Below, piece by piece: positions 1 through 39,822 of a stretch of 39,822 nucleotides of DNA; within the stretch, counting starts at the first letter, position 1, and each line of letters starts with the position of its first letter. The position numbers and the translations under genes are program-made. The notes beneath the pieces were generated by a model that saw only the letters and a list, made by a program, of their open reading frames with translations, was not told the origin of the DNA and ran no database searches. Source of the stretch: a virus (lineage: Duplodnaviria > Heunggongvirae > Uroviricota > Caudoviricetes); the IMG/VR virus record IMGVR_UViG_3300029581_000002, one strand, 5' to 3'.

Positions 1-2472
1 AACTCTAATACTGGTATAGAAAGATTCTATAAAGCAGTTCTAGGAGCGATGCTTTATTATAGAGATATTCCATTTACACAGCCGGAGAAGATGGGAAGAT
101 ATACTCGTAAAGGAGCTCCATTATCAGGAGGTATGGATACTAACCCTGAACTAATTCCAGAGAATAATATTAGACAGGCTGTTAAATTAGTAAGAAAGGC
201 ATTTGATGGAGTTACTAGGAAGACTGAAGAATATTACTATCCATTCTTTAATGACTACGTTAAAGCCTTGTGGAAGGATAAGGGATACTCAAACGCAAGA
301 AACTTAGTAATAGGAGACCAGACTAAAATATACGACAATATGTTTAGAAGAAATCCAGACGGGTCTCTAAATGAGCAAATGCTGTTTGCTAATCCTTACG
401 ATAATAGTACTCCACTGTCATCTGAAGAAAGAAGATTCCTGAAGAAGATATTATGGGACATCAACAAGTACAGATTTAATTTGGAAGGTAAGTCAGAATC
501 TGACTCAGAAGTGTCACAATTAAAGAAACAAGACAAATGGTTCTGGGTACCATTGCAACAGACTAATAATAAGATATTGCAAATGGGAATTGCTAAATGG
601 GCTAGCCAAGAGACTAAAGATGTTACTATGAAGTTTAAAGACTTCTGGAATAGGGAAGAGAATGATGCATATTCGGAGGAAGAATATACAGCTAAATCTG
701 ACATGATTACTAGATATGAAATGTATAATAGGTTTAACATTTCTGAATCTAGTGAAGATGCCAGACAGGCATTACTAGCACAATACAATTCTGATTTCTG
801 GGAACGTAATTTGGAATCATTAGTAACTAGCTATGTGTTCGCCGCAGAACGTAAAGATGCCTTTGATGATGTGCTCCCGGCAATTAAAGCAATTAAATTA
901 TTAGCTCTTAACTATGCTAAAGAGACTGGTGTTGATTTAACAGTGTTTAATGAGACAATGGATAATTACCTTAAAATTGCAGTATTTAACCAATCCATTA
1001 TTAGTGAGGAAGGTAAACAGTTATACCAAGCTGTGGGCCCCATTAAGAGATTAGCATCTTTCGGATTGTTAGCATTTAATGTTACTGGTGGAGTCAGAGA
1101 TGTATTTGACGGAATGTGGAAGAACTCTGCAATGGCCTTTAGTAAAATGTATTACACTGGAGAGAAATTTACTTATAAAGAATTACTACAGGCCGGAGCT
1201 ATTATCATGAAAGACGGGCCAGACTTTTTATCAAGAGTCACTAAGATAGAGGCTCTTAATGCTAGAATGAGACTCGCTGATTTTGATATGAATAAATTGT
1301 CACAGAGGTTAGTAAGTAACAAGTCAGGATTGTCTAATCTATCCAGGTATACTTATTGGTTTACTACAGCACCGGATTACTATAATAGAATGACCATGTT
1401 TATAGCTCAAAGTCTACATGATGGGACTTGGGATGCTATAGAAATGACTAAGGATGGATTAAAGTATGATTGGAAGAAAGACAAGCGGTTAGCTGCTTAT
1501 GCTTCTGGCAATAAGAGTAATCCAGACTACAATAAGCAAAGAGGTCTGTATCTATCTATGATGAAATCTTTCAATGAAACCGAAGGTCTGAATCTAAAAG
1601 AAGGTGATGCATTACCATTTGCTTATACACAGGACGAAGTACTTGCTATTAAAACTTTATCAGATTTAGTTTATGGTTATTATGACCATGACGGAAGAAT
1701 GCAGGCCGAGAAGACCTTTATGGGAGCGTTGCTTGGTCAATTTAAAACATTCTTGTCCGCAACCAGGAATGCTTATTTACTAGAACCAAAGAACTATGGA
1801 CTGGCAGGTAGAGTTCAGGCTAAAAATGATAATGGAGACCTCCTATGGTACAAGGATATAGTAGACGATAATGGAGAAACTAAAACTATAGTAACTACAG
1901 AGAATACAGGAGTGCCGGTAGAAACTTGGGCTGACAGATACCTAGAGGGAATCTTTTACACCCTTAAAGATGCCTGGAGGGAATTTAAATCCGGAGGGCT
2001 TAAAGGAGTCAGAGACAACATATGGAACGAAGATACTGGTGTCAAGAAATCTAATTTAAAGAGATTAGGACATGACTTAATGCTGTGGTTGTTATTAGGA
2101 GCTCTAGGTCAGTATCTAATAAGGTTGTGGGCTGAAGCCAGAGAGGAAGATAGAGACCCATTAAATCCTACTATGTCTAGGGCTATGGAAGATACAGTGT
2201 TTAGTCTATTCCAGAGAGGATTTACCAATTCATTTGGCGATGTAACTCCTATCAACACTATGTTGAGTTTAGTTAATAATTCAGAACCTGTATCTATTGG
2301 GTATCTTAGCACGGTGTTCAATAATACCTATGAATTTGCATTTGGAGATAAGACTCTATCTCAATACTTTATGGGAACTACAGGATTCGGTGGAACTTTC
2401 AAGGGAGCTACTACTGAACTAAAGAATATAGCTAAATTAGCAGCTGACACAGTTAAAGAAGATATAGAGTAA
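1..2472 (+). CDS. C-terminal part of a very large phage protein, probably a virion-packaged cargo/ejected protein of a crAss-like phage; 5' end outside window
   Basis: Frame is open from base 1 (aac tct aat ... gcg atg) to TAA at 2470-2472, over 820 aa. Hydrophobic segment LMLWLLLGALGQYLIRLW near the C-terminus. Converges on the replication block as in crAss-like genomes. Function is inferred. Confidence 0.55.
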   Translation, partial: NSNTGIERFYKAVLGAMLYYRDIPFTQPEKMGRYTRKGAPLSGGMDTNPELIPENNIRQAVKLVRKAFDGVTRKTEEYYYPFFNDYVKALWKDKGYSNARNLVIGDQTKIYDNMFRRNPDGSLNEQMLFANPYDNSTPLSSEERRFLKKILWDINKYRFNLEGKSESDSEVSQLKKQDKWFWVPLQQTNNKILQMGIAKWASQETKDVTMKFKDFWNREENDAYSEEEYTAKSDMITRYEMYNRFNISESSEDARQALLAQYNSDFWERNLESLVTSYVFAAERKDAFDDVLPAIKAIKLLALNYAKETGVDLTVFNETMDNYLKIAVFNQSIISEEGKQLYQAVGPIKRLASFGLLAFNVTGGVRDVFDGMWKNSAMAFSKMYYTGEKFTYKELLQAGAIIMKDGPDFLSRVTKIEALNARMRLADFDMNKLSQRLVSNKSGLSNLSRYTYWFTTAPDYYNRMTMFIAQSLHDGTWDAIEMTKDGLKYDWKKDKRLAAYASGNKSNPDYNKQRGLYLSMMKSFNETEGLNLKEGDALPFAYTQDEVLAIKTLSDLVYGYYDHDGRMQAEKTFMGALLGQFKTFLSATRNAYLLEPKNYGLAGRVQAKNDNGDLLWYKDIVDDNGETKTIVTTENTGVPVETWADRYLEGIFYTLKDAWREFKSGGLKGVRDNIWNEDTGVKKSNLKRLGHDLMLWLLLGALGQYLIRLWAEAREEDRDPLNPTMSRAMEDTVFSLFQRGFTNSFGDVTPINTMLSLVNNSEPVSIGYLSTVFNNTYEFAFGDKTLSQYFMGTTGFGGTFKGATTELKNIAKLAADTVKEDIE

Positions 2473-2477
2473 TAATC

Positions 2478-2529
2478 AAAAAAAAATGGCCTGTACAGTA
2501 GAGCATTACACTCCACCATACAGGCCATT
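2478..2529 (-). terminator. Intrinsic terminator ending the minus-strand block, possibly bidirectional
   Basis: Minus-strand RNA AUGGCCUGUAUGGUGGAGU-GUAAU-GCUCUACUGUACAGGCCAU forms a ~19-20 bp stem (inner part G-U paired, favouring the minus strand) followed by U9 (A-run 2478-2486). Lies between convergent stop codons. Confidence 0.9.
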
Positions 2530-2534
2530 ATTGT

Positions 2535-3251
2535 TTATTGAAGCACCCCTAGGGTCTCCATCATAGTTGCTACTTTGACAATTAACTCACCGAGAGTTCC
2601 GTTATTATCAATAACATAATCGTAGTCATTGTAATCATCCAAAGCATGTTCTGAAATATGATTATCTAGTAATCCGGTATCTCTGTTTACCTTAATGACA
2701 ATTCCTTTTCTATCTTTGATAGCCTGGACTTCATTTGGAAACCTAGTATCTGGCATAATCCAACAAGGCTCTACTGTATTCATATGTACGAATACAGTGT
2801 TACCGTATTCATCAGTACCATAAGTAGGATAACTCTTAAATTTCCTTTCATAGTCAAACATCATAGATTTAACCCATAGGTTAGGGTCAATAGTTCTTCC
2901 CACTTCAGTACCTAGTACTTGTAGGAACTCTCTATGAGTCATAGGCTCCCCTTCACTATTACTAATTGGAATATATGTAAATGATTCTTTGATACTCTCT
3001 GTCTCAAAGCTTGACTTATCACAACCCAATATAATGGACGCACACTGTTTCAGCTTCTCTGCCCATGGATGTTTCTCCCATACACTAAGTATAGGAGCAA
3101 TATCCTCACTTTCATGGACAGCTTCAAAATGTTTGGCATTCAGAGTTACTTCTCCCCATAGTTTAGAAGATTTAAGCCAACTTATATACCGAATGATATT
3201 ACAAACTGTATCCTTACCGCTTTGCTTCTTACCAACTATACCTATAATCAT
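2535..3251 (-). CDS. Deoxynucleoside monophosphate kinase (T4 gp1-like)
   Basis: N-terminal P-loop IIGIVGKKQSGKDT, RxxLQxLGTEVGR, DTRFPNE, HISE, IDNNGT motifs. Confidence 0.85.
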   Translation of the reverse strand: MIIGIVGKKQSGKDTVCNIIRYISWLKSSKLWGEVTLNAKHFEAVHESEDIAPILSVWEKHPWAEKLKQCASIILGCDKSSFETESIKESFTYIPISNSEGEPMTHREFLQVLGTEVGRTIDPNLWVKSMMFDYERKFKSYPTYGTDEYGNTVFVHMNTVEPCWIMPDTRFPNEVQAIKDRKGIVIKVNRDTGLLDNHISEHALDDYNDYDYVIDNNGTLGELIVKVATMMETLGVLQ

Positions 3252-3430
3252 TCTTCTAGAAGGGTTATTTCATCGTCGCTATACTCACAATCTCTTACTT
3301 CTAAATCTCCTAGGTCTACTGTGTCGTAAGCCTTTTCCCAAGCTTCGTCTTCGCTGTCGGCTTCAACTTCTATGTCAAAGCATAGACGACATCTAAGCTG
3401 TCTATCGATACTTACATTATACTTCGGCAT
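3248..3430 (-). CDS. Small acidic hypothetical protein (IEVEADSEDEA motif)
   Basis: 60-aa ORF with ATGA coupling to the kinase gene. Confidence 0.65.
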   Translation of the reverse strand: MPKYNVSIDRQLRCRLCFDIEVEADSEDEAWEKAYDTVDLGDLEVRDCEYSDDEITLLEE

Positions 3431-3668
3431 CAGTAGTAGCTATTACTAACTCACCAGAGTCAATTGCTTTACGAATGTATCTCATTAATGTGATAGGTTT
3501 CGGATACTCTGCTAGAAACGTAGTAGTTCCTACATCGTCTCTGTCATTCATGTCTATTGGAAAGACAATAGCTTTATCACCAGCTATTATTTGATAATAA
3601 AGTACACCAGCTATAGCATGTGATATCTTAGCTGGATAAGGTAAGGTTACAATTTCTTTTAGTGTCAT
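3417..3668 (-). CDS. Hypothetical phage protein
   Basis: 83-aa ORF packed in operon. Confidence 0.7.
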   Translation of the reverse strand: MTLKEIVTLPYPAKISHAIAGVLYYQIIAGDKAIVFPIDMNDRDDVGTTTFLAEYPKPITLMRYIRKAIDSGELVIATTDAEV

Positions 3669-3669
3669 A

Positions 3670-4575
3670 TTATACTACACAAGATTTTACTAAATCAGCA
3701 ATCTGTTTACCATCTGCGGCAGGGAACATAGCTTTAAGCTCTTTGATAATGATTCCCATTTTGCTCTTAGGAATCTTAGGCCCGTCTTCACATCCTTGTA
3801 ATGCACAGACTTCTACTAACCCTAAAGCAAGTACTTTATCATCAGGGACCTCGGGCAGAAACTCATTCAAGATAAGAGATTCTGCCATTTCATTATCATA
3901 TAAATCCTGACGACCTGCCATACGATACTGTTCGGCATTATCAATACGTTGGTCACGTAACTTCTTAATAATGGCTATTTCAGCAGCATTGTCAAGAGGT
4001 TTAGCATTCTTAGCAGTTGCATAGTTGCTAAATTCCGTCTTAATTGCACGGAGGACTGTAGTCCGAACAGCGTCGTGATTCTTCATAGACTCCATAATTA
4101 AGGAGTTTAATTTATCATTCCACATATCATTTCTATTTAAAATGTTAATTACATGTCTTGCGTCTTCATCAGTAATACCCGTAACTGTGTTAGTCTTAAT
4201 GAAGTACTTCCTCTGTTCTGCAAGCATACTTCTGTCATCATCCAATATAGCATAAACATAAGGTTCGGTTTCGGATGCTAACCAATCCCTTATTTCACAA
4301 CCTCTATGGACTCCAAACGGAGTAATACTATGTATCTTGAACTTTAAACCAGCTTTGTCAAAGATTGATTGCAAATTAATTTCAGCTCTCCAAGAGGAGC
4401 TGACTACTACCTTGCAGCCAGTCTCTTTGACTATTCTGTTTACAATTTCAACACACTTAGGGTCAAAGTCACCTTGAGGATACACATGGTCCTTATTCCA
4501 TTCTGCTCTGTACCATGAGACACTATTGAGAACCCCGTCTACGTCTAGAAATAAATATTTGTTAATCCTTTTCAT
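3670..4575 (-). CDS. HAD-family phosphatase (RNA-repair/Swiss-army-knife type) fused to a GatB/YqeY domain
   Basis: N-half: FLDVDGVLN, VVSSSWR, YAILDDD. C-half from MWNDK: MKNHDAVRTTVLRAIKT, KKLRDQRIDNAEQYRMAGRQDL, ILNEFLP, MGIIIKELK, ADGKQIADLVK (YqeY pattern). Confidence 0.8.
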   Translation of the reverse strand: MKRINKYLFLDVDGVLNSVSWYRAEWNKDHVYPQGDFDPKCVEIVNRIVKETGCKVVVSSSWRAEINLQSIFDKAGLKFKIHSITPFGVHRGCEIRDWLASETEPYVYAILDDDRSMLAEQRKYFIKTNTVTGITDEDARHVINILNRNDMWNDKLNSLIMESMKNHDAVRTTVLRAIKTEFSNYATAKNAKPLDNAAEIAIIKKLRDQRIDNAEQYRMAGRQDLYDNEMAESLILNEFLPEVPDDKVLALGLVEVCALQGCEDGPKIPKSKMGIIIKELKAMFPAADGKQIADLVKSCVV

Positions 4576-5299
4576 AAAATGTTACTTGTCTGGAGAATCC
4601 GTTCTCTAGTATATCCTCGTCTGGTGATACTTCATTCTCAACATCTGCCGAATATTCTTCTATGTACACTTCAGTATCAACATTCTGTATGGTACATCCA
4701 GCAACCCAAACACAATCACCCTCGTCCATAATAACTTCATAGGGCAGCGCTGACCTGTAATCAGTACGATAAATTTTACCAGTTTGTCCAACTTCTGTAT
4801 AAGCGGAGTCTAGGACTACTTTGACCTTAGTGTCTTTAGCTAAAGCATATCCCTTTCCTTCTAATGCACAGACACTGGTGTCCAATTTGTGTAGTTTGTA
4901 ATTACTTAACTGTATTGCATACAATGAATGCTCTGATAAAGTCATAGAATATACACAAAGCAAATCACCATATTTGAGGTCTTTTGTATCCTCTCCTATA
5001 TACTTGATACAATCGTCAAGGTATATTCGCGCAATAGGTTCAGGAGTCCAAATCTGGAAGTTTCCAGAAGGGTCCAATAAGTCATTATAAACTGGAATGA
5101 TAAGAGCATCTTCTAGTTCATTTCTGTATCTATAATCTGCTCTAATTGCTAGCATACTATCCCAACGCACTTCCGACTCTCTTATACCAGGACTGACTAC
5201 AGTACCGTAAGCTCCTTCGACTATATGAGTATCTTTTGAAGAAACCATTCTAACTCTTGTTCCCTCAACAATTTTAAACTTTCCCTTTTTCAGATTCAT
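4562..5299 (-). CDS. Hypothetical protein with repeated SH3/KOW-like beta segments
   Basis: 245 aa; similar segments GTRVRMV...GAYGTVV and DTKVKVV...GQTGKIY; acidic tail. Confidence 0.6.
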   Translation of the reverse strand: MNLKKGKFKIVEGTRVRMVSSKDTHIVEGAYGTVVSPGIRESEVRWDSMLAIRADYRYRNELEDALIIPVYNDLLDPSGNFQIWTPEPIARIYLDDCIKYIGEDTKDLKYGDLLCVYSMTLSEHSLYAIQLSNYKLHKLDTSVCALEGKGYALAKDTKVKVVLDSAYTEVGQTGKIYRTDYRSALPYEVIMDEGDCVWVAGCTIQNVDTEVYIEEYSADVENEVSPDEDILENGFSRQVTFYEKD

Positions 5300-5519
5300 G
5301 TTTCATAAATTCATCTGTTAATTCAACTCCTAATTGACATATCTCTTTAAATGACCTCTCATGTAAGAGGTCATTGTTATTGATTAATGCTAATGTAAAT
5401 TCAAATCTCAATCTTTCATACTTTTCATGTTGCTCATTAGCTTCCTTTTGAGCTTCAGTTGCCTGTTGTGCAGCCTTAATGCCCTCCAGGAACTCACCCC
5501 AATCTTTACTGTTGTCCAT
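5274..5519 (-). CDS. Hypothetical protein
   Basis: 81-aa ORF overlapping both neighbours. Confidence 0.65.
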   Translation of the reverse strand: MDNSKDWGEFLEGIKAAQQATEAQKEANEQHEKYERLRFEFTLALINNNDLLHERSFKEICQLGVELTDEFMKHESEKGKV

Positions 5520-6051
5520 AAAAACTAGGGTTTAGATATTTCATAGTGTGCCTACGTAATATATTCTCTGCTGTACCAGAATCCCATTTAGATTTGCTTC
5601 TTATAAAGGCAATATCCTCACTTGAAACATTGGTCATAGCAGAATCACGGTCTCTATCTGTCTCAAATCCACCTACATAATGTACAATAGGACAATCATC
5701 TATGGTATATGGGTCATCATCCTCGCATAAGTCTGCATTGAGCTCATCTACCATGTCAACATGATAAAAACCGTCTTGTCCAGCTACGCCTACTCTAAAC
5801 CTAGGTTCAGAGAACATATGATAAATGCACAAAATACATGGAGGACACTCTGTATCATCTGTATTCTCCTTAATGTAATTTGCTATGAAATTAGCTGCCA
5901 TTTCATCACAACCCCTACAATCTCCGACTACAAATTCACAGTCATCGTAATTATCGTTGCATGTATCTATTACATCAACAATTGCTGGAACGTAGAACTT
6001 CTCAAATTCTTCAGGAGTTATGTCTCTGTGTCCACTAATAAAGTATGTCAT
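5506..6051 (-). CDS. SLOG-superfamily (YspA/DprA-like) nucleotide-binding protein
   Basis: FISGHR, FVVGDCRGCDEMA, RDSAMT..S..DIAF, SGT motifs match the YspA-type SLOG pattern. Confidence 0.65.
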   Translation of the reverse strand: MTYFISGHRDITPEEFEKFYVPAIVDVIDTCNDNYDDCEFVVGDCRGCDEMAANFIANYIKENTDDTECPPCILCIYHMFSEPRFRVGVAGQDGFYHVDMVDELNADLCEDDDPYTIDDCPIVHYVGGFETDRDRDSAMTNVSSEDIAFIRSKSKWDSGTAENILRRHTMKYLNPSFYGQQ

Positions 6052-6602
6052 TCAGCAAATAAATCGTCTAAACCTTCTACTTCTTCATAATCTACATAAG
6101 TATAAAAGATGCCTTCAATGAGATGTCTATGATTAAACGCCCACTGATAGTTATCAAGGTCGGACATTTTAACCCACATGATAGCTTTTACTTCATTCTC
6201 TTCTCCACCTAGCTGTCCTTTGATAGCATTAGTAGAAATTCCAATATGACTCTCGTCTACTACAGCCATGAACCTCATAGTGACATTCTGTCTGTTAGAG
6301 TCTTTCGGGTCATCGTTAACGCTACACATATAAAGAGCACTAGGTTCAATCTTAACTCCAGTTTCCTCGTAGATTTCCCTAGAGCAAGCTTCTGCTAATG
6401 TCTCATCAAAGTCCAAATAGCCACAAGGACAGTTCCAATATCCTTGAAAGTCTGGTGCTCCTTCACCTCTTTGATTAGCAAGAACACACCATTCATCGTT
6501 AATTTTACAAAATATAAATCCTGCAACGGCTATACTACGGTGAACCCAGACTGTCTCCCCAGCATGTTCACCTGTTTCAATTGTAATAGGATAATTCTTC
6601 AT
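6048..6602 (-). CDS. Nudix hydrolase, likely ADP-ribose pyrophosphatase-like
   Basis: Nudix box GYLDFDETLAEACSREIYEETG; C-terminal AFNH..LI; adjacent to nadD. Confidence 0.85.
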   Translation of the reverse strand: MKNYPITIETGEHAGETVWVHRSIAVAGFIFCKINDEWCVLANQRGEGAPDFQGYWNCPCGYLDFDETLAEACSREIYEETGVKIEPSALYMCSVNDDPKDSNRQNVTMRFMAVVDESHIGISTNAIKGQLGGEENEVKAIMWVKMSDLDNYQWAFNHRHLIEGIFYTYVDYEEVEGLDDLFAE

Positions 6603-6629
6603 TAGTAAAATTCTTCAGTTAATCCAGCT

Positions 6630-7205
6630 TTATACATATAATCTATATTGGTCAATGAATGCTTCTACGATATCTCTTACAAATGGCTGGATGTATATTC
6701 CAAGCTTTACTCTATTGCGAATGCAAGTAGAGCATATTGTTATTTGCGGAACATATACAACATGTACATTCTCCGGAAGGTCTTGTGGGGTCTCCTCTCC
6801 ACTTACCACCATGAGGAATTTATAGTCATACAATATTACAGACCCTTTATGCCATTCAGGAATATCCTTGTAGGTTTCTGGAGTAGTAATGATTACTAAT
6901 TCATCCTCTGGCATTCTAGACCTCAATTCCTCCAGTACAACGTATGTAGGTATACCTCTGGGATAAGCAGGACCTGCTAAGTCTTTCTCTACATCACTTA
7001 CATGTACAAAAGGCAAAGTGTCGAATTGCATACAACTCATAGCATACCTATATGAAAATTTAGAGCTATTCTCCTTCCATAAGTTTTGATAAGCAGGAAT
7101 CACTAACACTCTATCTACCTGATTGGAGTTAATGGCTCCCATTACCACATTTACATGCCCGATATGGGGAGGGTCAAATGAGCCAAAGAATAATCCTACT
7201 CGCAT
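6630..7205 (-). CDS. nadD: Nicotinate-nucleotide adenylyltransferase
   Basis: GLFFGSFDPPHIGH (HIGH motif), VSDVEK, PEWH, ICSTCIR (ISSTxIR-like). Confidence 0.88.
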   Translation of the reverse strand: MRVGLFFGSFDPPHIGHVNVVMGAINSNQVDRVLVIPAYQNLWKENSSKFSYRYAMSCMQFDTLPFVHVSDVEKDLAGPAYPRGIPTYVVLEELRSRMPEDELVIITTPETYKDIPEWHKGSVILYDYKFLMVVSGEETPQDLPENVHVVYVPQITICSTCIRNRVKLGIYIQPFVRDIVEAFIDQYRLYV

Positions 7206-7453
7206 TGCATTGCCTCCTTAACTGCTGCTTTAACTATACTATCAAGTTCATGCTTACACTTCTTACAGTCTCCTGCATGTGCAAACCAATGATTTTTCCA
7301 GTAATATGTATGACCATTCAAAGTAAGAGCTCTGATATGACCATTACGACAAGTTCCAACCTTGTCATGGTTGTCAGTCACATTACTACTGGGAGTACAA
7401 CTAGAAAGGAGCCAAAGCAAAGCTAAGGCTCCATAATACAATTTCATTTTCAT
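7196..7453 (-). CDS. Small lipoprotein
   Basis: Basic N-terminus, hydrophobic stretch and lipobox LSSC; C-terminal HAGDCKKC. Confidence 0.65.
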   Translation of the reverse strand: MKMKLYYGALALLWLLSSCTPSSNVTDNHDKVGTCRNGHIRALTLNGHTYYWKNHWFAHAGDCKKCKHELDSIVKAAVKEAMQCE

Positions 7454-8553
7454 CTAAATCCAATTTTAGGTCTATCACTTTCAATTTGTTCACCACCATT
7501 GTCTGTGCCTAAGTTATAGACATCACACAATGCCATGTCTTCAGTTACAGGTTCAGTCTTACCAAGTTTAACAGCTAAGGCAGTAGCTTTATCTTTGGTA
7601 AGTTTACCAAATTCATATTTAACTTTCAATCTTCCTTTACGTAATAATGCTTTATCAATACTACTAATATCAGCATTAAAGGTACATATGAACTTAAGGT
7701 TTAAAGAGTCTCCAAGTATACCGTCTGACAGGTTTAGTAAAGAGGATATTCTGTGATTTCCTTTAGTGTCCCTACTTACTAATAAGTCCTCGCAGTCTTC
7801 TACTACAAACACTGAATCTCTCTTATTAGTAAGAAGTTCAATAAATGAAGCATCCCCAATGTATTGAAACGTAGAAGCGTCTAAGAACACAAACTTTTTA
7901 TTGGGATTGTCGGCTATTAGCTTTCTAATATAACTAGTCTTACCGCAACCAGGAACTCCGTGTAGTATGGCAATTCCACTTTCCTTGGAATTTATCATAT
8001 CGGTTATTTGTTGATGTGGTAAGTCATCATTATAATTAGATTGTATGTCACAATCTTGCTCTTTTACCTTCATGAGTGTAGTTCTGAATCCTTGATTACT
8101 GTAGGTTACGTATTCCATAGTAGCTTTAGCCTCTTTATATACCAAGCAATCTACTATTTCTTTTGGAATATCATCAGTATTCAACATTAGAATTTCTAGG
8201 TCCTGAAGGTCTATAATATACTCATCAGTAAATAAGAAGTAATCATCTCCCCACCTTATATGAACTGCATCTGGAAACAACTTTAAAAGGTTGTGTTGAG
8301 TTGCCCAATAGTCTATAGATTTACTTCCGGAAATAGATTTAATCTTTCCTTTAGATTCTGCATCTGACCATTCTCGTCCTTCTGGTAAGTCTACTGCATA
8401 ATAATCTGTTCTAAAAGTCGCCCTATGTGGAGCTCTTCCATGTATCTTCATAAATACAGCGGCTAACGCAGAACCCAACCCGTAAGTTGGGGCTATGACT
8501 ACATCATAACACTCTTTAATAGCTGTGTGAACTCTTCTCTCTAAATCATTCAT
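7450..8553 (-). CDS. AAA+ ATPase
   Basis: Walker A GVPGCGKT, Walker B FVVEDCE, LLNLSDG, TFN sensor, DKALLRKGR arginine finger. Confidence 0.88.
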   Translation of the reverse strand: MNDLERRVHTAIKECYDVVIAPTYGLGSALAAVFMKIHGRAPHRATFRTDYYAVDLPEGREWSDAESKGKIKSISGSKSIDYWATQHNLLKLFPDAVHIRWGDDYFLFTDEYIIDLQDLEILMLNTDDIPKEIVDCLVYKEAKATMEYVTYSNQGFRTTLMKVKEQDCDIQSNYNDDLPHQQITDMINSKESGIAILHGVPGCGKTSYIRKLIADNPNKKFVFLDASTFQYIGDASFIELLTNKRDSVFVVEDCEDLLVSRDTKGNHRISSLLNLSDGILGDSLNLKFICTFNADISSIDKALLRKGRLKVKYEFGKLTKDKATALAVKLGKTEPVTEDMALCDVYNLGTDNGGEQIESDRPKIGFR

Positions 8554-9508
8554 ATAATTCCCTAGATATATAAATTGGAGCTTTCTTACGTTTAAATTCG
8601 GAAGCTAAATGTCGGCTCCAAACCTTATTGACTACATCTTCTCCATGCCTAACACATAATTGTGACCAGCAATCAGATTCTGCCATTTCATCATGTGGAT
8701 GAAGTGGTTCTCCATGCTTCTGTCGATACTCCTTAAATGGAATATATCTAGAGAGTATATCATCAACCTCATCGTAACTCTTAGCTCCAATTTGCTCTAA
8801 GTCACTGTTACTAATGCCAAGACCGTCCGTAGGAGTAAGAGCTATAGATAACTCTATAGCATCAGATTTACTTCCAGCACCAGTCATTATAGTATGGTGG
8901 TGTTCAATGTTTTTATAGCGATTACTAATCCACTTAGCTAACTCATAAACTTCTGTCTTCCATAGGTCTTGAATTGGGTCAAAATCACCTACATCACCAT
9001 GAATAGTCCAGAATCCAAGCTGATATTCAGTTTGATTATCTGTACTCATTACTAATCCTTTATGGCGACTAGCTATATCATATAGATACATCATTCTGCA
9101 CCTAGCTTGAAGATTACCATTAGCAATAGGAGTTCTACTAGGCATTTCTTCTAGTTCATCGAGATAGTAAGAATTAGCCATATTGACATCACCTGCATCA
9201 GCACAGGCATCAAACAAAGCTGCACGATAGGAACGTTCAAGTCTGTAAACACTAAATTCATTACAGAAGGCTTCTCCTACATGTACAGAAGTAGCGAACT
9301 CATCACTTTTATTCTTAATAGGAAGACTTCTTCCTATAAGAGGAATACCAGTCTTCTTACTAACCTCATGGCATATGGCAGCAACAACAGTGGAGTCAAT
9401 TCCTCCACTGATGCCTAATACCATTGCTTTAAGGTTATTCTCAGTAACGTATTCAGCTGTTTTGTCAACTAATACGTCAAATACATGTTCATAATTTAGT
9501 TCACTCAT
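8546..9508 (-). CDS. nadE: NH3-dependent NAD+ synthetase
   Basis: VLGISGGIDS PP-loop, NLQARCRM, TDNQTE..LGFWTIHGD, DLWKTEV, PTDGL; no glutaminase domain. Confidence 0.93.
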   Translation of the reverse strand: MSELNYEHVFDVLVDKTAEYVTENNLKAMVLGISGGIDSTVVAAICHEVSKKTGIPLIGRSLPIKNKSDEFATSVHVGEAFCNEFSVYRLERSYRAALFDACADAGDVNMANSYYLDELEEMPSRTPIANGNLQARCRMMYLYDIASRHKGLVMSTDNQTEYQLGFWTIHGDVGDFDPIQDLWKTEVYELAKWISNRYKNIEHHHTIMTGAGSKSDAIELSIALTPTDGLGISNSDLEQIGAKSYDEVDDILSRYIPFKEYRQKHGEPLHPHDEMAESDCWSQLCVRHGEDVVNKVWSRHLASEFKRKKAPIYISRELYE

Positions 9509-10668
9509 AATCCTAATTCAACTAAACAAGCATTAACTTCTTTATTTTCTCCAGTATGTTTACCGGCATCATCAGACAGCTTCACGCATCCATAAACAGG
9601 TTGATTAGCATTCATTTGACAGCTAATAAGCTTCATCACTATATTAGCCGGCTTAAACCCAGTATCATTAGTGAGATTAGTGCCTATTCCAAACGAACAC
9701 CTGATTCTACTTCCACAATACTCCATAATGTCCTGGCATTTGTCAAAGTCCAAAGCATTACTGAATACTATAGTCTTAGTAGTAGGGTCTACTCCAAGTT
9801 CTTTATAACGAGCAATCATACTGTTTATGAACTTAAACTCATCGCCAGAGTCACATCTTACTCCGTCAAACAATTTAGCTTGCTTGCGAGACAGGTTCTT
9901 CATGAACACTTCAGAAGTATATGTGTCAGACAATGCTATTCCCAAATCACCGTCATACACATTTACCCAATTCTCAAGAGCCATGTAATTAGCCTGTTTA
10001 TAGCCATACATAGCACCGTGGAACATGAACCACTCATGCGGATGAGTTCCCATCATAGGCATTTCATATTTCATAGCCAGATAGCAGTTAGAAGTGCCAG
10101 TACAATAGATAGAACCTTCCTTAATTGCAGATACTACCTCATCCTGTACATTATAACTGAACCGTCTTCTGGTACCAAATTCAGAGAATTTTATTCCTGC
10201 AACATTCGACAACCTTAACTTAGGTTCAAGCTTCTTAATGACTTCTGACATGTCACAGTTGTTACCTAATACACGATTACGTAGTTCAGATATAATGGCC
10301 AGAATAGGAACTTCATATAGTGTTACTTTGTACAGATAGTCAGTAACAGTAATATGAAGATGTTTCTTGTCATCAAGCCATACTTGCACTTTGCCAGAGT
10401 TAAACCTGAAAGAATATAACCATTCCCAGTAGACTTGTGGAACAAATCTACAGTTAGAAGTCATATAATCAAGTTCACTATTGGTAAGACGTAACATTCC
10501 AAGATTACTTAACTCCAAGTACACCTTCTGAACAAAGTCTTCTGGATACTCTGTCAAGTCACGGTCAAAGAACTCAAATGTTCCTCTAGCTTGAGGAAAT
10601 AGTTTCATGTAAGCATACGAAGTTGTAAATTTATACAAATCCGTATCAAGAATGGATTTTACTATCAT
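9505..10668 (-). CDS. pncB: Nicotinate phosphoribosyltransferase
   Basis: SILDTDLYKF, EFGTRRRFS, GTSN, GTHPHEW, SDTY, GVRCDSGD, FGIGTNL, KLSD..GK. Confidence 0.95.
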   Translation of the reverse strand: MIVKSILDTDLYKFTTSYAYMKLFPQARGTFEFFDRDLTEYPEDFVQKVYLELSNLGMLRLTNSELDYMTSNCRFVPQVYWEWLYSFRFNSGKVQVWLDDKKHLHITVTDYLYKVTLYEVPILAIISELRNRVLGNNCDMSEVIKKLEPKLRLSNVAGIKFSEFGTRRRFSYNVQDEVVSAIKEGSIYCTGTSNCYLAMKYEMPMMGTHPHEWFMFHGAMYGYKQANYMALENWVNVYDGDLGIALSDTYTSEVFMKNLSRKQAKLFDGVRCDSGDEFKFINSMIARYKELGVDPTTKTIVFSNALDFDKCQDIMEYCGSRIRCSFGIGTNLTNDTGFKPANIVMKLISCQMNANQPVYGCVKLSDDAGKHTGENKEVNACLVELGL

Positions 10669-10961
10669 TTCTCTTTAAATTTATCAATTAATCTCTCCAT
10701 TGCTAAGTCAATGAGCTGCAATGATTCTATCATTCTGTCTGTCCTCTCTTGCTTAGTAAGATTCCTGTATTCATTGAATTTAACAACAGCATCACCGAGA
10801 GTTGCAATTATAATTACCGTATTTACATAAGGCAACAACCCTAGAATTGTGAGTAAAGTAACCACTCTACTTGTCATATAGGGTCTAATGTCCTTCTTTA
10901 GATACATTCTAAATATCATGAATGTGAAGAACAAAACCGATACTGAATAAATTAATCCCAT
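10665..10961 (-). CDS. Small membrane protein
   Basis: Two hydrophobic segments; lies between pncA and pncB. Confidence 0.65.
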   Translation of the reverse strand: MGLIYSVSVLFFTFMIFRMYLKKDIRPYMTSRVVTLLTILGLLPYVNTVIIIATLGDAVVKFNEYRNLTKQERTDRMIESLQLIDLAMERLIDKFKEK

Positions 10962-11530
10962 TTTAAACCACAGTTTTTAATTAAATTAGCAAGTTTATCT
11001 CCACCATCTATGGATGCAATATACTTAGTGTCTACTACAATGTTATCTTTATAGCCCATAGCTATCAAGTCACATATAGTTTCATGCACACAATAATCAC
11101 CAGCTATACCAACTACTCTAATCTCATTGTCTGGGTCAGACTCAAAATCAAGTAATATGTCTGATATAACAGAAAGACTTTCTAGATTATCAAAGATACT
11201 ATACTCTTCTTTGTCAGGACTATCTCCTTTAATAAAGATGTCTGTATCTTTACGATAGGCGTAGTTGCATATTACACTCCATAGTGGGGCATATATACAA
11301 CTACCAGTAGTACCTTTAACACAATGTGGAGGCCATTGGCCTCCGTTCTCTTTAAAGGAGCAGTGGTTAGATGGGTGAAAGTCCTTAGTAACCATTACAT
11401 AGTCACAGTCAATTTCACCGTTCTGTAATGCACTAGCAAGAGCATCCATCTTCTCTTTAGCTCCTTCTACAGCTAAAGACCCACTGATAAAATCTACCTG
11501 TGGGTCTACAATTAATAAAATCTTATCCAT
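10952..11530 (-). CDS. pncA: Nicotinamidase (isochorismatase family)
   Basis: LLIVDPQVDF, KDFHPSNHCSF, WPPHCVKGT, KG...EEYS, VVGIAGDYCV (Asp-Lys-Cys triad and metal-binding His). Confidence 0.93.
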   Translation of the reverse strand: MDKILLIVDPQVDFISGSLAVEGAKEKMDALASALQNGEIDCDYVMVTKDFHPSNHCSFKENGGQWPPHCVKGTTGSCIYAPLWSVICNYAYRKDTDIFIKGDSPDKEEYSIFDNLESLSVISDILLDFESDPDNEIRVVGIAGDYCVHETICDLIAMGYKDNIVVDTKYIASIDGGDKLANLIKNCGLKWD

Positions 11531-11533
11531 ACT

Positions 11534-11773
11534 TTATTTAGAACACGCTGCTATTGCGGCAACTATTAGCAGTATTAGAAGTAACACTAATACAATACCT
11601 ATAGCGAAGACTACTGGCAGCCATAATGGAGCAAGTACCCACCACCATGACCATGTTGCAACAGCAGTTGTTCCTGTTAATTTAAGAATTACAAACACTA
11701 TGGCTATAGCAGTTAATAGGCTAGAGCCGCCAGATGTATAAACTACCTTTTCAGTTGGCATCCTTTTAAACAT
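11534..11773 (-). CDS. Small two-TM membrane protein (LKLTG...WSWWWVLAPLW family)
   Basis: Highly hydrophobic 79-aa ORF with a motif common in phage membrane proteins. Confidence 0.7.
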   Translation of the reverse strand: MFKRMPTEKVVYTSGGSSLLTAIAIVFVILKLTGTTAVATWSWWWVLAPLWLPVVFAIGIVLVLLLILLIVAAIAACSK

Positions 11774-12470
11774 TCAAATATAGAGGTTTGTAAGAAACTA
11801 CATAATCTTCATTTACTAACGATACGTTAGAGAACTTCATGCCATTAAATTCCTGTATTCCATGACATCCACTGTGAATGTGTCCGCAGAAACAATGTTT
11901 AGGTTGTTTACGCATGATTTCATCGGCTAACCATGTATTACCCGCATCTTCTCCTGCCCACGCTCCTTCATGTATCTCACCTAGCCCAAGTAGTCTAGGA
12001 GCATCGTGAGATATAAGAATATCACAATCACTAGGCATATGAGCATACTTAGCTTCCAGGCGTTCAGGCTCTCTCATGAACGCCCAATTACCAAATTGCT
12101 TACAGTAGGGAGTTCCGAAGATTTTAAACTTCTTGAATACTCCTGGCTCGATTTCATGCTCGTATTCCCAAGACTTATTATGTAAATACACCAATTTGCC
12201 GTCAGTAGGCTTATGAAACATGTTGTACATATCTGGTTCCAAACCTCCATTTCTTTCAAACCAGAAGTCATGATTACCAGCTATGAATACTACATGTTCA
12301 CATGGTAACCCATTAGCCCATGGAATAAACGTATTTTGAAGCCATAGCCTAGATTTAGGCATGTTTAGTTGTATATTTAACGGCATGATATCTCCACAGA
12401 TGAGAAATATATCACATTCTTCAACTGCGGGAAGTACTCCGTGTAAATCAGATGTAACTCCTATTCGCAT
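11766..12470 (-). CDS. Calcineurin-like metallophosphoesterase
   Basis: SDLHG, CGD, AGNHD, SHDAP, GHIH motifs. Confidence 0.9.
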   Translation of the reverse strand: MRIGVTSDLHGVLPAVEECDIFLICGDIMPLNIQLNMPKSRLWLQNTFIPWANGLPCEHVVFIAGNHDFWFERNGGLEPDMYNMFHKPTDGKLVYLHNKSWEYEHEIEPGVFKKFKIFGTPYCKQFGNWAFMREPERLEAKYAHMPSDCDILISHDAPRLLGLGEIHEGAWAGEDAGNTWLADEIMRKQPKHCFCGHIHSGCHGIQEFNGMKFSNVSLVNEDYVVSYKPLYLNV

Positions 12471-12703
12471 TTCTCGGCTGTATATTTAATCCGTATTTCA
12501 GTCATCTCACCATTAGCAATATCTGGAAGTGATTCAACAAAACCTACACCATAGGTAGCTCTTAAATCGAACTCTCCTATCCAAGTAGAGTCATCTGTCT
12601 CTTCATCAGAAGTATTCCATTCATCATCATATTTAACTGGAGCCACTGACCCTTCGTAAAGCCACTTATTGCCGTTGTTGTCTATACAATACCAATAACG
12701 CAT
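12461..12703 (-). CDS. Small acidic protein, paralog family member
   Basis: YWYCIDNNG..WLY...P.....W...LP pattern. Confidence 0.7.
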   Translation of the reverse strand: MRYWYCIDNNGNKWLYEGSVAPVKYDDEWNTSDEETDDSTWIGEFDLRATYGVGFVESLPDIANGEMTEIRIKYTAEKCE

Positions 12704-12705
12704 AG

Positions 12706-12957
12706 TTACTTAATTCCAAATTCAAACTGAAGATTCATCTCAATCCGTTCACCTTTATTTAACTCAGGGAACTTAACGGTTCCTAGAAGTTTATCGAAGT
12801 CAAAATTGAAGTCTTCTTCCGACCAAAACAGACCTTCTTTTCTTGGGTCTACCCACTCACCATCATCGTCCATAATTGGTGGTTCTTCTCCAACAAACAG
12901 AAATACTTCCTCGTTAGCAGCTCCTTCTAAGTCTCTACAACACCAAAATCGTTTCAT
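12706..12957 (-). CDS. Small acidic protein, paralog family member
   Basis: FWCCRDLEG...FLF...PP.....W...FP pattern. Confidence 0.7.
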   Translation of the reverse strand: MKRFWCCRDLEGAANEEVFLFVGEEPPIMDDDGEWVDPRKEGLFWSEEDFNFDFDKLLGTVKFPELNKGERIEMNLQFEFGIK

Positions 12958-13208
12958 TCTTTATACCAAGTTGTGTTTAACTGTTCATCAATCTCAAATT
13001 GTAGTGGGCCTTTATCAAATGTAGTAGCTGGAATAACACAGTCTTTAAATACATCATCTGTGGCAGAAGTCCACTCATAGTCGTTATTCATTCCTTGCCA
13101 ACCGCTGCCAGCTTTCTCCGGCATGTCACCATCGGTTACATGAAGGTCTCCACATCTATTGGCGACTACCCACCACTTACCCACTGGGTTAGTTATTTCC
13201 TTTCTCAT
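12954..13208 (-). CDS. Small protein, paralog family member
   Basis: WWVVANRCG.L.....P.....W...IP..TF..GP.QFEI pattern. Confidence 0.65.
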   Translation of the reverse strand: MRKEITNPVGKWWVVANRCGDLHVTDGDMPEKAGSGWQGMNNDYEWTSATDDVFKDCVIPATTFDKGPLQFEIDEQLNTTWYKE

Positions 13209-13476
13209 TTCTAGTAAATTCAGATACGTCCTCTAAATAATCTAATAACTCGTCTTCAGTTTCAGCCAGTTCTAAAATACCAGGCCACTCTAAGGTTATA
13301 CTAGGTTTGTATATACGATACCAATCCCCGTCTATCCCTATCCAAGTGGTCAGGTCAGATGTGCACATGTAAGGCTCACCTTTAGCGTCCAGCTGTCTTC
13401 TTATCCCAGGATTTGGACAAGAAGGCCCCATATCTAATTCTAGAGTATGCCCGTGAACTGTAACTACTTTAGACAT
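13189..13476 (-). CDS. Hypothetical protein
   Basis: 95-aa ORF in operon. Confidence 0.65.
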   Translation of the reverse strand: MSKVVTVHGHTLELDMGPSCPNPGIRRQLDAKGEPYMCTSDLTTWIGIDGDWYRIYKPSITLEWPGILELAETEDELLDYLEDVSEFTRNEKGNN

Positions 13477-13691
13477 ATTTCAAATTTTATAGGTTCATCT
13501 TCATACGTCATATCTTCCGGAATTGGAAAGCTAAATAGATTTGCAGGATGTAAATCATTAACAGCTCCCATACATTCTAAGCAGTCATACGTAGGGTCCA
13601 CATTCCAGCTTTCACCGTCAAAGATAGGCGGGTTGTCGTAATACCAACCCTGCCCATCTTTATCTATTGCATAGTAATAAGTCTTAATCAT
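13464..13691 (-). CDS. Small acidic protein, paralog family member
   Basis: YYYAIDKDGQGWYYDNPP.....W...IPEDMTYEDEPIKFEI. Confidence 0.7.
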   Translation of the reverse strand: MIKTYYYAIDKDGQGWYYDNPPIFDGESWNVDPTYDCLECMGAVNDLHPANLFSFPIPEDMTYEDEPIKFEICLK

Positions 13692-13896
13692 TACTAAGAG
13701 TCACAGTTCCCTCAAACTTGTACAATTTGTCGGAATCAGTGTAACTTACTAGGGTTGGAACGTCTACAGGCTTTCCTGAATGCTTAAGAAGCCAAATATA
13801 ACCATTGTGCATTAGGATGCCAATATTTCCAAGCTCGTCTATTACTAGGTCTCCTGCTTTTGGCATTTCGTCATTTCTATTCACTTCAACTTTCAT
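13684..13896 (-). CDS. Hypothetical protein
   Basis: 70-aa ORF, ATGA-coupled. Confidence 0.65.
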   Translation of the reverse strand: MKVEVNRNDEMPKAGDLVIDELGNIGILMHNGYIWLLKHSGKPVDVPTLVSYTDSDKLYKFEGTVTLSND

Positions 13897-14300
13897 TCCT
13901 TCAAGTCTCCCATTACGTTACGGTTAAGCCTGTCATCAATTCTCTCCTTACAAGCGTCAAGGTAAGCTTCTAGAGCAGCAACTTGTTTAGCATTTTGCTC
14001 ACAAGGGAACTTCTCATTCAACTTCTTTACTCTGTCAAGCAGGATAAGGGCAAGTTGTTCTGATTGCCACCCTGGAGTTACTGTACCGTCTTCGTGCTTG
14101 TGAACAAACTGAATTGTGTCAGTAGCATCCACATACTTGGTTTTGCCATTAACAAAACCAGCACACATTTGGGCACGGTAACGATGAGCTCCATTGAATC
14201 CATCATCGGGAATTACTTCAATAGTTTCCTTATTACTAGGATACACCTTTAAGTCCTTAACTGGAACATACTTCTTTCTGCTACTAATAATTTTAGCCAT
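13893..14300 (-). CDS. Tad1-like (Acb2/Tad1 fold) cyclic-nucleotide sponge, putative anti-Thoeris/CBASS protein
   Basis: GAHRY, TIQF, LLDRV, FPCEQN, LE, RIDDRLNRNVMG resemble the Tad1 pattern GAxHxY..TIKF..DRL..FxxREN..EE..RVEDRIERNVLG (recalled, not searched). Confidence 0.72.
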   Translation of the reverse strand: MAKIISSRKKYVPVKDLKVYPSNKETIEVIPDDGFNGAHRYRAQMCAGFVNGKTKYVDATDTIQFVHKHEDGTVTPGWQSEQLALILLDRVKKLNEKFPCEQNAKQVAALEAYLDACKERIDDRLNRNVMGDLKE

Positions 14301-14305
14301 AATGC

Positions 14306-14515
14306 TTATTCTTTATAAATGTCCAACAATTCACTAAATTCGTTAATAGTCTCACACAAATGCTCTATGCAATTTATGAGAGCTCCTTTCTCCAGTCCCT
14401 CTAGCCATTTAAGCCTAGTCTCTGGAGTGCAATCTTCGAGACAAGTAGGAGTAGGCTTCTCCTCTCCTTCTAACTTATCGAAGATGAATATCCCACTAAG
14501 ATTCCTGCGCGTCAT
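14306..14515 (-). CDS. Hypothetical protein
   Basis: 69-aa ORF. Confidence 0.65.
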   Translation of the reverse strand: MTRRNLSGIFIFDKLEGEEKPTPTCLEDCTPETRLKWLEGLEKGALINCIEHLCETINEFSELLDIYKE

Positions 14516-15095
14516 TCACTTGCTTATTAATTATACATTTAACTTGAGCATAAGATACAGGAGTGTAATTATTATTATCAACTCCTACATCATACTGGGT
14601 TGGAAGTAAATAAGGCAGTCTAGCTGCATCAGCTCCAGCACTATTTGGGCCTGAATGTACATGTCCAAATAGCTGCCATACGGCATCCTCTGGTTTACGA
14701 TATATTCCACCATAACACAGAAATGGATAGTGATTTAAGTATATACTACGAGTCTCTATCGAAATCTGCATTTGGGGGACCACTATCTCAAACTTACCCA
14801 TGTAACCTTGTCTTATATTCTTCCTGTCATGGTTTCCCAGTATGAGGTAAATCTTGCCTTTCAGACGAGACAAAACATTACTCCATACTGCACTACCACC
14901 TAGAGCAAAATCTCCCAAATGGAAGACTGTATCATCGTCAGAGACCACACTATTCCAGTTCTCAACTAACATATCATTCATATGGTTTACATCCTTAAAT
15001 GGACGATTGCACAGATTGATAATGTTAGCATGACCAAAATGTGTATCTGACGTAAAGAACGTATGCTCTGGGTCAAATTTAAACTTATCTGTCAT
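14496..15095 (-). CDS. Calcineurin-like metallophosphoesterase
   Basis: FTSDTHFGH, LGDF, GNHD, HYP, GHVH, DVGVD. Confidence 0.9.
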   Translation of the reverse strand: MTDKFKFDPEHTFFTSDTHFGHANIINLCNRPFKDVNHMNDMLVENWNSVVSDDDTVFHLGDFALGGSAVWSNVLSRLKGKIYLILGNHDRKNIRQGYMGKFEIVVPQMQISIETRSIYLNHYPFLCYGGIYRKPEDAVWQLFGHVHSGPNSAGADAARLPYLLPTQYDVGVDNNNYTPVSYAQVKCIINKQVNDAQES

Positions 15096-15096
15096 A

Positions 15097-15597
15097 TTAA
15101 AATCCTCTTAATTTACATTCATTGTCAATCCTAGTCCAAGGCAGACCTCTACTGAAACTAGCAGCTGCCGCAGGAGAATATCTATCATACAATACTTGAT
15201 GAATACCTAATCGTTTAATTCTCTTCCCTAATTTTGTACCCAATTTGTTCTCTTCGGCAACCATACCTAAATATATTATAGTAAAGACTATAGCAAATTT
15301 GTTTGAATATTCGCCATAGTCTTTCGACAGAGTTTCTATATGGTCTAGAACTGACCGGTCTAATGATTTGGAAGTTTTGTCGTAAACACTAATAAAATCA
15401 GCATATACTTTGTCAACTCCATATCTTTTGCCGAAACCTCGTACTACGGTAAAATATGCAACATCTTTAGGAGCATGTCTGTTACATGTTCCGGCGATGT
15501 AAATGCACCAATCATCAAATCGACCTCTATCTATCTCTACTACTGTTCCGTCGCTAAAGTTTTTAACGACCACAACAATGTTTATATTTCTTGCCAC
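15097..15597 (-). CDS. Hypothetical protein (true start may be GTG at 15573)
   Basis: 166-aa [22 protein letters not shown] segment. Confidence 0.7.
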
Positions 15598-15901
15598 TGC
15601 CGCATGGGCAAGGAGCGTTGCGACCTATTTTAGGATAAGGTCTAACATATGGTTCTCTTCTTAGGAAGTTAGCAAGATGTTTCCTTAGCAATGCTTCTTC
15701 CTCCTTTGACAATTCCTTGTCCATGTCTAGTGCGTCTTTAGCGTCCTGCATTCTGAATGTGATTAGATACTTTAAGAATAATATAAATCTGATAACTAAG
15801 TGCATCTTGTAGTCTAGGAGTTTTGCCTCTTCCTTATGAAGTTCTCGCTTATATCTCCTAGTATCTGTTCGATACTTGTAGATTCCCTTCTGCATCAACA
15901 T
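15563..15901 (-). CDS. SEC-C motif (zinc-binding) protein
   Basis: C-terminal [21 protein letters not shown]. Confidence 0.8.
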
Positions 15902-16772
15902 CTATATAATTATCCAATAGTAATCTATCTCGTAATTCAATTGCAAGTTCTCTTGCCTGCGGATGAGCATCATTTGCACATCTCAATTTCAAGAACTCTA
16001 TCCATTGTTCAACAGTGCCAGTCATTATTAATTCTGTCTTTAATGCTAAAGGTAGTACATTTCTAGCTTGTTGAGCAGGCTCGCCCTCTGTCAACAATCC
16101 GAAATATGTACTTTCTGCCTCACACATAGCTTGTATCCATGCAGCTTCAGTTCGAGACAATCCTTCAGATATAGTTAAATCATAAGTATGACATAGTTCT
16201 ATATTATATGAATTACCCTCGAACATATTCTTATACCAGCACGGTATTATACAATTTAATTCCTTACCAAACTTAGCCTTAGAGTAATTGCAATACCTAG
16301 TACTTTCTTGAGCGAAGCTAAATAGTCTGTGTCTACAGAACTCTCTAGCAACTCCCATATCACATATAAACCTTACAGTGACACGTTTAACGTGATATTC
16401 TGTAGGTTCACACAAGTATTGCAAGTCCTCAAGCCAACCATTTTGGAGTAACACTCTATAGTTGGTCGTGATACAATAATGCACTCCATCAGGATGTAAG
16501 GTCCATTCGGAATACTTGTTGTTGACATACTTATTTGCAACATCAAGCAGCCTTCCAGAGCAATCAATCATGAGATATACAGTACCATGCTCTAGCATAG
16601 CAGTATGTCCTCTAGCTATAATGACATTATTAATAAACTTCTTAGCACTGTCTTCTGTTATCTTGTCTTCAGACTTATAACAAGTCCTTGCACACAGTTC
16701 CATGTGTTTGAATAGACCTTCAACACCTGGTTCTTGGTTAATAAGTTCTACTTTCGGTTTGATTAGGCGCAT
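15858..16772 (-). CDS. thyX: FAD-dependent thymidylate synthase
   Basis: [26 protein letters not shown] (RHRx7S), ARNVLP, LR...AHPQ. Confidence 0.93.
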
Positions 16773-16950
16773 TAAGCTTTAATTCTACTTCTTTAGATTT
16801 GCAATGAACATAATCTCTTAGTAGATGATAAGTTTTGGTACTTATCTCCATCTTCCAATCGTTAACAAACCTTACAAATTCATCATTGAAGTAAGCAACT
16901 GCGTCTAAATTAATTGCAAACCCGTCATCAGCTTCAACGAAATAAGCCAT
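16738..16950 (-). CDS. Hypothetical protein
   Basis: 70-aa ORF, TAATG-coupled. Confidence 0.6.
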   Translation of the reverse strand: MAYFVEADDGFAINLDAVAYFNDEFVRFVNDWKMEISTKTYHLLRDYVHCKSKEVELKLNAPNQTESRTY

Positions 16951-17360
16951 TAATAGAATTTTACTTCTTTAGAACTATATTCATCTTGTTCGGAGACAAA
17001 GTCATTATCATTGACTATCTCCTCCTCTTGACAGGCATCTTTCTCTCTATCCCATATACATACCAAATCAAGTGCACTTTCAAGATGTTTTAAACTGTAA
17101 GGTGCTCTGTGATTTTGGTCAAAGTTACTGTACACTCTCTTAAATACCTTCATTATGTCCCATTCCCGATAAAGTTCATTATCAGTATTCATGAGCATAT
17201 TAAAAGTATATGATGTACCTTGCATATAGCCACCCCGGCTCAAGAATACAATGTCTTTATTCTCAGAAGCATTAGGCGGTAAGCAATCAGTGATTACCAG
17301 ATACAGTTGTTGATTTCTCATCTGAACAACCATTGTATTCTCTAAATCATTCAGAGTCAT
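16950..17360 (-). CDS. Hypothetical protein
   Basis: 136-aa ORF with acidic tail. Confidence 0.7.
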   Translation of the reverse strand: MTLNDLENTMVVQMRNQQLYLVITDCLPPNASENKDIVFLSRGGYMQGTSYTFNMLMNTDNELYREWDIMKVFKRVYSNFDQNHRAPYSLKHLESALDLVCIWDREKDACQEEEIVNDNDFVSEQDEYSSKEVKFY

Positions 17361-17817
17361 CGTCCCAGTTCATATAAGGGTTAGACGCGAGGTTATAGTT
17401 ATAATACTTAGTATCTTCTGTAACCTCTTCTCCTACAAAATCAGGCAGAGGAGGGTTGAGAGTTGCCTGTGATAACTCACACTCGGCAATTACTAACCCT
17501 TCATTCTCTCCTAAGAACTCATCAATTTCCCATTTGTTACCCATGTGATATACTATGTAGCGTACCTTACGGATAATATTAGGACAGAACTTTAGAAGCT
17601 CCTGTGCTTCATACAATGGGATTTCTTGTTGCCATTCAAAACGACTAAGGGTTCCCTTAGCTTTAATAAATAGCCAACCATGATTGTCCCTAATAGCTAT
17701 CCTAGTTTCAGAGAGAGGATTGTCTCCAAGATAACCCTGGACTATCAATCCTGCTCTTTGAGCCTGCATCTTATAGCTATTGTTTTTCACTAAATACTTT
17801 CTTTCAACTTCAATCAT
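17347..17817 (-). CDS. CYTH (triphosphate tunnel metalloenzyme) domain protein
   Basis: MIEVERKYLV (ExExK), QGYL, RFEW, KVRY, WEIDEF, AECEL; start moved to ATG 17817 just after the polA stop. Confidence 0.88.
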   Translation of the reverse strand: MIEVERKYLVKNNSYKMQAQRAGLIVQGYLGDNPLSETRIAIRDNHGWLFIKAKGTLSRFEWQQEIPLYEAQELLKFCPNIIRKVRYIVYHMGNKWEIDEFLGENEGLVIAECELSQATLNPPLPDFVGEEVTEDTKYYNYNLASNPYMNWDDDSE

Positions 17818-17818
17818 A

Positions 17819-19957
17819 TTAATGTACCCAATGGTCTTCAATTGATATATCAGCACCTAAATGAGCACGTACACAAAATGGTTCGCCTCCACTTTCCATA
17901 CATTTAACTAGTACATTACCTACTTCTTCAGCAATATCATCCGGTGCTTCAACATTATGTTCATCATGTACGGGAACACAATATTTAACTATAAATAGCA
18001 GATTGTTCTTCCTTAGCCAATTGAAGAACTTAATTGCAGACAACTTGAAACACATAGAACCAGCATGTTGTATCGGATAGTTAATAGATTGCTTCATGGA
18101 ATCAGATAACCTTCTTCTCAAATGCTGTGAGCTTGTTTTATAATAATTGTCCCCACTACGCCCTAGCATATACTTAGCTTCAGGAGACCCAAGTTCACCG
18201 TCGATTTTACACAGATTGTCCCAGTCATATATAAATGCCTTATGCTTAGTAATAGGATTAAGAAGGATATATCCCTTATCAAGGACATCTTCTCTCCTAA
18301 ACTCCTGATATCTCTTTAGTCCAGAGAAACCAGACATATAGTTATTATATACTTCTTGAGCTCTTGCCTTAGTAAGACCATAATTCTTCATTAAAGTGTT
18401 CCAATCTCCACCATAATTAAAACAAAATTCATACCCTTTAGCAGCATCTCTAAGAGGTTTATATTTAGCTTTAACTTCAGATAGTGGAGTGTCATCGGGG
18501 ATGTCTGTAAATACTATTCTGGCAGTTAGACTGTGTAAGTCACCACTACCATAGATAAGCTCTTCCAACATCGCCTTATCATTGGCAATAGATGCCATTA
18601 AGAAAGACTCCTGTCCTTTATAATCACAACTAATCCATTTATACCCAGTATCAGAAATGAAACACGACCTAGTAAATGGGTCATGCGGCAAATTCATTAA
18701 AGACGGGTTAGTAGCGGATAACCGCCCAGTATCAGCTCCTAATTGAAAATAGTCTGGATGAATCCTACCACTTACTGGATTAATTTTATCTATGAACTTC
18801 TGTCCAAAGGTATCAACTAGAATTTTAGCCTTCTTATATTCTACATAAAGAGGAACTATACTACACTTATGTGCTTGTGGCTTTATCAACTTAATATCAG
18901 CAGATTTCTTCTTCTGCTTAGTTTTAGCATCAATGGTAGTACAATTAAGTCCCAACATTTCAAATAGTGGAACTACTTGTTGACTACTAGACCAGTTAAT
19001 GTTACACTTAGCTGAAGCATCAAATCCACTGAACAAATCGCCTTGTAGATTCTTGGTAACATATGGGAAAGGTTTGTCATATTCATAATGAATTAGCCCA
19101 GTTTGTGGATTACAAACCCTCTTTATTTGTCCCATATGAGGGCCTACTTTGTCAAATAGTTGATTCTCATGCATAATGTCCACTTCCTCTGTGCAGGCTT
19201 TAATATAGCCTTCAGAAGATTTATGTTCATTATAATAATTTTCAACCCACTCGTTAAGCTTAGCTTCTGCTTTATTAACTTCCTCCTTATCTCGAATCAT
19301 TTTCTGCTTCCATTTTACTGGGTCAAGTTTAGCTCCACAATATTCCATATAGGCAATTACTGGGGTAAACTTCATTTCAAATTCGGCAGCTTTAGTTAAT
19401 TCCTTCTTCTCTAATTCTGCATCTTGCTTCTCTTTAATCTTAGTAAGATACATAACATCACCAGCAGCATATTGTACCACTGGTATGGTTAATCCTTGAG
19501 TGATAATCTGCCCTCGAACAGTTTTATCAATATCTATACCAAGATAGTTATCAGCTGCTGCTTTTAAAGAAAGACTATGAAACTGGGGAGGATAGCCAAG
19601 ATAGAGTAACTTCTCAGCAATCATTCCATCCCATACATTATAAGGAACTATTTTATGGTGATATAGAAACCTTAAATCAAATGCAATATTCCAACCTAAG
19701 AAAGTCTTAGTAGGGTCTTCAAGGACACATTTAAGCTTCTCAATTGGAATAGTTACATTGTCAACAACTATTTGGTCTTCCCCTAAACCATATTGAGTAC
19801 ACAATAATGGCTTTGTATAGGGGTCTAGACCAGCAGTTTCTGAATCATATTCTACCCAACTATGTGGCATAATCATGTCTATAGCATCAGATAGAGATAA
19901 TTCCTTATAAGCGTCAGTTTCAAATAGTGACCTTTGATTACTGACTAGATATATCAT
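17819..19957 (-). CDS. polA: Family A DNA polymerase with 3'-5' exonuclease
   Basis: Exo DSET, NIAFD, YAAGD; polymerase TGRLS, DYKGQE (motif A), RDAAKGYEFCFNYG (motif B), NYPIQ, VHDE (motif C). Confidence 0.93.
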   Translation of the reverse strand: MIYLVSNQRSLFETDAYKELSLSDAIDMIMPHSWVEYDSETAGLDPYTKPLLCTQYGLGEDQIVVDNVTIPIEKLKCVLEDPTKTFLGWNIAFDLRFLYHHKIVPYNVWDGMIAEKLLYLGYPPQFHSLSLKAAADNYLGIDIDKTVRGQIITQGLTIPVVQYAAGDVMYLTKIKEKQDAELEKKELTKAAEFEMKFTPVIAYMEYCGAKLDPVKWKQKMIRDKEEVNKAEAKLNEWVENYYNEHKSSEGYIKACTEEVDIMHENQLFDKVGPHMGQIKRVCNPQTGLIHYEYDKPFPYVTKNLQGDLFSGFDASAKCNINWSSSQQVVPLFEMLGLNCTTIDAKTKQKKKSADIKLIKPQAHKCSIVPLYVEYKKAKILVDTFGQKFIDKINPVSGRIHPDYFQLGADTGRLSATNPSLMNLPHDPFTRSCFISDTGYKWISCDYKGQESFLMASIANDKAMLEELIYGSGDLHSLTARIVFTDIPDDTPLSEVKAKYKPLRDAAKGYEFCFNYGGDWNTLMKNYGLTKARAQEVYNNYMSGFSGLKRYQEFRREDVLDKGYILLNPITKHKAFIYDWDNLCKIDGELGSPEAKYMLGRSGDNYYKTSSQHLRRRLSDSMKQSINYPIQHAGSMCFKLSAIKFFNWLRKNNLLFIVKYCVPVHDEHNVEAPDDIAEEVGNVLVKCMESGGEPFCVRAHLGADISIEDHWVH

Positions 19958-20178
19958 GAAACCTCAATATCAACAGTACTAATATCAACATCTCCTAAGC
20001 TACTAAGTGCGGCTTGTATTCTGCTCTTAATAGCTTCTATGGCTTCATCTATATCCAAATGTCCGTAATATTCATACCATGCTAATCCCTTAGCATTTAT
20101 GTCAACTTTGAAGACTTTCTCTTCCACATTATAAGGAGCAAATGGGTCACGTTCTGCTCCAGCTGGTAAATTACTCAT
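19954..20178 (-). CDS. Hypothetical protein (LPAGAERDPFAPYN N-terminus)
   Basis: 74-aa ORF, ATGA-coupled to polA. Confidence 0.7.
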   Translation of the reverse strand: MSNLPAGAERDPFAPYNVEEKVFKVDINAKGLAWYEYYGHLDIDEAIEAIKSRIQAALSSLGDVDISTVDIEVS

Positions 20179-20238
20179 TAATTAATAGCTGTTAGAATTA
20201 ATAATAAGTAATCTGTCCACAGACCTCGTCACCGAGTC

Positions 20239-20862
20239 TTAATCAGCTGTATCGAAATACAGCAATGTTGGGTTATCTTTCTGTATATCTATAGAATCCA
20301 GATTCCTAATAGCTAACTGTTGAGCGAACTGATTAGTATCGAACCCTATCGTTATAAGATGATAACCATGTGCAGTTGGAATTACATGTTTAACTTTGAT
20401 GTCTTGTGCACCTCTACAACTATTAACAATTTCTATGATTGTGTTAAGATAGTTCTCGTCCTTACTATCAACATCCACAACCCATAGTGGCTTGTAGCCT
20501 CTAGCTCTAGTATGCCCACAAGATGAATCCCAAATGCGATATCCTTGATAGCAGTTGCCTTCTTGGATTAGTTTGGCATACTCTTGTATAGCAGTACATG
20601 CCACTTCTTCAGCATTACGTCTATTCAAGGTAATGTATGCTCTTGCATGATTACTCTGGCACAATTCAGTAATTTTAGCTCTTTTGCGCTCTAGCTGTTC
20701 CCTACTGAATATATAGTAAGTTTTAACGGTCCTATATCCGTTATTACCAGTATCAGTAACACAGCCGTCTTTCTTGCGTTGTATAATTTGCAAGAAATAG
20801 AACTCATCTGAATTATTAAATTCCAGAATGTCTAGTATTTGGTCAAAATTATCTATTACCAT
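20239..20862 (-). CDS. Putative archaeo-eukaryotic primase (AEP)-superfamily protein
   Basis: hhhDhD (WVVDVD) and TxxGxHh (TAHGYHLI) motifs. Confidence 0.5.
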   Translation of the reverse strand: MVIDNFDQILDILEFNNSDEFYFLQIIQRKKDGCVTDTGNNGYRTVKTYYIFSREQLERKRAKITELCQSNHARAYITLNRRNAEEVACTAIQEYAKLIQEGNCYQGYRIWDSSCGHTRARGYKPLWVVDVDSKDENYLNTIIEIVNSCRGAQDIKVKHVIPTAHGYHLITIGFDTNQFAQQLAIRNLDSIDIQKDNPTLLYFDTAD

Positions 20863-21082
20863 TCTTCTCGTCTTTAATTTCGTAATACCTGTCTATGGTA
20901 ATGAAGAACAGAGCTAAACAGAAACATTCTGCCATTAAAACAGGACATGCAAACAGAGCTACAAGCCCAACTATCATTCCTATTAACATCCAAGGTGCTG
21001 CCATAGCAAGCAAATTGCGTACAGTAGAATCATCGAAATTACTTCTTAGCCATTTGTTCATATCGCTTATCCCTTTCTTCAA
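20849..21082 (-). CDS. Small membrane protein
   Basis: Two hydrophobic segments. Confidence 0.6.
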   Translation of the reverse strand: MKKGISDMNKWLRSNFDDSTVRNLLAMAAPWMLIGMIVGLVALFACPVLMAECFCLALFFITIDRYYEIKDEKNGNR

Positions 21083-21353
21083 TTACTGATAATGGTGATA
21101 CTCCAGGTTCTAAGGTTTCAATAAGTACAAATCCATTCTCTGGTGTAATCATTGATTCCTTCTCACTTACACTGCCCTTATACTTCTCACCATAATCTCC
21201 CTCTACCTTCTTAGTAGCGGGATTGATATCTCCCCAATCTGAATGTCCTCCAATTGGTTCAACATAGTATTTCCTACCAGTCACTAATGATTGATATATA
21301 AACCTACCAGTGTCATCAGTGTTCTTTAGAAATCGTTTCTCTAAATCAGTCAT
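21039..21353 (-). CDS. Hypothetical protein
   Basis: 104 aa; TGRKYYVEPIG..WGDINPATKK..YG.KYKGS..ITPENGF. Confidence 0.75.
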   Translation of the reverse strand: MTDLEKRFLKNTDDTGRFIYQSLVTGRKYYVEPIGGHSDWGDINPATKKVEGDYGEKYKGSVSEKESMITPENGFVLIETLEPGVSPLSVIEERDKRYEQMAKK

Positions 21354-21522
21354 TTGGAACTACATCTAAATCTGTCAAATAAAATGCATTGTCGTTTAAA
21401 TCTCTTTGTACGAAGTATCCGTTAACTTCGACAGTTTCTCCTTTAAGAGTATGTATAGTTACTTCTCTGTCTCGGTCATACCTTTGGAGAATTTCAATCA
21501 GTTGTCCTACAAGTATTGCCAT
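21346..21522 (-). CDS. Hypothetical 58-aa protein missed by the ORF track (MAILVGQLIEILQRYDRD...VVPND)
   Basis: Translated by hand; TAATG coupling to the pnk stop; fills the gap exactly. Confidence 0.7.
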   Translation of the reverse strand: MAILVGQLIEILQRYDRDREVTIHTLKGETVEVNGYFVQRDLNDNAFYLTDLDVVPND

Positions 21523-22475
21523 TAGAACTTACCCTCATTCGGTTGTAGACAAATCAAGCCTTCATTTCTCCACATCTCCACACACTTACAATTGTCTTCA
21601 AGTACGAAAGGTATATAGAACTTGCCTTTGATATTGTCCTCATACAGTTTCTTCTTACATATAGGACCAGCAGTAAAGCTCTTAGCAGGACGCATGAGAA
21701 GTATGTCAGGATGCAACCAATTGTTCTCTAACCACTGTTCCGTAGCTTTACGAACTTCAGGAGTATCCTCTCTACCAGTTAGAATTATTAACTTAGCAGG
21801 ATAATTATCACAGAAGTTTCTAATAAGCTCAATGACAGGAGTAATAGGCTCATCAGTAAGCATACCTTCAGCTGCACCTTCTCCGTAGAAGGGACGGCCA
21901 CTAGTATTCAAACATACAGTTGCATCCATATCTACAATGATTGCTGCTGGTAGGTTAGTATCTTGAACTAATGACTTAGCTTTGGCTGCCATAATTTCTT
22001 CATGGATTATGAAGTCCTTATAACGTCTCCAAGTTTGCCTAATAACCTTCTCTCCAATAGGATTAGGTCTCATAGCATCGCGGCGAATACATTCTTCAAC
22101 AGGAGTCCAAAAGTCCTTATACTCTATATCAACATGTATTCCCTTGTCCTTCTCTATATTGGCACATAGAGTTCTAATCCATTCATCCTCTTTGGGATTC
22201 AGATTCATATTATCAACTACTACATCGTAACCTTTAATCAAAGCAAACGTTATCATATTAGCTTTAGCTTCAGTAACTAGCTTCTCCCTATTAGGAACCC
22301 AGTAATCACCTAACATGTTACGAATATCATCATTGTTAAATCTTACTCTGTGCTCCGGGTCTTCGTGACACCATTGTTTAGCCCAAGTAGATTTTCCCGA
22401 CCCCTGTCACTGGAGCCCTCTGCATATAATTAGCTTTCGCTGGCAGAGGGCTCCTTTATCATTAGTTTGTTCCAT
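21522..22475 (-). CDS. pnk: Polynucleotide 5'-kinase/3'-phosphatase (T4 PseT-like), interrupted by in-frame TGA at 22407-22409
   Basis: From ATG 22475: MEQTNDKGALCQRKLIICRGLQ*QGSGKSTWAK...FNNDDIR then in frame with the tracked ORF (VVDNMN, CIRRD..R; HAD DMDAT, LTGR, EDN). Confidence 0.85.
22412..22454 (-). repeat. Perfect 12-bp inverted repeat/hairpin with inner GAAA tetraloop, abutting the CAG-TGA-CAG site in pnk
   Basis: Minus strand GGAGCCCTCTGC-C-AGC GAAA GCT-AATTATAT-GCAGAGGGCTCC. Confidence 0.85.
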
Positions 22476-22615
22476 TTACGTTTCAAATGAAATAAGTTAT
22501 TGTTAGTTATTACATCTTGTAACAACTGTAACATCTCTCTTCTACATATTCTAATAGTTATAGTTGTAGAATCCTTCCTATTAGATATATGTTCTGGAAT
22601 ATCAAGTGTTTCCAT
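22430..22615 (-). CDS. Hypothetical 61-aa protein whose stop lies inside the pnk hairpin
   Basis: TAATG-coupled to the upstream gene; overlaps the pnk start by 46 nt. Confidence 0.55.
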   Translation of the reverse strand: METLDIPEHISNRKDSTTITIRICRREMLQLLQDVITNNNLFHLKRKWNKLMIKEPSASES

Positions 22616-23013
22616 TAATCAATATTACATAAGACATCACTGAATCCACTATAATCTAAATCAGTTAAAACGTCCCGTATGAACGATATATAATCTCTTG
22701 TGCTTTGTAAATCTCGTATATACTCTTTAGTGGATATTATCTCCTCTATAGATTCAGGATTACCATAACAGAATTTCTCGTATTCTGTACGTCTAGTTTC
22801 TGCTTTAGTAATGTCAGCATCAATGTCTTGAATTACTGATTCAACATCACTAATAGTGAGTTTAGTATACTTCTCCTCATTACCAGCATATGCTATATTG
22901 AGATTGTCAGAGAATCTCTGATATACCTCATTAGACCTACTAAATGATTGAAGTAGTAACTTCTCCTCCGGATGTGCCCTAGGCACTAAGTAAAATGATA
23001 AATAACTGCTCAT
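22615..23013 (-). CDS. Hypothetical protein
   Basis: 132-aa ORF. Confidence 0.7.
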   Translation of the reverse strand: MSSYLSFYLVPRAHPEEKLLLQSFSRSNEVYQRFSDNLNIAYAGNEEKYTKLTISDVESVIQDIDADITKAETRRTEYEKFCYGNPESIEEIISTKEYIRDLQSTRDYISFIRDVLTDLDYSGFSDVLCNID

Positions 23014-23309
23014 TCTAAATAATAATCATAAAGCGTTATAACTTTGAATTGAAAATCTATTACAATGCTGTCGAGCATCTCGAACCTGTACTCATCATTC
23101 GAGAGTTGACGATATCCTATGGATAATTCTTCTATTAAGGATTGAAGCTCCTCTAAAGAGTCGACTTCAATATAGACTCTAGGTAGTAAATCATTTTTAT
23201 TATCCTCCATTCTACTCGCATGAACAGATACTAAGTCTAACCACTCTTTGGCTTTATCGTCGTTCTTATTCATAAGCCCATAATAAACAGATGCAAGTCT
23301 AAATTCCAT
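23010..23309 (-). CDS. Hypothetical protein
   Basis: 99-aa ORF ending ITLYDYYLE. Confidence 0.7.
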   Translation of the reverse strand: MEFRLASVYYGLMNKNDDKAKEWLDLVSVHASRMEDNKNDLLPRVYIEVDSLEELQSLIEELSIGYRQLSNDEYRFEMLDSIVIDFQFKVITLYDYYLE

Positions 23310-24085
23310 TATTTCTCGTTAGTTGGCTTAAGCCATAGATTAGTTTTAGTAAAGATATAATCTCTAAGTCTTGGAAGGTAATCAAGATATGTTAAGGTTC
23401 TAATGGTATTACATCTAAAACACTTAATCAGTTCCTCTCTAATTCTCTCCTCTGACACTACTGGCATTTTAGAATCATAATCATATAACACCATAGCTTG
23501 CCAAGTTGTTTGCTCTATTGTGAATCTCTTAGTAACCGCAAACCTAATGGCTCTAAGTATCCTAAGAGGGTCATCATCGAATGTTGTTACAGGGTCGAGG
23601 GGAGTTCTTATCAAAGCATTCGTTATATCATGCTTACCATAAAAGTAGTCAATGATTTCTCCAGTATCGGGGTCTTTAGCCATAGCATTAACAGTGAAAT
23701 CTCTACGTGATAAATCATCATACAAGTTACCTGGTTCTACTATGGGAGTTCTAGTGCCTGGGACATATCCTACTTCCTTTCTAGCCATTACGAAGTCTGC
23801 CACACCTTGATACTTGTATCCTTCTGGGAACTTAGCACGTATAGTATAGCAATCTGGAGTTACTAAGAAGATTTCAAAGCCTTCTTCCCTCAAATGGCTT
23901 TCTAACATAGTGAAGACTGCATTAGTAGTATTTGGATAGATTCCGTCCACCAAACATTGTGCTTCCTCTATATTACGCAGTAACTCCTCACTGGGCACAG
24001 CAACATAATCAACATCCTTATTGGTAAGACCTAGGAGTTCATCTCTAATCTTACCGCCTACTTCATAAAATTTAAAATCTTCCAT
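23309..24085 (-). CDS. cca: tRNA nucleotidyltransferase (CCA-adding enzyme, class II), compact form
   Basis: VGGKIRDELLG..DVDY, ARKE..Y...TRTP, DLSRRDFTVNAMA, DDPLRILRAIRF, SEERIREEL. Confidence 0.85.
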   Translation of the reverse strand: MEDFKFYEVGGKIRDELLGLTNKDVDYVAVPSEELLRNIEEAQCLVDGIYPNTTNAVFTMLESHLREEGFEIFLVTPDCYTIRAKFPEGYKYQGVADFVMARKEVGYVPGTRTPIVEPGNLYDDLSRRDFTVNAMAKDPDTGEIIDYFYGKHDITNALIRTPLDPVTTFDDDPLRILRAIRFAVTKRFTIEQTTWQAMVLYDYDSKMPVVSEERIREELIKCFRCNTIRTLTYLDYLPRLRDYIFTKTNLWLKPTNEK

Positions 24086-24345
24086 TAATAAAAATAATCT
24101 GATTCAACTTTCTGAATAATCTTCTCTCTGCTTCCTTTTAGACTATAGCCACTACGTTCGTTGCTACGTTCGTAACAACTAAAGTATTCTAAAACTTCAT
24201 GTACTAAAAGATTAAAACTATGATTCTCGAAGTGATGCCCATCCACATCAATAGACCAACCACATCCATCTAACCACCTATACACATTTAGATGCTTACC
24301 ATTAACATGGTTTGGAAGGTTTGCTAATAGTGACAGATTATCCAT
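24085..24345 (-). CDS. Hypothetical protein
   Basis: 86-aa ORF, TAATG-coupled. Confidence 0.65.
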   Translation of the reverse strand: MDNLSLLANLPNHVNGKHLNVYRWLDGCGWSIDVDGHHFENHSFNLLVHEVLEYFSCYERSNERSGYSLKGSREKIIQKVESDYFY

Positions 24346-24364
24346 TCTCTAATATTATAACAAT

Positions 24365-24757
24365 TTACCAGTCATACACACAACCGATTACTTGCTTCTC
24401 TTTAACGAACTCATATAGTTCATTAATAGCTTCATCCCACGTTAAGTCAGGAAATTGGGTATACTGTGATACATTACCATCTTCATCCTTGAAATCGGCT
24501 ATGTCTAAGTAGTTCATATACTTGATTGTTGAATATCTGTCAAAGTAATCATAGCTTTCCAGGAAAGCAGGAAGTTCTATCCAAGGAGCTACTGGTAATA
24601 AATCATAGACAGTCAGCAGGTCAAGAGCTACCTCCTTAGAGATAGCTCCTTCATCTGCCTTCTTAAATATTTCTTTAGCGAACTCAGCCTTGAACTGGTT
24701 CAATTTCTCCTTCATCGACTCTAGAGTCCGAATTTCTTTGTCTAAGTCTTCCATCAT
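24365..24757 (-). CDS. Hypothetical protein
   Basis: 130-aa ORF. Confidence 0.7.
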   Translation of the reverse strand: MMEDLDKEIRTLESMKEKLNQFKAEFAKEIFKKADEGAISKEVALDLLTVYDLLPVAPWIELPAFLESYDYFDRYSTIKYMNYLDIADFKDEDGNVSQYTQFPDLTWDEAINELYEFVKEKQVIGCVYDW

Positions 24758-25058
24758 ATATTAATATGAGTTTATCAAATTCTTCATCTGTTCCTTCATA
24801 AGGAGTAATTTTATAGTTGTAGTAATCTTCCCACTCGATACTATCAACTACCTGTCTTATAGCTTCTTCAGTCATGTTATGATATTCATAACCTTCTGTA
24901 GTAACTATAAACGAATCTGGAACTATACCAACTGCAATTTCGAAAGCGTATGCATCAGCTGCATTGTTCATGTCTTCATCGAACAAGCTCTCTGCGTATG
25001 CAGCATATCCACTATATGTTTCGAAATCATTAATGCAAGTTATAATATACCTGTTCAT
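24684..25058 (-). CDS. Hypothetical acidic protein
   Basis: 124-aa ORF, ATGA-coupled to the RNA ligase. Confidence 0.65.
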   Translation of the reverse strand: MNRYIITCINDFETYSGYAAYAESLFDEDMNNAADAYAFEIAVGIVPDSFIVTTEGYEYHNMTEEAIRQVVDSIEWEDYYNYKITPYEGTDEEFDKLILIYDGRLRQRNSDSRVDEGEIEPVQG

Positions 25059-26443
25059 TGGTCAGATTCTATATCAACTTCACCTTTATCTAATGCTTTA
25101 GATTCTGCAAATAAGAATCTATTACATTTTAACTTATATGCCCCAGACAGACCGTCTTCTATACGAATTACTATACCTTCATGTGGCACATCATTGTGAC
25201 ACTCCGGAGATAGTTCTTCCATGAAGAAATTCTTGTCCTCGGCTAATCTTTGTATGAAATTCTCATTCCAGTGTTCAGATACAGATATATCCGGATATAA
25301 ATCCTTCGCATGTCCATAATACAGTTCTGTTACCGGAGTGAGGCCCTTATCTTTACACCATTGTTGCACTTGTCTAGCACTAAATTCATACACTATTCCG
25401 TCAGGATTAGTATAAGTAATACGGTACACTCTGATACCAAAATGCACATTATACTTATATGGAGTAGTTTGAGTAGTAGGGTCCCATATCGGCATATCGT
25501 AACCATAATCATAAGCTTTACCTCCCATTGACTGAATTGCTCCTCCAGTAGGAAGCCAGCCTATAATTTCATAATAAAGAGTTAATCCTTTAGTTAAAAA
25601 TGGCTGTAATACTTTATGAGCTTCTCCCCACACATCACAGCCATAGTAACCCTCACTAACTTCCTTATTATAATATTGGTTCTTTACAACCTTTCTAGAG
25701 GACCACAGATAGTCGTATGCAGTGTCAGGTACATAGGTAAGCCAACCAGCTACCTTGTCTTTCCACTTCAATTGCCTTTTGCATAACACATCTGCTGATA
25801 TTCCAGACGTGCCATGAACTTTACTAGTAATACTAATAATGTCGTTTGGCTTAATTATCCATGGACACTTCTTAATAAGAATAGTATCGTAGTGGAATCT
25901 AAACTGATTGTCAACTAACTTGCTCAACCCTTTAGGCTGTTTACCAGTTCTAGTTTTATTGCTGGAGCCAGAAGTTCTATTCTTTAATACGTACTTCTTA
26001 CAAATAAACAGGTTTCCTACCCTATCAAATTCAGTGCCGGCATCTATTCCAGTTACAGCTTCGGTATGTCCAAGAGAGCTTATCCATTTAGTAATGGACT
26101 CTATAGACATAATAAATCCTTCTGAAACATGGCCCTGCAACTTAATAATCTTCACTCTTCCGTTATCTTCGAAATACCCAGGTGCTGCTTCCTTGTCAGC
26201 ATTCAGCTCAATATGTCTGAACTGGTTATTAGCTGACAAGAAAGAATAGTCAATAGCACATCCTATAGGGAAATACACATACATTCCAGGTTCTGTATCT
26301 TTACTAACCGAAATAGTATATCCGTCTATATGAGCACATTTAAGACGCTCGCACTTAGGGTTTGGGTGTGGTGTAAAATCGTGGATTTCCACAATCTTAG
26401 CACAATAGTTAATATTGATTTTAGGTGATTGATTTAATTGCAT
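25055..26443 (-). CDS. RNA ligase (Rnl2/DRB0094-like) with N-terminal tRNA-binding-like OB domain
   Basis: Motif I KVHGTS, YYEIIG, HEGIVIR, YKLK; N-terminal HPN..CERL...VYFP...IKLQGHVSEGF. Confidence 0.82.
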   Translation of the reverse strand: MQLNQSPKININYCAKIVEIHDFTPHPNPKCERLKCAHIDGYTISVSKDTEPGMYVYFPIGCAIDYSFLSANNQFRHIELNADKEAAPGYFEDNGRVKIIKLQGHVSEGFIMSIESITKWISSLGHTEAVTGIDAGTEFDRVGNLFICKKYVLKNRTSGSSNKTRTGKQPKGLSKLVDNQFRFHYDTILIKKCPWIIKPNDIISITSKVHGTSGISADVLCKRQLKWKDKVAGWLTYVPDTAYDYLWSSRKVVKNQYYNKEVSEGYYGCDVWGEAHKVLQPFLTKGLTLYYEIIGWLPTGGAIQSMGGKAYDYGYDMPIWDPTTQTTPYKYNVHFGIRVYRITYTNPDGIVYEFSARQVQQWCKDKGLTPVTELYYGHAKDLYPDISVSEHWNENFIQRLAEDKNFFMEELSPECHNDVPHEGIVIRIEDGLSGAYKLKCNRFLFAESKALDKGEVDIESDQ

Positions 26444-26470
26444 TCAAAACTAGTCAACAATTGCTTACAG

Positions 26471-26674
26471 CTAATCTTCAGCTAGACTCCAATCTTGACT
26501 TAAAACGGCATCAGGAAACCACTTAGTAACAACGTAGTACTGGTTAGAACCAGATATAGGAAGACAGATGATATTGCCTTCCTTCATTCTGTAACGTCTC
26601 TTACTTAAGTTGATAACTGTCATACCTGCTCTCATCATAGATAGAGCTTCTCCAAAGTCAAATGTCTCGTTCAT
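26471..26674 (-). CDS. Tad2/DUF2829-like small protein, putative signal sponge
   Basis: FDFGEALSMMRAGMTV at the N-terminus and W...AVLSQDW at the C-terminus; lacks the usual RxGWNG segment. Confidence 0.5.
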   Translation of the reverse strand: MNETFDFGEALSMMRAGMTVINLSKRRYRMKEGNIICLPISGSNQYYVVTKWFPDAVLSQDWSLAED

Positions 26675-26691
26675 AATCTTATAAATTAAAA

Positions 26692-26994
26692 TTAAACAAT
26701 CTTGTAGGATGATTCAACATATTCGTAAAGCTCATCCAATGTGCTTATAATTTCTTTACCCTCTTCGTCATAGGCTTTTATATCTGGGTCTCCGGCTTTC
26801 TCGTAAACCCACCACATAATCCAGTCTATGCCTTCGTCAGTATAGTTCTCTTTAAATATAGCCATGGCTATACATTCAGCATTACTGACTATATCACTGT
26901 CAGCAATATCAATTCCCATTTCAGACAATTTGAAACATCTGGAGTTGATAGCTTCCAATGAATTTACTACTTCTATAAAGTTCCCTTTTACCAT
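26692..26994 (-). CDS. Hypothetical protein
   Basis: 100 aa; DWIMWWVYE...TLDELYEY. Confidence 0.7.
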   Translation of the reverse strand: MVKGNFIEVVNSLEAINSRCFKLSEMGIDIADSDIVSNAECIAMAIFKENYTDEGIDWIMWWVYEKAGDPDIKAYDEEGKEIISTLDELYEYVESSYKIV

Positions 26995-27185
26995 ATTACA
27001 CCTTTTAGTTGTTCTTGAATTTCATTAATAGTCTCACTGTCATAACCTCTAAGAAGGTCTCTATAGAAATCAAATACAGTTTCATATAGCTGACTTTTAT
27101 CCTCCTCTGATAGAGTGTTCCCTACCAGAGAAGTCAATAAGTCTGCCACCTTAGCGCTTATAGATATTGAAGTTTTGTTAATCAC
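26988..27185 (-). CDS. Hypothetical protein
   Basis: 65-aa ORF. Confidence 0.65.
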   Translation of the reverse strand: MINKTSISISAKVADLLTSLVGNTLSEEDKSQLYETVFDFYRDLLRGYDSETINEIQEQLKGVIW

Positions 27186-27433
27186 AGATACATCAATGCG
27201 TTAGATAGTATTTTAATTAACTCTGCATCAGAGAAATCATCTACATTTAATAGTGTTTCTCTAATAACAAAGACATCATCATCTGGTTGATAATGCTTCC
27301 GCATAATATCAATCACATCATCTTCATTCCTAATTAATGTACTTCTTTTATATGCAACGTCTGATTCGTCGCGATATTTAAAGAACTCCATTTTAGGTTC
27401 ACCTTGCTGCCTATATACTACAATGTAATTCAT
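27182..27433 (-). CDS. Hypothetical protein
   Basis: 83-aa ORF. Confidence 0.65.
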   Translation of the reverse strand: MNYIVVYRQQGEPKMEFFKYRDESDVAYKRSTLIRNEDDVIDIMRKHYQPDDDVFVIRETLLNVDDFSDAELIKILSNALMYL

Positions 27434-27435
27434 AC

Positions 27436-28644
27436 TTATTCATAGTCTCGGATGCACTTAAGTACTGGTTGTAATGGTCTGCCATCGTCAGAGTAGTAGA
27501 AATACTTGACAGTAGCCATTTTACCAATAAGTTCATCCATTCTGTCTAGATATTCATACTTAAGTTCTCTAGGTCCCATAGGCTTGGCTTCAAATTCCTT
27601 ACCAGCCTGAGTCTTACATATGAACACCATATCTTCAGGACGTAATCCGTCACTATAGCCAACAATCTCAAACTCGTCGTCTTGATACATTTTGACTTTA
27701 ATCATGGCATTAGTACGTCCTCCATAGTTATATGGTTTGTCCGGGTCTCTAATAACTATACCTTCAAACCCTTCGCTGACATATTTATCATGAAGCTTCT
27801 GAATGTTAGTCCACCCTACTACTTCCTCTTCTGGAACTATTCTAACCTTCAGGTCATCTTCATTCCAATTAGCATTAGGGTCAAAATCCACAATTCCAAG
27901 TATAGGAGCTATTTCGTCAGATATATAATTCCACCTTTCCTGTGCTGTCATATTAGCATCCATGGTATCATAGATGTAATATTCCAATTCATTGCAGCGG
28001 GATTCTCCAGATTCTAATCTTGCTGTACCACTTATATACTGCAAGCTTCGACCGTGAATGTAAAGTTCACCATCGAGAACCAAATCTGGCATCTTATTAA
28101 ATAACTCTATCATCTTGGGATGTGTTCTTAGGTGTACTGTAGAAGCGTCATAATCGCCACCTCCCCGACTAGCAGATACTATCTCTCCGTCCTTTAGATA
28201 GAAAGAACATCTGACACCGTCTATCTTACGAGAACCTAGCCAGTACTTGATTTTATCAAATACCTTAGTAGCTACCTCCTCGTACTTCTTGGCTTTCATA
28301 TGCTTCTTAAATCCATTTGAATCAGTAACACCCTCACCTAGGTGTTCTTCAACAAATGCTGCAACTGCCTTCGCATCCTCTATGTTAACAGAGGATGGAA
28401 GTAGCTTATAACCCTTATCTGTATACTTCTTTAGATGAGAATTGTACTCTAACTTAGCCTGTTCTGCAACAGTCCTTTTGGCTTTGCCTTGGAATATCCA
28501 TATCTCTGGCTGCACAGTTACTTTGCCACCATACTGATAAGTCTTTCTTCTTATAACAAAGCCATGTTGGGCATCATCCCATTCGCAACTAATCTCGACT
28601 ACTCTAGTTTTACCCTTGTTGTCTTTAGTTACTAATTTATCCAT
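27436..28644 (-). CDS. ATP-dependent DNA ligase
   Basis: KIDGVR (motif I), LDGELY, YIYD, FEGIVIR, KVK, C-terminal OB domain (TVKYF...PLQP...IRD). Confidence 0.92.
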   Translation of the reverse strand: MDKLVTKDNKGKTRVVEISCEWDDAQHGFVIRRKTYQYGGKVTVQPEIWIFQGKAKRTVAEQAKLEYNSHLKKYTDKGYKLLPSSVNIEDAKAVAAFVEEHLGEGVTDSNGFKKHMKAKKYEEVATKVFDKIKYWLGSRKIDGVRCSFYLKDGEIVSASRGGGDYDASTVHLRTHPKMIELFNKMPDLVLDGELYIHGRSLQYISGTARLESGESRCNELEYYIYDTMDANMTAQERWNYISDEIAPILGIVDFDPNANWNEDDLKVRIVPEEEVVGWTNIQKLHDKYVSEGFEGIVIRDPDKPYNYGGRTNAMIKVKMYQDDEFEIVGYSDGLRPEDMVFICKTQAGKEFEAKPMGPRELKYEYLDRMDELIGKMATVKYFYYSDDGRPLQPVLKCIRDYE

Positions 28645-28795
28645 TTAAGATTTCAAAAGCCCTCATTGCACCTTCGATATAATCTGCGGCAATTGCTTCC
28701 ACTGCATCGTCATGTTCATCTGCATCACACACGCAAGATTTAGCATACTGTTCAGCGTCTTTCTCAATGGTTTCTACAAATTCTTCGTAATTCAT
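28637..28795 (-). CDS. Hypothetical 52-aa acidic protein missed by the ORF track (MNYEEFVETIEKDAEQY...EILNG)
   Basis: Translated by hand; fills the gap and overlaps the ligase start. Confidence 0.65.
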   Translation of the reverse strand: MNYEEFVETIEKDAEQYAKSCVCDADEHDDAVEAIAADYIEGAMRAFEILNG

Positions 28796-28806
28796 AATTT
28801 GTTGTT

Positions 28807-29028
28807 TTATACGTCAGTGTCTAAATCATCTACAGTTAAAGGCTTATTACACTCTTGAATAAGGTTTCTAGCCAATTCGTCCTGTTTAGCTTTCAATTCC
28901 TTAATCTTCTCCATAGTCTCACTCATCGCCTTCGCATGATTAGCATAGGCATTATTAAGTGTCTGGATTTCCAATCCTATATCGGATATGGCTTTACTCT
29001 TCTCGATTACTTCTACTGTACTTATCAT
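28807..29028 (-). CDS. Small coiled-coil protein
   Basis: 73 aa, heptad-like. Confidence 0.65.
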
Positions 29029-29561
29029 TTCTCACCAGTATGCCCAAATCCACCTTTACGCTCTGTTTCATCTAATCTAGCAACTTCTTCCCATTCAGCC
29101 TTAGCTACAGTTGTGAATACCAATTGAGCTATACGTTCTTTATCCTCAATCCATACTGCTTCATGTCCTTGATTAATAAGAATAACGTGTATTTCATTCC
29201 TATAATCTGCATCTACAGTGCCAGGTGTATTTAATACAGTAATTCCCTTCTTTAAAGCTAAGCCACTCCTAGGTCTTACTTGGCACTCATAAATAAACTC
29301 GCAATCTGAATCAGTAGTGGGGAGAGCAATCTTTAATCCAGTCGGGATAAGTGCTCTAGCTCCCGGGTCAAGACGCAGCATAGTTACTTTATTGCCGTCC
29401 ATTTTAGGTGATGCAAACACAACTTCGCAATCACCATAAGCTTTAATAGGATTGTCAACTGTTACTCTACTGAAGTCTGCACGTATATCCATACCTGCTG
29501 ACATAGGAGTTTCATACTGGGGAAGTTTGTTATTCGATAGATTAATTACTTGAACTTTCAT
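29025..29561 (-). CDS. dut: Trimeric dUTPase
   Basis: [37 protein letters not shown]; likely start MKVQVIN at 29561. Confidence 0.95.
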
Positions 29562-30066
29562 TGAACGTAAATGCATAAATTGAGTTTATAGTTGTGAATC
29601 TTTTATTCTCCCAGTCAATCTCAATTACATTAGATGTCTTGAACCATCTATCATTCGAATTAAGTTCTAAAGGAGCACCTTCTATAAATGCTTTAGTATA
29701 TCCAGACTCCTTATGACCTTCTTCAATTCTAACGTTATTGGTTCCCAACACTTTGGTGATAGTCATAAAGCCCTTCTTACCATTGGTAGCAAAGTAGTCT
29801 TGCAGCCAAGTATGTACATGATTTGCATTACATTCACCAGCTTCTGTATAGAAAGCTTTGATTAATGTATCGTTATCATCATATACAGCCAAGAAAGGAT
29901 TCTCTCTAGCACTACAGCTCCCTTTAATCTTGAAAGCCTTCTTGCGTTCCTTATAATGATTCACGTCATAAGTTTCAAAATTAAATACGTAACCGTTCAT
30001 TGTTGATAGTGCGTCCTTAAATGCATCAGGACGTTGGCTATCATAAACATACCTAAATGTTAGCAT
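29542..30066 (-). CDS. Hypothetical protein (possible thioredoxin-like N-domain without CxxC)
   Basis: 174-aa ORF; fold guess is weak. Confidence 0.6.
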
Positions 30067-30458
30067 TCAACAATATAGTATTTAGGAAATAATATTCCAT
30101 CTAGTTCCAGCTCTACTTCTTGAACAACATCAAATACATCAAATATGTCATTATAGTAAGCTGCTGCCATTTCCTCATCAGTGATTCTAGTAATGGCATT
30201 ATCTATCGACTGGTCAGCTAATTTGCTAGCTAACATTCTACGATAGTTATCAACGATTCTACATGCCTCGTGTTCAGTTAATATGTAGAATATCTTACCA
30301 TTTATATGATATTCATATATTCCTGGCCATATGCTCTCTTCCTCTGTACAAAGAGTGTATACTTCTGGCATGTCTAGTTTATAAGCTACCATGTATAATC
30401 GTTCTGGATGTTCAAATCCTCTACATAGAGCTTCGTTTACAAAATCTGAGTAATTCAT
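30060..30458 (-). CDS. Hypothetical protein
   Basis: 132-aa ORF. Confidence 0.7.
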   Translation of the reverse strand: MNYSDFVNEALCRGFEHPERLYMVAYKLDMPEVYTLCTEEESIWPGIYEYHINGKIFYILTEHEACRIVDNYRRMLASKLADQSIDNAITRITDEEMAAAYYNDIFDVFDVVQEVELELDGILFPKYYIVEC

Positions 30459-30463
30459 AGGTA

Positions 30464-31828
30464 TTAAGTCAATACATAAGCATCTGTTTTAGTTCTTGAT
30501 AAAGATACATATTGAAGCTGTCGTAGTTCTAATAAGTCTCTATCCAACTTAAGATTACCGGTATCTACAAACACATTATTGTAAGAGCTGCCTTGACTCC
30601 TATGTGCTGTTATAGCGTATCCATAATCAAAAGTTTGTGGCTTAATTACTCTATTATCAAATAACAGTGGTACTGGGGTTGCAAAGGACTTAGTCATGTC
30701 AAAATACTTACCCCATAAATATCCAGATTTAGTTCTATTACCCCACCTTTTCGCCTGTATAGCATCTAGCCTTATAGACTCAATCTGTTGTGCCAAAGTT
30801 TGCAGGTAGTCTGGATTTATGTCTGTTGGGTCTATTATGAATACGTCTAATAGCCGTCTATCAACGCTATCATATAATCCCAATTCGAACCCTGGAAGTC
30901 TAGTAAAATGAGGTACATTCCTAGTGGTTCTTCTAATGCTTGTAATTATATAGTCTGAAGAGTTAAAGAACATTTCTCCATTATATTCAAAGTTCTCACA
31001 GCCAGTTAGAAACTCGAATTTATGATAAGGTTCATTGTCATTGTATAGTATTCTGCGTATACAATCATTGAATCCTTTAACTCGCTTATTAGTATAAGCT
31101 ATCAGCTTAGTATAATTTACATCATTATGCTTTATTCCATGATTAATCTTATTAGCTGCATCAACCATAAACTGCTTAGTGTCATTATAACAAATGAGAG
31201 AACCCTTCTCTCCCATTCGAGTTTCGAATTTAGATATAGGATTCTCTCTTAATGTTAATAATATTGGTGCTAATGCTGTATTCTCGTCTTGCCTAAATAT
31301 CTTGGTTAGACGGACAACATTTTCATGACTAAACACTTTACTAAGACCTCCGTTCTTAACTGGGGCAATCTGTGCAACATCCCCTATAAATAAGATTTTG
31401 CACTGATGTGTTTCACAATAGTCTACAAGTAAATCATAAAGTTCATCACTAACCATAGATGCCTCATCAATGATTATTAGTCCTTTGTTTGGAATGTCTC
31501 CCATACCATCGGAATAGAACTTCAAGTCTTTATAGTCTAAATTAAATATATCCAGTTTAGGGGAAAGTGCTAGCAGTTTATGTAATGTAGTAGCTCTATA
31601 GCCAGTAGCCATTTCAAGTACTGCTTTGGCTTTATGAGTAGGAGCACACAACTTAAAGAATCTACAACCTCTAGTACTATCTAGATATTGTACAAATTCA
31701 TTCATAACAGCTGTCTTACCTACTCCTGCATAGCCAGTAAGAACTAATATCCTATCTGGACTATCTAAAAACCTAATCATTCTATCTATAGCATATAGCT
31801 GTTCGTCTGACCAAGCTATTGTACTCAT
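30464..31828 (-). CDS. Dda/RecD-like SF1B DNA helicase
   Basis: GYAGVGKT, APTHKA, IIDEASM, GDVAQIAPV, FRQ, YAITAHRSQGS, YVSLSR. Confidence 0.9.
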   Translation of the reverse strand: MSTIAWSDEQLYAIDRMIRFLDSPDRILVLTGYAGVGKTAVMNEFVQYLDSTRGCRFFKLCAPTHKAKAVLEMATGYRATTLHKLLALSPKLDIFNLDYKDLKFYSDGMGDIPNKGLIIIDEASMVSDELYDLLVDYCETHQCKILFIGDVAQIAPVKNGGLSKVFSHENVVRLTKIFRQDENTALAPILLTLRENPISKFETRMGEKGSLICYNDTKQFMVDAANKINHGIKHNDVNYTKLIAYTNKRVKGFNDCIRRILYNDNEPYHKFEFLTGCENFEYNGEMFFNSSDYIITSIRRTTRNVPHFTRLPGFELGLYDSVDRRLLDVFIIDPTDINPDYLQTLAQQIESIRLDAIQAKRWGNRTKSGYLWGKYFDMTKSFATPVPLLFDNRVIKPQTFDYGYAITAHRSQGSSYNNVFVDTGNLKLDRDLLELRQLQYVSLSRTKTDAYVLT

Positions 31829-32406
31829 AGTTCTCTATTCCAAAATCTAAAGGTAATATCCTTTAATTTAGGACCGTCATCAGTCATTATCGTTTTATAT
31901 AATCTCTGATTGGTATTTGGATTATCAAGTGGTCCACATTCCTCTATGTAAGGTCCTAACTTGATGTAATCGAAATTGTACAAATCAATTTCATCTGCCA
32001 ATGTAGCTCTACCACTATACCACCCAATCTTTATATCAAGTGGTACTGTTTGCTGCCATTCCATTTCTGTTTCGGCAGGAATGGTTACTTTGGGAAACCT
32101 AATTTCCTTATGAATAGTAAACTTATCAGCCGTTTTAGTGGTAGTTAACGTCCTTACTAATCCAGCATAGTGATTAATGAGCTTAGGGTCGTTATCGCCA
32201 CCCATAAAGCAAATGGCAGTAATTCCCTTATTCTCATTAATAAGCTTCTCTATTCTAGCAATAGTCAGGACTTCCCCAACGTCTCCTGCCAAGTAAGAGC
32301 TATGACAGCCGTTGCAGTGACATGGACAATTGGATATGTTTATGGCTAGTGTAGTCTCGTCAGGAATTTCCCTGAAGACTATATCGAAACCTACATATTT
32401 AAGCAT
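31825..32406 (-). CDS. nrdG: Anaerobic ribonucleotide reductase activating enzyme (radical SAM)
   Basis: CPCHCNGCHS (CxxxCxxC), FMGGD, YIKLGPY, TNQRLY; adjacent to nrdD. Confidence 0.92.
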   Translation of the reverse strand: MLKYVGFDIVFREIPDETTLAINISNCPCHCNGCHSSYLAGDVGEVLTIARIEKLINENKGITAICFMGGDNDPKLINHYAGLVRTLTTTKTADKFTIHKEIRFPKVTIPAETEMEWQQTVPLDIKIGWYSGRATLADEIDLYNFDYIKLGPYIEECGPLDNPNTNQRLYKTIMTDDGPKLKDITFRFWNREL

Positions 32407-34465
32407 GAGTGTAAAATCTTCTACTAGCTTCCTCCTGTCTTGCCTGACTGAAGTTACTAATACGTTTCAAATAACCAATAACTCTAGTAGCATAATCAAC
32501 GTTCTTACTCCCACATTTTGGACATTCCTTGAGATACCTTTTATCAATATGTCCACAATCATTACAAATAGTATTTGGAATATTAAATGTGAAATAATTA
32601 GTACCATTGACTGCTGCCACTCTCAACAAGTTACGATACTGTTCCTTACTAAGATGTTCATCGAGATTCATATGCAATGCACTACCTCCGTCTAAGTATT
32701 GTACATATTCCTTGCCATGTAATTTGAACTTGTCAAGTACGGTAAGAGATGTGTCTTCAACAGCATAGAAATAGCTATTATAGCAATCTCTAGGAACTAC
32801 ATAACCTGCTTTCCTGTCCCAATTAGCATGTTTAACCCCAAGGTTCTCTGCTGGAACAAATTCTGTGTTAAACATTAACTCCTTAGTTCTCGCTTTACGA
32901 TTTTCATCACTGATAGTTTTAAGGATAGATTGCATAAACTCTCTATAAGTTGGATTATCATTAACTGGGATTCCTAAGAACTCCGCAGCCTCAATAACTC
33001 CATTAACACCTATAGTCAAATACTGCTTCTTCATATCAATGAATCCAGCTGTATATACAGTAAGCAACCCGTCTTTTAAATAGTCTTTAAGCAATTCATT
33101 ATATGCTGTTTGGAACTTATGAACTTTCTTCACATTCTCACGCAAATACTCAATCATATCATACCCATTATTAACTGCATCCTGAACTAGCCTATTGATA
33201 TTTAAGGTCATTACTGACTTACTACCAGTAGCAATACCACCAGCTCCAAGAGAATAACTGAATTGATTATCAGTAACCTCATTACGAAGTCTGCAACAGG
33301 AAGATAAGGAATCAGGACTATCGGACATATAAGTAAAGAACGAGTGTCCTTTGCTATACATCTCTGCTGTAAAGTCTGCATACTCTTCATCAACAACATC
33401 CTCTCCGTTAGTTAGAAGCGCCATGGTCTCAACAGGGAATGTAAGAATACACTTAGTACGTTCCTCATTAAACCATTTAGCAAATTTCTTCTGCAACCAA
33501 CTAAGAGATTCCCATTGAGGTTGTGTACCGTCTGGGAAATAGAACTCTCCAAAGATACCTTCAAAGTAGTTCTTATCAAAATAACTGATATTCCAGAATA
33601 CTGATTGGAAGTTACGAGCAGCTGCTGGCTGATTAATTGAATATACAATCTGCTGGAACTTCTGCTCTAACGTCTTGTCAATATTTCTGTGTTTGTCAAC
33701 CATTTCCTCTGGACGTTTCCAGTAATCATCACCCCACTCTTTACGAGCAAAGTAATCAAAGTACATTAGAAACTCTCCAGTTGCTACTGCACCTGCAAAT
33801 TGAGAACTAATCGCAAATACCAGATTAACGAACATGCCACAGAAAGAATCCAGGTTCTTGGGTCTGGCAGACAAACCTCCAATTGGCTGTAACCCCTCCA
33901 ATAGAAAGGGATACATAGTGATAGCCACGCAGTAGGGCATAATCGATGTTTCATCATGCTTATAAAGTAAATGTTGTTCCAGCATACGGATATATTCCTT
34001 AGCTAGCTCCTCTCCATATAACTCTCTGATTTTATCAGTAAGAATTGCACGATTTACCTTAATAACATCACCTTTGAACAATTCTCCATTTAAGGTTACA
34101 ATGTTCTTCTCGGTAACATTAGCATTAGCATCGTATTTACTACCAGTTGCGGCATTCTTGGCTTTGGCATAGTCTTTAATGAATTGTTTCTTTTCATTTA
34201 AAGCCCTGCTCTCTGCTCTTTTACGCCTGTACAAGATGAATGCCTTAGCAACATCATAATAATCACATGCCATAAGAGCTTTCTCTAACTGGTCTTGAAG
34301 CTCCTCAACTGAAACTATGTTGTTAATATACAACTCATCTTTAATATCCTGAAGAATATCAGAATCAATTGGTTCGTTAACAGCGTTAAATGCCTTAGTA
34401 ATTGCGGCATCAATCTTATTAACGTCGAAAGGTTCTACTTTTTTGTCTCTCTTAATTACTAACAT
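32399..34465 (-). CDS. nrdD: Class III anaerobic ribonucleoside-triphosphate reductase with ATP cone
   Basis: VIKRD ATP cone, YKHD, SSCCRL, PAENL, CxxC..CxxC, RVIGYL glycyl-radical motif. Confidence 0.95.
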   Translation of the reverse strand: MLVIKRDKKVEPFDVNKIDAAITKAFNAVNEPIDSDILQDIKDELYINNIVSVEELQDQLEKALMACDYYDVAKAFILYRRKRAESRALNEKKQFIKDYAKAKNAATGSKYDANANVTEKNIVTLNGELFKGDVIKVNRAILTDKIRELYGEELAKEYIRMLEQHLLYKHDETSIMPYCVAITMYPFLLEGLQPIGGLSARPKNLDSFCGMFVNLVFAISSQFAGAVATGEFLMYFDYFARKEWGDDYWKRPEEMVDKHRNIDKTLEQKFQQIVYSINQPAAARNFQSVFWNISYFDKNYFEGIFGEFYFPDGTQPQWESLSWLQKKFAKWFNEERTKCILTFPVETMALLTNGEDVVDEEYADFTAEMYSKGHSFFTYMSDSPDSLSSCCRLRNEVTDNQFSYSLGAGGIATGSKSVMTLNINRLVQDAVNNGYDMIEYLRENVKKVHKFQTAYNELLKDYLKDGLLTVYTAGFIDMKKQYLTIGVNGVIEAAEFLGIPVNDNPTYREFMQSILKTISDENRKARTKELMFNTEFVPAENLGVKHANWDRKAGYVVPRDCYNSYFYAVEDTSLTVLDKFKLHGKEYVQYLDGGSALHMNLDEHLSKEQYRNLLRVAAVNGTNYFTFNIPNTICNDCGHIDKRYLKECPKCGSKNVDYATRVIGYLKRISNFSQARQEEASRRFYTHA

Positions 34466-34468
34466 TAA

Positions 34469-35248
34469 TTAGAAGTTTAATATGTTTCTTAGTAATAGAG
34501 TCTTCTCTGCTCTATTCATCAAATCTTTACCCTTGTCATTACTAATTAGCTGCGTAAATGCATTGTACACAGTAAACATATCCACCTCATTACCCACTCC
34601 AATATAATATGAAGAATCTGGGTCCTCAAACATAGAACTATACGCCTTAGTAACAAGGTCTGTTCCTATCTTGACATCTCCATAACCTACATTATAAACC
34701 ATATGCATAGCATTTCTTTGCCATTTGCCTAAGTTTAAACTTACTAAATCGTCTTCAGCTTTCCATGTAGTATTATGAAGATTCTCCAACATCAGCTTTA
34801 TATCAGAAGTCTGACTTAATAAATACTCTACAGCTTTATAATTCAAGGCTTCTTCTGGATTAACTGGCTGCATTTGAAGAAATTCTGGGTCAAATACACA
34901 GAGATTTGTACATGCTCTGTTAAGTGCCCCTCTATAAATCTTGGCTACTGGCTTACGAACATCTAGTCCGTAGACCATGCCAATAACTTCATCATGATTG
35001 TCAAAGCTGCAACTCTCTGGCATTACAGCTTGAATCAATACACGATTATATGTAATATCATCTGCATTAACATCTCCATCGACTGTCCTAGTGACCTGTT
35101 TAGGCAATTCTACTTCAACTATAAAGTCTTTAGTAAACTTGGACATTCTTTCAATAAAAGGCTCTACATAGGCAGCAGTTGGTAAATATGCTCTCTTACC
35201 TATTCTAGTAGCCTTACCATTCATGAGTTGGTCAATACTTATTTGCAT
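34469..35248 (-). CDS. DUF932-like protein
   Basis: G...RACTN.C motif and YNAFTQ helix. Confidence 0.55.
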   Translation of the reverse strand: MQISIDQLMNGKATRIGKRAYLPTAAYVEPFIERMSKFTKDFIVEVELPKQVTRTVDGDVNADDITYNRVLIQAVMPESCSFDNHDEVIGMVYGLDVRKPVAKIYRGALNRACTNLCVFDPEFLQMQPVNPEEALNYKAVEYLLSQTSDIKLMLENLHNTTWKAEDDLVSLNLGKWQRNAMHMVYNVGYGDVKIGTDLVTKAYSSMFEDPDSSYYIGVGNEVDMFTVYNAFTQLISNDKGKDLMNRAEKTLLLRNILNF

Positions 35249-35252
35249 TTAA

Positions 35253-36002
35253 TTACAAGTAATATATAGTCATTGTTTCTAATAACTTGACTGCTTCCGC
35301 AAGCTTAGCTATAATTCTAATAGCTGCTCCATTACCTCCTGCCAATATATCAGCAGCAGCTAATTCCTTCATTGTTAACTTTCCATTAGATGCATCATAT
35401 AACGCCAATGCATTATGTAAGGCATCAGCATTATATATTCTGTCCTTGTTCTTCTTTAAGAGCTCAAGGTACGGGTGTAATATGGAATAGCCTATTGGTT
35501 TATAATCTTCTCCATAAAACACTTTCCCATCAAACTTTATTATCCTAACCTTTCTATTGGTAAAGGCACTTGAAAACAAACTAACGGACAAATCCAAGTG
35601 GTCAGCTGGTCTGAATTTCTCTAATGGAGTTTTAACTTTACCTTTAAGGTAATATACCTCATCTTCAGACACTACTATAATACCACCATCTTTACAAAGG
35701 AACTCTTCCTTAGAGGATGTTTCATCCTTAGAGAATACCTCATCTAGAAGAGAATCAACACGTTGATTTATAGACTTGGCTTCTCCTTTACCAATAATTG
35801 GAATCTTTCCGATAGAAGTATCTATAGCTTTAGAGCAATCAATTTCTATGGTTAAACATTTCCTAAATTCCGATTCGGCTGCCTTCTGCTTAAGTCTTGC
35901 TTCCTGTAACAGACTGGTCAGTCTGTCTACTTCTAGAGTACATTCCTTATACTTGGAAGCAGAATCTATTACATGTTGGGCAAATTCCGGTGTTAAATCC
36001 AT
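35253..36002 (-). CDS. Hypothetical protein
   Basis: 249-aa ORF with N-terminal coiled coil. Confidence 0.7.
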   Translation of the reverse strand: MDLTPEFAQHVIDSASKYKECTLEVDRLTSLLQEARLKQKAAESEFRKCLTIEIDCSKAIDTSIGKIPIIGKGEAKSINQRVDSLLDEVFSKDETSSKEEFLCKDGGIIVVSEDEVYYLKGKVKTPLEKFRPADHLDLSVSLFSSAFTNRKVRIIKFDGKVFYGEDYKPIGYSILHPYLELLKKNKDRIYNADALHNALALYDASNGKLTMKELAAADILAGGNGAAIRIIAKLAEAVKLLETMTIYYL

Positions 36003-36012
36003 AAATTATAGT

Positions 36013-37581
36013 TTATTGTAACATGATACGACCATCTGTAATGTTCTTTCCATCTACAATACTATAATCACAACATGCAAGTGTATTTCCAAAATTCTTG
36101 TGAATCCATTCGGAACTTCCAAATAATGAACCAACTGACTTATAGGTAAATCTTCTACCATAAGTAGTGGCTGACTGATGTAAATCTCCTTTTACAAAGA
36201 CTACATTACCAGTGATGCCCTTATTGTCCAAATATTCATTGATGAAATTCTCTGTCTTCACGTCAAGAGTTAATGGTAGATTCTTGAACATGTCTTTATT
36301 ATCTTTACCATGACACATTACATAGGTAGTTTCATTAAGAGTAAACTCTCCTATGAACTTGTCAAATACTTGACATTTAACATCAAACTGTTCTAATACA
36401 GCAGCTAATGCCAAGTTAGCAGCATAACCAAAATCACCATCATGATTGGACTCGCCAACACAATAATAATACATATTGGTATGCTTTACATTCTCTATCA
36501 GAGATTTAACAAAGCTAGTCATTAACTTAATATAAGTTTGCAATTGCTCCTTATTGCTCATGTTTTGAGCCAGTTCATGACCACCTCTTGTAGTTTGTCC
36601 ATTATATCCGTCAAGGGAATCTCCAAGATTGCAGATAACTATATTCTCAAACCCACCACCAATGTAATAAGCTTCAGTATATACTCTCTTTATAATCATG
36701 TCAAATCTCTTCTTCATTTCTTCTTCGTTATAAGGATTCTGATAAATAGATAGAGGAGACACTGTGGCTCCAGTATGAATATCAGACAACCATATGATTA
36801 GGTCTTTGCCGTTAGAAATTGTCGGCATACGTCCCCAGTCATACAGATTATTGAAGTCTAGCCCTTCTATAAGAGCTTTGCCGTCAGCTATTTTAGCTTT
36901 CAGTTCGGCATTCTCCATGGCATACTTCTTAAGTAGTCGCTCGTTATTCTTGATGCGTTCTGCTTCTATGCCCCTTAGGAAGTCATTCTCCTTCTCCCTT
37001 AGTTGCATATCTTTAAGCTCGTCAATAGTATTCTCCTCAATAACATGAGGAGCAAATGGTGCTGCGGCTTTAGTAATATTGAAGACTTTGAGAATCTTCT
37101 TAAACTCCTCTAGAGAATATTCAGGGAAGCTACGACTTACTTCTCTTTGTGTTATGGATGAACCATAATAAGAGTAAAGTCTATGAATCATATTCATTTC
37201 ATCCCTAGTAAGACTGCCAGTAAATGGTGCTTTGTCTCTTAGCGGGATAGTGAATTGATACTTAACAATCTTACCTTCATCATTTCTGACCAATGTAATC
37301 TTGCCAGTACTAGTTTCCTCCTCTTCAGAAGATGTCACTTCTTCCGATTTAGAACGACGTATAATACCTCTCTTGCTAACCTTGTCATACAGACTCATTA
37401 TCATGTCGTAGGATTCCTTGTCGATACTGCCATCAGCTATATCTTTGTTTACTACCTGTTTCTTTACCCAGAAGTAATTCTGTGGAAGACCTACTTGTTC
37501 TGCATATGCATTTAAACTAATGTTCTGTTTTAAAACTTCTTGTAAGTGATTGATTAGCTTGGTAATTGTTGTTTCTCTCAT
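36013..37581 (-). CDS. Large calcineurin-like phosphoesterase/nuclease with N-terminal helical (HTH-like) and coiled-coil regions
   Basis: SDIHTG, LGDSLDG, SNHDG, CHG, GDLHQ in the C-terminal half. Confidence 0.8.
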   Translation of the reverse strand: MRETTITKLINHLQEVLKQNISLNAYAEQVGLPQNYFWVKKQVVNKDIADGSIDKESYDMIMSLYDKVSKRGIIRRSKSEEVTSSEEEETSTGKITLVRNDEGKIVKYQFTIPLRDKAPFTGSLTRDEMNMIHRLYSYYGSSITQREVSRSFPEYSLEEFKKILKVFNITKAAAPFAPHVIEENTIDELKDMQLREKENDFLRGIEAERIKNNERLLKKYAMENAELKAKIADGKALIEGLDFNNLYDWGRMPTISNGKDLIIWLSDIHTGATVSPLSIYQNPYNEEEMKKRFDMIIKRVYTEAYYIGGGFENIVICNLGDSLDGYNGQTTRGGHELAQNMSNKEQLQTYIKLMTSFVKSLIENVKHTNMYYYCVGESNHDGDFGYAANLALAAVLEQFDVKCQVFDKFIGEFTLNETTYVMCHGKDNKDMFKNLPLTLDVKTENFINEYLDNKGITGNVVFVKGDLHQSATTYGRRFTYKSVGSLFGSSEWIHKNFGNTLACCDYSIVDGKNITDGRIMLQ

Positions 37582-37651
37582 TTCTGAGTTAAAATTAGAT
37601 AACCTTTCGGCGCTTATATAAAATCTAATCTCTTTTAGTTATGCACATCTG

Positions 37652-37697
37652 AATAAAAAGAAAAGGGACTACCTTATTCACATAAGATAATCCCTTT
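37652..37697 (-). terminator. Intrinsic terminator after the 37726-38262 gene
   Basis: Minus strand AAAGGGAUUAUCUUAU-GUGA-AUAAGGUAGUCCCUUU followed by UCUUUUUAUU. Confidence 0.9.
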
Positions 37698-37725
37698 GAT
37701 ATTTAAAGTCAATAGAAGTTAAATT

Positions 37726-38262
37726 TTATCCTTCGACCCCAAAGCAGATGTATGTACCCATCTTAGCTGATTTTGACGGAGTGTGTTTTACTTCAAAAGC
37801 ACCGTCTTCGCCTTCAACTACAGCCTTGATGTACTTGCAATAGATATCGCCAGTATAACCTTTCTTAGTGTAAAGTTCCTTAGCGATTTCTTTGGCTTTA
37901 GTTTTAGTTTCAAAGTTCAAGAACAATACTTCACCAGTTGCAGGATTGATTCCCTGATAGCCAGTTTTGTATTTACGTTTACCTTTCTCGTTCTTGATGT
38001 CACGCATAGTATAAGGACGTTCACGAGTATCAGCAGAACCTGCTTCAAATGTGATAGAACATCCGATGCCAGCAGCAAACTTAGTATGCTTAGCCAGATA
38101 CTCTGCTTCAAATTCCTTCAAAGCTTTCTCTGAAATAGGTTTACCAGCTGTCTTCCATGCCTGAGTTGCATCACGAATTACTTGGAAAGGTGCTTGTGCG
38201 ATTGCTTCTTGTTTAGTATAACCTTTTACTTCTACGTTCTTAAAATTTACTTGGTTTGTCAT
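37726..38262 (-). CDS. Basic 178-aa protein, apparently highly expressed; start MTNQVNF
   Basis: Lys-rich, with optimal-looking codons (CGT, GGT, ACT, TTC, ATC). The tracked start at 38463 lies upstream of the two promoters, so the start was moved. Confidence 0.75.
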   Translation of the reverse strand: MTNQVNFKNVEVKGYTKQEAIAQAPFQVIRDATQAWKTAGKPISEKALKEFEAEYLAKHTKFAAGIGCSITFEAGSADTRERPYTMRDIKNEKGKRKYKTGYQGINPATGEVLFLNFETKTKAKEIAKELYTKKGYTGDIYCKYIKAVVEGEDGAFEVKHTPSKSAKMGTYICFGVEG

Positions 38263-38317
38263 AATTAATTGGAATTTAAACATTAGTTCATTGTCATATC
38301 TCTTTGTTATTGTATTA

Positions 38318-38349
38318 CAAAGGTACTGCTTTAATAGTAAACTACCAAA
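38318..38349 (-). promoter_or_regulatory. Bacteroidetes primary-sigma promoter (proximal)
   Basis: Minus strand TTTG-N20-TACCTTTG, an exact match to -33 TTTG / -7 TAnnTTTG. Confidence 0.85.
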
Positions 38350-38417
38350 CAGTTCTAATGCAAAATAATCTAAATTTAATTCTATTAATCTGACTCTCCT
38401 TCGAGAGGAAAGCGTTA

Positions 38418-38449
38418 CAAAGATACTACATTTCTTGTAACTACACAAG
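38418..38449 (-). promoter_or_regulatory. Bacteroidetes primary-sigma promoter (distal)
   Basis: Minus strand CTTG-N20-TATCTTTG, exactly 100 bp upstream of the proximal promoter. Confidence 0.75.
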
Positions 38450-38481
38450 TAAATTGCCAACAATTAGTGAGTTAATAAGAT

Positions 38482-38739
38482 TTAACTATTATCGTTTGGC
38501 GGAAAGCAAAATTCATTTTTAGTCATTTGCTTCCATGTGTCTCGACTTTCCTCGTAGAACTTGTCCACGATTTCGTCAGAGCGTTTCTCTATTAATCCTG
38601 CTGCCCATAACAGCTGGTGGAAACGCATATCGGGATGTTTCCTGGCTAATACTTCTAAACTATGAATTATAGCCATGTTATTCAAATATCTGTCATGTAC
38701 CATAATTAAAATGGCGTTTCTGGCGTAGTAGGTTCCCAA
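38482..38739 (-). CDS. Hypothetical protein (start may be downstream, e.g. MVHDRY)
   Basis: HPDMRFHQLL...DKFYEES pattern. Confidence 0.65.
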   Translation of the reverse strand: MGTYYARNAILIMVHDRYLNNMAIIHSLEVLARKHPDMRFHQLLWAAGLIEKRSDEIVDKFYEESRDTWKQMTKNEFCFPPNDNS

Positions 38740-39098
38740 GGAAGCTCTTTATCAAGAATTTCATTAATCTTAGCAACCATATCTTTAGCCGATTTTAAAT
38801 CAAATGTCAAGAACTCGGTAGTGTTTCTCATAAAATCATCACATATAACTGCGAGACCTTTAAGAAGACCCTCCGAATTATGACTTTCTTTGCCCTGTCT
38901 AATCTTCTGGATTACTTGCCAAGTAGTTGCGTTAGGAGTTTTGTTCCTAGCTTGCTTAGTAAGAAAGCATATTAGTGATATTAAAGCGAACTTAGTTCCT
39001 ATATCACAGGCCAGACATCCTAAACTGAAGTACTGCTTGTAATATTCCTTCAAATCATTCATAGTAGGCTCATAGTATTCCATCAGCATCGTATCCAT
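38706..39098 (-). CDS. Hypothetical protein
   Basis: 130-aa ORF. Confidence 0.7.
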   Translation of the reverse strand: MDTMLMEYYEPTMNDLKEYYKQYFSLGCLACDIGTKFALISLICFLTKQARNKTPNATTWQVIQKIRQGKESHNSEGLLKGLAVICDDFMRNTTEFLTFDLKSAKDMVAKINEILDKELPWEPTTPETPF

Positions 39099-39822
39099 AA
39101 AGCTCGTAATATGCTACACGCCTCAACAATGTAGTAAATTCAGTAAAACCCGACAACATATGACCATTATTAACAGGAAACACTCCAGACCTAAAATCCG
39201 GAACTGTTGATACCACTAACATATTAGCCTTAAGTGTGGGCTTTGCCTTATATTCATTCTCTATGTACAATTTTAGCATCCACATATACATAGCCATTTG
39301 CCTAGCATAGTGATACTTATCAAAGCTCTCATGAAACTTAGTGAGATAATGTCCACTAGTCTTCAAGTCATTGAGAACTAATTCATTCGACTCTGGACTG
39401 TATGTAAAATTATCCAACTTAGCTTTTAGTTTGAGAACCTTACTAAGACCATTATGCTCAACAAGCACATCTATTAATAGTACAGACTCATTCTTGGAGA
39501 TTGGCTTCTCTAATAAATAGTCTGGATTCAATAAGGATTGTATTTGTGGATTACATTCAACTGATACAATACATTCTCGTAGTTTGTCTCTAGATTTAGC
39601 ATCAAGATAAATTGGAACCTTATCTGCAACATATTTGCTGCCCCACTCATAAGCTGTGCGTTGAGCATAATAGTTCTCGCATTTTATGCGCAGAGCATCC
39701 ATTTTGTCTTCATCCATTTTACCTTTATAATAGCTAATCTTGTCAGACGCTACTACTATCTCATCCTTAGTAACAACACCATTAGCTATAAATAAAGGAT
39801 ACAGCTCATCAGCCATGAATCC
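39070..39822 (-). CDS. PD-(D/E)xK exonuclease (RecE/ExoVIII-like), 5' end probably outside window
   Basis: KAKLDN...LNDLKTS, YHYARQMAMY; frame open to the window edge (GGA TTC ATG). Confidence 0.8.
   Translation of the reverse strand, partial: GFMADELYPLFIANGVVTKDEIVVASDKISYYKGKMDEDKMDALRIKCENYYAQRTAYEWGSKYVADKVPIYLDAKSRDKLRECIVSVECNPQIQSLLNPDYLLEKPISKNESVLLIDVLVEHNGLSKVLKLKAKLDNFTYSPESNELVLNDLKTSGHYLTKFHESFDKYHYARQMAMYMWMLKLYIENEYKAKPTLKANMLVVSTVPDFRSGVFPVNNGHMLSGFTEFTTLLRRVAYYELYGYDADGIL

Follow-up and report, generated by a model that had tools for sequence, protein, structure and literature searches.

To our knowledge, natural ribosomal bypassing has been demonstrated at the bench in very few genes. 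The system closest to the one described here is gene 60 of phage T4 with mobA, together with the Topo2L homologues. There, a free-standing homing endonuclease lies in a conserved gene, which has gained a new N-terminal extension and a gap that opens with a stop and whose codons match exactly or by wobble, and the gap outlasts the decay of the nuclease; in T4 the insert also blocks nicking by MobA (bioRxiv 10.1101/2022.08.31.505936). What moves the ribosome across such a gap? For gene 60, pairing of the exiting mRNA has been proposed as the driver (bioRxiv 2024.12.09.627546). Another phage gene with a short natural coding gap is the terminase of Streptomyces phage Hau3, where the junction peptide was seen by mass spectrometry; the trigger there is a sense codon, UUA, that goes hungry, the bypass was proposed to sense the host state, and the text consulted describes no nuclease cassette (PMC10732093). 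The 'stop-hops' of E. coli are synthetic and low-level without stimulators, and the 2016 review that covers them notes that UGA-C disfavours termination and that no in-frame example from nature was known (PMC5009743).

How does the present locus compare? The window, a stretch of 39,822 nucleotides from a tailed phage (IMG/VR record IMGVR_UViG_3300029581_000002), carries a polynucleotide kinase gene (pnk) whose Walker A motif is interrupted by a stop codon. Judging from comparison with relatives, this is likely a programmed short ribosomal bypass, T4 gene 60/mobA in miniature, that probably shields the gene from its nuclease. The design travels with the nuclease gene and recurs with gaps of 5–10 nt in two unrelated enzyme genes, which makes it likely that ribosomes hop. 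The free-standing homing endonuclease in a conserved gene, the new N-terminal extension, the stop-led gap between matched codons and its survival after nuclease decay are all shared with gene 60 and the Topo2L homologues; the short natural gap in a phage gene is shared with Hau3, and its natural occurrence sets it apart from the E. coli stop-hops. The pnk gap would work like T4 gene 60/mobA without being a member of that system. Its nuclease is of the LAGLIDADG type rather than HNH, GIY-YIG or VSR, and its targets are the Walker A motif of pnk and the DxH motif of a phosphoesterase instead of a topoisomerase. The gaps of 5–10 nt are too short for an A-site stem-loop, whereas that of gene 60 has about 50 nt. 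There is one stem, all of it 5' of the stop; it reaches to the take-off codon, whereas that of gene 60 ends 9 nt upstream. The upstream part of the target gene amounts to a short stub, where the mobA system has a working half-protein. In the open-access literature, no report of a bypass element joining a LAGLIDADG nuclease to pnk or a phosphoesterase was found.

The kinase site in the window

The phage is crAss-like by its polymerase, whose best annotated matches are cr111_1, IAS virus and crAss001 at 41–47%. On the minus strand, ATG 22475 opens a frame whose translation reads MEQTNDKGALCQRKLIICRGLQ*QGSGKST. Its first 22 codons (22410..22475; MEQ...KLIICRGLQ) form a cassette-borne leader encoding the first beta-strand and the first half of Walker A. 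As the original prediction had it, CAG-UGA-CAG lies in frame with this ATG: a CAG at 22410..22412, whose role as take-off codon is assigned by comparison with relatives, is followed by an in-frame UGA at 22407..22409, with C as the next base, and by the predicted landing codon, a second CAG at 22404..22406. The UGA is a genuine stop in this genome, where TGA terminates 15 of the 54 minus-strand ORFs of at least 80 aa in the window, many of them as ATGA overlaps. Recoding of UGA to Trp by the phage was rejected on this count, on coverage of 0.83 vs 0.85 and on a search of the window for tRNA genes, which found none.

Beyond the gap the pnk frame resumes for 293 codons (21522..22403, minus strand) with GSGKST, an AAA_33 kinase domain and a HAD_PNKP phosphatase domain (PF13671, PF25109), placing it in the T4 Pnk/Pnkp1 family. 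An intact relative (L001) matches PDB entries 4xrp (E 7e-31) and 1ltq (E 5e-14). Hopping over 6 nt would give 22 + 293 = 315 aa with GLQGSGKST, the product and length proposed at the outset, and the sum holds. This predicted product shares both domains and the Walker A spacing with T4 Pnk and Pnkp1 (1ltq, 4xrp), in which Gx4GK is preserved (for Pnkp1 by alignment); here, the gap interrupts the gene. Upstream of pnk the same strand carries an RNA-repair cluster, with a CCA/poly(A)-type nucleotidyltransferase recognised by Pfam (23309-24085) and a 462-aa probable RNA ligase that has no Pfam match (25055-26443). A near-identical record, MT835470.1, has a gapless pnk allele.

What precedes the stop is a 12-bp RNA stem with a 19-nt loop (22412..22454, minus strand), seen in the predicted fold and in covarying pairs of relatives. 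Its arms, 22443-22454 and 22412-22423, are 12 nt each and 100% complementary, and the 3' arm ends on base 1 of the take-off codon, so the perfect stem claimed from the first reading is there. The inner GAAA tetraloop of that reading is also present, as an AGC-GAAA-GCU hairpin; it is not conserved, being lost or replaced in L004, L083, L093, L108, L112, L115, L116 and L119. The 101-nt segment containing the stem folds with z = -3.0 (2 of 200 shuffles were equally good). Across 5,535 stop triplets on both strands of the window, 106 have a stem of -17 kcal/mol or stronger ending at most 2 nt from base 1 of the preceding codon, and the pnk stem is the third strongest of these (-27.5 kcal/mol). Two comparably strong stems stand before stop triplets on the minus strand, near 27084 (-29.2 kcal/mol) and near 9368 (-27.8 kcal/mol); at neither of them does the codon 6 nt on match exactly. 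The scan, which covered the window, gave no second convincing gap site. A sigma-70 promoter scan stayed at chance level, and the opposite strand of the stem has a weak terminator-like match.

Is the gap real? A search for pnk relatives found 137, of which 80 loci were kept: nine are gapped (two of them on one 270-kb contig) and 71 are gapless, reading ICRGIQGSGK or similar. The gapped pnk bodies are 64–99% identical, and in wider relatives the gap sits on bodies of as little as 31–38% identity. A DNA pattern search returned 16 matches, 15 of them gapped pnk sites (the same nine loci and six on new contigs) and one unrelated. Contigs assembled from runs X7, X4 and X8 span the gap without an indel, while those of X1, X2, X3, X5 and X6 do not reach it and are uninformative. 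From these loci and contigs, rather than raw reads, the gap is not an assembly error; aligning related pnk genes thus recovers both the insert and a stem whose pairs co-vary.

A homing-endonuclease cassette and its decay

Where does the gap come from? Among the 80 pnk loci, a nuclease gene or its remnant is found at all nine gapped loci and at none of the 71 gapless ones. The original prediction overlooked this cause: the gap is part of a LAGLIDADG homing-endonuclease cassette that gives pnk a new 5' end. Full-length gapped loci share one order, in which a native pnk 5' stub is followed by a leader of about 110 nt, by a nuclease gene of 269 aa and, overlapping the end of the latter, by a second pnk start with its stem and gap. 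The stub stops at the Gly-Lys codons of Walker A and its codons match the host allele. The nuclease combines a zinc ribbon with a double LAGLIDADG domain (a full-length copy, L011, matches PF14528, E 2e-8). It co-segregates with the altered target allele on varied backgrounds, next to host-matched 5' stubs, and this is a homing-endonuclease cassette. In L083 and L114, at about 1700-1725, the native stub has a TGA (GIQ*SGK) where L112 has Gly, which is consistent with the stub being unused. The cassette leader (for example in L034 at about 1600-1660) contains TAACTTTG, a segment deleted in the window, which we take to resemble a Bacteroidetes -7 promoter element; the cassette may therefore bring its own promoter.

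In the window only a 61-aa C-terminal remnant of the nuclease is left (22430..22615, minus strand), identified through the cassettes of relatives, as the remnant alone has no Pfam match; the 5' arm of the stem lies within the final codons of this remnant. A deletion of nearly 1 kb has removed an 84-aa gene, the native pnk 5' stub, the leader and most of the nuclease, and its junction (22602..22619, minus strand), with about 18 nt common to both sides, was located by blastn against the full cassette of L034. Since the native stub is gone, the cassette-borne leader is the sole source of the first strand and half of the P-loop. L004, L017 and L026 are other cassette deletions. Homologues of the nuclease at least 75% identical number 34 among 120 listed, of which nine are full-length, 24 lack the 5' part only, one lacks both ends and none lacks the 3' end only (the tally covers fragments of at least 147 aa, and some apparent 5' losses may be late start calls). 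Many database proteins (P0013-P0118) have various upstream genes fused to the nuclease C-terminus, which shows that the cassette has repeatedly undergone 5' deletion. A tblastn search of 50,697 GenBank phage records with the nuclease gave no match, so no cultured carrier was found.

Gap types in two target genes

To survey the wider family, alignment-based searches with the nuclease supplied the best 80 of 283 viral and the best 80 of 172 metagenome loci. A motif scan over 257 loci, with gap content unconstrained, identical contexts removed and the window site merged with L016, gave 28 distinct gapped and 38 gapless sites. The gapped ones are divided equally between pnk (14) and a calcineurin-like phosphoesterase interrupted at its D-x-H motif (14). 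The latter label rests on an intact copy, L190 (Pfam E 1e-8); L122 falls below the cut-off, and the gapped 3' parts L216 and L128 have no match without their first motif. At 28 of 28 gapped sites there is a stem that reaches -19 to -29 kcal/mol and whose end falls at -1 to +2 relative to the take-off codon; 37 of the 38 gapless sites fold at only -3 to -10 kcal/mol, the exception being L241. The pnk and phosphoesterase leaders have no evident common sequence.

Two further gapped sites found by eye bring the collection to 18 distinct gap types, with lengths of 5 nt (six types), 6 nt (six), 7 nt (one), 8 nt (four) and 10 nt (one), the last being reportedly also the length of the Hau3 terminase bypass. 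Three phosphoesterases behind the nuclease, L135, L197 and L198, have a frameshift or stop near the first motif and lack a strong stem; they were left out of the 18 types. The TTT-C-GA of L135 may be a site of +1 shifting or else an error. A stop opens every one of the 18 gaps, and 12 are not multiples of 3. The landing codon is synonymous with the take-off codon in 12 types and has at least two of three bases in common with it in 17; the pairs co-vary, as Leu/Leu, Thr/Thr or Gln/Gln. A within-family permutation for codon matching gives a mean of 6.3 (p = 2e-5), a value that overstates independence because the gap types share ancestry. Six of the 18 landings are non-synonymous, and CAC/AAT in L200 has a single base in common. 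The idea that matched codons plus a 5' stem signal a hop is thus well backed by comparison with relatives, but an exact match is not required, as pairs such as CAA/CGA, CCG/TCG and CCG/ACG occur.

The gap stop follows each phage's code, and the stem is re-written in place. L116 and L119 read TGA as Trp and have TAA as their gap stop; among loci in which TAG is sense, the gap stop is TAA in L120 and TGA in L112 and L114. L115, with the standard code, keeps CAG-TGA-CAG and has six stem pairs altered on both sides. Alignment folding gives eight pairs in pnk, five with double changes, and ten in the phosphoesterase, three with double changes. Since the pnk alignment folds poorly owing to unequal loop lengths, the pairs were listed a second time with the sequences lined up at the take-off codon, a table that rests on each sequence's own predicted fold. 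Homologous pnk gaps measure 7 nt in L119 and 8 nt in L116. The start lies 21–25 codons before the take-off codon in 13 of the 14 gapped pnk sites and 11 codons before it in L116. Behind the gap, the frame is open in all 14, for 281–295 codons in 12, for 142 in a kinase-only gene and for 154 in one that is cut by another insert; L096/L104 encode the kinase domain alone. Across 12 pnk alleles with six-nt gaps, the SGKST that follows varies only synonymously, which could instead stem from recombination with gapless alleles.

Does the nuclease always come with a gap? Gapless nuclease-linked targets include L185 and at least nine phosphoesterase sites, so the gap is one solution and not a necessity. 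Two gapped genes are interrupted again. In L119, from about 2845, a second insert breaks the gapped pnk at the phosphatase DxDG motif; Rfam has no match for it, and to the eye it resembles a group I intron that harbours a GIY-YIG-like ORF. In L187, the region from about 1155 has a second LAGLIDADG-like ORF, which breaks into the gapped phosphoesterase behind the GNH motif.

Mechanism and alternatives

In the mechanism that we propose, CAG would occupy the P site while the slowly read UGA-C stands in the A site. The stem would re-zip as the mRNA exits the ribosome and pull the mRNA forward, the peptidyl-tRNA-Gln would re-pair at the second CAG, 6 nt on, and decoding would resume at GGG to yield GLQGSGKST in a protein of 315 residues. 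Why would a cassette carry such a gap? By analogy with T4 mobA, the gap would spoil the nuclease site and leave the protein unchanged, and so it probably makes pnk immune to the nuclease; it sits 12–18 nt from the position matching the cassette insertion point. A point against the hop is that neither an A-site stem of the gene 60 type nor a conserved nascent peptide is evident at the pnk site. The suggestion that the hop acts as a sensor of translation stress has nothing to support it, given that 71 of 80 relatives are gapless, that the stop varies (TGA, TAA, TAG) and that an unrelated phosphoesterase has the identical design.

Could the kinase simply be dead, or nearly so? The selfish cassette would then inactivate it, leaving at most a phosphatase made from Met 22316, and the gap would spread by homing alone. 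pnk genes are often dispensable, an ATG stands 29 codons past the gap, and homing requires no gain for the phage. This reading is nonetheless improbable: the stem has been re-written with its pairing and position kept, landing codons match, the gap stop follows the genetic code of the phage, none of the 14 gapped pnk frames is shorter than 142 codons, and a kinase-only gene and a single-domain phosphoesterase have a like gap. Is the gap instead removed from the RNA, by splicing, by cutting and ligation with the phage's own RNA-repair enzymes or by polymerase realignment? Any in-register 6-nt cut would restore the frame, and the kinase, the CCA-type nucleotidyltransferase and the probable RNA ligase are encoded close together in the window. 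Excision, however, would constrain one codon only, yet both match, and it leaves the true in-frame stop at the start of all 18 gaps unexplained. Long-range splicing would need the upstream stub that the window lacks, and the contig of run X4, which is RNA by guess only, retains the gap. We consider such removal unlikely. A group I intron in particular was rejected, as some gaps (TAACT) offer no G for its 3' splice site, the upstream stub is missing and the Rfam search found no intron, a weak negative because the intron-like insert in L119 was missed too.

Two readings leave the ribosome on its normal path. Readthrough of the UGA would give a P-loop with two extra residues (GLQXQGSGKST); in its favour, the gap of the window preserves the frame and UGA-C terminates weakly. 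But TGA is a normal stop in this genome, a sense-only P-loop insertion occurs at 0 of 43 distinct pnk sites, the Gx4GK spacing is kept in T4 Pnk and Pnkp1, and readthrough has no answer to the 12 types that change frame, of which pnk itself has two (7 and 8 nt). We regard it as very unlikely. Termination followed by re-initiation would produce a split enzyme, the 22-aa peptide plus the rest. Split enzymes made by nucleases exist, such as Aeh1 NrdA, cited in the T4 and Topo2L preprint (bioRxiv 2022.08.31.505936), and a GTG or TTG in the 3' frame overlaps the stop in three of the 18 types (L122, L128 and L194). At the window site and at every pnk gap, though, the 3' frame has no such start, the frame that an out-of-frame GTG/ATG would open soon runs into a stop and shows no conservation, and a halved P-loop would hardly reassemble, so this reading is scarcely credible. 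Re-initiation at the shifted-frame ATG/GTG combined with a frameshift at GGGAAAA was a separate candidate, rejected on finding it broken in L011, L093, L096 and L108.

Returning to the short bypass, we lean towards a broader reading, in which a portable minimal bypass signal would consist of a single stem reaching to the P-site codon, then a stop, 0–4 spare bases and a codon for re-pairing. The LAGLIDADG family would have adopted it repeatedly, as a third route to immunity beside introns and inteins in catalytic motifs. It would be efficient enough for a working enzyme, with the stop retuned to the code of each phage, and its six-base form would be a natural in-frame stop-hop. Such genes are liable to be mis-called as pseudogenes or as N-terminally truncated proteins without a catalytic motif. 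The loci amount to a natural allelic series: they span two target genes, gap lengths of 5, 6, 7, 8 and 10 nt and three stops, their landings match fully or nearly so, and one allele has the stem alone. In a cassette of about 60 nt, they offer a direct test of the model in which the ribosome is driven by pairing of the exiting mRNA. The stem-only allele, in L241 around 2766-2819, is a pnk behind a distant nuclease with an extended leader and a -23.9 kcal/mol stem in place, but with no stop or gap; it is either a revertant or a precursor, and a natural control.
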